Of a stretch of 64,000 bases of DNA, positions 1-64,000 are shown one piece after another. The notes below the pieces were generated by a model. It did not search any database. It saw only the letters and a list, made by a program, of their open reading frames with translations, and was not told the DNA's origin. Position 1 is the first letter of the stretch, and each line of letters starts with the position of its first letter. A program made the translations under genes and the position numbers. Source of the stretch: Mizuhopecten yessoensis (taxonomy: Eukaryota); assembly GCF_002113885.1 (NCBI RefSeq), contig NW_018408770.1, positions 776,458-840,457 on the forward strand, given 5' to 3'.

Positions 1-1120
1 TTGGATCACTTAAATGTCTGATTCTAGATTTTGGTTCCTAAGTTCTCAAACTAAGGGGAGATAAGCTAGCTTGGAAATCCTTCATAAAAGCATCAGGGCT
101 GGTAGCCAGTCTATCGAGGGCATTATAATGAATAGTTCTAATCCAAACCCTAGCATAATTACCGTAGCATTAGAGCAGACTGTCTTCTAACTGATAAATC
201 AATTTGTGACATTTTCCAGTGGAACACTGCAGCCTCACAGCCACTTTAAACATAAAGTGTGGATGACTAATACAATAACACACACAATTGGGCCATTCTA
301 CAGTAACAATAATACAAGACCCAAATTGAAGATTGAAATATTCATGAAAATTTGAATTTGACCTTTCTGAATGTACAAACTTGTAAACAGTAATGAAGTA
401 AATGTGATTGGATTTTGATATGCCTTTGCATCTGTGTAATGAAGTTTATGAATATTGAATTCAACAAAAAAAAAATTATATATAAATATTGAACTTCATA
501 AATATTCAATTCTATGAAATAACATTTCTTCATATCTGTTTTCTAATCCTACATTATCCTTGCTACATATTTAAAAATGTGTGTCATGTCATTAATAGGT
601 TTACTGTATATACAAATTATTTATTTCATGTTTTGCTTAAACATACCAACTGACAAAGTTTTGTACTTAAAGCCAAACTGATCTAACTGACAGTGAATAA
701 CAACAAGATTGTAGGCAGTAGATTTAATTCCTACTGTTGAAAAATAATGCAGTAAATATAACTCTTTGTATTCCATTTTTACCATTGAAATATGAAATAT
801 TATCAGTATGACAAAAGTGATATATTCCCTGCATTGAACATATTTTTGAAATAAAAATTGTGCTGCACCTTCACTAACGTTTATTGAAAGTTGCGATGTC
901 GCAATACAAATGTAACATGCGATCAACTGAGACATCCATTCAAATCTTTGCCCCTATGCATGTTTTGAAAAAGTAATTAAACAAAAATTCAACATTTTCC
1001 CTTCATACTCATCAGAATATCATAACATAGTCATCTTCATGAAATATAAGATTTTCAAAAAATTGGCATCACAAAGACAACCTTAGTTCTGGTCAGTTTA
1101 ACATAACAATCTTTCTTATT

Positions 1121-1212
1121 TACGACATTTACCGATGTTTATATTTTATGACATTTACCGATGTTTATATTTTACGACATTTACCGATGTTTATATTTTA
1201 TGACATTTACCG
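1121..1212. repeat. 26-bp tandem repeat, ~3.5 copies
   Basis: TAYGACATTTACCGATGTTTATATTT starts at 1121, 1147, 1173 and 1199 (last partial). Confidence 0.9.
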
Positions 1213-4200
1213 TACCTACTTGTATTATGTGCTGCAACTGGGATGATGATATCTATGGTTACACAACAATCATGTAACCTTCTAAAGGGATACGTGAACT
1301 TCCTTTCCTGCACATAATGGTACAAGTAAATACCATCTCAATCATAATGTAGCTACTACGTATACGCCAACATCTGCGCGAAAACTTACTACTGACTTCA
1401 GACATGAATGATTTGGCATCCAGTCCATGCACTATGCAATTCTTAGGGCCAGAAGTTAGATTTTTTTATGTTAGCATCTTCTTCAGATTCACTTTTGATT
1501 TAGTGTGTACATGTACTTTTGTGCCAGTTAAATGTCCATGAATTGTCCATGAACTGTTATGAGCATTTCAAGAACAGCTTATCAGCATTCATTCACTGTT
1601 CATGACAATTTTACAGGATAAGAAAATAAGAACAAAATTAATATCTTAACCTTCCAATCAAAACCCGATACAAAATATGATACCTTTGGTTTTATGTACC
1701 AGTAACTTGAATACAGATAGATAAACTAAAAATTACTTGTGTACAGGTTTATATACCAAAAACTTTAACTGGTGTATAATTTCATGTGTCAGTATCTTGG
1801 CTACAATCATGTTCATGTGTCTGAAAAATTCTGCTACATCACTTTTAAACTTGTCCGATCTTGACCATAAACAGAGGACACCACAGAACTCTTGACCCTC
1901 ATTACACCAAGTTTGATGACAATCTATTACTGATTAGGGTTGACCTTGGCCTCTGGGAGGCCTACTGATTATATATACAATTAGGGTAACCGTGCCCAAT
2001 GGGTGGTGTACATGTACTGGCACTAAGGATGGAGGGCACCCAGTGACCAGCTGATGGTGAATAAAGATACCACAGTATACTTGTCTTGATACCAGCAGAC
2101 CTATACATTCCTTTCATCATCTTTATTTGTAAAAATTCATGTCTTCCTGGAATTTTGTATGAGACTTCTATAAAAAGATACCAAGAAAACAACAATTTTC
2201 CCTATGCTATTAAACCAGCTAGCTCCACCCCTTGTGAAGGAGATTTTGATCTCCTTTTATTGCTCAAAAGAGTGTGTCCTATGCATCTTTTTTTCCCTTT
2301 CATATCACATAAAACATGTAACATAAGTCCTGACACCATATGCAGCCCTGCTATAAACATGTACATGCATAGACAATTATTTTAGACCCCCTAACAAAAC
2401 AGGTTGCATCTATTTCATGGAGTGGAAAGCTTGTCCACAAGTTCACACTGGTAGTCAACTTGCAATCTCTGGACATCATGCATAATGAAGGACTAGGAAA
2501 CTATAATAAAGTCTTCTTTGGGAAAAACAAAGCGCCAATATTTCTTCAAGGATGAGGTCCCCGATTCCACAGGTAAATATTGCATGAAGCTTGTAACAGT
2601 GTCATCAGGAAACAACAGATAGAAATAAACCAGCTTCTGACGACTACTCTCATAAAACTTGTCTACAAAACAGAGTTATTGTGATTACATTCCAGCCAGT
2701 TATTGTACAGAATCCTCTGAGCCGATCCATATATCTTTGTCTCATCGCCTGTTCATTACAACTACAAATAGCCTTGGCCATAGACAATACTGGTACTGGA
2801 CCAGCAACCCTTAAAGCCTAGTTAACTTCTTCCTGTGAACAGTAAAATCTTATTACAATGAGATTGTGTTCTAGATTTATTCCAAATCTGCATTATCATA
2901 TTTTAAAATGAATTGATGAGCACAGGCTAAGATAAAAATTGGGATTTTCATTGATATCTAAAGCCATAAACTTATAGAGGAAGAAAGACCCCAGAATATA
3001 TGTGCATCCTTAAAAAGAGTATTTTATACAAAGGGTAGTGTGTTTAGTTATTGCCATGGAAATAGAAGCAGATACAGTAACACTATATATCCTATTGTCT
3101 GCCGCCTGAATTCGTTAATAAAACATGAAAATGACGACAACAGCTTTGTACAACGGCCAGTTGGGCTATACATTAAAGCATCAGGTGAGTCACCAGTGTA
3201 TGTAATGGAAGAATATCTTCGTCATGATATTATTCTCAGGTTTTTTGTTTTCGGAAATCAATATAAACTCATCATCATCATCATTTTCCTTGCGAAATAT
3301 ACCATGCAACAGAATTCCGATGAGTGCATAGGTCTTACATTACATTTATCAATGCTACAGAAAAAATTGTTGTGAAAACAGAAAGATAATTAAATTGTTA
3401 CTGAGATTTTTTAACCGTATTTTCATTTCATTCATACACATGATATGAATCGAAATGAAAAAAACATGAAAATTCTGCGATCAATGTAAAAAAAATACTT
3501 CCATCAATAAAATCAATAGAAATTAATCACACCTGCCTCCATGATATTTGTGTTGCTGTACAACCTGGGGAAGGAGGGTGGGGATCATAGTGGTGATATT
3601 AAAACTCGGTCAATATAAGAAATATTACATCAGCACATGTGATCCATTACATCATCCTATGACCAGCATGATTCTGCTAGACATAAATATCTAGCTACAT
3701 GTTCACAGTGACTTTGCATACATCTTTTAATTTTTATCTAAGATTTATTGACACAGAAAAAATTGCAAAGCCAAAAATTACCCAGTCTTCCCCGGTAATA
3801 CCATTATTATCACCCTTTTAAATGTTCATCTAGGATTTATTGACATTGAAAAATCATAAACCCAAAAATGACTTGGTCTTCCTCAGTATGAAATCAGAGT
3901 ATAATGCTAATAATACACCCATGTCGCTATTAGGGCATCCTGGCTTAATATGGGCAGGAAATTGCCTTCTTCAACCGAAGTTTTCCACTTGAATCACATT
4001 GTAGTGTGCTGGCAGTCACAGCCAGCATCTCGTTCGCTTATTACATCCCCATTGTCATATAACTGCAGTGATTCATTCGTGGCCTCAGAGGCAGTAGAAA
4101 TGCCAACTGTAACTTAAACAGTCTGGCAAATGTAACTCTCCAAAAAGTACATTTCTATCACTGATCAAACACATGATAAACCTAAATGCTTTTAAGGGAC

Positions 4201-4297
4201 CAGCCCTAGTCGGCAGTGAGGTCTGCAGTGTTTGAAAGTGTTTTTACAACAGTATGCTGGTAGGTGTGGGTTCGATTCCTGGTCTCAAGAGTTAAAA

Positions 4298-4380
4298 CTC
4301 ATTCACCCCTGAAATTTTATAATGAACTATTCCAACCATTGAATTGGAAGAGTTCAAATATGTCTTCAGGGGTGAATGAG
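4298..4380 (-). mobile_element. 83-bp palindromic MITE (TTAA-type, piggyBac-like), copy 1
   Basis: TIR CTCATTCACCCCTGAA...TTCAGGGGTGAATGAG followed by TTAA at 4381-4384; interior is the reverse complement of the copies at 11009 and 21505. Confidence 0.8.
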
Positions 4381-5756
4381 TTAATTTGTGTCTAGCCTCT
4401 AACCAAAGTCTATGTATAATTAATTGTGTATACATTATTTCAAGGTAGCTCTTGTTAAAATGTCAAATTTAGTGTGTGAAGACAAAATAAAGAGCAGCTT
4501 AATAGCTACCTTAAGGAAATTGACATCTCAAAAATGAAATGTGTGTAAGGGTGAATGCTAATTTATACTTTTTACCTGACAATAACACAAATGAAGCTTG
4601 TTTCAGTTAAGCCACTTACAAAGTGAAAAAGCACTGACAGTAGGTACACTAACAAGCAATTGTGTGGTTTTAAAACATTTAACTGGTAGCCTGATTATGA
4701 AGAGTGCATCTGTCATACACGAGACCAGGTGTGACCTTCTATACATAAAGTAGATTAGAACTCATACAGACATATTCTGCATTACTTTCCCAGCAGGACT
4801 GACAAACAATTACCCATATACCATTACCCAGCAGACTGTCGGTCAGAGGTGTGTACACTTCTCAACGCCAAAGTGCTGGTGCCAGCAGCACCGGAAAACA
4901 AATACACAATCATGGACATTGCAAATGGTTGTCATGACAACTATAAATGTGTATGGAACCAAAAACCAATTGGACATTCGTTTTACAATTTTGGTTAGAA
5001 GTGCGGGTTCCGTGTAGTGTAGACAGTTATCTAATGTTATTGTTGCCAAGGAGACTCTATCATTTTTATAATTGTATTCATGAATTTGTTAGCAATCGGA
5101 GGAATAAAACCAATTTGTCAGTACAATTTAATTTACTCTCTTGATAATAGCACACGCCTGTATAGAACCATGCAACAACAACAAGCAAACAACCAATTAT
5201 GTCTGTCACAGAAGATTGACTGGTGTCCATGTCAGTTCCATAAACACTACCCTTCTACTAGCGTAGCCCAATTACTGCAAACAAAAATGGTCATGTTGAG
5301 GTCTTGCACAAGGATAAGAAACAGATGTTTGTCAAACCTAACCTAGATTCTTCAACATGTACGTTTCCCGTTAATACAGCCTTGTACAATGCTTAGCAAC
5401 AGAAAGCTTTACTTGTTGAACTAGAAAAAGTAATGACGGTACTTCTTGTATGGGTAAATTTCTCCATAAATTTAATAACACAACTTTGAATGACAATTTT
5501 TTCTTGCATGGCATAACTATGTCACAAATTCCATGCATGCTGTACTGTGGTCATATGAAGATGTTAGTCTTAAACAAGTATCTATTAAAATCAGTCAAGG
5601 GTATTTTCAATGATGTGGTTGGACGATGAAAAGACTCTTGACTCTATGAAAAATTCTTCAGGTCAAGAAAGTCTCTTTTAAAATGAAGAGGTGACATAGT
5701 TTATTTACCTGGGTATTTTATGCCTCCTTTTATCAACCTGGTGTGACGTCATTTTA

Positions 5757-6035
<279 letters not shown>

Positions 6036-6834
6036 TCAACATTCAGGGCACCAATAATTGTAAACTGAACCATTTTTCAATATACCTATATTCTATTTTC
6101 ATTAATCCAGAAAAAATAATTTAAAATCCTGAAAAAAGGGTAAAAATAACCTAGTAATTTATAAAAAAAATCATGATTAGCTGGATTAACTTTTCATGGT
6201 TTTATGTTGATGATATGACAATCCTATTCTCATATGATCTTTTGACCTTCAAAATAGGAAGGATCTTAACAGTAAACAAGAAAAGTACTGTACACACATC
6301 ATGGAATGGGCATTTTCATACAGGGGATAAAACTATAAATTGTATAAATAATAATTATTTCCATAGATAATTATGTAAGTGGAACCTTTTAATTTATGAC
6401 CTCATTAAATTGTTAACTTTATTTTTTAAATATGAAACAACTATCGTTCTTATCATGAACTAAAAAAAAACAACATTCGGAACAATCTACAATAACAATT
6501 TACTAGTCTTCTCAAAGTTTAACCTTTCAAAGGTAACATTTCTACCTTCTAGCTACTTTTTTAATTGATCTTCATTAATAATGAGTTCATTATACCATGA
6601 TTACAGATATTGGTTTGTGATTTTAAATGCTGTTGTGAGTGCCTCCAGACAGACAACCCTCGACAGATGGCCCTGTCAAAGGACAACATTCCATACAGAA
6701 ATCTTTCAAGTCACTGAGTCACAATGGGTTTCTTATGTAAAGGCAAAATCAGACGAGAAATCAACAAAAAAAGTTTTGTTATTATATACACTTTAGACTT
6801 CAATTCATGAGGGACTGGTTGAGCTCATGGTAAT

Positions 6835-8656
6835 GGACACAAACCAATACTGGTCCAGACAAGTCTCTGGACACAAACCAATACTGGTCCGGACTAGTAT
6901 CTGGACACAAACCAATACTGGTAAAGATCAGTCCCTGGACACAAACCAATACTAGTCCGGACTAGTAACTGGACATAAACCAAAACCGGTCCAGACCAGT
7001 ATCTGGACACACACCAATACTGGTCAAGACCTGTCTCTGAACACAAACCAATACTGGTCCAGACCAGTCTCAGGACACAAACCAATACTGGTCCAGACTA
7101 GTCTCTGGACACAAACCAATTCAGGTCCAGACTAGTCTCTGGACACAAACCAATACGGTTCCAGACCAGTCTCTGGACACAAACCTATACAGGTCCAGAC
7201 TAGTCTCTGGACACAAACCAATACAGGTCCAGACCTGGCTTGGGACACAAGCCAATACTGGGCCAGACAAGTCTCTGGACACAAACCAATGCTGGTCTAG
7301 ACCTGGCTCTGGACACAAACCAAAACTGGTCCAGACCAGTCTCGGGACACAAACCAAAACTGGTCCAGACTAGTCTCGGGACACAAACCACCAATACTGG
7401 TCCAGACCAGTCTCTGGACACAAACCACCAATACTGGTCCAGACCTGTCTCTGGACACAAGCCAATACAGGTCCAGACCAGTCTCGAGACACAAACCAAT
7501 ACTGGTCCAGACCAGTCTGTGGACACAAACCAGTACTGGTCCAGATGAGTCTCTGGACACAAATCAATACTGGTCCAGACCTGGCTCGGGACATAAGCCA
7601 ATACTGGGCCAGACAAGTCTCTGGACACAAACCAATGCTAGTCCAGACCTGGCTCTGGACACAAACCAATACTGGTCCAGACCAGTCTTGGGACACAAAC
7701 CAATACTGGTCCAGACTAGTCTCTGGACACAAACCAATACTTGTCCAGACCTGGCTCGGGACACAAGCCAATACTGGGCCAGACAAGTCTCTGGACACAA
7801 ACCAATGCTGGTCTAGACCTGGCTCTGACAAACCAAAACTGGTCCAGACCAGTCTCGGGACACAAACCAATACTGGTCCAGACTAGTCTCTGGACACAAA
7901 CCAATACAGGTCCAGACCAGTCTCTGGACACAAACTAATACTGGTCCAGACCAGTCTCTGGACACAAGCAAATACTGGTCTAGACTATTCTCTGGGCACA
8001 AACCAATACTGGTCCAGACCTGGCTTGGGACACAAGCAAATACTTGACCAGACCAGTCTCAGGACACAAACCAATGCTGGTCCAGACCTGGCTCTGGACA
8101 CAAACCAATACTGGTCCAGACTAGTCTCTGGACACAAATCAATAATGTTCCAGATGAGTCTCTGGACACAAATCAATACAGTTCCAGACCAGTCTCTGAC
8201 ACAAACCAATAATGGTCCAGACCTGGCTCGTGACACAAGCCAATACTGGGCCAGACAAGTCTCGGGACACAAACCTATACTGGTCCACACCAGTCTCTGG
8301 ACACAAATCAATACTGTTCTAGACCAGTCTCTGGACACAAACCAATACTAGTCAAGACCTGGCTCGGGACACAAGCCAATACTGGGCTAGACAAATCTCT
8401 GGACACAAACCAATGCTGGTCTAGACCTGGCTCTGGACACAAACCAATACTGGTCCAGACCAGTCTCTGGACACAAGCAAATACTGGTCCAGACTATTCT
8501 CTGGACACAAACCAATACTGGTCCAGACCTGGCTTTGGACACAAGCCAATACTTGGCCAGACCAGTCTCAGGACACAAACCAATACTGGTCCAGATCTAG
8601 ACCAGTCTCTGGACACAAACAAATACTGGTCCAGATCAGTCTCTGGACACAAACCA
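6835..8656. repeat. 34-bp minisatellite, ~53 copies, intronic
   Basis: Consensus GGACACAAACCAATACTGGTCCAGACCAGTCTCT; explains all repetitive ORFs between 6.9 and 8.7 kb. Confidence 0.97.
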
Positions 8657-11008
8657 GGAACAGGACTGTATAAACATGATTCCAATATATAGTTTACAAG
8701 TTAAAACTGTGACTGAGCAGAGAAGATATACCTCCTCAAACAGTTATTACCTAGATGCAGTTCATATTAAAACTGACTGAATAGGGAACAGTTGTTACCC
8801 AGTTGTAGTTTATAGTAATACCCTGACTTTACCGTATGAAGAGATTACATGTCGTCATACAGGCTTATTTCCCATGAAGTTTAAAGTGAAACTGTGACAG
8901 AACGAAGAGAGTATGCCTGCTGAAACAGTGGGGTGACACAGGTTATTCAGGTGTAATAGTAAACCTAGGGAACTCCTCAAACAGTCCTGTTATCAAGGTG
9001 AAGTTTACAGTAAAACCCTGACCGTGACTGTACAAAGATGGTATTCCTTCTCAAACTGGGTTGTTATCAAACCACATCTGGCCAAGAAAAAGCTATCATC
9101 TTTAAATTTGAATCTCGTTGAGGAGCTCCGGCTATAGACTGACCTAGATATAGTCGACTATATAAGGGATAAGACATTATATAAATTCCTACCTTGTTTG
9201 CTGGTTGCACAGATTAATTGTCTGTGTCAAAAATGTGTGGATCTTTATATCTTCATAACGGAGTTTTGACAATCTTAAATTTATCAATATCTTTGTCATT
9301 GTTCCCCAAGGTAAACAGATCATATTTCCTGGGCTATTATTGGTGTTCTAGATAATTATGAACATACCCATTATTTTCCTATTTTGATTTTTTCGTTACA
9401 ATTCAGCGTTAATTCTAGATGTAAACATGCCCAATTTTTTCCTATATTGGATTTTCATTTCAGTACATGTATTGGGTAAATTCTGGATATGAACAAGATT
9501 TTTCATTTTTTCTATTTAATCACTGTCTTTTAGATTGTGGTGACGTAATCATTTCTACAACCTAAAATAGATATTGATCAGTAATGGACCCGATATCATA
9601 CACAAACACAAACAATGTTAATCTCAAAGGAAGGATGAATAACGATACAAGGCAAGGAAACTGCATCAGTATTGATGAGGCATGAAAACTTCAACCATTA
9701 ACTGAGCTAAATAAATATAAAGTTACAATTCAAAAATTCAAACACACATGAAGATGTAATTATAAGGATACCAGATTCATACAACAGTATATAACAAAAT
9801 ATCAAACAATAATAACGTTTTTATGTGTTATTGACCTGAAATGTATATTTCTAGCACATGTTCTCCAGACATCTAGCACTTATCTCTGGATACTGTATCT
9901 GAAGCAGCTGAATAATTTAATTACGCTAGTGTTATGATCCAGGTGTGATATAATGGGGTCGGTTCACTGACAGTGACAGACGTACATCTATAACAGATTC
10001 AGATACCACTTCTTCTTGAAAGATAGAATGATGTCTTATAATTTTATTTGAAGCTCTAAACATTTTTCTCATGCCATCACTAATTCACCTTAAGTGATAT
10101 TTTAAAATGTTAAATGCATTAAGATTAATTTCACTACATTATATAACCTCATTATATGTTCCACTATACAAAATGTATAATATAGTGATTTTTATATTTG
10201 TAAACTTCTGGACAAATATTGGAGACCAGAAATAATGGAGCAAAATGTTGGTTGCATGCACATGGCACCTACAATGACCTCTGATGGTGGTAGTCTCAGC
10301 ATTATCGCAAGGGGATACGTGTCTTCATTATCACTTATACCAATTCCCATTCATGGTCTTCATTATGTTTGTGATACAATAGCCAGAGAATCAAGAGGTC
10401 ATGAAGATGTGAATAAAGGTGATTTGTCATGAAGCCACAAATCAAATCCATCAGGCCAAAGTTCATGTATCAGAGGTCAAGGTGATGTGATAAAGGTCAA
10501 CTGTTATAAGATGATAATTAACTTTAATTAATTAACTAGAAGTTAACAAGATTTCATTCAAAGATAAGCTTCTCAAACATCTACATTGTATTTCTGGTAG
10601 TAATTATTTATCAATACCATTTGTCACTGAAAGCAATATTAGAGATTCGAAGGAGGGGGGGAGGGGGGGGGGGAGAGAAGGAGGGTTGGTGGGTGGTGGC
10701 GGTGGCTGCAATAATTAACAAACGAAGAGTGATTTGTACCCTTTTGAATGGAAGTACACTGTTATCTCACACATGTAATATAGGTCACAGAGCCACTTAG
10801 AAGAGACAAGGAATTGTACCACACAACCAGGGCTAATTGCCGTGACCCACAATTAACGATACAGACAGTTCCAATGGTGTCCTGAACCACTCCCAGGAAC
10901 TTTCTAGTGATTCTACTGTAGATCTACACTCCTACACAACTTAGTCAAAACATATGTGTGGCATTCCACAACTACTTATGAACTTGGATGACTTTCATCT
11001 TGGTTTAA

Positions 11009-11091
11009 CTCATTCACCCCTGAAGACGCATTTGAACTCTTCTAATTCAAAGGTTGGAATAGTTCATTATGAAAGTTCAGGGGTGAATGAG
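11009..11091 (+). mobile_element. 83-bp palindromic MITE (TTAA-type), copy 2
   Basis: TTAA at 11005-11008, then CTCATTCACCCCTGAA...TTCAGGGGTGAATGAG, right flank TAAA. Confidence 0.8.
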
Positions 11092-11664
11092 TAAACCCAA
11101 ACACTAGGTCTACATTACTGATCTTCTCTTCCAGATATGTGATCTCAAAGTTGCTGATAAAACTGGTATCTATATACATCCAAATGCACAGTCCTAACTT
11201 CTATATCAATTCCTGTTACTTTCTCAAATATTCTAAAACCATGGTCATTGACATATTTTTTTTATCTTTTTAAACTTCAGTAGAACCTATTTGTGTTAAG
11301 CTCTTAAGGCCATGACGTAACTTCTTATGCACAGCCATGGAGTGACTTTGTGTGCAGGATATTCAATCAAAATTCACTGACAAAAAATGTTAATGTACCA
11401 AAACACAGCTTTGAAATGAAGGAGTAATTCAATTTACTTGTAAATTGAATACCTAATTAAGCAGATATTAAATTCAGTGTAAACAGTCACAATTTAAGAT
11501 GCCACTTGGAACATCTGTAAGAAATGAATACCCCTTGTCCCTTAACCTTTGGACCCAGAAATACAAACTCGTCTGAGGTATTGTCATATTTGATCTTTGT
11601 ATAAATTCTGATGAAATTAAAGTCTGTTGAGAAATGAAATCAACAGAGAAGTTACAATGAATTG

Positions 11665-12615
11665 CAAGGTGATTGGACAGGCCGGGATAGACAAGGTGAT
11701 TGGACAGGCCAGGATAGACAAGTTGATTGGACAGGCCGGTATAGACAAGGTGATTGGACAGGCCGGGATAGACATGGTGATTGGACAGACCGGGATAGAC
11801 AAGGTGACTGGACAGGCCGGGATAGACAAGGTGATTGGACAGGCCGGGATAGACAAGTTGATTGGACAGGCCAGTATAGATATGGTGACTGGACAGGCCG
11901 GTATAGACAAGGTGATTGGACAGGCCGGGATAGACATGGTGATTGGACAGACCGGGATAGACAAGGTGACTGGACAGGCCGGGATAGACAAGGTGATTGG
12001 ACAGGCCGGGATAGACAAGGTGATTGGACAGGCCGGGATAGACAAGTTGATTGGACAGGCCAGTATAGATATGGTGACTGGACAGGCCGGTATAGACAAG
12101 GTGATTGGACAGGCCGGTATAGACAAGGTGATTGGACAGGCCGGTATAGACAAGGTGATTGGACAGGCCGGGATAGACAAGGTGATTGGACAGGCCGGTA
12201 TAGACAAGTTGATTGGACAGGCCGGTATAGACAAGTTGATTGGACAGGCCGGTATAGACAAGGTGACTGGACAGGCCGGGATAGACAAGGTGACTGGACT
12301 GGCTGGGATAGACATGGTGACTGGACAGGCCGGGATAGACAAGGTGACTGGACAGGCTGGGATAGACATGGTGATTGGACAGACCGGGATAGACATGGTG
12401 ACTGGACAGGCCGTGATAGACATGGTGACTGGATGGGCCGGGATAGACAAGGTGACTGGACAGGCCGGGATAGACAAGGTGACTGGATAGGCCGGGATAG
12501 ACAAGGTGATTGGACAGGCCGGGATAGACATGGTAATTGGACAGGCCAGGATAGACATGGTGATTGGACAGGCCGAGATAGACATGGTGATTGGACAGGC
12601 CGAGACAGACATGGG
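11665..12615. repeat. 27-bp minisatellite, ~35 copies
   Basis: Consensus CAAGGTGATTGGACAGGCCGGGATAGA; unit length is a multiple of 3 and stop-free in several frames, which produces the VIGQAGIDK / SIPACPITL ORFs. Confidence 0.97.
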
Positions 12616-13982
12616 TAACACTGTATGCCCCAAGTGCCCCCCCCCCCCCTTCCCCATTTTTATTGGGGGAGGGGGCATAATGAAGATTTTAAAAATGAAC
12701 CTTTAAAAAAACATTGAACTCGTAACATATATCAGAACTGGCTATCCAACAATGTTTCCAATGCACATACATACGTAAATATTCAGTCTAGGATAGTAAC
12801 CCAAGTCTGCTTTTCATTAGGCTGACTACACAGAATGGTGGTAATGTATGCATAGAAAGTACAATCTAATCAGTAATCATGTGCTTTTTATCAATACACT
12901 TCCTTATTTAGCTTAGTTTCTCTTGTTTTCTTCACCAAACACGGTCTCTACATGGCCTGCAGCTTGCATGCTAAACTGCCATGAAAACTCCGAGTACAGA
13001 CTCAAACGCCAAAAATCAATCGTTTACCATCTTCTTTGGGTTTATTCCCTTAATCTTGTCTCTAAAAGGCTTCTTGATCGATGGGTGGTGCTGCTGTATA
13101 GCTCGAGTAAGAAATCTAGTGTTTTCAGTGTCAGAAACCGGTAATGTAAATGTTTTTACCATATAAAGTTGTGTCAGCATCTTCTATGGTACTGAAAGGA
13201 ACTTTCGACATTTCCATTGATTTTGACTTACTTGATTTGATCCGACTGTAAGCTTCTGACAAGTGATAAGATAACAATTGACACAAGTATATATAAAACT
13301 CTACCTGAATCTTTGTACAAAAAGGTTATATATATATCTGTAACAAACTTTTATCGTTATGTTCAATCACATACGATAGGCTTTTTACTGGTCTATGTTC
13401 AGCCTTATTTAATAGATATTGTCTTCTCTAGACTTTGTTTCACAATTTACCAAATGACCCATTGGCAATATAGAGAATTTCATTTGAATGCTGTAATTTA
13501 CTGTGCACTTGTAATGTGAACTTTTCTTGTTGCCAGATCCCTAATATTACATTATGTAAAAATATATATTATGAACTGCATATTTGTAAATAAAATATTG
13601 TTTAAACCAATGTGAAATTCCATCAACTCATGTCGAAGTTGATGCCACTACAACAAATTTGAAGATAACCTGGTAGCACAGAAACAAACTACAGGTAGGA
13701 GTTCCACCATAAACAGGGTATTAAAATAATCTTGAAATCAAAGGAAAGTTTAGTATTTGATATGAGTGCAGAATAAGAACTAAAATCTTACCCTTGATGA
13801 TGTTATAGTTATATAATTAGCCAACATTGACCTTTGCTGATCCTATAAATATACCTAGCCAACCTTGAACTTTGCTAATTCTATAAATATACCTACCTGT
13901 GGTGACCATATAGCCAACATTGACCTCATGATGATCCTATAAAGCTTGTTGCCAACATTGACCTTTGGTGACCCTATATATC

Positions 13983-14455
13983 TAGCCAGCATTGCTATTG
14001 CTAACATTGACCTTGGATGACCCTATAAAGTTACCTAGCCAGCATTGCTTATTGCTAACATTGACCTTTGGTAACCCTATAAAGTTATCTAGCCAACATT
14101 GCTTATTGCTAACATTGACCATTGGTAACCCTATGACATTACTTAGCAAGCATCGCTTATTGGTAGCATTGACCTTTGGTAACACTATAAAGTTATCTAG
14201 CCAGCATTGCTTATTGCTAACATTGACCATTGGTAACCCTATGACATTACTTAGCAAGCATCGCTTATTGGTAGCATTGACCTTTGGTAACACTATAAAG
14301 TTATCTAGCCAGCATTGCTTATTGCTAACATTGACCTTGGATGACCCTATAAAGTTATCTAGCCAGCATTGCTTATTGCTAACATTGACCTTTGGTGACC
14401 CTATAAAGTTATCTAGCCAACATTGCTTATTGTTAACATTGACCTCTGATGACCC
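13983..14455. repeat. 54-bp minisatellite, ~9 copies
   Basis: TAGCCAGCATTGCTTATTGCTAACATTGACCTTTGGTAACCCTATAAAGTTATC; 18-aa periodicity in the overlapping ORFs. Confidence 0.93.
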
Positions 14456-14497
14456 CTACAATGTATATAGCTGGCAAACTTTGATGTTTGATGACCA

Positions 14498-14765
14498 TAG
14501 CTAGCCAACATTGGCCTTGATGATTCAACACACTATAGCTATAGCTAGCCAACATTGGCCTTGATGATTCAACACACTATAGATATAGCTAGCCAACATT
14601 GGCCTGATGATTCAACACACTTTAGCTATAGCAAGCCAACATTGGCCTGATGATTCAACACACTTAGCTATAGCAAGCCAACATTGGCCTTGATGATTCA
14701 ACACACTATAGATATAGCTAGCCAACATTGGCCTTGATGATTCAACACACTATAGCTATAGCTAG
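14498..14765. repeat. ~44-bp minisatellite, ~6 copies
   Basis: TAGCTAGCCAACATTGGCCTTGATGATTCAACACACTATAGCTA repeated. Confidence 0.9.
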
Positions 14766-17700
14766 ACAGCTTTGAACTTTGGTGATCCAAAAAGGTGAAA
14801 TAATCACTCATTTTTGACGACCCTATATAGTGACCAAAGTGAGAAAAACCATGACCTCTGATGAACCTTGAACTCAATTAGTAATCACCTTTGATGACGC
14901 AACATACTATGGCTAGGTAGTGAACGTTGGTCTTTGATGACCTTTTATATAGCTAGCTAACTTTGACCTTTGGTGGCCCTTTAAAGCTACCCAACAAGGT
15001 GAAACAAACATTTGACCTTTGATGACCTTTTGTAGCTAGCGACTAATTTTAGATGTAGCTAGCAAACATTAATCAATGGGAAATTAGCCAACATGATAAA
15101 AAAAATAACCTTTTATGAACCTATAGCTAGAGACCAATATATTTCTAGCAAACATTAACTTTTGAGAACTTGGCCAACATGGTAAGACAAACACTGACCT
15201 TTGATGACCCTGTACAGCTTTCAAACCTTGACCTTTATTGACCCCATGCAGCCAACAAGGTAAGGTGTAAGCCTAGCTTTCTATGTGACACTACACCTGC
15301 AGCTGACCTAACATGACATGTACCTCCAGGGAAATAACCTAATATGTGAACGTGAATTTCCTTTTGACAAACTTGCAGCTGACCTAACACCATGATCTCT
15401 CGGGACAGAATTTGAACCTGATCTGAGATACAATGTACTGACCAGTACCAGCACAATGGTCAAGTATGGACTCTGGACATCTGTTATTTCTTCTACTTCA
15501 CATCACTATAAAATGGCTTGTGGAACTTCAACCAATGCTCTATCAACTTGTTAAGTGATACAAATCAAATCAATAATTTCACAGGATTCCCGGTTAGGTT
15601 AGCCATCTGACCTTGTGAAGGTTATTGTCACTGGTTATTTAGAATAATCATCGAACAGTATGCAGTTTCCAGTTCTCTGAATGGTAATGTGCACGAGAGT
15701 TAAATCTAAGCAAAGTGACTTGTGTCCATAATTTACAAGGAGCTTTAACACTTCTTGGTAAATATGTATGCACACAAGTCATTTACTGAACTACAGAAAT
15801 GTTGTTCAATCCTGCAAGTCCGGGACTGTCACAGAATGAACAGAACAAACCTTAGAAAATAGGATATTCAGGTCATAAATAAAATCTCGTGAAATAATCA
15901 CATAGTCTATAGAAATTTCTTCAAAAGAACATCATCTTTTTACCAATGATCTTTTAACATTGCTATGATGACACAATATTCATGTTAAATTTCCTAGATT
16001 ATATTTATGATGTACTTGTCACCATTAACCAACAACTAATTGTCTGCTAATACTTTAGATTTGTTAATATTAAGGAAATAATCATACATTTTCTATTTTC
16101 AAAGGTTTGGAAATGCTATAGTTTTTAAGACATAGAAGCATCAAAGGAAATCTTTTTCACCTGAAGGGGTTTCTTTCAGCAACAGTTGTATTTGAAACTG
16201 ACCTTGAACCACTGGTTTGTGTGTTATGTTTAGCCCTGGGTTTATCTCCTGTAAGGGTCACAGCTAATTACACACCATGCCCTATCTCACAAAAAAATCA
16301 AAAGCAGACCTTAACATAACAAGCTCTGTATCCAGTGCATGTGAACCATGTCATCCAGGTCAAAAGATAGGGTTAAAGGTCAACTAACCAAAGACCTAAA
16401 GAATAGTACTGTAACAACTTTTTTCTGATTATTTATATTACGAGGTACGTAGCTGTTAGAACAAAATAACGTATGAATGTTTATGTTGTTGTTATACATA
16501 GAAGCTGCTTTCTATTGTATTACATCACGCAGACATATAAAGCTCAGGAGTGCTGTTAACATTCATGAATCATAGACGAGAAAAAAAACAGGCTCAAAGT
16601 GCATTGTGCAGGAAGCCTTCTTTCTCCTATATAGTCTAATAGACATTGTAATAATTTGAATGAAATCAAAATGACAAGTTTGTTTATGCAGTATGTATAG
16701 GACTATTGAGAAATATTTTGCTCAGAATTTAAATAAAAATGCAATGCATCACTTCAACATATAGTTAATTTATTCATTTCTACCAAGTTCGCCAGATATA
16801 AAGCCTGGGCATACCAATTGTGGGGCTCTGTACCTTTTTATGAATGTTTATTGCAGTAGGGGAACATAAACATCTGAGCCAGTAGAACATATACAGAGAA
16901 GGGTGAGCAAGGTTAATGGGGTGTGACGGATGCCCAACATGGTACAGCTGCTGTTCTACACTACCGTAAATATTCCAATACTTCGATAGCTCTTTTAACA
17001 TCTTCTATTAAATGCAATATGGATGCGAGTTTTCATTGCTGCACTTTGATTAACATATTGAATTCTCAAAAAAATAAATTCATAAAACTTGTCTTGATCC
17101 ATATGAATTTGGAATTAGTCTATCAAAATTAAATCATATATTCCGAAATTTTAATCAGTTGCAAATTATACATTGGTCTGTATTTATGAACACAACACCA
17201 TATGTTTACTGCACTTATAAGCAATGGAAATCAAAGGATACATATCCCAGCAGCTGCTGGAACCCATTCTACATACATGTATGTAATAACCAGATGAGAA
17301 ACACTGGTATAAAGCTATCAGCCCCGCATACATATGTGGGTGTTTGTTTGAATAAATATGAAGCTGTTTTATCTGTGTTATGTTTGAAACTGTTAAGTAC
17401 CTTATGATAGCCGGTAAAAGTCTATGACTGACCTCAGTACTTATATTTATATGGGGTACTGAAATAACATGTACTACCAGTATCAGGAAAATGAAATAAA
17501 TGAATTCCTCACTCAATAATAGTTTCATATATTTTTACATGTATATATATGCTACAAGTATCCTATTGATAATTTAATAACATCTATTTTTATAAATTTG
17601 ACTGAACTAAAATTAAAGCTTAATTATATAACATTTTATTCTGGTCTTCAGCTCTGTCTCATCCTATATAGTTCCCATTACAAAGTATAAGGCAGATATT

Positions 17701-19183
17701 TATGTGCATGATAGAATTGATTTTCTACTAGATTGGAAAACTAATTGTGTTTTATTGAATGATGGTTTTGTTAACAGTGGTTAACTGAAATGTGATTAGT
17801 TCCCGATATTTTCGATTTTTTTTAAATATATCCCCTTGATCACCTATCACTTTGTGGCACAGGTTTCTGAAATTACCTTCTATCAATGTAACCCTGATAT
17901 TTTCTTTGATCTTATCTTTCAGCTATGCTCTTTCTATTTCCTAGCTACGGATGCTTGGATGGTAAGATATTGGGATGACCTCTTCTTCACATCAAGCAAA
18001 GCCTAATAATCAGAGTATTGTTGGCCTCAAGAACATTTCTTGGATAGTTTTGGGGTTTGTACACAGAATTGTAATTTAAATAAAGGTGTAGAAGTCCCAT
18101 GAAATAGACCAACATAGGCCAAGAAATACATGGATTTATCAATGTTTTTCTTCACATACAGTGCATTTTTTGTGAGCACGCATGGGTGCAATTCTGTACC
18201 CATATCCCCAAACTCTGACGCGGCCATCGACTCTTTTTGATTGCTGGACATGTACATGAGTGTGAAGTCCAGAGCTGGAATGTCACCAGACCAAAGTCCA
18301 TTTGACAACCAGTCTACCGTTCCTTGTACAGTATATACATGAGTAAAACCTAGTCTCCAATAATCATGACCATTCCCTAACTTTCTGATGTGTGGTTGTT
18401 ATCACTGGTTCCATTAATCGCCTGGTTCCAATAATCTCCTAACCCCTAATTTCGTTTCGTCATGTTTTCTACTAATCAACTAGGCTTTTATAAGAACCAT
18501 GAAAGTATTTCAATATCCCCTGGGCTTTTATTAGAACCATTACATTATTTCAATATCCCTACTTTTTTGGCCCTTTTATTGTTTTTTTCCTGATTACTTA
18601 AAATGCATATTCACTTCACTTTTGGGATTGTGACATTAAATTTCATAACAGTACGTAGTGAATATTTCAATTAGAATAACAATGTTCATGATGAAAACAA
18701 GGAAAGATATTGTTTATAGTACCAGCACAGGATTAGCCCGACCTGTCTCCATCATCTGAATCTGGATTAGCCTGCAGGCCTGCCTACAGCTCAATTTACA
18801 AGTCACCAGGCTCAATTCTGTCAACAGCCCTACAGAAACTAGCGTTGCTATGGTTGCACACCAAATTTATTAGTTTGTTCATTTCACAAAAGCATATGTT
18901 GAAGGCTTTGTTTTTAAATATGGGTTTTCATGAAGGCAATAACATTTGTCTATTTTTACACATATTTTACCCTACAAAATCTCAATTTTTACATATCTTT
19001 TAGAAATTTATTCTTACAGCTGTCTATTTAGAAATAATAAAACCAAAGGAAAAACTAGTTTACATAAAGTTTTAATAAAGTATTTGAATACAGGATTTCA
19101 TTACTTCAATGCCCTTCTTCCACAAGACATTAAACCTGGGGCTCTCAATGTGTATTGTAGTGTAGTGTTTAGTAGCAAATTAT

Positions 19184-20426
19184 AACAAGAGGCCCAGATA
19201 TCCACCTGGATATCTAAGAAATCATGGCAAAACATTCTCCAAATGAGATCCAAGGAAATATGCCAAACCCCAAGGCCAATCCTTGTAGCATATCTCTATT
19301 ACACTTTTCCTGCCCAGTAATCTTATGTATGGTTATGGGGTGTGGATCTCAACCATTTTAAAGTTATGACCCAGGGGTTAAATCTCCAACGATGGGGCAG
19401 TCCCCCAAGGCCATCCTGGAAGGTAATGTGCATATCTCAACTGTCTCCAAGCTGTGACTAAGAAACTAGGTCCCTAGGGTTGTGGCCAGACCCAAGGATC
19501 AATTCTAATGTCATGACTGCATTTGTCTCTTTATGCCCATGAATTGTATATATAGTTTTGGGTGGGGATCTCAACCATTTTAAAGTTATGACCCAGGGGT
19601 TAAATCTCCAACGATGGGGCAGTCCCCCAAGGCCATCCTGGAAGGTAATGTGCATATCTCAACTGTCTCCAAGCTGTGACTAAGAAACTAGGTCCCTAGG
19701 GGTTCGGTCAGACCCCAGGGTATATTCTAATATAATGACTGCATTCGTCTCTTTATGCCCAGCATTTGTATATATATTTTTGGGGTGGGGATCTCAACTG
19801 TTTTAAAGTTATGGCCTAGGGACTATGTCTCCAAGGGTGGGGCCAGACCCTAGGGCCATCTTGGAAGCAAATGTGCATTCTTCTCTTTATACTCAGTAAT
19901 TGTACATATGGTTTTATGGTGGGGAAATCAACCATTTCCAAGCAATAAACTTTTTTGGCCCCACCCCTTAGCCCGGGGGGTCAGCCCCACCATTTGTACA
20001 ATTTTGAATCCCTGCCTCCAATGAATGCTTCTGACCAAATATGATTGATATCCATGGCATAGTTCTACAGAAGAAGTCGTTTATAGCAATATAGCCAAAC
20101 AACCCTTTTTGACCCTGCCTCTCAGCCACCTGGGGGGTCAGCCACACCATTTGTACAATTTTGAATCCCTGCCTCCCATGAATGCTTTTGATTAAATATA
20201 ATTGATATCCAGTGCATAGTTCTACAGAAGTTGTTTGTAGCAATATAGCCAATTTGTCCCCTTTTGGCCCTTCCCCTCAGCCCCCTGGGGGGACAGCCCA
20301 ACCATTTGTACAATTTTGAATCTGCACCACCTCAAATTTAGTTAAATTCCAATCAGTGGTAAAGAAAAAGAAGTCGTTTAAAGAAATTGTAGACGGACAG
20401 ACGCCACGGTATGGCATAAGCTTTTT
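19184..20426 (-). mobile_element. Helentron-associated (HINE-like) non-autonomous element with internal tandem repeats
   Basis: Begins AACAAGAGGCCC (reverse complement of the family 3' end GGGCCTCTTGTT) and ends GACGGACAGACGCCACGGTATGGCATAAGC (reverse complement of the 5' GCTTATGCC...CGTC microsatellite region). Internal ~222-bp (x3) and ~156-bp (x3) repeats. Confidence 0.75.
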
Positions 20427-21504
20427 GACAACAAATGAAAAAGCCTTTAAAGCAAACAAGCCTGGCTTGAAAAATAAGACAATTTCAAAAATGTGCTACA
20501 TATTTCTATCAATATATTGAGAATATTCCATATTCAAACATAAGGCAGGTATAGAATTGGTTTAGATGCATACATTGAAAACATTTAAAGAGATACCACC
20601 TGAGTTTGGTCTTAAAATATGAAACTTAGCATCGAAAACAAGCCATGAATCCTTACTAAGCACTACTAGATTTACTCCTATAACATACATGTGTAGGAGG
20701 CCAGTGGTTAGCTCAATAGCAATTTGTTTTATTGGATATAATAATGTGGTGCCTGTCAAAAGTATCCTGCAAAGTAAACCTCTATCATTGTTGGAGTAAA
20801 CTAGTGTAAGCCATGATCTCGAAAAAATAATTTCTACTATTAACAATACCCAAACTTTCCTATTTTCTGTGACAATACTATTTTGATGACTTCCACTTCC
20901 TGGAACATGCACTGGCACAAAAAAAGGTGATATTGTGTTCTATTGCGGTAAAACATGCAAGTATTTTCTGTAACCATGTTCTTTGTGAAATTTTTTCAAA
21001 TTCATTTTTAACATGTGTGACTGCACTCTAAACTAAGATTGGCCTAGTGGTTGGACAAGTCACACAAGTCATGTACAGTTTTGCACTGGTACTATTCGTC
21101 CCTTAGTTTACAAGATATGCAACTAATGCAAGCACAGCCGTATGATAAGCACCAAGTGAACAACTGGCAACATGTGGAAAACAAGGCAACTTCATGATCA
21201 TAGAAACACTTTCCCTTTACGATTTTAATCACAACAATACCTACTGGATGACTGTTGGTGAGGTTTTAGAGCCAGATATATGCAGTAGCCATTGTGGCAT
21301 GTTTAGAAACATATAATGTAGAAATTAGTATAGAATTTTGTTTCTCTAAGTCTAAGGTTGCATTACGATAACAGTACTGCATTTGAAATTCTTATTTGCA
21401 TAAATACTTAAATAAACTAAATAGCCTACTGTGTCACATAATACCTATGCATATTTTAAGTTTCACCAATCTCAGCCCTGCTGCACCTTGACCGTAGATA
21501 TTAA

Positions 21505-21587
21505 CTCATTCACCCCTGAAGACACATTTGAACTCTTCCAATTCAAAGGTTGGAATAGTCCATCATGAAATTTCAGGGGTGACTGAG
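21505..21587 (+). mobile_element. 83-bp palindromic MITE (TTAA-type), copy 3
   Basis: TTAA on both sides (21501-21504, 21588-21591); TIR CTCATTCACCCCTGAA / TTCAGGGGTGACTGAG. Confidence 0.85.
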
Positions 21588-22564
21588 TTAAAAACTTCTT
21601 TATTGGTGTTAAGGTAGAAACAAGACATTAAATGTATAATTATGAATTATGATCAGTATCTTTCTGATGATTTAAATTCTCAAGATTAGCTTTAGCTTGT
21701 AAGCTGTTCTTGCATCAATCGTCACACTCTGGATATTATCCATTAACAAATCTGACCGAAGTGTAACTTAGTCCCATCATAATGTGATATGATACAACCC
21801 TAGGCCACACGTGCACCGAGGGCGGTAACAGGAAGTGGGTCCTCGTAGGAGATGACACCTTCCAGGATGGTATGTCAAGTAACCACTCATGACCACCGAG
21901 GACTGAATGCAATGTCGACTTCCTGAGCAGAATTGCATTACAGAGGCATTTTATAGTACATAGAAGCAGGCTACTTATCGACCACACTTGTGTATCACTA
22001 ATTAACGTTTCTAAGGTTATCAAGGGCCTAACAACTGGTTGTCAAGGATTTACTAGCATATCTTTGCAACTGAGAAACCATTCATTAAATTTTATAAATT
22101 AATAATCAATATTGTATGATTTAGGAATGAAGCAATAGGTCAAAACTAAGGTAAATATATGTGTATCATCATGATCATGACCTTGGTAATCAAATGTAAA
22201 AATGAAAACTCCTAAAAATTGTATTTGTTATTGTTCTACCAGACTAGAAGCAATATTTGATTTTTGATTGCTCTGTATAACTTAAAGAAATTCATTATCA
22301 TGCCTGAGTACAGTGCAAATATTGCAACAAATCTAAGCAGCAATATCAACAAAGACTAGCTGCAATTCTTAAATTTAAAATGGACATTAAGATTTTAAAT
22401 TTTAGCTACAAAATGGGTCTTATGACCAATGCCCCTCCTTATCTCTGCTTTTGGATAGATTTTATCAACAGGTTATACATGTATGTACACTGATGCTTGT
22501 CTGGAACTGCCTGCAAGTTTAAAACAAAACAATGATTAAACACTGATAAAAGAATAGAGCCTAC

Positions 22565-22728
22565 CTGAGTACAGGGTTTACGAAGGTTGACGCACAATCC
22601 ATCAGGGTCTGTACTATAGTGATCTGTAAGATCTGATAACGTTCTAAATGTAACTCGTCTCGCAATGAAGAAGCCACCCTCATCCAATTGTCTTATTCTA
22701 TAGTGCTTGACAGTGTCTCCATCACGTA
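22565..22728 (-). CDS. Src42A: Src42A/FRK-like tyrosine kinase, coding exon 3 (SH2 C-terminal half)
   Basis: VRDGDTVKHYRIRQLDEGGFFIARRVTFRTLSDLTDHYSTDPDGLCVNLRKPCTQ; acceptor TTTCAG, donor GTAGGC; 164 nt, phase consistent with exons 2 and 4. Confidence 0.97.
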
Positions 22729-23099
22729 CTGAAAGAAAATATACATCTAGTTAAAAACATCAATTAAAAAGTTACACGTGCACATAAAATGTAGGGTAGG
22801 GCATGTTGAAATGTCTCAACGAAAATGTACAGCACATATTACTCCAATTGATAACTATTACTTCTAGATAGAAACTACAGGTCAATGTTTTCTTACTAAT
22901 ATAGTTGTGATTCTTACCCTCATATTGGATGCTTATATTAAACTTCCCAAGAAAAACAATGCATCCTGTTTATCTAATGATTTCCCAAATTAACATCATC
23001 CTGCATGTCAAGCCAAACACTTTCAGGACAACAAACAAAAAAAGGTAATCAGACTACACCATAAATACTTAAAATCGAAGTGTGGTGCATGTCAAGGGA

Positions 23100-23175
23100 C
23101 ACAGGTGCTGGACGCACTATTAGTAATATGATGTGTAAATACTATATATTACTATCAGTGTGTCCAGCACCTGTG
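23100..23175. repeat. 76-bp inverted repeat / hairpin in kinase intron 2
   Basis: 30-nt arms CACAGGTGCTGGACGCACTATTAGTAATAT and ATATTACTATCAGTGTGTCCAGCACCTGTG (27/30 complementary), 16-nt loop. Confidence 0.85.
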
Positions 23176-23253
23176 GCAATGGACATCAGAACATCTAGAT
23201 ATTCAAGGTTTAACTTAAGTAAAACCATATCAAAGAGTAAGTGATAAACCTAC

Positions 23254-23375
23254 CTGATAAGGAATAATCATTTCTTCGACTTTCACTGTCTCTTATCAAG
23301 AAAGCACCATGTTCATTTTCTATTGAAAGTAATTTTTTCTCTGCTTCAACACGTTTAATCTTTCCGAAATACCAT
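23254..23375 (-). CDS. Src42A: Src42A/FRK-like tyrosine kinase, coding exon 2 (SH2 N-terminal half)
   Basis: (P)[40 protein letters not shown] with the FLIRDS phosphotyrosine-binding motif; acceptor CTTTCAG, donor GTAGGT; 122 nt. This reading frame is not in the supplied ORF track. Confidence 0.96.
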
Positions 23376-23976
23376 CTGAAAGAGAAAGGGATGCAAAATG
23401 TGTGTTAAAAATGACAAAGAAGGAAAGACATGCTTTCAAATTGGTACATAAAACTACAATATCCCTGTACTTCTTGATCAACACAAATACCTGCAAATAC
23501 ATTTGAAATTGATTTCGTTGCATATTAAAGCATCAGTCAATTTCTTTGATTTTCATTATATTTCGATGGTATTTTAACTATTTTTGTGAAATATCATTTT
23601 CAAAGACTTACCAGTTTCGTTAACAAATTGCAAAAACAGTGTATTTTTGCCTTTAGTATATATCTCTAACCATTTTAGTATTGAAAAATGGCATCTAGTG
23701 ACTTGGCAAAATGTTGCAATACAATTATTTTAGGTTTAAGTCAATACACAGCCCTATTATATATCTTTCATATACAATCCTGTACAGAAAGTTGGTATCA
23801 TTGACATCAATTGTTTACAGCACACATATAAAATACAATGAAACAAAAATGCCTTGGAGTGATTTGCTGTTAAATACTATACACTAAGTTTCGTCTTACA
23901 TTGTGTATTCCATCGATGTGTAATTGCAATGTGTACAACATATTTCAAGATAATATGGATGCATTTTTTTACTTAC

Positions 23977-24380
23977 GGTTCCGATTCCAAACTCTTCAAC
24001 TTAGCCACATAATTAGAAGGTATATATCCCTCGTTTTGTGTTGTTTTCGACCGAGCATACCACCAGTCACCTTGTGTATCGTTTATAATTTCTAAATGTT
24101 CCCCTTTCCGGAAGCTGAGGTCCTCCGCAGTCCTAGCATCGTAGTCATACAATGCTACGAACACTTTGGTAGTTGTCGGAGTGGTCTCACTCGTAGGCTC
24201 CGGCTGTGGGGTGGAAGATATGGACACTATGGGGCTTGTTGAGGGGGGCGGGGTGGACAATGCCACGGGAATGGGGACAGTGGGTGTCCCATTTGACAGT
24301 TCCTGTGCAGCCTTGTGTTGGGGAGTCGTCTGAGTACCAGGGACATTGCTTGTGTTGTCTCTCCGTAAACAATTCCCCAT
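23977..24380 (-). CDS. Src42A: Src42A/FRK-like tyrosine kinase, first coding exon (SH4, unique region, SH3)
   Basis: ATG at 24380; MGNC N-terminus (Gly2 myristoylation, Cys4 candidate palmitoylation), Pro/Ser/Thr-rich unique region, SH3 [35 protein letters not shown]...EGYIPSNYV; donor GTAAGT at 23976-23971, phase 2. The assembled SH3-SH2-linker sequence closely matches Drosophila Src42A / vertebrate FRK as I recall them. Confidence 0.97.
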
Positions 24381-24729
24381 CACGCCAGTTTTTAATCTTA
24401 ATCCACAGAATGAAACAGGATCTACCCACCTAAATCTCTGGTTTGGCTACATCACTCCCTTATACCTATTTTAACAGGAATATCGTTAATCCAGATCGGT
24501 TTTCTTCTCATCATCTTGAGTGATTACCAGACATGATGAAAACCGTACAACACCCAAGACAGTACTACGCATTGAAAAGTAGTTCTATTTATATTGATAA
24601 ATAACATCCATTTCTTAACCTGAACATCATTATGTGATTATTCATTTCCACTCAGTTACAAGTGTTTAACTAGCTAATACTAGATCACGTACATTGTGAT
24701 AACATAAATATTTCCATTACAATTTATTC

Positions 24730-24930
24730 ATACGCAAAAAAGACCGAAGTACCAGGCAGGTGCCCGTTTCGATCGCTAATAATACATCGACGTTGGTTGG
24801 TCAAAAAATAGTTTCCGGTGCCGGATACCCGTTTCATGAGCCAATAAAAACGTGTTTAACAACAAATGTGAAGAGTGGCAAGTTAACCCGTTTATTAATT
24901 GCTGTAGGGCAAAACGATGCCATAGGTTAT
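24730..24930 (-). promoter_or_regulatory. Candidate kinase promoter region
   Basis: Local CpG enrichment in CpG-poor DNA 350-550 bp upstream of the ATG, with an ETS-like TTCCGG at ~24813. TSS not determinable from sequence. Confidence 0.3.
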
Positions 24931-25774
24931 ATTTTAGCAGAATTTCAAACGCTTTCAAATTGAACTTCATAAAAAAAAAAAAAAAACGATTAGGTATACG
25001 GATTTTCCTGCACTTTCGGAACTTATGATATTTCTGTTTTAAAACACATTTAAAAAATAACAAAATTTGACATGTTATAAAATAAAGTTCATTATAATTG
25101 ATTAAAAAACTTAATTTGTTCAGAGACATACATTTTCTTTTCATTCTGCTGTATTATGTAAATGTGTACGTTTCAGGATGAATATAGAGTCGGACCGAAT
25201 ATCGATCTCTTTAAACACGGAATTAGATTATTCAGAGACTAATACGTATACGTCTCAGTGTTATTCTTATAAATAGTCTTCTTGCATATGAACTATTCGG
25301 TAACTTTTTTCAGCGAATAGGAATTAATTTCTATTTGTATTTAAGTAAATACTTTCGATATACATTATAAGATATGTTTTCTTCCTTACTTGTTTACTTG
25401 TATGTCACAAATGAAACTAGACTGACAAACTGTGAGCAGGCTCACAGATATACCCCTCTTTCCCCACCCCCAACCTCGCCCGCATCATCTTTTCTGGGTA
25501 CTCTTTGGTATTTTTTAAATAAGTGTTAAAGTACCTATCAAATGTAACAAAATTGGTTGTTATTTTATAAGAGCCTTCTCGTGCTTATGTCTACCACTTT
25601 CTGAATACATGTACTGGTGTCCTAGATAATGATATATTAACATATTATCAAATAACTCTGGTCCAACCGGTCCAACCATTTGGATCGCGATAAAAGAAAG
25701 CGATCATAAAAATACTAAACACTTCGATTGCAAGGGGTGTAATAATAATAATGTCAAGTTTAAAAAAAAATCTA

Positions 25775-25918
25775 ACAAGAGGTTTGGGAGAATTCGCGCT
25801 TCCATTATTACTGGACGGTCAGACAGGATGATTCCTATCCAACCATAATGGACGAACGGACAGGGTGATTCCTATACACCCCCTTCCCCGCGCCTAAACT
25901 TCGTTTTTCGGTGGGTAG
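25775..25918 (-). mobile_element. Degraded short HINE-like element
   Basis: AACAAGAGG start, GGACGGTCAGACAG / GGACGAACGGACAG microsatellite remnant and GGTGATTCCTATACACCCCC terminal motif. Confidence 0.5.
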
Positions 25919-26933
25919 ACCTTGAGGGAAAAGCAGAGCTATCTGTTCTTATTTTTTTTTTATACCAGTGACGTATATATGTAACAGGTTGCTATTTTGT
26001 ATCCATCAAAATTTCGATAGTTATAATTGTTCCATATTTTTGTATTTTTTTTTTGTATTCGACATCTACATTTTTTTGGAACGATTTTTGAAAAAAGGTT
26101 ATTACTAGTAAAAAAAAGAAAATAGAAGTAATATAAAAGGAAAACGACAAGCACGGTATGCCAGGTCTTCGTTCGTCAGGGTTAATGTATATTAGCCACT
26201 AAATGGGGAATTTTTGAATTTAGCTAAACCTTTATTCTATAAATCAATTCTTGGAAAAAGCGGTATGTTATTTTTTTGGTGAACGAAAACGAGTCTTGAA
26301 AATAAAGATACTATTTTTGGAACACAATTGCATTAATGATTGAATTCGATCAACAAATTGGTTTATAAGTCTAATATGAAACATTATGAATATTGTACAA
26401 AAAATCCCCAATGGTCTTTTCCTACCTACATTAATAAGTAAACTGAAATCAGTTCTAATATTGAGAGAAACATTCTGCAAAAAAATATATGTGGAAGTGA
26501 CGAGCTTTTTATCAATGATTTTGTTGTCTGTTACATGGCTTTCAGATAGATACAATCTTGTATAGGTACATCATGCAGGTTAATTCATCGTATCAACATC
26601 CTTGATACTTCAGGGGTTACGCTCACTTTCGCTCTCTTCGCTCCTTGAATACGCCATATCAAATAGCATATATGAACATAACTCTAAAGTTATTGGGATT
26701 AACTGATCTTATGTAGATGTTTTTACTTCACGTCCTCTGTGTCTTCTCTGCAATTTGTCTCTCACTTGCTATTTCTTTCCCTGCCTAACATTTGGTTATT
26801 TTACCAATACTATTCTCAAACTCCATCCGCTTTCAATAAATTGATAATTAAAAAAGCAAATGTAGCGAACATTGGATACCGAAATATTCCTCACAGAGAA
26901 AGAGATGTTGGAGACGACGTCATTTGATTTATA

Positions 26934-28243
26934 TTTTTAGGTCACCTGAGACAAAGTCTCAAGTGACCTATTGCGATCGCCTTTAATCCGGCGTCGTCCG
27001 GCGTCCGTCGTGCGTCTAAAAACAATTTACATTTTCGACTTCTTCTCTGAAACCCCTGAACCAATTTCAATGAAATTTTGCAGAAATCTTCCATGGCCAA
27101 AGGTCAACAAAATAGTGGCCGATTTGGTCCCCAGCCCCCAGTGGCCTGAGGGGCGGGGCCAAAGAGGGTCAAATTGACTAAAATTTCAAAAAACTTCTTC
27201 TCAAGACCCGGATATGGTAGAATCACATTTCCCCCCTGGGGAGGTGGTAAACTTTACTATAGTTTATATAGGGAAATCACATTTTGGACCAACATTTGTT
27301 TAATTTCCATTGGAAGTAATTCAATTTAGGTTAGCATTATCAGTATTAGGTAGCAGTTTGATAGTATGCACATATGAGCCCTGACTGACCCCCAGGGGCT
27401 GATGGGTGGGGCCAAAAAGGGTTGAATTGACTGAAATTTCAAAAATCTTCTTCTCAAGACCCAGATATGGTAGAATCAAATACTCTTCATAGATGGAAGG
27501 GTCTTAAGGTGCTTTACCGAAATTGTGAATTTCTTGACCCTGGGGTCTCACGTTTCCCCCTTGGGAGGGGGTAAACTTTACTATAGTTTATATAGGGAAA
27601 TAACATTTTGGACCAGCATTTGTTTAATTTCCTTTGGAAGTAATTCAATTTGGGTTATCATTATCAGTATTGGATAGCAGTTTGATAGTATGCACATATG
27701 AGCCCTTACTGACCCCCAGGGGCTGATGGGTGGGGCCAAAAAGGGTTGAATTGACTGAAATTTCAAAAATCTTCTTCTCAAAGATCCAGATATGGTAGAA
27801 TCAAACACTCTTCATAGATGGAAGGGTCTTAATGTGTATGACCCTAGGGTCTCACGTTTACCCCATTTGGAAGGAGGGGGTGGGGGGGGGAAGTTTATTA
27901 TGATTTATAATGGCAAATGATACTTTGAATATTACATGTTAATAACTTGATTGGAGTTATAACCCTGAGCTGACAGTTTGATACTTTGAAAATTTTGAGC
28001 CAGCCCTACCCCCAAGGGCTGTAGGGTGGAGTCAGGGTGCTAAAATTTCTTCACTTTCCTTGTTTAGAATCAGAGGTGCTAGTTTCAAATACTTTTTAGT
28101 CTTAAATCTGTATGCTAGATATTGAATAAGGTGGTTTTATTGTTTTTTGTCACTTTGAATAATATTTCTGTTCGTGTTAAAAACAAAATCAACTCTCTGT
28201 ATAAATATATCAGGTGACCGTTAAGGCCCATGAACCTCTTGTT
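26934..28243 (+). mobile_element. Helentron-associated (HINE-like) element with ~325-bp internal repeats
   Basis: 5' TTTTTAGGTCACCTGAG...AAGTGACCTA hairpin, (CGTC)n-like microsatellite, internal repeats (anchors ~27158, 27411, 27736), 3' sub-terminal inverted repeat CAGGTGACC plus hairpin AGGCCCATGAACCT and CTTGTT; T-rich insertion site. Confidence 0.82.
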
Positions 28244-28759
28244 TTACATTATAAACAAATTCAATCGTGAAGCTAAGTCATCTTATGAATAAGTAAATGC
28301 ACAACCATGTGTGAAGGGCGTCGAGTACATATTTAATAAGATTGCTTAAAATGTCCTTAAACGACGAAAAGCAACAGAAAATATACATGGTATCACCGAT
28401 TATATGTTATCTGTTTCAAGGAAGATACTCATAATAGATTGTTTCGAACTTTATTTTGCGAATATTTGGGAACTTACAACTCATTGTTCTTCTCATATCT
28501 ACCGGGCTCCCTGAGAGTGTTATAATATATAAATCACGGGAAAAAAAGGAAGAATAAGGCCCAAAATATCGCCTGATTGCTGAATAAAATTATAAAAATG
28601 AGCTATTTCCTAGGTGACCGTTTAACCGCTTGGGCGATCGGAATATTATCCAATCTCCGTGCAATCCCATTTATCATTTATTACATTTTATTAATGCACG
28701 TACTTAGATAATCTAATTCCGTGATTATTATTATTATTAATATTATTTTCACTTGTGAA

Positions 28760-29120
28760 ATGAAACCTTCCGGACTTCACCTATCCGTAGCCCTACAGGT
28801 GTTTAGAATAATTGTCAAACCGGAAACTACCCGAAAGGTAGTTCAGATTTGAGCACAAAAAGAAGTGTTTTTAGAAGATACCCACTGGAACATTAATCAT
28901 ACAAGGAGATGAAATATCCACACTTTAAAGGTTGAAATGAACCTCATTGTTATTGTGAGTTGTCAATGTAAAAAGATAGGTTCTAAATAACTCTTTTCAG
29001 TCGTGTAATCCTACTTTCTCTTTTGATTGGCCGCTTGCTATTTCCCACGTCATGGACTTCAGTATGTGCTTCCCAGTAGCTATTTAGAACCAACGATAGT
29101 AAATAAACAAAACAAAATGG
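28760..29120 (+). promoter_or_regulatory. Candidate promoter of an unidentified plus-strand gene
   Basis: ETS motifs CTTCCGG (28767-28773) and CCGGAA (28820-28825), inverted CCAAT box ATTGG (29026-29030), CCACGTCAT (29045-29053), Inr-like TCAGT (~29059); no recognisable transposon here. Confidence 0.35.
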
Positions 29121-29817
29121 AAGAAACTGATATAAATGTATTCAGGCTTTAAGTTTTAAAAGACAAATATTCACAGTTTTATCAAATAAATTCTCAGGAG
29201 TCGATATTTTGTGATCAAATTTTTAATTTGTTAGCCTAACTAATTCTGTGATTCGAAATTTCAGAGTCAGTCATTCAATATAAATTAAATAGTGCAATTA
29301 TTTCATTTATTTAAGCAAATCTTAACAACGACCCTAGTTTGAACCCACTAACAATATTTATTCTACCTACCAGTCTCTTACGATAAGCATGTCAGAGTTA
29401 TCTCCCATGTAACACTGAAAAAACTCCATGGAGTTTTTTCCACTTTGCATTTAACAAATATCCGCAGAAAAGTTATTTTTTACACAACTGCAGAGGGATT
29501 ATAAAGCTGGCATTGAAATTGCATGCATTTTTGGCAACTTGACACTACATTGCACTTAATTATTATTAATGCTTCACAGATTGTTACCATAATTTGTATG
29601 AAAGGAGTTAGAGTACAGTAACCCATGGAGCCAGAGGGGTAAGGAATACCAATGGGCCAATAAAGGGTAAACTTAAGCTATTTACTTTTCGAAAATATAC
29701 TCCTTAAAGCCAGGATTGTTGGCATATTTAGTCTGAATTATCCCTATAGGGCAAGGTGATCATGTGTTGTATTTACATTGCAAGAAATCCTACTCATAAT
29801 TGAATGGAATTATATCT

Positions 29818-30375
29818 CAATCTGATTAAAATCATCTCTTACATGGCTCCGCCTGAACATCTGAGTGTGCCGCAGTCAGGGTCACGTTCAGGTGACCTTT
29901 ATATTTATAAATACTCATTAAATTTTGACCAATCAGAAACCCTCTTTCGAAAGGGCGCTCAGAGTTGTAACAAATATGGCGGACATTGATGAAAATGATG
30001 CAAACGTTCTGAAGTTATTTGAGATTGATCGTCTGAAACCCAAACAGAAAAAGATATTCAAAGCTTTTTTAGAGAAGAAAGACTGTATGGCGGTGTTGCC
30101 AACGCAATTATTACCCAATGGGTTCGTTTTCCTTGGCATCGTAGAAACGTCAGTTCCCACCGCCATATTTGTTTTGGAAAAACTAATCTGTTCGATACCC
30201 TCGCTATTTATCTATCAACCATGATATTTCGATTCGCTGGCAAACTTTTGCCAGCGCACCTATGATTGGTTCATCTAAAGGTCACTTGAACGTGACCCTG
30301 ACCGCGGCACATTCAGATGTTCAGGCATAGTACGACGTTAACGAAGCCATGTAACATATGATTTTAATCAGATTG
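29818..30375. mobile_element. Non-autonomous DNA transposon, AcademH-like internal deletion derivative
   Basis: TIRs of ~83-100 bp starting CAATCTGATTAAAATCAT / ending ATGATTTTAATCAGATTG; perfect 9-bp TSD ATTATATCT (29809-29817, 30376-30384); contains a RecQ-like helicase N-terminus and a convergent ORF start. Confidence 0.85.
29976..30104 (+). pseudogene. Truncated RecQ-family (SF2) helicase N-terminus carried by the transposon
   Basis: MADIDENDANVLKLFEIDRLKPKQKKIFKAFLEKKDCMAVLPT matches RecQ motif 0 (LxxFxxxxL/FK/RPxQxxxIxxxLxxKD) and the start of motif I (AVLPT-G-x-GKS), breaking off exactly before the Walker A glycines. Confidence 0.75.
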
Positions 30376-31078
30376 ATTATATCTGTATTTGGTTTGAAAC
30401 ATCACTTGTAGGGCAAAGTGACTACATTTTCTGATAAATAAAGTTGATGCAACCGCTAGGGATCAAGAGGTAGGGCCAAAATACACCTGATTTTGGGTGT
30501 ACAACTTAATATACTTCAAATGGTTGATATCATACTACCATATAATAAGATACACACATACATGTATAGGCATGGAGAAACAAATATATACCAGGATTGG
30601 CTTTTAGGTCCTGCCCCAACCCTGGTTCCATCATCTCTTGTTCATCACATGGAAGAATTTGAGATTTCCACCCTGTTACCATATTTATAGCTTGGCATGA
30701 AGAAATGAACACAATCATGCTTCCAAGGATTTGATTATTGGTAGTCCTGCATAGGGTCATAACATGGAAATCGTAAGCATTCATACCCCATAAGCCATAC
30801 ATACAGATTTCAACAAATTTATCATACAGTGCTATGAAGCATTTTTTGTTCCCTGCTTTGTTGCATAAAAGAAAAGGGTAGTCCCCTTGGCAATTTTTTT
30901 CTGTAAAAGTGTATTAAAAAACACAGCCATCATGTTACTCAGGTACAATCCAGTACAATTCACAATCCAGTACAGTATATGTGTCAAGGGACATAACTCC
31001 TTTTTGCTTGAACAGGTCTGTTACCAACTTTTTCCCTTAACAAAATTAGGAAACATTCTCAAAAGAATCACTGAATCA

Positions 31079-31365
31079 TTTAAGCTCACCTGCCCGAAGA
31101 GTAAGTGAGCTTATAAGCTTATGTCAGGGTGCCGCTTCGGAATCCGTCTGTTGTCCTCCGTCAACTTTTCCTTTAAACAACTTCTTCTGAAGAAGAACCA
31201 AAAAGCATAGAATCATACAATAATATTTGGCTGGTAGTTTTAACAGATGGAGCCGACAATGTTTACGGTGAAACATTATTTAGTATAGTATAATATTCAA
31301 TGAATATTTTGCTATGACTGCTCAAACATTCAGGTGAGCGATACAGGTCCTCTAGGGCTCTTGTT
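31079..31365 (+). mobile_element. Short HINE-like element (internal array collapsed)
   Basis: AGCTCACCTG...GTGAGCTTAT 5' end, degenerate CGTC tract, 3' CAGGTGAGCGATACAGGTCCTCTAGGGCTCTTGTT; body matches the 5' and 3' ends of the 48942-50175 copy. Confidence 0.82.
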
Positions 31366-32203
31366 ACATCAGGCTTTAATTTCTAGTAACACTCATGGCT
31401 TCAGACTCTAGTAATATTACAGTAGTGCTACATTATAAGCCCACACAAAATGATATGCATATATATCTGTTCAGTGTTACTTCAAGAAAAAAATGGGTAT
31501 TCATTTATTTTCATTTCTCTTAAAGAGTTCATTGTGTCTCTGTAGTAAAACTACTGACATTACTTTTTCTTGTTTAAAATATAACCCCTAGTGTTGGCTG
31601 TGAAAATCAATACAGTTTTGCCATGTCTATCTGTCACACAGTGACATCATATATTTAACAGCTTCATTTGTTTTTTCATGAAACTTCAACAGAGAATCAG
31701 TTCAAAGGTAGCTTGAATGAGTAAGCGTTTCAGCATTTTGTACCCAAGGTCAAGGTCAGTGTAACTCTGAATCGAAAAAAAAATGATGTCATCTCTATGG
31801 TACCTTTTTTTGTAGTCGCATTTCCATGAAATTTCACGTAGAGACTAAGTATGAAGGTAACTTTAAGGCGGTTGTGTTTCAGAAATTTGCACCAAAGGCC
31901 AGGGACACTGTTTCTTTAAGTAGAAAACATCTTTGTGCAGTGACTTTATCTCTCTAGTGCCTTTTCAGATCGCCTTGACACTTCATATGAATGTAACTTC
32001 AAAGATATCATGTGTAAGCATTTTGCACCAGAGGTCAAGGTCACAATTTCTATAAATACTAAAAAAAATATCTTTCCATCACTCCAATGCCTAACCTTCA
32101 TTTGCGATTGGATTTCCATGAAAGTTCATACAAGGGTTAAGTGCCAGGATAGCTTGAACAATTTCTCATTTCAGTTTTCATTAAAGGTCAAGGACACTGT
32201 TAG

Positions 32204-32433
32204 TGTAACAGGAAAGATAAATGCACGACCAGACTGGGATTCAATCTCTACACATACGCTTGAGTTACCTGGTCACCTGCTAACAACCCAATCCAGTTCC
32301 GCTACATTCCTGCCTCCTTTAACAAAGTCTTTGACCCGAAGACACATGAAAGTCTATACCACCCTCTGTGGGATAATATTTTCGTTGGAGACCAAATGTA
32401 ACAGGAGAGAAAAATGCACAGCCAGTTTGGGGT
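32204..32433 (-). mobile_element. Miniature LTR retroelement (TRIM) with tRNA-like LTRs, 5' LTR truncated
   Basis: Minus strand: 5' LTR remnant ending CCTGTTACA (32397), TT, PBS-like TGGTCTCCAACG (32394-32383), ~90-bp interior, PPT AAAGGAGGCAGGAA (32320-32307), then a 103-bp 3' LTR TGTAGCGG...CCTGTTACA (32306-32204) containing degenerate A/B boxes. Confidence 0.68.
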
Positions 32434-32552
32434 CTTATAGACATTTCTAGTTTATAGAGATTTTTTTTTTTTTAAATGTTTGTGTACAAAACACATTTAT
32501 AATTTATTTTTACTCTATTTTTCCCTAGTTTACTTTTAGCGGTAAGAGCCTG

Positions 32553-32668
32553 GGCCCATTTGTATAAAACATCTCAACTCTTGAGATTTCCTCAAGTCTA
32601 AGATTTCCCATAGACAATACATTGCTTGAGATTTTCCTTAACTTTGAGATGGTTTATACAAGTGACCC
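32553..32668. mobile_element. 116-bp MITE with CTG target duplication (PIF/Harbinger-like)
   Basis: TIRs GGCCCATTTGTATAAAACATCTCAA / TTGAGATGGTTTATACAAGTGACCC, with CTG at 32550-32552 and 32669-32671. Confidence 0.65.
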
Positions 32669-35189
32669 CTGGTAATGGTAAAAGCTCAGTCAGAAGGTCA
32701 AAGGTTACCATAAGATTATTTTCTGTGGAGTTCTCGCACCAACTTGAACTTAATTAACGATAGGCAAATGGGAACAATGTGTTTATGTTATATGTACAAC
32801 CCAAACAACAAAACATTTGACTTGAAAACTATTGAGAAGTAAAGGCACATGTCATTTTATTGATATTTGAGAGAATTAGATATAAAATAGATCAGTTACA
32901 TCAAGAAGTGATAAAAACCCAAGTCCTCCAAAATGGTAGGAGATATCAGTCTCCAGTCTTCCTGTTCTGTTACTATTGATACTTTGGGATCAATACATTA
33001 GTGAAGGATGTTCTATGACTCACAATGGTAACTGCCAGGCTTATTAGGTCTTGTGTTCTTTTACAGGACAACAATAGTTACATACAAAATGCATGACAAT
33101 TATATATTACAAAAAGTCCTGGTTTAACAAATCAAAAAGAACCTAAATAAAAAAGAAATACATAATAAGGGTTTTCAAGACAAAGTCAAAAAGTATATAT
33201 AAAATGTCTGTTGTCTGAAATAGACTCTTTCAAATGATTTATTGTCTATGCTTTCTGGTTACTTTCTTTGGCTATAACAAACCTGAATTAAGGCACATTC
33301 ACTACTCTAGAAAGCGTGCTGTTTTCTAGTACCCAAAAGGATTTCGTTTTTGATTAGTCAAGATAGCAATTGATTGGTAGGAATACTTTTATAACAATAC
33401 TCAAGAACCATTTTGCACCTTATTTAACAACATCACATCAAATCTAATTTCAAAGAAAATATTTTGTGTTGAAGTGAATTAATTATTAATGATTTCAGAT
33501 ACGAACCCTAGAATATTGGACTCGATTTACTCTGTTTGACAATTAAATATGTTGAATGATAGAGGAGGCTGATTTCCAGGCATGGTATACTCATATAAAA
33601 TTATCACATCAATGATCAGTCTTTTTTTATTTATCTTCAATATGTGCATGTATATAACATATTTGTTGCTGGATGTAGTGCTTTTCCTATTCATCATACT
33701 TTAAAGCATGGATAGTTTAAATGAAATCTTCAATTTTGATAAGATATATTAAATGCACATAATGAAACATCAGCATTCAAATTTGCATGCAGGGTCGTAA
33801 ATCTTCAATCATCAAAGTGAACTTTTTGCACACAGGGGTTATAAGGCGTGGGATAGAACTATCCCTGGGATACAGCCTTACATCATCATACTCGTAGCAG
33901 CAATAACACACTCCTATACAGTCACCAAATCATTCATATCGGTTACTGTGAAAATTAATTTTGAACTTTTCTTGTGATTCATTTCTGATGATTTTAACTT
34001 CCTAGAATTTTGTGTTGTGCCGATTATTGAGTTTTGCAGAAGTTAACCAAATCTTACCATATTTCTCTGTCAGTGAGCCGAGCCCATGCCTGGTAATAAG
34101 CCACAACCTATATTTATTGTAGTTCAGTCAAAATGCAAGCAAATATGCTACATTTTTGTATTTCATTATCTTGGTATAAGGCCATTTTATAAGAGTCTGA
34201 GATTTTGAGTTTTCCCCTGGGATTTTTGCAGGATAAATATGGTACCAGAGTATGATGACCTGATAAGAATTTTACACAAAATAGTACTAATTATATAATG
34301 CTATTACTTTTCTTTGTGTAAAAAATTAAACGAAAGACAAGTATTCATGAACTGATTTGCATTTTCACTTTTTAGGTGTAAAATTGTGTGAATACATTGT
34401 CTGTTAGGTCTGATCTGTTGTACAGCCTCTGTTTACAAATAATGCGGACAGAGACAGTAACAAATGAGGTTTTGATTCATGGCTGAGAAAAATGGTGGTG
34501 TGTATTTATTTTCATTGACAAGAAACCAATTGGACTCTTGCCCAATGATTTTGAGGTATTTTTCTATGCTGTAGGTTCATGAGAGACATATATAAATCAT
34601 TACAGTTGAAAATTGGATGAACACATCACTATCTAGCTAGTTTACACTTAAGACAATGTCAGAAATTACTTAAATATTACCTGTCCCATTACAACTGATA
34701 TAGATCTCCTCGGAAGCCTAATTACCAATGTATTGACTCGTGTGAGTATTATAAGTACTGTATCAGGAGACTCCTGTATTTGCAAAGTCAGGTACTAACC
34801 TATAACTTCTACTGTAAATACCTGAGTTGACAGTAAAGGAAAAGTGATAGGGATTGTGAGGTAGTCTCTTTGTTAAGGGTCAAAGGGGTGTCACAAGGTC
34901 GTGGCCCGGCTCATCTTGGGTCAGGAAAGTACTGTTCGCTCATTGTTGTCGCAACAGGATTGTTATGGTACAAAAATGGTAATTATTGTTGTCTTTAATG
35001 GACCATTACCTCACAAAAGTGGGCTGCTGATTTGTTTAGAACATATTGACATTTTGTCTGCAGATAATCTCATCATTTGAAAAGTACATTTTGTATTCTT
35101 TGAATAGAAATTTGAGTATTACAACACTTGTGTGTTTGCTATGTTTAAAAGAAGACCTTTTTGTAAAAAATACTTTCTTTTCATTCTAG

Positions 35190-35227
35190 ATATGGACTTG
35201 TAGACTGGAGGAAGTAACAAGAGACTG
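35190..35227 (+). other. Candidate 38-nt exon of an unidentified plus-strand transcript
   Basis: Strong acceptor TACTTTCTTTTCATTCTAG and consensus donor G|GTGAGT flank a purine-rich 38-mer; no homology recognised. Confidence 0.35.
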
Positions 35228-35685
35228 GTGAGTCATTTTATTTTTTAGCAATAAAGGGGGAGGGGGGGGGGGACTTTTACATAAAAAAATCTTAAATGTG
35301 TATGTATAGAAATACTCTATAAATGCCTGTATGTCAGATCATGCTTGCTAGAAATACTTGTGAAAACTTGAAGTGACACATATATTTTATGGGGTTTTAT
35401 TTTCACTATGTTTATGACCAGATATAATGCACCAGGTATGAACTCAGCACTTTCATTGGCCTTGTTACACGGAATTCAAACTCTGGGAAGTGTGACCATG
35501 AATTTTTGACCCTGTGAAATTGAAGCGCAACACACTTTATTGTAATATTTTCTATCACCAGTAAAATGTTCACTTGGTCTCATTCCAAACATGTTTACTC
35601 AAACTGGAGTTATTATAGACTAATTTCTAATGTAATTTGCAAGTGAGAACTGAATACAGCTTTTTGTGTAGTATATATATCACAT

Positions 35686-37745
35686 GTACTAACAATCAGC
35701 TGACGTCATGTCTATGTCATGTTTTGTATAGGAACACATGTTACTAGCAAACAGCTGACATCATGTTTATGTCATGTTTTGTATAGGAACACATGTCACT
35801 AACAAACAACCGACATCATGTCTATGTCATGCTTTTTATAGGAACACATGTTACTAGCAAACAGCTGACATCATGTTTATGTCATGCTTTTTATAGGAAC
35901 AAATGTCACTAGCAAACAGCTGACATCATGTTTATGTCATGCTTTTTATAGGAACAAATGTCACTAGCAAACAGCTGACATCATGTTTATGTCATGCTTT
36001 TTATAGGAACAAATGTCACTAGCAAACAGCTGACATCATGTTTATGTCATGCTTTTTATAGGAACAAATGTCACTAGCAAACAGCTGACATCATGTTTAT
36101 GTCATGTTTTGTATAGGAACACATGTTACTAGCAAACAGCTGACATCATGTTTATGTCATGCTTTTTATAGGAACAAATGTCACTAGCAAACAGCTGACA
36201 TCATGTTTATGTCATGCTTTTTATAGGAACACATGTTACTAACAAACAACCAACATCATGTTTATGTCATGCTTTTTATAGGAACAAATGTCACTAGCAA
36301 ACAGCTGACATCATGTTTATGTCATGTTTTGTATAGGAACACATGTCCCTAGCAAACAACCGACATCATGTTTATGTCATGCTTTTTATAGGAACAAATG
36401 TCACTAGCAAACAGCTGACATCATGTTTATGTCATGCTTTTTATAGGAACAAATGTCACTAGCAAACAGCTGACATCATGTTTATGTCATGCTTTTTATA
36501 GGAACACATGTTACTAGCAAACAACCAACATCATGTTTATGTCATGCTTTTTATAGGAACACATGTCACTAACAAACAACCAACATCATGTTTATGTCAT
36601 GCTTTTTATAGGAACACATGTCACTAGCAAACAGCTGACATCATGTTTATGTCATGCTTTTTATAGGAACACATGTCACTAGCAAACAGCTGACATCATG
36701 TTTATGTCATGTTTTGTATAGTAGCATGTTACTAACAAACAGCTGACATCATGTGTATGTAATGTTTCGTATAGTAGCATGTTACTAACAAAAAGCTGAC
36801 ATCATGTTTATGTAATGTTTCGTATAGTAGCATGTTACTAACAAACAGCTGACATCATGTTTATGTCATGTTTTGTATAGGAACACATGTTACTAGCAAA
36901 CAGCTGACATCATGTTTATGTCATGTTTTTTATAGTAGCATGTTACTAACAAAAAGCTGACATCATGTTTATGTCATGTTTTGTATAGTAGCATGTTACT
37001 AACAAAAAGCTGGCATCATGTTTATATCATGTTTTGTATAGTAGCATGTTACTAACAAAAAACTGACATCATGTTTATATCATGTTTTGTATAGAAGCAT
37101 GTTACTAACAAAAAACTGACATCATGTTTCTGTCATGTTTTGTATAGTAGCATGTTACAAACAAACAGCTGACATCATGTTTATGTCATGTTTTGTATAG
37201 TAGCATGTTACTAACAAAAAGCTGACATCATGTCTATGTCATGTTTTTTAAAGTAGCATGTTACTAACAAAAAGCTGACATAATGTTTATGTCATGTTTT
37301 TTATAGTAGCATGTTACTAACAAAAAGCTGACATCATGTTTATGTCATGTTTTGTATAGTAGCATGTTACTAACAAACAGCTGACATCATGTTTATGTCA
37401 TGTTTTTTTTTATAGGAACACATGTTACTAGCAAACAGCTGACATCATGTTTATGTCATGATTTGTATAGTAGCATGTTACTAACAAAAAGCTGACATCA
37501 TGTTTATGTCATGTTTTGTATAGTAGCATGTTACTAACAAACAGCTGACATGATGTTTATGTCATGTTTTTTTTATAGGAACACATGTTACTAGCAAACA
37601 GCTTACATCATGTTTATGTCATGTTTTTTATAGGAACACATGTTACTAACAAATGGCTGATATCATTTTAATGTCATGCATTGTATAGGAACACATGTTA
37701 CTAACAAACAGCTGACATCTCTTGTATGTCATGTTTTTTTTATAG
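35686..37745. repeat. 55/53-bp minisatellite, ~38 copies
   Basis: GGAACACATGTTACTAGCAAACAGCTGACATCATGTTTATGTCATGCTTTTTATA (55 bp) to ~36720, then mostly a 53-bp GTAGCATG variant. Confidence 0.97.
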
Positions 37746-40676
37746 AAACACCTCTTTATAAAACAGGTGAAATCCTGTCTAGTCATGGTACATGTGTATG
37801 AAGTTACTCTTCAGATGTCTAATTAAATTAGTTGATTTGTGATCAACACTTGATGTGTGATAAGTATGATACTGTGTTCTGTGATCATTGCTTCATAGAA
37901 GTCACAATTACAATATGTAAAAGTAATAGGTTAATACTTCATTTAAGTTGCCTGCTGTGATCTTGGTATAATCGCAGTAAAATATCTTATTTGTAACAGG
38001 TGCATATATTACATGGTCCTTCTGTTGACATGGGATACATGAAGTAATCCATTTAGGTATAATCTGTAGGAATTTTTATTTGGAAATACTGAAAGGTACT
38101 TTATCCTGAATTATGCACCTTTAGATGCACCTTCATGTCATTATAACTTGTTGCCAGCGACAGCTATTTGTATGGCGTAGATATTCAAGCCTGTATGTCT
38201 GGTGTTTTCTCCACTTAGCTTGGGCTTTATCCATTAATACAGCCGAACAAAAATATTCATATGATGTTGCTTCTTTATGGCAATGCAATCAGTATTTCCT
38301 ACCCAGACACAGTCTTGATAGACATCCAGATACATGTAGGCAGGGGGGGAATAAGCTTTGGAAAAATATTCCAAGGTTTTCATGTTTATATTTTGTGCAG
38401 TCATTATAGACAAGTATTCAATGGATATGAAGAGATACTATTATTGATTTTACAGAAATATCGTGTAAACTGATGTAAATAAAATATAGTCAATTTTAAT
38501 AGTGGAAGGAAATCTCTTTGGAGATTCAGATTTGGGAGAGCAGTTGCTTTGTCAGATTTACTAGAATGGGTCTGGTTGGTCAGATAGAGGTTATTCAGGG
38601 TGTGTATCAAGGTCGGAGGACAGGGGACAGGCCATCTGTCTGACAAGTGTAAGTGTCAGACATACAGGCCAGATTAGCTGATCGTTGTATTGATCTGAGA
38701 TGATCCTGGGGGGCTGGCATCCTCCGTCATATCAACTGATAATGAAACTAAGATGTGACATTTATAAGGGTGGCTAAAACACAGCCAAGACAGGGACAAA
38801 TAAGGAGAAAGAAGGGGGGAGCGATGGGAAAGGTCACAATACCAGTAGCAAAGCAGATTATTGATTCAATTTTTTGGCCAATAATTTATCATTCACTCGG
38901 GAAGTGGGTAATGAGAACATGAATCATGAATTAGATAAGCGTGTAAACAAAAAAGTGTTTGTCGTGGCCGTTGGCTGTGTGTCTGCCATAGCTAATGATG
39001 TGATAGGACCAGCTAGCTAGTGGGAACTGGGTGTCAATTTGTGGCACAAGATGCATGCACGCACGTTATCCTAGATCCCGGACTGTCATCCATGTTTAAT
39101 GATGTTCGGAGACAATGATGACTCTGTCAGGCTATAGTTGTGACTTTGGCAGCCTGATTTATACCTCATCAGTACAACTGCATAATTGACTGTTTGGTGT
39201 TTTAAAGGTAGGTTGGATTGGCACTTTGTTTCTCCAGAGCTCCTTATCTCCAATCAGAAATTATACGATTTGTTTATAGACACAAGGCTGCAGAAACTGA
39301 CTGCTCCCTCTGATGATGAGTGGTCCCTTTAATTCAGTGTGTACTATAGAGAGAGACCCTGGTAGATATCATATGGTTGGACTATTATCAGTCGATAGGT
39401 GTTCTGGAGGGAGGAAACTATAGGAGGACCTGAAATAAAACTAATGGCTATAGCTACTAGTTTAATATAGGTTTCCTAAATACTTTCTGTTTTAGCTAAG
39501 CAAAATCACAGACTATAGATATGGGAACAGTACAAATTATACTAATGTCTAAGAAAGTTAATGTTCACACAATATATAACACATTTATCTTGCAGGTTTT
39601 TGTTGTTTTTGTATATAAAATCAAAATAAATCAAATGAAGAGGTTGAAGTTTTTGCCAAAGCCCAGTATATGGTTGAGGACGATCATCAATCAAAAAGTA
39701 AATAAGGAAGCAATACCAAACCTGTTTTAGTGGTTATACAGGTAAAATGTAGAGGCTTTAACATGGTAATCTGTGAGAATGTTTCATAACTAGGTTAAAG
39801 TTATTTCAAACATCAATTCCTCTCTACTACAGAAATGTATAAATGCTAAGTTTGTTTGAACTCGAACAGGTATTGAAAAATCATTTTGCGAGCTTTTTGA
39901 AATGTCTTGTTTCCTCGGTCAAGCAAAGATTGCAAATCTTCTTTGTATAATATTTCCTGTTATTTTTCTGAACGATAAGGTATGTTCATCTAGTTTTCCT
40001 TTAATTTCCTCCTGCCCTAAGCAGCAGTGTGATGTTATACACTGGCACATCATCAATTTGTGAGCTATTAAATAAAAAATCCTACTATTCCTCAATGCCA
40101 ATAAATAAATAAAAAAAAAAACCAATTTGGCTGAGGGTACTCGATCAATGTGGTATAAACAAAGAGTGCGACCTCCCTAGCGGTAGAGGGACAGGAACCA
40201 TTTTGGAAAATAGAGTAAAATCTTTAAAGGAACATTGCATTATATCAACGATAAAATCTCTCGTAATTTACCTGTCACATTAGGCACTAACTGAGTATCA
40301 TAGATAGAGGATGACATTTATCCAAATATACTATAGTAAGCAATGTTTTCAGGATTTTAGATTAGTAAATTATAACATTGTTTGCAAATCATGATATAGA
40401 CTTGGAAAGTTAGTTATTATAGTGAAACATTGATAAAATGCCATCTTTCTCTCATTTCCCTGTGTGTAAGATAGAGCTGTCCAGGGAAAGAAAGGGGTGT
40501 GGGATTTTTTTTATCTTACCTAGTACACCCCATTTCATGTGACGTGATATCACAATGGCTCAACAATAATGTGACGTCAGGTATTTGGAATTCTCTGATG
40601 CTGCAATGTGGAAAAAGCGACATGATGAAATTAAAACCTTTTACGATATATTTACATGTTAGAAAGATGTGATTAA

Positions 40677-41010
40677 TTTTTAGCTCACCTGGCACGAAGT
40701 GCCAAGTGAGCTTATGCCGTGGTGCGGCGTCCGTCCGGCGTCCGGCGTCAATATTTTACTTTAAACGACTTCTTCTTAATAACCGAAAGGCCTAGGGTGA
40801 TGATATTTGGCCAGAAGCAAACTGGGATGAAGGGCTACCAAGTTTGTTCAAATAAATGACCTTCATCTATTTTCAAGGTCACAGGGGTCAAATATGTTAA
40901 AAACTTTAAACAACTTCTTCTGAATAACCAAAATGCCCTGGGTAATGATATTTAGTCAGTAGCATACTAGGATCAAGGGCTACCAAGTTTGTTTAAATGT
41001 ATGATCTTGA
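40677..41010 (+). mobile_element. 3'-truncated HINE-like element
   Basis: TTTTAGCTCACCTGGCACGAAGTGCCAAGTGAGCTTATGCCGTGG followed by GCGTCCG repeats and ~2 internal units; same 5' end as 48942. Confidence 0.78.
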
Positions 41011-41377
41011 GTCTTATATTCTCTTACCGCAAATGTATTTTAACATCTCCTTCAATGTACTGCCAAACCCCTTTATAGGGACAAAATATCGCTGGAAATA
41101 TGGTGGCAGTATTACATATTTTACTGTAGATGTACATGGTATGAACAAAGAATTGAAATCAAGATTTCTCGGTTCTTAAAAGGAATTTCAATATCAATGG
41201 TGTTTTGAAGTTAGCTATGAATTACTGTACCAGGTGTATTACATGTTTACCTTTCTGATGGTCTTGTTTTTTCAAAATATCTTAAAATCTACAGTATTTC
41301 ATTAACATACATTTTCCAAGCAAATAGGTGGTTAAAAAGGTACCTGTATTTGAAGGCTTTAGTGAAATCTAAGGTAA

Positions 41378-41700
41378 ATGTAATATGTATACCCGGTATA
41401 AAATATCTATACCCGGTATGTAATATGTATACCCGGTATATAATATGTATACCAGGTATGTAATATGTATACCCGGTATGTAATATGTAAATCCAATATG
41501 TAATATGTATACCCGGTATGTAATATGTATACTTGGTATGAAATATGTATACCCAGTATGTAATATGTATAACCCGGTATGTAATATGTATACCCGGTAT
41601 GTAATATGTATACCCGGTATGTAATATGTATACACGGTATGTAATATGGATACCCGGTATGTAATATGGATACCCGGTATGTCATATGTATACCCAGTAT
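41378..41700. repeat. 20-bp minisatellite, ~16 copies
   Basis: TAATATGTATACCCGGTATG repeated. Confidence 0.95.
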
Positions 41701-42166
41701 GCACACGTAGGTTGCATTTCACTAGAAGTGAAGAAAAACATCCAATAGTTACTTCATTACTAAATACATCCATAGAAAGATTTGTTTAGTGAAGACATCC
41801 TGTAGAAAGACTGTATATTGCACAGACACAAGTTTAACCCCTGCCTTACATCACAGTAAATTCCCCTGCTGCAGTTGAGTGTGACTGGTCGTCCTACAAG
41901 TGTCGGTACTGGTACAGGTAAACATTGGTCTGGTGGCGGTTTGGTAGAGGGGGTGCCAGGAAACGAACATCATCACTCCAAGGTGGTTTATATTTGTAGA
42001 CTTTGCCAAGAAATTTCACTTGCAAGTAGAGCTGGGAGTCTTACAAGGCGTAAAGCTGATGTAATTATTCAGGTGTAAAACACTGGTACTAGGCAAGGTA
42101 GAAGTTCAACCTGTAGGTAAAAATTATCAATTTATCATATTTTTCATGGGAATAAGACAATAAAAC

Positions 42167-42310
42167 TCGCCCTCCACCACTGGGTCGCGGGTTCGAGGCC
42201 TACGTGGAGCAGCCACCAGGTACTTTCCTCCTCCACCAAACCTGGCACGTCCTTAAATGACCATAGCTGTTAATAGGACGTAAAACACACACAAACCAAA
42301 CCAAACCAAA
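42167..42310 (+). mobile_element. tRNA-derived SINE fragment with internal deletion
   Basis: B-box-like GGGTTCGAGGCC, tail CCTGGCACGTCCTTAAATGACCATAGCTGTTAATAGGACGTAAAAC plus (CAAAC)n; same family as 53960-54095. Confidence 0.78.
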
Positions 42311-44349
42311 AATAAAACTTGACACATCATGAATGCAGATGTTGTTTGTAAGAAGTGTATTTTTCATCAATTTCTGTAAGTTATTAATTACTTTATTATA
42401 ATGCATTTGTATAGTAACCTTTCAAAGCCCAAGAGAATTACTCTAAGATCCTAAGGCGTAATAAAAGTACATATTAAGAACAATTGGGAGAGTTATTGCA
42501 GCCTTATTTACCCCAGGAGGTACTTTTTGGTTCCCATTATGTGTGATGGTGTGCATGGTGTTTGTGTAGGTGTTCTTCTTGTTGTGGGTCTGTACATCAG
42601 TGGCTCATATATAGAGCCACATCACTGGATAAAACTTTATTGTACTCCGTACCAGGTAAGTTGATTTGAGCAGAAGGGTGAAGACCGCTTTGCTGACAGA
42701 CACAACCAGTACATCCACGGTCTGTGAGATCTGAACTTACAAACTTGTGTTCAATAAGGCTGGGTTTTATCAACTGTGCTATGTGACAGCTTGTATTTGA
42801 CTAAATAGATTTCCAAAGAATTTGGTCATTCTGTAGATCATCCCACATATGTTTATTTACTGTTAATTAATACTCCTGTCGCAAATCTTGAATTCAATAA
42901 ATTGACCACTGTAGCCTCAATTTGAAACAGATACTGATGTCAGAATGTCAATTGCTATCATTAGTTGAGTCAATCATAGGGCTGTTTAAGCTGACATTAG
43001 TAAATACTGTTTATTGTTGGTATTTTATCTAAAGTACCCATTTTTTCAAACACGCATCATAAACTTACATTTTGTGTAATAAGTCCAAAGTCCGAAAACA
43101 TTTCTGTAATAGTAATTTAGTAACCATCAGAAGTTTTGATGATTGCCATAATTGTGTGTCACATATAACCTAATAAACAGTCACTTCCTGATAACAGCCT
43201 GTGATTTAATGCCTGCATATCGTTGTACAGATTAAATATAGCGATTGTTGTCTAATCTGTCATTTATCAGCATCAAATCATCACTGCACAAGGAATTTAA
43301 TGGATTATAATTGGTGTGCTTTATAAGTGTATTACTATGATCTATTAACCCCAATGAGAAGGTGCGTGAGAGGATAAGAGAAATTGGAAGGTTTTGAACC
43401 TTAGTGTGCTGGTAGACCAGGGTTGGAATCCTGGCATGGGGTGGGGTAGAGTTGAGATGAGCGGGGGGTNNGGGGGGGGGACACTTTGTATCATACCTTT
43501 AACCAGGGCCTTAGAATGCAAAGATATTTTTTTTCTTGCATGAAATATCACTTTTCAATACATTGTTGAATTGTTGAATATGACCTGTTTGTATGTGAAA
43601 GAAAGATCAGTGAGAAAAGTACATATGTAAATTGGCAGTCACCTTGTGATTGGGAAGTTATTTATCTAGCTACAGAAGTATACACAGGTGGTATAACGGT
43701 TTGCCTGTGTTTTCCATAAGGGAGATTTTATCTACAGCTTCCATATTTCCTTGCGGTTGTTATCAAGACAAATTCAGTTTTTGTTGTTGAAAATCTCTTT
43801 AGCCTGGTACTATTTTATCTTCATACTCCAGTTGTTTCTATAAAGTTGTCTCTGAGTGTAGAAAGTCAGAGGTCAAAATGAAGTTAGTTAATATTTTCTA
43901 GTTTTGTGTAAGGTAATGATGAATTTATAAAGATGAGATATTGTTATTGGTAAAAAAATGACACAAAATGTGGACACAGCTTCATATGACCTTGGTTTTT
44001 GTGAAGACGCAAAAGCCTGAACAAACAAAAAATGTGAGTTATCTGGTTAACTACGGTAACTATTTTAACTGGTTAACTACAGTAATTATGTTTCCGGTTA
44101 ACAAAATAAACTTTGTATTATTGACTTTGGTTAATACGTGTTGTCTGTTAAGTGACAGTAACTATTTTATATGGTTAACTGCGGTAACTATGTTATCTGG
44201 TTAACTACGGTAGCTATTTTATCTGGTTATCAGAATGAAATGTCTCTTTAACCACATATCTAGTCAACATGTACTTGTTTCCAAATCATCAGAATGAAAT
44301 GTCTATTAAACCACATATCTAGTCAATATGTTATGGTATTTATGTATTG

Positions 44350-46760
44350 TCTGGTTAACTACTGTAACTATGTGTGATCTGGTTAACTATAGTAACTGTG
44401 TGTTATCTTGTTAACTATGGTAATGTTGTGTTATCTGATTAACTGCAGTAATTGTTTGTTTTCTGGTTAACTACTGTAACTATGTGTTATCTGGTTGACT
44501 ATAGTAGCTGTGTGTTATCTTGTTAGCTATGGTAATGTTGTGTTATCTGATTAACTACAGTAATTATTTGTTTTCTGGTTAACTACTGTAACTATGTGTT
44601 ATCTGGTTGACTGTAGTAACTGTGTTATCTTGTTAACTATGGTAACTGTGTGTTATCTGATTAACTACAGTAACTATGTGTTATCTGGTTAACTTCTGTA
44701 ACTATGTTATCTGGTTGACTATAGTAACTGTGTTATCTTTTTAACTATGGTAATGTTGTGTTATCTGATTAACTACAGTAATTATTTGTATTCTGGTTAA
44801 CTACTGTAACTATGTGTTATCTGGTTGACTGTAGTACTGTGTTATCTTGTTAACTATGGTAACTGTGTGTTATCTGATTAACTACAGTAACTATGTGTCA
44901 TCTGGTTAACTACTGTAACTATGTTATCTGGTTGACTATAGTAACTGTGTTATCTTTTTAACTATGGTAATGTTGTGTTATCTGATTAACTACAGTAATT
45001 GTTTGTTTTCTGGTTAACTACTGTAACTATGTGTTATCTGCTTAACTATATGTTATCTGGTTGACTATAGTAACTGTGTGTTATCTTGTTAACTATGGTA
45101 ATGCTGTGTTATCTGATTAGCTGCAGTAATTGTTTGTTTTCTGGTTAACTACTGTAACTATGTGTTTTCTGGTTGACTATAGTAACCGTGTTATCTTGTT
45201 AACTATGGTAATGCTGTGTTATCTGATTAGCTGCAGTAATTGTTTGCTTTCTGACTATAGTAACTGTGATATCTTGTTAACTATGGGAATGTTGTGTTAT
45301 CTGATTAGCTGCCGTAATTGTTTGTTTTCTGGTTAACTACTGTAACTATGTGTTATCTGGTTAACTACTGTAACTAAGTGTTATCTGGTTGACTATAGTA
45401 ACTGTGTTATTTTGTTAACTATGGTAATGTTGTGTTATCTGATTAACTACAGTAATTGTTTGTTTTCTGGTTAACTACTGTTACTTTGTGTTATCTGGTT
45501 GACTAGTAAGTGTGTGTTATCTTGTTAACTATGGTAATGTTGAGTTATCTGATTAACTACAGTAATTGTTTGTTTTCTGGTTAACTACTGTGACTATGTG
45601 TTATCTGGTTAACTACTGTAATTATGTGTTATCTGATTGACTATAGTAACTGTGTTATCTTGTTAACTATGGTAATGTTGTGTTATCTGATTAACTACTG
45701 TAATTGTTTGCTTTCTGACTATAGTAACTGTGTTATTTTGTTAACTATGGTAATGTTGTGTTATCTGATTAAATACAGTAATTGTTTGTTTTCTGGTTAA
45801 CTACTGTAACTATGTGTTATCTGGTTGACTATAGTAGCTGTGTGTTATCTTGTTAGCTATGGTAATGTTGTGTTATCTGATTAACTACTGTAATTGTTTG
45901 CTTTCTGGTTAACTACTGCGACTATGTGTTATCTGGTTGACTATAGTAACTGTGCTATCTTGTTAACTATGGTAATGTTGTGTTATCTGATTAACTGCAG
46001 TAATTATTTGTTTTCTGGTTAACTACTGTAACTATGTGTTATCTGGTTGACTATAGTAACTGTAACTATGTGTTATCTGGTTGACTATAGTAACTGTGAT
46101 ATCTTGTTAACTATGGTAATGTTGTGTTATCTGATTAACTACAGTAATTATTTGTTTTCTGGTTAACTACTGTAACTATGTGTTATCTGGTTAACTACTG
46201 TGACTAAGTGTTATCTGGTTGACTATAGTAACTGTGTTATCTTGTTAACTATGGTAATGTTGTGTTATCTGATTAACTACTGTAATTGTTTGCTTTCTGG
46301 TTAACTACTGCAACTATGTGTTATCTGGTTGACTATAGTAACTGTGTTATCTTTTTACCTATGGTAATGTTGTGTTATCTGATTAACTACAGTAATTGTT
46401 TGTTTTCTGGTTAACTACTGTAACTATGTGTTATCTGCTTAACTATAGTAACTGTGTGTTATCTTGTTAACTATGGTAATGTTATGTTATCTGATTAACT
46501 ACAGTAATTGTTTGTTTTCTGGTTAACTACTGTTAATTTGTGTTATCTGGTTGACTAGTAAGTGTGTGTTATCTTGTTAACTATGGTAATGTTGTGTTAT
46601 CTGATTAACTACAGTAATTGTTTGTTTTCTGGTTAACTACTGTAACTATGTGTTATCTGGTTAACTATAGTAACTGTGTGTTATCTTGTTAACTATGGTA
46701 ATGTTGTGTTATCTGATTAACTACAGTAATTGTTTGTTGTCTGATTAACTAGGCTAACTT
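44350..46760. repeat. Satellite-like array: ~28-bp monomers organised as a ~110-bp four-monomer higher-order repeat
   Basis: Cyclic variants TTTTCTGGTTAACTACTGTAACTATGTG / TTATCTGGTTGACTATAGTAACTGTG / TTATCTTGTTAACTATGGTAATGTTGTG / TTATCTGATTAACTACAGTAATTGTTTG; degenerate monomers extend to ~44035 and ~46860. Confidence 0.95.
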
Positions 46761-48941
46761 TTTATAATTTGGTTAGCTATGGTAACTATTTTATCTGTTT
46801 AACTCCAGTAACTTTGTGTTGTCTCGTTTACTAAAGTAACTTTGTGTTATCTGATTTAGGTCAATCAGATAGACATCTGTGTCCTCATCATTGGCTTTTT
46901 CTCCTCAGGTCCTTTCCGATCCATAAATCTTCTGGAATATTCTGTTCCTAATAAACTACTTACAGCATTCTGAAGATGTATAGTATTCACAAGACTGTGA
47001 CATATATTACTGCGTGATAGAATTTTATGTTTTATAATAAATTTGATGTAGACTAAAGGGTGTTTTTTGTTATTGATTCAGGAGAAGGAAGATGAATCTT
47101 TTCTTGGTTGGTTGAATATCTAGATCTGCTTCCTGACAGCCTTTTGAGTTGAGATGTTATCTTACATACCACAGCATAGGACCAACACTGCAAGTTTCTG
47201 TAGTCTGTTCTTTGCCTATAGCTCTAGTTTTGTCTGGTTTGGGTGAATGACATTTGACATATTGTGCTAAGGATGGAATAGTTTGCTATTAATTTTGCAG
47301 GATGTTTTATTTGTAAGAAAAAAATGCCATAGAGAAAATTGTGAAAATTAGAACCTCACAAAAAAGTAACTTTTACAGTAACCCCTTGAAATCTGTGTTC
47401 TTTGAAGTGATAAACCAATTATCTTCCCTTTGCAGAAAGGGTACAGGAGTAAAACCACCAAAATTAGCACAAAGGCACAATACATCTACTGTTTGTATAT
47501 TATATATACATGTGTTTGTATGAAGTATATATATGAAGTATTTTGATGATATATTTTAATGTGCAAAACAGCGGCAGCCTCTATTATTTGACATTGTATA
47601 AAACATATTAGCAAATTATGTCTGCCCTGCTCATCCTGTGTGTACTCCTGTTAAGGGTTGGGTCCCAACCCTCAAAAGCATGTGCAAAACACTTGTGTGC
47701 TCATGACAAGAAGATGAACAACTGCCGCGTGAAATGCGGGAATATTTGAATCATTTGAGTGAACATAGTGATGCTAATTATCTTAAATGAAGAGTATGGT
47801 GTCTTTAAAAGTCTATTGGAGCTCTGAAGCATTTTCGCACCAATATATATTGCTGAGAAATTAACCTTAATCAATGGAAAGGCATAGTAATGTGTGTGGG
47901 GACAGCAAACTTCATTATTCTGTAACTTTAATAGCAATAACTGGTAAAAGTTTCAGGGTAATTGGTGGTTTGGTGGATAGCATTGCATTCCGTGGTGTGG
48001 CATATTTATTTTCACACCATAAATCCTGTTCGCTCAGCAATCAGTGACTGCTGTTTTAATTACAATGATGCTTCATTTATTTAAGTTTCGTTTCGTGTCG
48101 AAGGTCACCATCTATTGTTTCCATTTCAGTTGTTCTTGAATTTCCATTTCAAGGTTATTCGTTTTTGCGGAAGAACGAATAGCAAAAAATGTACTTTAAC
48201 ATGTTCGAAGACTGCAAATACATTTACAAAAGTTTTCCTAAGAGCTTTTATTGTGCATGCAATCCCTTGGTACTGTCACGAAATTTCCATATCATAATTT
48301 GATTTCTAACAGTTCCCATTACAGAAAATGCTTGATAAATGTATTTTTATTCTATACATTATGAAAGGGAAAAATGGTTCATATAAATGAAATGGCACTC
48401 CGTCCGGAAACATTGATTTCCTGGGAGTACCACCAATTACGGCCAGCTCTGGGAGATAACCTAATACTGGTGATCGTACTGGGTTAGGTGGAGGGACATT
48501 GATTCAATCTGCCCAGAACCACAGATGTGTATGTAGGTTGGGAATGGAGATTGGGGACGACCAACTTCTGACTTGTGGTGATGAAATATATTTAAGTTAC
48601 ATTCTGGTAGCCTGTTGTCCTTACATCCCTGAAAGGTCCTGTGGGACAATCACAGAGTTGGCCTGCGATCATTTAAAACGATTTTTGGAAAGATTTGCTG
48701 CCTGTATCTAAACTTGACTATTGATTTGTTTGGATACTGCGTTCGTCCGGCGTAAGCTTTTATTTGTCCGGCAATCTCCTCCTACATTTTTCGACCAATC
48801 TCTTTGAAACTTGGTATACATTATAATCATAATATGAAGTTGTGTTTCCCTTAAAAGAATTTTGATTCAACAATTTTTACAAAAGTTATTGCCCTTTGTT
48901 CATTTCAGTATTTGATTTTTGTCCGGCAATCTCCTCCTACG

Positions 48942-50175
48942 TTATTAGCTCACCTGGCACGAAGTGCCAAGTGAGCTTATGCCGTGGCGTGGCGTCCGTC
49001 GTCCGTCCGTCCGTCCTCGTCCGTCAACTTTTCCTTTAAACAACTTCTTCTGAAGAACGGACAGGCCTAGAGTCATGATATTTGGCTGAAAGGTTCGTTG
49101 GTAGGAGCCCTACAAAGTTTGAGAACGAAAATAACCTTGACCTGTTTTCAAGGTCACAGGGGTCAAATATGTCAAAAACTTTAAACGACTTCTTCTGAAG
49201 AACTGAAAGGTATAGAATCTTCATATTTGGCTGATGGCTTTCTGGGATGGAGCCCAACAAAGTTTGAGAATGAAAATTACCTTGACCTGTTTTCAAGGTC
49301 ACAGGGGTCAAATATGTCAAAAACTTAAAACAACCTCTTCTGAAGAACGGACAGGCCTAGAGTCATGATATTTGGCTGAAAGCTTCATTGGTAGGACCCC
49401 AACAAAGTTTGAGAACAAAAATGACCTTGACCTGTTTTCAAGGTCACAGGGGTCAAATATGTCAAAAACTTCAAACGACTTCTTCTAAAGAACTAAAAGG
49501 TAAAGAAACTCTATATTTGGCTNNNNNNNNNNNNNNNNNNNNNNNNNNNNNNNNNNNNNNNNNNNNNNNNNNNNNNNNNNNNNNNNNNNNNNNNNNNNNN
49601 NNNNNNNNNNNNNNNNNNNNNNNNNNNNNNNNNNNNNNNNNNNNNNNNNNNNNNNNNNNNNNNNNNNNNNNNNNNNNNNNNNNNNNNNNNNNNNNNNNNN
49701 NNNNNNNNNNNNNNNNNNNNNNNNNNNNNNNNNNNNNNNNNNNNNNNNNNNNNNNNNNNNNNNNNNNNNNNNNNNNNNNNNNNNNNNNNNNNNNNNNNNN
49801 NNNNNNNNNNNNNNNNNNNNNNNNNNNNNNNNNNNNNNNNNNNNNNNNNNNNNNNNNNNNNNNNNNNNNNNNNNNNNNNNNNNNNNNNNNNNNNNNNNNN
49901 NNNNNNNTTTTTGGAATAGAGCTAACCAATTTGAGAAGGAAAATGACATTGACCTACTTACAAGATCACAGGGAAAAATATGTCGAGCAACTTCTGAAGA
50001 AGAATCAAAAAGCATAGAATCTTATAATAATATTTTGCTGGTAGTTTCAACAGATGGAGCCAACAAAGTTTGCGAGGGAAATATTTATAGTGCAATATAA
50101 TATTTAATGAGAATATTTTGCTATGACTGCTTAGATATTCAGGTGAGCGATACAGGCCCTCTTGGGCCTCTTGTT
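48942..50175 (+). mobile_element. Nested HINE-like element with 145-bp internal repeats
   Basis: 5' TTATTAGCTCACCTGGCACGAAGTGCCAAGTGAGCT, (CGTC)n, units at 49038, 49183, 49328, 49473; 3' CAGGTGAGCGATACAGGCCCTCTTGGGCCTCTTGTT. Confidence 0.85.
49523..49907. other. Assembly gap (N run)
   Basis: Run of N inside the internal tandem array of the nested element. Confidence 0.99.
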
Positions 50176-52360
50176 ATAGCATGTCAGCTAACCACTCTTT
50201 GAATGATGCAGATCTTATTTCAATGTAAGAAAGTATATAACACTACATGGCATTTGACGGGCGTATATTGTTCCGCCCCGTGGTACTCTTGTTACATGAT
50301 ATGGTTGAATAAATACCAGTAATGCCAAGATATTTGAATTCATTATTGACCCATATAGAATCAACAGGAAAATAGCAGTTGAGTGATTAAAGCTGTATTC
50401 TTATGTGTGGCGGTGCTATCTAATCAGTTCCCTAACAGTGTCTGTTTATCCCAAATTCTTGTTTGGGTAATAAATTGTAAACGGTTCATATTGTTTTAAT
50501 TGGCATTGCCCTTGTCCATTCATACATGCATTATATTTTTGATTCATCGATCTATCAAGCTCACTCACCATTTTATTGCAACAAAACTTTATGCAAATAT
50601 TTGGTACACAAATCCCACCAATGAATCTATAGTTCAAGTTTGTGGATCTAATGTCAAGGCCACAGTTACTATAAATAGAAATGTTTTGCCATTGATTTGA
50701 ATAAAACTTTATGAGAAAGTATTTAAAGCAAATTTATGATTAATGATCCTGGACCTTATGTTGATGAGAAGAAGACATGCCGCTGCAGAGGACATTTTTG
50801 TCTTACAGTTACTTTCTTGTATGTAGCATCATAGAAGCATGTACCACAACTAGATTACATGTCACATACAGGTTTTGTGGTTGACTTCCAATGTCAAGGT
50901 CATTGTAACGGGTCAAATGTTGAATCATTGTATTGTTTGCTTGCCTGCACCAAATCTTCTGAATGGCTCAACAGTCTGGGCTCAATATGTCTTTGAGAAG
51001 CTTTGTAAATGAATGTATGTAAATGACTGGATTATATGTCCTGTTAAAGAACACGGATCATAACACACAGATCTTATTCTTCCTGGTTGTATCCTTACAT
51101 GAGATATCATCTTGTTGGTTACTTTCTGTGGTATCATTTAATTTAACATCCTGAAACATATGAAACTTCCAATGTGTGTAAACTCTCGAAATGTTAGTGA
51201 TTACTGTATCCATATGTTTTATCATAACATAAGGAAGATGGTGTATAAACATGTCTCTCTGAGAACATGACACTTACAGACAGACACGATGCTTCATACA
51301 CTTCAGAGAAAAGACACAGCAGTCTCAATGTGTGAAAACCTTGTAAGTACATTAACCCTGTACACTGGGGTGGACACTGTATAGACGGAGTTCCGTAATA
51401 GATTTGAATGATGAAGTTTGTTCTGGGAATGAGAAAACCTACATGTATTTGGTTTAGTTGGTAAGGGTCAGATGGGCGGTGTTTGTTATACTTGTTTGGA
51501 ATTGTTTGTTCGGCCAATGGATACACCCAGTTTAACCCATCACTGTATTTGGTCAGTGTTGACCCGAAGCTGTGTCCAGTGTCCAGAGCCTATGTACTTA
51601 CCGAGACTGACCCTAGGTCTGTGTTTATTATGAGGATTAGCCTAGAAGTCAGTCTATTACATCAGTATAGAGATCTCTGATAGGGTCCAAAGTGGGCCCT
51701 TATTTCTTGTTGACTTACGATTTAACCTCTTTAAGCAATTCCAGCTGGATAATTCCCAGGTAAGCTTTATACTTTTATGGAGGTGAGGCGTTTGTTGACA
51801 AAATGCTCTGATACTCATCCCGTTGTTTAAATACTTATAAACATTTTTGTAACCTCAGGAGAAATGTTATCTGATAACAGGCTTATATCATAGAAGGTTT
51901 GTGAATAATGAAGTCTCATGTTAAATGAAGTAACTGGGGCCTACAGGTATATACTGAGGTAAGTTACAGGTAGGCGCTACAGGTGATGTACTGCTTGCTG
52001 GAGAGACTGGTGTAACTATAGGTAGCTAGGGGTGTCACACATACCAGGCATGCTTCCCAAAGTATACCAGTGATATTGGGCAGCCTGCCAGTCTGTGTGT
52101 GTAACTGTGGCTGGACACCAACCTCGAGCTCATCCTCACTATCTCTCTCGTCCTCGTCTTTCCTCACCTGGCCACACCTGTTTATTAGGACCACATACCT
52201 GTGCTGTGTTACCTGGGATTGTTATTGTTTTGAAGAAACCACTGCTCATGTAAGTTAACGTCTACTCTTTTGCTTGTTGACTTTGGCTATAACACATACC
52301 GTTACCTGTAATATACATACAGTAGAGGTTGGTAAAAGTTCCATAATAAGGGAGTTGACA

Positions 52361-52500
52361 TAATACAGCTGAGCCATTTAACACAATGGGGACACAAACT
52401 TGAGTTACAAATAACAGTCACATTTATGTCCCCGTATAATACAGCTGAGCCAAACACAATGGGGAAACAAACTTTAGTTACAAATAACAGTCACATTTAC
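52361..52500. repeat. ~76-bp tandem duplication
   Basis: TAATACAGCTGAGCCA...AACACAATGGGG...GTTACAAATAACAGTCACATTTA at 52361 and 52437. Confidence 0.85.
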
Positions 52501-53959
52501 GTCTCTACGGCTCTATTGGAGGAGACACAATCCATACTACTTTGCATTTAGCTCTGTAAATCTTCCCCCATAATACTAGAAGTCCAAGAGTCATTTAACT
52601 TCATATGTTTACACATACTTACAGCTATGACAGCAGTATATCAAAATCTAGATCACTATGAACTTCATTTCTGACTTCACTGACTTTGTTTAGTGTTTGT
52701 ATTTAGCTCCATTTCTCTGCCAAGATTTCGCAATTACTCCAGGTGTTTTCATCAAAGCAGCTTGAGCGATTACATGTTTTTTAAACATTTCCCGGTTAAT
52801 TATGAAATCTGGTGTTGAGGATTATCAAACTGCAGTTTTTGCTGGCTAATTTTACTTTACGCCAATGACACAATGGTTATACTTATAACTGAGACTGAAT
52901 CATCAAATTTGATATTTTGCTCTTTGATGTAAAGGTTGGTTTTCATTGCGGTCATTGGTCGCGCTTGGTCTTTGCATCTTTTTCATGATCCTTAAGTAAA
53001 TACACTTTGATATGACAGCTAGTCTTGAGAAGATGAGATCATATGTTAGAACTGTCAGTACATCAAATGTCAATTTTGTAAATATAAGTTTTGTAAACAT
53101 TTCCCCATCCTTTTCATCCTTTTCTCCTTGAAATGGAGGGTGAATTCAGAATGGGACAAAAAGCTTTAATCTATATATAAGCAGGGTAAAAATGGCAGTA
53201 ACTTTTCTTTGAAATTACCGGTTGATGTCCAGATGATGTATTTCTAATGGAGTTTGCTGGTCTGGCTAGACATTGTCAATACTGAAGTATATATAGTGAT
53301 AAGGATAACAGGTTGATGTCAAGGTGATGTATATCTAATGGAATTCCGGGTAGAGAAGAATCAACATCAGTGGCGGTAATTGTTTTTTGAGGTCCAGTTG
53401 ATGTCCAGTTGATGTATTTCCAAACGAGTTCACTGATCTGGCTAGACATTGTCAATACTGAGGTATAGTGATAAGGATAACAACTACAGGATCTCTGACA
53501 AAATAATCATTGTTTATATGTACTGGCATATCAAATACTTCTATGTACAGCAGTAGTTTTATTTTGGCACTTTTTGAATTTGAAATTTTGTGCTGTAGTA
53601 TGATTGTTCTAATTGCAGTTTCTGTATATAGTTTTATATTGCACATATTGCATGTTGGTGCACTTATATATCAAAACAAGAACCTGTTAAATTTGGATAA
53701 TGCGCTAACATTTTTGTGTGCAAAAAGTAAGCCTGTTTACAGTATATAATAAACAGTATTAATGAATATGCCAAGGCTATTTCAAACTTCCATTTTCAGT
53801 ACACACAATAATGATTATAATAAAATCTAATAAAATCTAAATTTAAATTTTCTATGTCATCTATGTATTTAGAGAGGAAGGTTTATAAGTGTGAAGGTCA
53901 GTAGATTTATAAGTTGATTTAAGTAGGAAGGTCAGAGGTCAAGGTTAATATCGCTATGA

Positions 53960-54095
53960 TTTGGTTTGTTTGTGTTTTACGTCCTATTAACAGCTATGGT
54001 CATTTAAGGACGTGCCAGGTTTTGGTGGTGGAGGAAAGCCGGAGTTTCCGGAGAAAAACCACCAACCTACGGTCAGTATCTGGTGACTGCCCCAC
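53960..54095 (-). mobile_element. 5'-truncated SINE with a Meta/V-domain-like core
   Basis: Minus strand reads GGTGGTTTTTCTCCGGAAACTCCGGCTTTCCTCCACC, then the same tail as 42167-42310; possible decayed TSD TATCGCTATGA (53949-53959) / TATTGCTGTGA (54096-54106). Confidence 0.78.
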
Positions 54096-55099
54096 TATTG
54101 CTGTGAACTAAAAGTTGTAGTTTGTAGTTTTGTAGAAGGAAGACATTGTTCATATGGCCAAAAAGATTTATCATCTAATGTTGGTTCTTTTAAAGTAGGG
54201 CAACATATAATCTGTGTAAATATAGGTTGATCTATTTATAGACTACATGCACTATTGATACAACATAGGTGTTGTCTGTCGTTTATCGGTCTGTCTAACT
54301 GATAAGAGATGGGACATGATAACCTTATTATCAACTAAATGTTTTAAAATTTGAATAATGACATTATGTTCGAGGACATTTTTTCGGTGAAATGAACAGC
54401 ACCTACATGATGTATATGCTAGCTTTTCAGTTCAATTGTACGTGAAGTTGCGTTGTGCTACAGTAAGTTTTGAAGTTGTAATTTTAATTAAAGAAACTTT
54501 GTATTTAAAACCATCGGAAATGTAGAACATCTGCTCTATTATCAAGTGTCTGAGATATTAATTTCTGTATCAAACTGGATTATAGGCATCCTAGTGAAAG
54601 GAATTTCAGCCGATTGATAAATTATATAGATTTCAGGTAGAAGTGTAGGCCCCGTCACCTGTCAGGGACACAAAACAGGAAGTGTGGTTCAATGTCACAA
54701 GGGATATGTATAGTGCTGAGGGATATCTTATGTTGATGGTAAGAAGGGCCTCCGGTACCTTAACTCCCTTCAAGAGTGAACACTATCTTTTCATTATAAT
54801 CCTTGATACAGTAAAATATAATTAATGTGTTGTGCTTCCATTTCCATGTTTTTTCAATTTGTTCAAAAGATATGCTAAATTTAATCATAGGTAGAGTGTT
54901 CAGATAACTAAGAAGTGATCAAATGTCCTTTGTATATTCATGAGTAATATTCAAATTCAACCTATGCAAACGTGGTCTAGCTACAAAAATATTAAGGGTG
55001 ACCTTAAAATGCCATTTGTCAGCACTACATAATAGATGAATGAAATTGGATTCCTGTCCGGGATTGGTATTGAAGTCGACATGAGATCTGTTTTGGTGT

Positions 55100-56139
55100 C
55101 GTGTAGGACCTGTATTGATGTCATATTGTCATGTGACCTATATTGATGTGATGTGACCTATATTGATGCCATGTAGGACCTGTATTGATGTCATATTGTC
55201 ATGTGACCTATATTGATGTGATGTGACCTATATTGATGCCATGTAGGACCTGTATTGATGTCATATTGTCATGTGACCTATGCTGATGTCATGTAGGACC
55301 TGTATTGATGTCATATTGTCATGTGACCTATATTGATGTCATGTAGGACCTGTATTTATGTCATATTGTCATGTGACCTACATTGGTATCATGTAGGACC
55401 TGTATTGATGTCATATTATCATGTGACCCATATTGATGTCATGCAGGACCTGTATTGATGTCATATTGTCATGTGACCTATATTGATGTCATGTAAGACC
55501 TGTATTGATGTCATATTGTCATGAGACCTATATTGATGTCATGTAGGACCTGTATTGATGTCATATTGTCATGTGACCTATATTGATGTCATGTATGATC
55601 TGTATTCATGTCATGTAGGGCCTGTATTGTTGTCATGTGGGACCTAGATTGTTGTCATGTGGGACCTAGATTGATGACATGTGTTGGGACCTGATTGGAT
55701 ATCATATTGTACCTGAATTGATGTCATATTTTCATATGAGCAATATTGATGGTATGTGGGACATGTATTGATGTCATATTGTCATCGAGACCTGTATTAG
55801 TGTCATGTAGGACCCATATTTATGAAATGTAGGACCTGGGATGGTGTCATTTGGACAAGTAGGTACATTGTAGTTATGTCACTTAGGGCCTTTATTGATG
55901 CCATATAGGACCTGTATTGATTTGATATGGAAACTGTATTGATGACATGTAGGACGTGTAGTGATTTGATATGGAAACTGTATTGAAGACATGTAGGACG
56001 TGTATTGGTTTGATATGGAAACTGTATTGAAGACATGTAGGACGTGTATTGATCTGATATGGAAACTGTATTGAAGACATGTAGGACGTGTATTGATTTG
56101 ATATGGAAACTGTATTGATGACATGTAGGACCTGTATTG
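55100..56139. repeat. Compound minisatellite: 50-bp units (55100-55620) and 44-bp units (55903-56139) built on a ~22-bp core
   Basis: CATGTAGGACCTGTATTGATGTCATATTGTCATGTGACCTATATTGATGT, then CATGTAGGACGTGTATTGATTTGATATGGAAACTGTATTGAAGA. Confidence 0.92.
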
Positions 56140-56661
56140 GTATTATGTGGGATCTGTTTTGGTATTATATAGAACCTATATTGGTTTAACGTTGGACCTG
56201 TATTAACATCAAATAATTATAATTAAACCTTTATTGATTAACTCAATCAAACCACAATCAGGATGTTTAATAACTTATTGATCACCATGCAGGAATCATG
56301 TTAGGACATATCTGTATTACAACTGACTTTGGTGGTGTGGACTGGTCAGCTAGTATTGATCAGCAGTCAATGATTCCTTGATTGAAGCGACCTTATTATT
56401 TATGTAACGTAAGAAGTAGGAAGATAATGACAGAACAGGTGTTTGTTTTCAGCAGCAGATTGTATATTGACTGGTCAGTGTAATGACTAGATGTCCAGTA
56501 ATAAGTGGACAGATGGTGTCTCTAGGGTCAGTTGGTCGCTGTAGTGAACGATGTGATGTACTTATAGTAGGTTAGACAGGATAATTAGCATTGATAATAT
56601 AAAACAAAAGAAGTTTGTCATAAGAATAGCTCTATTGAGGTAATGATATGTAACATCATCA

Positions 56662-57353
56662 TTTTTATACGCCCGTCAAATTTGACGGGAGTATTATGGT
56701 ATTGCGTTGTCCAGCCGTCCAGTGTAAACTTTAATTTGTCCGGCAATCTCCTCCTACATTTTTCGACCGATCTCTTTGAAACTTGGTATACATTAAAATC
56801 ATGAAATGAATTTGTGTCTCCCTGATAAGAATTTTGATTCGACATTATTTACAAAAGTTATTGCCCTTTGTTCATTTCAGTATTTGTTTTTTGTCCGGCA
56901 ATCTCCTCCTACATTTTTCAACGGATATCTTTGAAACTTGGTATACATTATAATCATGATATGAAATTGTGTCTCCCTTAAAAGAATTTTGATTCGACAA
57001 TATATATTTACAAAATGTATTGCCCTTTGTTCATTTCAGTATTTGATTTTTTGTCCGGCAATCTCCTCCTACATTTTTTGACAGATTTCTTTGAAACTTA
57101 GTAAGCTAAATAATCATGAAATGTTGTTGTGTTTCCTTGAAAAGAATTTTGGTTCAACGATTTTTGCAAAAGTTATTGCCCTTTGTTCATTTCAGTATAA
57201 AAAAATAATTATCCAGAGATATTCTCCTACATTTTTATAGCATGTCAGCAACCACTCTTTGAATGATGCAGATCTTATTTCAATGTAAGAAAGTATATAA
57301 CACTATATGGCATTCGATGGGCATATATTGTTCTGCCCCGCAGTACTCTTGTT
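56662..57353 (+). mobile_element. Intact HINE-like element (second family) with ~155-160-bp internal repeats
   Basis: 5' TTTTTATACGCCCGTCAAATTTGACGGG hairpin, GTCC tract, three full units starting TTGTCCGGCAATCTCCTCCTAC, 3' sub-terminal repeat GATGGGCATATA plus small hairpin and CTCTTGTT. Confidence 0.85.
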
Positions 57354-58411
57354 ACCTTATTTCTTTTATCTTATCCAGGATAACTATTTTCTCCTGGGTA
57401 AAAAATACAGGTGTTAGAATGAATTAGTTCCAGGTGGGCAGTCAGTTTTTAAGAAGTTTTCATTGTAGATGAAATAACGGTATGTACACACTCTGTATAA
57501 CATAAAATAAATTATGGCTACTCTGTTTCATATTTTAGTGAGATTATGATAGCACTAATAGATGGAATATCATGTACTGTTGAGAGCTAAAATAATTTGA
57601 CACTAAATTAAGTACAAACCGATATACAGGATTTTGCTGATATATCATTTTGGGTCATGAGGTACTTTTGAACTTGAGTTACTTGGTAGTTACACTGCTA
57701 ATATTTTTGCTGTACTAATGGTCTTGGTGCCACTGCAGCTGTGTTATTAAATAGATACAGAGAAAAAAGTTAATGTAATATATAGCCCTATAACCTTTTA
57801 CTTAAGGATACTGACCTGTCGCGGGAGTAACCTATATCAATAATGCCTGAGGGATAAACAGTTGTTAGACCTTTTAGGATATTTACTATTAATTGTTATT
57901 TATTCTAATAAAAAATAATTTAGATAGAACATGTTTAGATCTGATAGTAAGTTCAAACATGGGATATTTTCATATTGTGTGTAGCTAAGCAGAATTTAAT
58001 ACTTCTAGTAAACAGGAACAATTTGTGTATAATTATACGAAATTAAAATGTTGCTACCAAATATATACACATTTGATACTTTAATTGACTTTTAGTATTT
58101 GCCAAACAAAACATTTTTATTCTTGCAGATGGCATGTTTAGGTTGCAACATTTCCATTACACGTTTATAGAGAAATTAATACAAGAAAATTGGCTGGTTT
58201 AACATGTGGACTTGTTATTGTAAGTATTGTATTACATTATATATTAGAGATTGGTAAGATCTTGCTACCAAAGCCCCAGGTGATGGTACACCCAGGGTGT
58301 CTTGTTTCAATCCATGCTTGAATTTCTGAATTAAGTTACAATTTCTGTTTTTATTTGAAGTATTCTTGGTTAGGTACATAGACTTTAACTTCTGTCTTGT
58401 TTACAGCCCCA

Positions 58412-58955
58412 TGTAATTTCTGCCTTGTTAGGGCCGTAAGGCCTGGTGTCACTGATCTATTCTTTGGTAGGTTCATAGGCTGTAATTTCTGCCTTGTAAG
58501 GGCCGTACGGCCTGGTGTCACTGATCTATTCTTGGGTAGGTTCGTAGGCTGTAATTTCTGCCTTGTTAGGGCTGTACGGCCTGGTGTCATTGATCTATTC
58601 TTGGGTAGGTTCGTAGGCTGTAATTTCTGACTTGTAAGGGCCGTACGGCCTGGTGTCACTGTCCTGTTCCTGGGTAGCTATAGGTTCGTAGGCTGTAATT
58701 TCTGCCTTGTAATTTGGGTCCCTCGGCTTGGTGTCACTGATCTATTCTTGGGTAGGTATGTAGGCTGTTGTTTCTGCCTTGTTAGGGCCGTACGGCCTGG
58801 TGTCACTGTCCTGTTCCTGGGTAGCTATAGGTTCGTAGGCTGTAATTTCTGCCTTGTAATTTGGGTCCCTCGGCTTGGTGTCACTGATTTATTCTTGGGT
58901 AGGTATGTAGGCTGTTGTTTCTGTCTTGTTAGGCCCCTTCAGCCTGGTGTCATTG
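58412..58955. repeat. ~69-bp minisatellite, ~7 copies
   Basis: TGTAATTTCTGCCTTGTTAGGGCCGTACGGCCTGGTGTCACTGATCTATTCTTGGGTAGGTTCGTAGGC; several units contain the 12-bp palindrome GGCCGTACGGCC. Confidence 0.93.
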
Positions 58956-60519
58956 GCCAACAGGATCCTGATTATATCTTTATACCTGTATACTATGATA
59001 GGAATCTAGTGTGGGAGACAGATCTCGGAGATAAAGATTCACCCAAACTGGGGTCATACTGGTACTTTGAAACAATATGTCTTATTGTGGCCATTTAAAG
59101 TCCCAAAGTATGATATAAAAAATAAAAATATAATTGTAAACACCCCTAAAAAATAAAAAAAATAAACAAAAAGATATGTATTGTGTTACAATACTTGAAT
59201 TAATGTGTGTTTTCTACCTGATTTGTCCTGTTATATGGCTGTTCAGGATGTTAGACGAAGCTGCATTGTTCGGTTTGATCCTGGATGACTCCGATAACCT
59301 GGGAGGCCTGTGTGGGCACTATCTTCTGCACCCAATTAACAATGTAACCAGGCTTGTAATCGACGCCTCAGATAATTCTAAACAAGATAGACACATTATT
59401 TCTGGATGCAAAAAAACAGGATTTTGATTAATTGTGTATGAATACATGATTGAATACAGGATATAATTATGAAACACTCCCTTATGGAGTAATCTCCAAA
59501 AACATTGCAGGATAAGTTTCCATATAATGCCATTAATAAATTTGTATTAGAATGTCTAGTGTTTATATATGATCAATGAATTGATTTTCTGTTTGAAGAT
59601 AAGAGTCCTTACGCACATTACTGTAGCGTGGTTGACCTTGAAGATTGTCAAGTTTGACCTTGTAACGGTGTAACTGCCTTGCAGTAGTAATGAACCCGGC
59701 TTTAGAGGAACAGAAACTTGAAGCTTAATTTACTAACCCAGTGCTAACAAGGGTCGATGTGTGACGCAGGGATGGTGGAGTACCAATGTCAGATCCAGGG
59801 AATGACCCTCGGTATTGTGGGGATAATAAGACAAAGGTGGTTTAACTTGCTGGATCTCAGCAGTTATTTCTGATTTTTTTTTTATAACATCCATTTAGAA
59901 GAAGAGTTAATTTGTTATGTGGAAATGATTGGATGGAAATGTGTTACAGAGTTATACTGAAAGGTCACTTAGGTCACAAGGTCATTGAGATCATTAAGGT
60001 CACTGGGTTAACTGTGTAAAGAAAGTTCACCATGATGAAGCCAGCTGCCAATAGGAATATGTCATAATTTCTGTGTTGGGCTTGGTGTATGGAGTTAAGT
60101 TCTTAATATATTAAAGTGATATTAGATTTAATTGACACATACAATTCATCTCAATACCATCATATGGCGTAGCTTATTAGTAATTTAAGGAAAACCTTAG
60201 TGCAAGTTCATGGTGGTCTATTGAAATCGTTTACTTATCTCTGGAATATCCATACCAGACTATGTATTATGAACTTTGGTGTTAGTATGGGAGGTGGGGA
60301 CATTATGACTTGTCTGTGAAATTTAAATGGTAAAAATATTTAAGGCTCAGTGTATTATGAACTTGGGTGTGTGTGTGGGAGGGAGGTATTGTAACATGTT
60401 TGTGAAAATGGTAAAGATTAATATGTAGCTCGGTGTATAATGAATTTGCGTATGTGTGGAAGTTGTGACTTGTCTGAGAAAATGATAAAGTTAAATATTA
60501 GAGCCGATCAGGATTTGAA

Positions 60520-60725
60520 CCCAGGAATCACCATTTTGTGGACTCTACTGAGAGCCGGTCCAGACCCCCTCAGACACCACTTACTTCCCAGGAATCACCA
60601 TTTTGTGGACTCTCTGAGAGCCGGTCCAGACCACCTCAGACACCACTTACTTCCCAGGAATCACCATTTTGTGGACTCTACTGAGAGCCGGTCCAGACCA
60701 CCTCAGACACCACTTCCTTCCCAGA
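60520..60725. repeat. 67-bp tandem triplication
   Basis: CCCAGGAATCACCATTTTGTGGACTCTACTGAGAGCCGGTCCAGACCACCTCAGACACCACTTACTT x3. Confidence 0.92.
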
Positions 60726-61557
60726 GTCTGTGAGCGTATGTTTACATACATTATGTACATGCATTAAGACCAGTCTAAACACTATCCCAGATAAAACTGC
60801 ACAGTGCTCATATATATAGTGTGCACTTGTACTTGTAAACTGACTGGTCTACCGATGTTAAGGATTACAAGTTACAGCCTATTGCTGAACATTTGGTATT
60901 TATCCATACACGACAAAGACATATACTTGTTTGATGTTCGACTGAAACTGAAATTTTGGGTGTTTACCTGTAAAGGTAGACAAAGATCAAAGTAGGAAAG
61001 ATGATAAGTGTGCAGGTAAGTGCAGGTGTAGTGTAGATATGTCTTAATTAGTTACTGCTAGGGGCCACTTACCTGAGAAATTGTGTATGAGTTGGGACGT
61101 AAATATGTAGTCCAGTGAGGGAAGGGAGTACACCCTGGACACTGTCTGAATCACAAACTGCTGAGCATAGATTCTAGTCGTAAAAATTTGATTAACTTTA
61201 TTTTTCTCATATCCAATACTGTAGTGTGACTTTGCCCATTGTATCAATAATGATTACAGGAAATATGGAAGGATAGTGATTAAATTGTATTTGATAAACA
61301 TGCTATACTTACAGGTAGATACCTGTAACACAAATTACCAGTATCATAAAAAGGTAGCATATAGCCTTATGCTTAAAAGGTATATAATTTGACATGTTAC
61401 CTCCCCTTTTCTGATCCAAATGAGTATGGATGAAACTGTTAATTTCTTAATTGTTTCCAAACGCTTGTGTGATTATATGTTTCATTTGAATTATTCTTGA
61501 GGATTTCAATTTCATATAAATTAAATACTTGGCAGATATTTAAATTTGTAAACGTCC

Positions 61558-63177
61558 TTTTTAGCTCACCTGGTCCGAAGCTTATGCCATACCGAAGCGT
61601 CCGTCGTCCGTCCGTCAACTTTTCCTTTAAAACGCTACTAGTCCTTAACGGCCAAGTAGATTTTGACTAAATTTGGTCTAGAGTATCCTTAGGCCAAGGG
61701 GACTCAATTTTGAATTAAGCTGTGGGTGTGGCCCCCCTGAGGGCAGAGGGGCGGGGCCCAATAGGGGAAATAGAGGTAAAACCTTGAAAATCCTTCTTCT
61801 ACCGTAGGGATTAAAGGATTTTATCCTAATTTAATCTGGAGCATCCTTGGGCCAAGGAGACTCAATTTTGTATAAATGGTGGGTGTGGGGCCCCTGGGGG
61901 CTGGGGAGCGGGGCCCAATAGGGGAAATATAGCAAATTCTTTAAAATCCTTCTTCTTCTGTAGGAATGCAAGGATTTGTTCCATATTTGGTCTGAAGCAT
62001 CCTTGGGTGTAGAGGAACCAATTTTGTATAAACCATGGGTCTGGCCCGCCAGGGGCCTGAGAGGTGGGGCCCAATAGGGGAAATATAGCAAATTCTTTAA
62101 TATCCGTCTTCTTCTTTAGGAATGAAAGGATTTGTTCCATATTTGGTCTGAAGCATCCTTGGGTGAAGGGGAACCAATTTTGTATAAACTGTGGGTCTGG
62201 CCCCTCAGGGGCCTGAGGGGCGGGCCCAATAGGGGAAACATAGCAAATTATTCTTTAAAATCCTTCTTCTTCTGTAGGAATGAAAGGATTTGGTCCATAT
62301 TTGGTGTGGAGCATCCTTGGGAAAAGGGGAACCAATTTTGTATAAACGGTGGGTGTGGCCCCCTTGGGACCTGAGGGGCGGGGCCCAATAGGGGAAATAG
62401 AAGTAAAACCTTTATAATCCTTTTTCTACCATATGGATTGAGGGATTTTATCCTAATTTAGTCTGGAGCATCCTTGGACAAAAGTGACTCAATTTCGTAT
62501 AAACAGCGAGTCCGGCCCACCTGGGGATAGAAGGGAGGGGCCCAATAGGGGAAACATAGCAAATTCTTCAAATACCTTCTTCTTGATTTGTACGAATGAA
62601 AGGATTTTGTCCAAATTTGGTATGAAGCATCATTGGGTGAAGGGGAACCAATTTTGTATAAACAGTGTGTCTAACCCCCCTGGAGGCAGAGAGGCTGGGT
62701 CCAATAGGGGAAATAGAGATAAAACCTTTAAAATCCTTCTTTTACCATAGGGATTTAGGGATTTTATCCTAATTTAGTCTGGAGCATCCTTGGGCCAAGA
62801 GGACTCAATTTTGTATATGCAGTGGGTGTGGTTTCCCAGGGGGCAGAAGGGCGGGGGCCAATAGGAAAAATAGAGGTAAAACCTTTTAGATCCTTCTTCG
62901 ACCAACAAGATTAAGGGATTTTTTTCTATATTTAGTCTGGAGCATCCTTGGACCAAGGGGTCTCAATTTTGTATAATTGGTGGGTATGACCCCCCTAGGG
63001 GCATAGGGGTGGGGCTCTGTTTGAAGTTTGTTCTCGCTATATCTCAAGTACTGGATGGATCTTTCTGAAATTTCATATGTACTTACAGCACCTACCATGG
63101 AGTGCTATATCTTTACTTCATACCAATTATTTTAAACATATTCAGGTGAGCGATACAGGCCCTCTGGGCCTCTTGTT
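61558..63177 (+). mobile_element. Full-length HINE-like element with ~157-bp internal array (~9 units)
   Basis: 5' TTTTTAGCTCACCTG, CGTCCGTCGTCCGTCCGTC, units anchored on GGGCCCAATAGGGGAAA about every 157 bp, 3' CAGGTGAGCGATACAGGCCCTCTGGGCCTCTTGTT in a T run. Confidence 0.88.
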
Positions 63178-64000
63178 TTCTGATAATGAGATATCTTATG
63201 TCAGTTATAGCATGGTGTATTACACAGGTACAGGACATTAAATCTACACAACTAGGTGTTATATTACGTATACATGTAACTGCGGTAACCACTGGTGTTG
63301 GTTTTATAATGTACATGTCACCACTGGGCTGCCATGAACAGCCTTCTCGGTCACGTCATTGCTTAATTAATGGTCCCACAGCAATAGAGCATTTATTGTC
63401 AATAAAAATAATGCAGAATGCGGGATTGAAAATATATTGGTTCTGGAGTTAAAATGATGGTGTTGGTGTATGAATAAGATCAGGGATTACGTAACGACCT
63501 AATGTTGTAGTCATATTCCCATCAACTTAAATAATGAGAGCACAAAGTCGTAAAAAGTAAAAGTTCAAAAAAATTGATTTAAAGCTGATACATGTAGAAA
63601 TTCGGTGAAATGGGTTCAGAATGAGTCATAATAATTTCATTCATGTCAAAAAGATGAACTTGTTGCACCCTGGTACATATAAGGCCTGCAGTTACAAAAA
63701 AGATATGCCTGTTAAAGGTTACGTTACTTACCTAGTTTTTACTGCTGATCCTGGAGATTTTACAGACTGGTAAAGTCAAGATTTGTGCTCCATAGAATGT
63801 AAAATATTTTTGAAAAATATCAAGGTACAGGGGTTTATCAGGGTACTTTTTAGATCCATTAAAGGACCCATTCCTGATTGAAAAAGTGTATGATTTTTCT
63901 CAATTTGTCCATTAAAAATTCCTAATAGGAAAATCTTAAAAAAGTATGAATGCACAAATTAATATAAATTCCTCACAATTGACTGAGTTTTCAAAATACA

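Follow-up and report, generated by a model that had tools for sequence, protein, structure and literature searches.

A 558-bp element of the scallop Mizuhopecten yessoensis, which runs CAATCTG...CAGATTG at positions 29818–30375 of the analysed window (64,000 nucleotides of contig NW_018408770.1, positions 776,458 to 840,457), is a multi-copy, non-coding miniature inverted-repeat element (MITE) or deletion derivative. Very probably it arose by internal deletion from a two-gene transposon, likely of AcademH, in which a RecQ-like helicase gene faced a DUF6589 gene; the predicted DDE transposase of this parent is likely to have spread the derivative in trans.

The positions of its features are collected in Table 1. 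The first-pass annotation, made from the letters of the window alone, had described a 558-bp element with a perfect 9-bp target-site duplication (TSD), CCAAT boxes, a shared start context and two start codons, and all of these were recovered at the positions it gave; the lengths of about 83 and 100 bp that it assigned to the terminal inverted repeats (TIRs) were corrected to 87 and 103 bp, and its indel of about 16 bp stood, the two window TIRs differing by a single 16-bp indel. In contigs from four other DNA runs, loose ends coincide precisely with both element boundaries, 29818 and 30375. Of the palindromes that had been noted near each end, the right one was retained and the left one (CTTTCGAAAG) was ruled out as a feature of the family: it was read in only 2 of 56 copies, and 38 of the 56 as well as both long copies described below read CTTTCAAAAG. 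The start context AAATATGGCGG accompanies the CCAAT boxes at both gene starts; we take it to be YY1-site-like and, together with these boxes, to resemble a TATA-less housekeeping-type promoter. A similar layout is present in the second family treated below.

Table 1. Features of the 558-bp element and its flanks, in window coordinates.
Feature	Position	Strand	Remarks
Target-site duplication, left	29809–29817		ATTATATCT; read in the window
Helicase-side TIR, short form, 87 bp	29818–29904	+	Short form shared by long copies C76734 and C4871 at this end
CCAAT box 5' of helicase start	29929–29933	+	CCAAT in 49/56 copies; likely promoter remnant, putative function
Inverted 14-mer AACAAATATGGCGG, the start contexts	29969–29982 and 30160–30173	+/-	ATGs at 29976 (+) and 30166 (-)
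Helicase gene start, first ~43 codons, up to LPT of Walker A	29976–30103	+	91% DNA identity to C76734
DUF6589 (predicted DDE transposase) gene start, first ~21 codons	30101–30166	-	93% DNA identity to C4871
Deletion junction, 3-bp microhomology	30101–30103		TAC in both parent genes; AAC in the window copy, a private change
22-bp palindrome, transposase promoter region	30235–30256		Exact in 26/56 copies; near-identical in C4871
CCAAT box 5' of transposase start (ATTGG on plus)	30265–30269	-	51/56 copies; likely promoter remnant, putative function
Transposase-side TIR, long form, 103 bp, with 16-bp extra segment	30273–30375	-	Long form shared by C4871 at this end
Target-site duplication, right	30376–30384		ATTATATCT; read in the window

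A search of the scallop's own genome (988 Mb) returned 715 candidates, and the 40 that were scored were nearly all full length, the other copies being 87–94% identical to the window copy. Two exact 25-base end patterns had 11 and 172 matches genome-wide, so that 183 copies is a floor, and a junction-side pattern had 134 exact matches. For the census, 80 loci were examined, of which 12 had no recognisable end and 12 duplicated loci already counted, leaving 56 distinct copies with two ends; the loci were mostly best matches, which biases the census towards well-preserved copies. The two-ended copies measured 496–564 bp, mostly 558 bp, and the junction sequence TTGCCTACGCAATTATT was read exactly in 37 of the 56. 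TSDs of 9 bp flanked 38 copies (30 exact, 8 with one mismatch) and TSDs of 10 bp flanked 16 (10 exact, 6 with one mismatch), with none at the remaining two; the AcademH-like duplication of 9–10 bp that had been expected across copies was thus found at 54 of the 56. By comparison, a flanking repeat of 9 or 10 bp with at most one mismatch occurred by chance in 427 of 62,570 pairs of window positions 558 bp apart (0.7%). The nine-base targets (n = 38) lean towards AT and have no fixed base. The copies are short, uniform, bounded by TIRs, non-coding and numerous, and they trace to a longer coding element, the features by which a MITE is recognised. A 1334-aa open frame at C75982 proved spurious: it came from the Ns of an assembly gap that follows a miniature copy of the ordinary kind.

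The plus-strand reading frame had been interpreted as a RecQ fragment ending at AVLPT. The 43-aa peptide by itself gave no Pfam match and matched RecQ in the PDB only at E = 0.96, and being uninformative alone it owes its RecQ identity to the parent copies. When it was extended by one glycine codon, the sole match in the genome was C76734; there a stretch 91% identical to the left-hand 286 bp of the element leads into a helicase gene of three exons. GT-AG splicing of this gene yields 472 codons with no internal stop, and AVLPT continues to GYGKS, as had been anticipated for long copies with a full DEAH-type RecQ-like helicase; the motifs LPTGYGKS, DEFH, PSAT, GMGVD and QEKGRVGRDG are followed by a C-terminal cysteine cluster (CxxC). 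The exons match the Pfam families DEAD (8.9e-12) and Helicase_C (1e-17), their best PDB matches are RecQ, WRN and RECQ1, and the exon that continues LPTGYGKS matches RecQ at 2e-10, so C76734 encodes a superfamily-2 RecQ-like helicase, as AcademH elements do. A second long copy (C4871, 7.86 kb) holds element bases 1–184 (92%) and 285–549 (93%). Both ends and both gene starts of the miniature derive from a parent of at least 7.9 kb, and the deletion removed more than 7 kb of it. The two frames had been said to meet near 30104 at a deletion junction; since TAC stands at the breakpoint in both parent genes, the joint, at 30101–30103, is a 3-bp microhomology.

The last helicase exon of C76734 is identical to P0032, which is named 'ATP-dependent DNA helicase RecS [Mizuhopecten yessoensis]', and a transposon helicase therefore stands in public databases under a host-gene name. 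The database model of P0032 starts at an internal methionine and omits Walker A (the gene lies at L064:186-2692 of C76734). Many mollusc entries called RecS, WRN-like or RecQ-like may likewise be transposon genes. In the same long copy, a duplicated segment between the two genes contains an inserted fragment with NMDGIPLF and FVCDAPARAF (L064:3450-4030), which has no Pfam match and is presumably EnSpm/CACTA-like.

Facing the helicase gene in C76734, in convergent orientation, is a multi-exon DUF6589 gene (Pfam 7.3e-16), in keeping with the expected opposite-strand transposase gene. The minus-strand peptide of the window is its N-terminus: C4871 continues it as PLGNNCVLCGFSF (NNCVLCGFSF), the oyster DUF6589 protein P0017 opens with this motif and shares 13 of 21 residues with the window peptide, and the first 47 DUF6589 residues of the parent match P0017 at E = 2e-12. 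A search among longer proteins found 31 relatives, all DUF6589 and, where named, all molluscan, and 30 of the 31 were aligned. For the closest homologue (P0001, 67% identical over the last exon) an AlphaFold model with a pLDDT of 83 was examined. Foldseek returned no match to it at E ≤ 0.001, the best being Hermes at 0.013; a wider structural search placed P-element transposase first (Z 9.2, rmsd 5.7, 331 aligned), followed by Hermes (7.5), ISCth4 (7.3), integrases, Tn5 and RAG1, these Z values being middling and belonging to the fold of the homologue rather than to that of the scallop's own broken protein. In P0001, D206 is at the end of a strand, D356 comes after one and E665/E668 are helical; each is conserved among 28–30 of the 30 sequences. 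Such an arrangement is consistent with a DDE triad interrupted by a large insertion, the residues of which are assigned putatively. The motifs GDNWD, GDRLTDE and ALDEY also occur in C76734, and an ExxH motif (EDFH, 388-391) follows the second D. From the P0001 model and the conserved residues, the DUF6589 gene is predicted to encode a cut-and-paste transposase of the DDE/D (RNase H-like) type found in AcademH, and the reading of DUF6589 as a DDE transposase in molluscs gains support. Copies of the outer 20–33 bp of the TIR are present in introns of the parent transposase gene (L065:338-370 and L065:478-497), as well as in C4844 and in a related family at C3823; they are possibly additional transposase-binding or autoregulatory sites.

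Twenty loci with a DUF6589 match were inspected, and 15 of them have a helicase match within 13 kb, 13 in convergent orientation and 2 on the same strand. These paired loci span 24–100% protein identity, and the pairing of helicase and DUF6589 is old. In the limpet, a DUF6589 protein (P0011) and a helicase (P0043) carry adjacent locus tags. When long copies bounded by TIRs and a TSD were sought in 10 genome regions, the only one found was C76720:584505-591095, which belongs to a different, distant family; it has TIRs of its own (CAACTTCGCGAG..., 84 bp, 98.8% identical), its 9-bp TSD is perfect, and CCAAT plus ATGGC are arranged inside each end as in the window element; the C-terminal half of the transposase is missing from it. 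This half is kept in C736:900287-908923 (8.6 kb, 96–99% identical), which did not satisfy the TIR and TSD filter of that search, but has the TIRs together with an assembly gap and insertions and is the best candidate for a near-intact element of the C736/C76720 family. Judged by its sequence identities, this second family appears younger than that of the window element, and it offers a better starting point for asking what the helicase does.

The AcademH lineage of Academ was reportedly described by Kojima in 2020 (Mob DNA 11:15); that set may already include the present family, which is probably an ordinary new member. An AcademHP subgroup carries an additional PHD finger, for which no match was found in the part of the parent exons that was scanned. 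AcademH is characterised by a DDE-type transposase and a DEAD/Helicase_C (RecQ-like) helicase (PMC10045372, PMC10799480). The former source further gives AcademH TSDs as 9 or 10 bp and links their difference from the 3–4 bp of AcademX to the carriage of a helicase or a nuclease (PMC10045372), and another reports Academ to be abundant in bivalves, with 100 curated consensus elements of a mean length of 5.6 kb (PMC10294476). The family described here combines terminal inverted repeats (87/103 bp) with such TSDs and both genes. Membership in AcademH is therefore likely, as judged from architecture and TSD length.

It is very unlikely that the parent belonged to another helicase-carrying DDE lineage, such as KolobokH, the Kolobok-1_CCri type or an unnamed sister of Academ. 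Kolobok elements duplicate TTAA, whereas the TSDs counted here are of varied sequence, are not TTAA and have the length of those of AcademH. KolobokH does encode a RecQ helicase, Kolobok-1_CCri has one on the complementary strand, and the ExxH motif of our predicted transposase is reminiscent of the C/DxxH signature described for Kolobok, hAT, P, MuDR and Dada; in the same source, however, KolobokH is reported only from fungi (PMC9587614).

Assignment to AcademH being preferred, the state of the family can be considered. The derivative had been called fairly recent and its autonomous parent had been thought possibly still present; long copies do exist, and those in the assembly are broken. C76734 has a frameshift in a middle transposase exon, several insertions and a duplicated segment, and no right end within 40 kb downstream; in C4871 there are stops, frameshifts and internal deletions, and the terminus is clipped (the terminal ~9 bp are gone on the transposase side); only fragments are left at C4844 and C2959. 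Each of the four long copies examined is thus damaged, and an intact parent with both TIRs and a TSD was not found in the assembly; a genome search with the first transposase exon gave only C4871, C76734, one 60-bp piece and short repeat matches. The miniature copies differ from their consensus by a mean of 3.0–3.5% (range 0.8–5.2%, window copy 4.5%), which bears out a recent origin only in part, none of the 56 being identical to another. With the long copies broken and the miniatures about 3% from the consensus, the burst appears to be over, and the family looks extinct in this assembly.

Continued activity, driven by an intact parent missing from the assembly, is very unlikely. The assembly does consist of 82,659 contigs with gaps, the helicase frame of C76734 is intact, and the related second family is young in the same genome, as seen in its TIRs and copies. 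Against this, the closest pair among the 56 copies is 2.3% apart, and DNA depth over most of the parent interior was only about 1–4 times single-copy in two other runs (bins of 12–112 versus about 12). In four other DNA runs, examined for the proposed empty-site alleles, flank contigs ran into the element at both ends and no empty site appeared among the 15 joints listed (there are 57 more), such contigs showing presence and not absence. In two RNA runs (19% of each read), neither helicase exon 2 nor the coding portion of the final transposase exon was covered, and at helicase exon 3 there was a trace of 0.25x, at its far end and in one run only; this is weak evidence that the parent genes are silent.

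Capture of the 5' part of a host RecQ gene by a Pack-MULE-like miniature is an extremely improbable origin for the element: MULEs also have 9–10-bp TSDs and long TIRs, the parent helicase does bear a host-gene name (P0032), and ISCth4, which we take to have IS256/Mutator affinity, is among the fold matches of P0001, but capture is refuted by the start of that supposed host gene 158 bp inside the element's own TIR and by the conserved pairing with DUF6589 at 15 of 20 loci, including the separate C76720 family, from which the helicase belongs to the element. The adjacent limpet locus tags point the same way, no MULE Pfam domain was found in the exons scanned, and both gene fragments map to genes within the element's own TIRs; neither a MULE transposase without helicase nor a host RecQ origin, two of the outcomes that the first-pass annotation had set against its own reading, was encountered.

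The deletion derivative also occurs in two forms whose ends are exchanged. The parent-type arrangement, seen in the window copy as well as the long copies, combines a short helicase end with a transposase end that has the 16-bp segment. Among the 56 copies, 45 were swapped and 9 parent-type, one had two long ends and one damaged copy two short ends; exact matches genome-wide (172 swapped, 11 parent-type) make the swapped form about 15 times commoner. The forms cannot be told apart by their interiors (mean distances 6.6%, 5.8% and 6.3%), and it is the outer ~46 bp of the ends that have been exchanged between them. Of the sequence markers, those at element positions 19 and 32 follow the tips and a G/A marker at position 47 follows the interior, which places the exchange within about 14 identical bases; in effect, the interior has been inverted between the tips. 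That the swap made a better substrate for the Academ transposase, and hence the 15:1 excess, is a doubtful proposition, and a founder effect explains the counts equally well. If it were true, Academ would need two different ends, since nearly every copy has one long and one short tip, and the end-swapped family would provide a natural experiment on how the Academ superfamily recognises its ends. A literature search for a published case of TIR swapping gave none relevant by title, which is not proof of absence.

The history of the family may be pictured as follows. The internal deletion, and probably the end swap as well, would have arisen through template switching or microhomology joining while the gap that excision had left was being repaired. 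The predicted transposase of the parent would have bound the retained TIRs in trans and excised the element, which would then have inserted through a 9–10-bp staggered cut with no clear target sequence. The helicase would likely have contributed by unwinding DNA at the ends, at the target or in the donor gap. The derivative multiplied to at least about 180 copies, a burst that appears to have ended.

In the window, the element lies ~5.4 kb upstream of the first coding exon of a likely Src-family kinase gene that starts MGNCL, with SH2 and SH3 exons at 22442–22750 and 23976–24446 on the minus strand. Tandem-repeat arrays with long spurious frames occupy ~7040–8690, 11470–12700, 13980–14500, 41290–41790 and 58350–59100. 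A very high-copy repeat, judged by read depth, starts at ~31060–31400 and extends beyond; tandem-unit repeats resembling it are inserted in C76734 (L064 ~6070-8750, L065 ~4470-5420).

The significance of these results is modest: an AcademH-type family is documented with a clean TSD count (38 + 16 of 56), and a minimal mobile unit of 558 bp is defined as a possible donor for a transposition assay, the role of the helicase being the main question about this group.

Compared with known systems, the family resembles AcademH in its DDE-type transposase with a RecQ-like helicase, its 9- or 10-bp TSDs, its animal host and its low-copy long elements, and differs in that its member in the window is non-autonomous, 558 bp long and one of hundreds of like copies, which come in two end-swapped forms. 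KolobokH and Kolobok-1_CCri share the combination of DDE transposase and RecQ helicase, on opposite strands in Kolobok-1_CCri, but they are set apart by the varied 9–10-bp TSD and, for KolobokH, by reports from fungi only (PMC9587614). Like Pack-MULEs, the element has long TIRs, a 9–10-bp TSD and internal gene fragments, yet these fragments are of its own genes and not host exons. The window element has both TIRs, a short and uniform length, a microhomology joint and a copy number far above that of its parent. MITEs and Ds-type internal-deletion derivatives generally share these traits. In contrast to them, it retains the promoter and the start codon of each of two convergent genes, so that the parent can be read directly from the window element.
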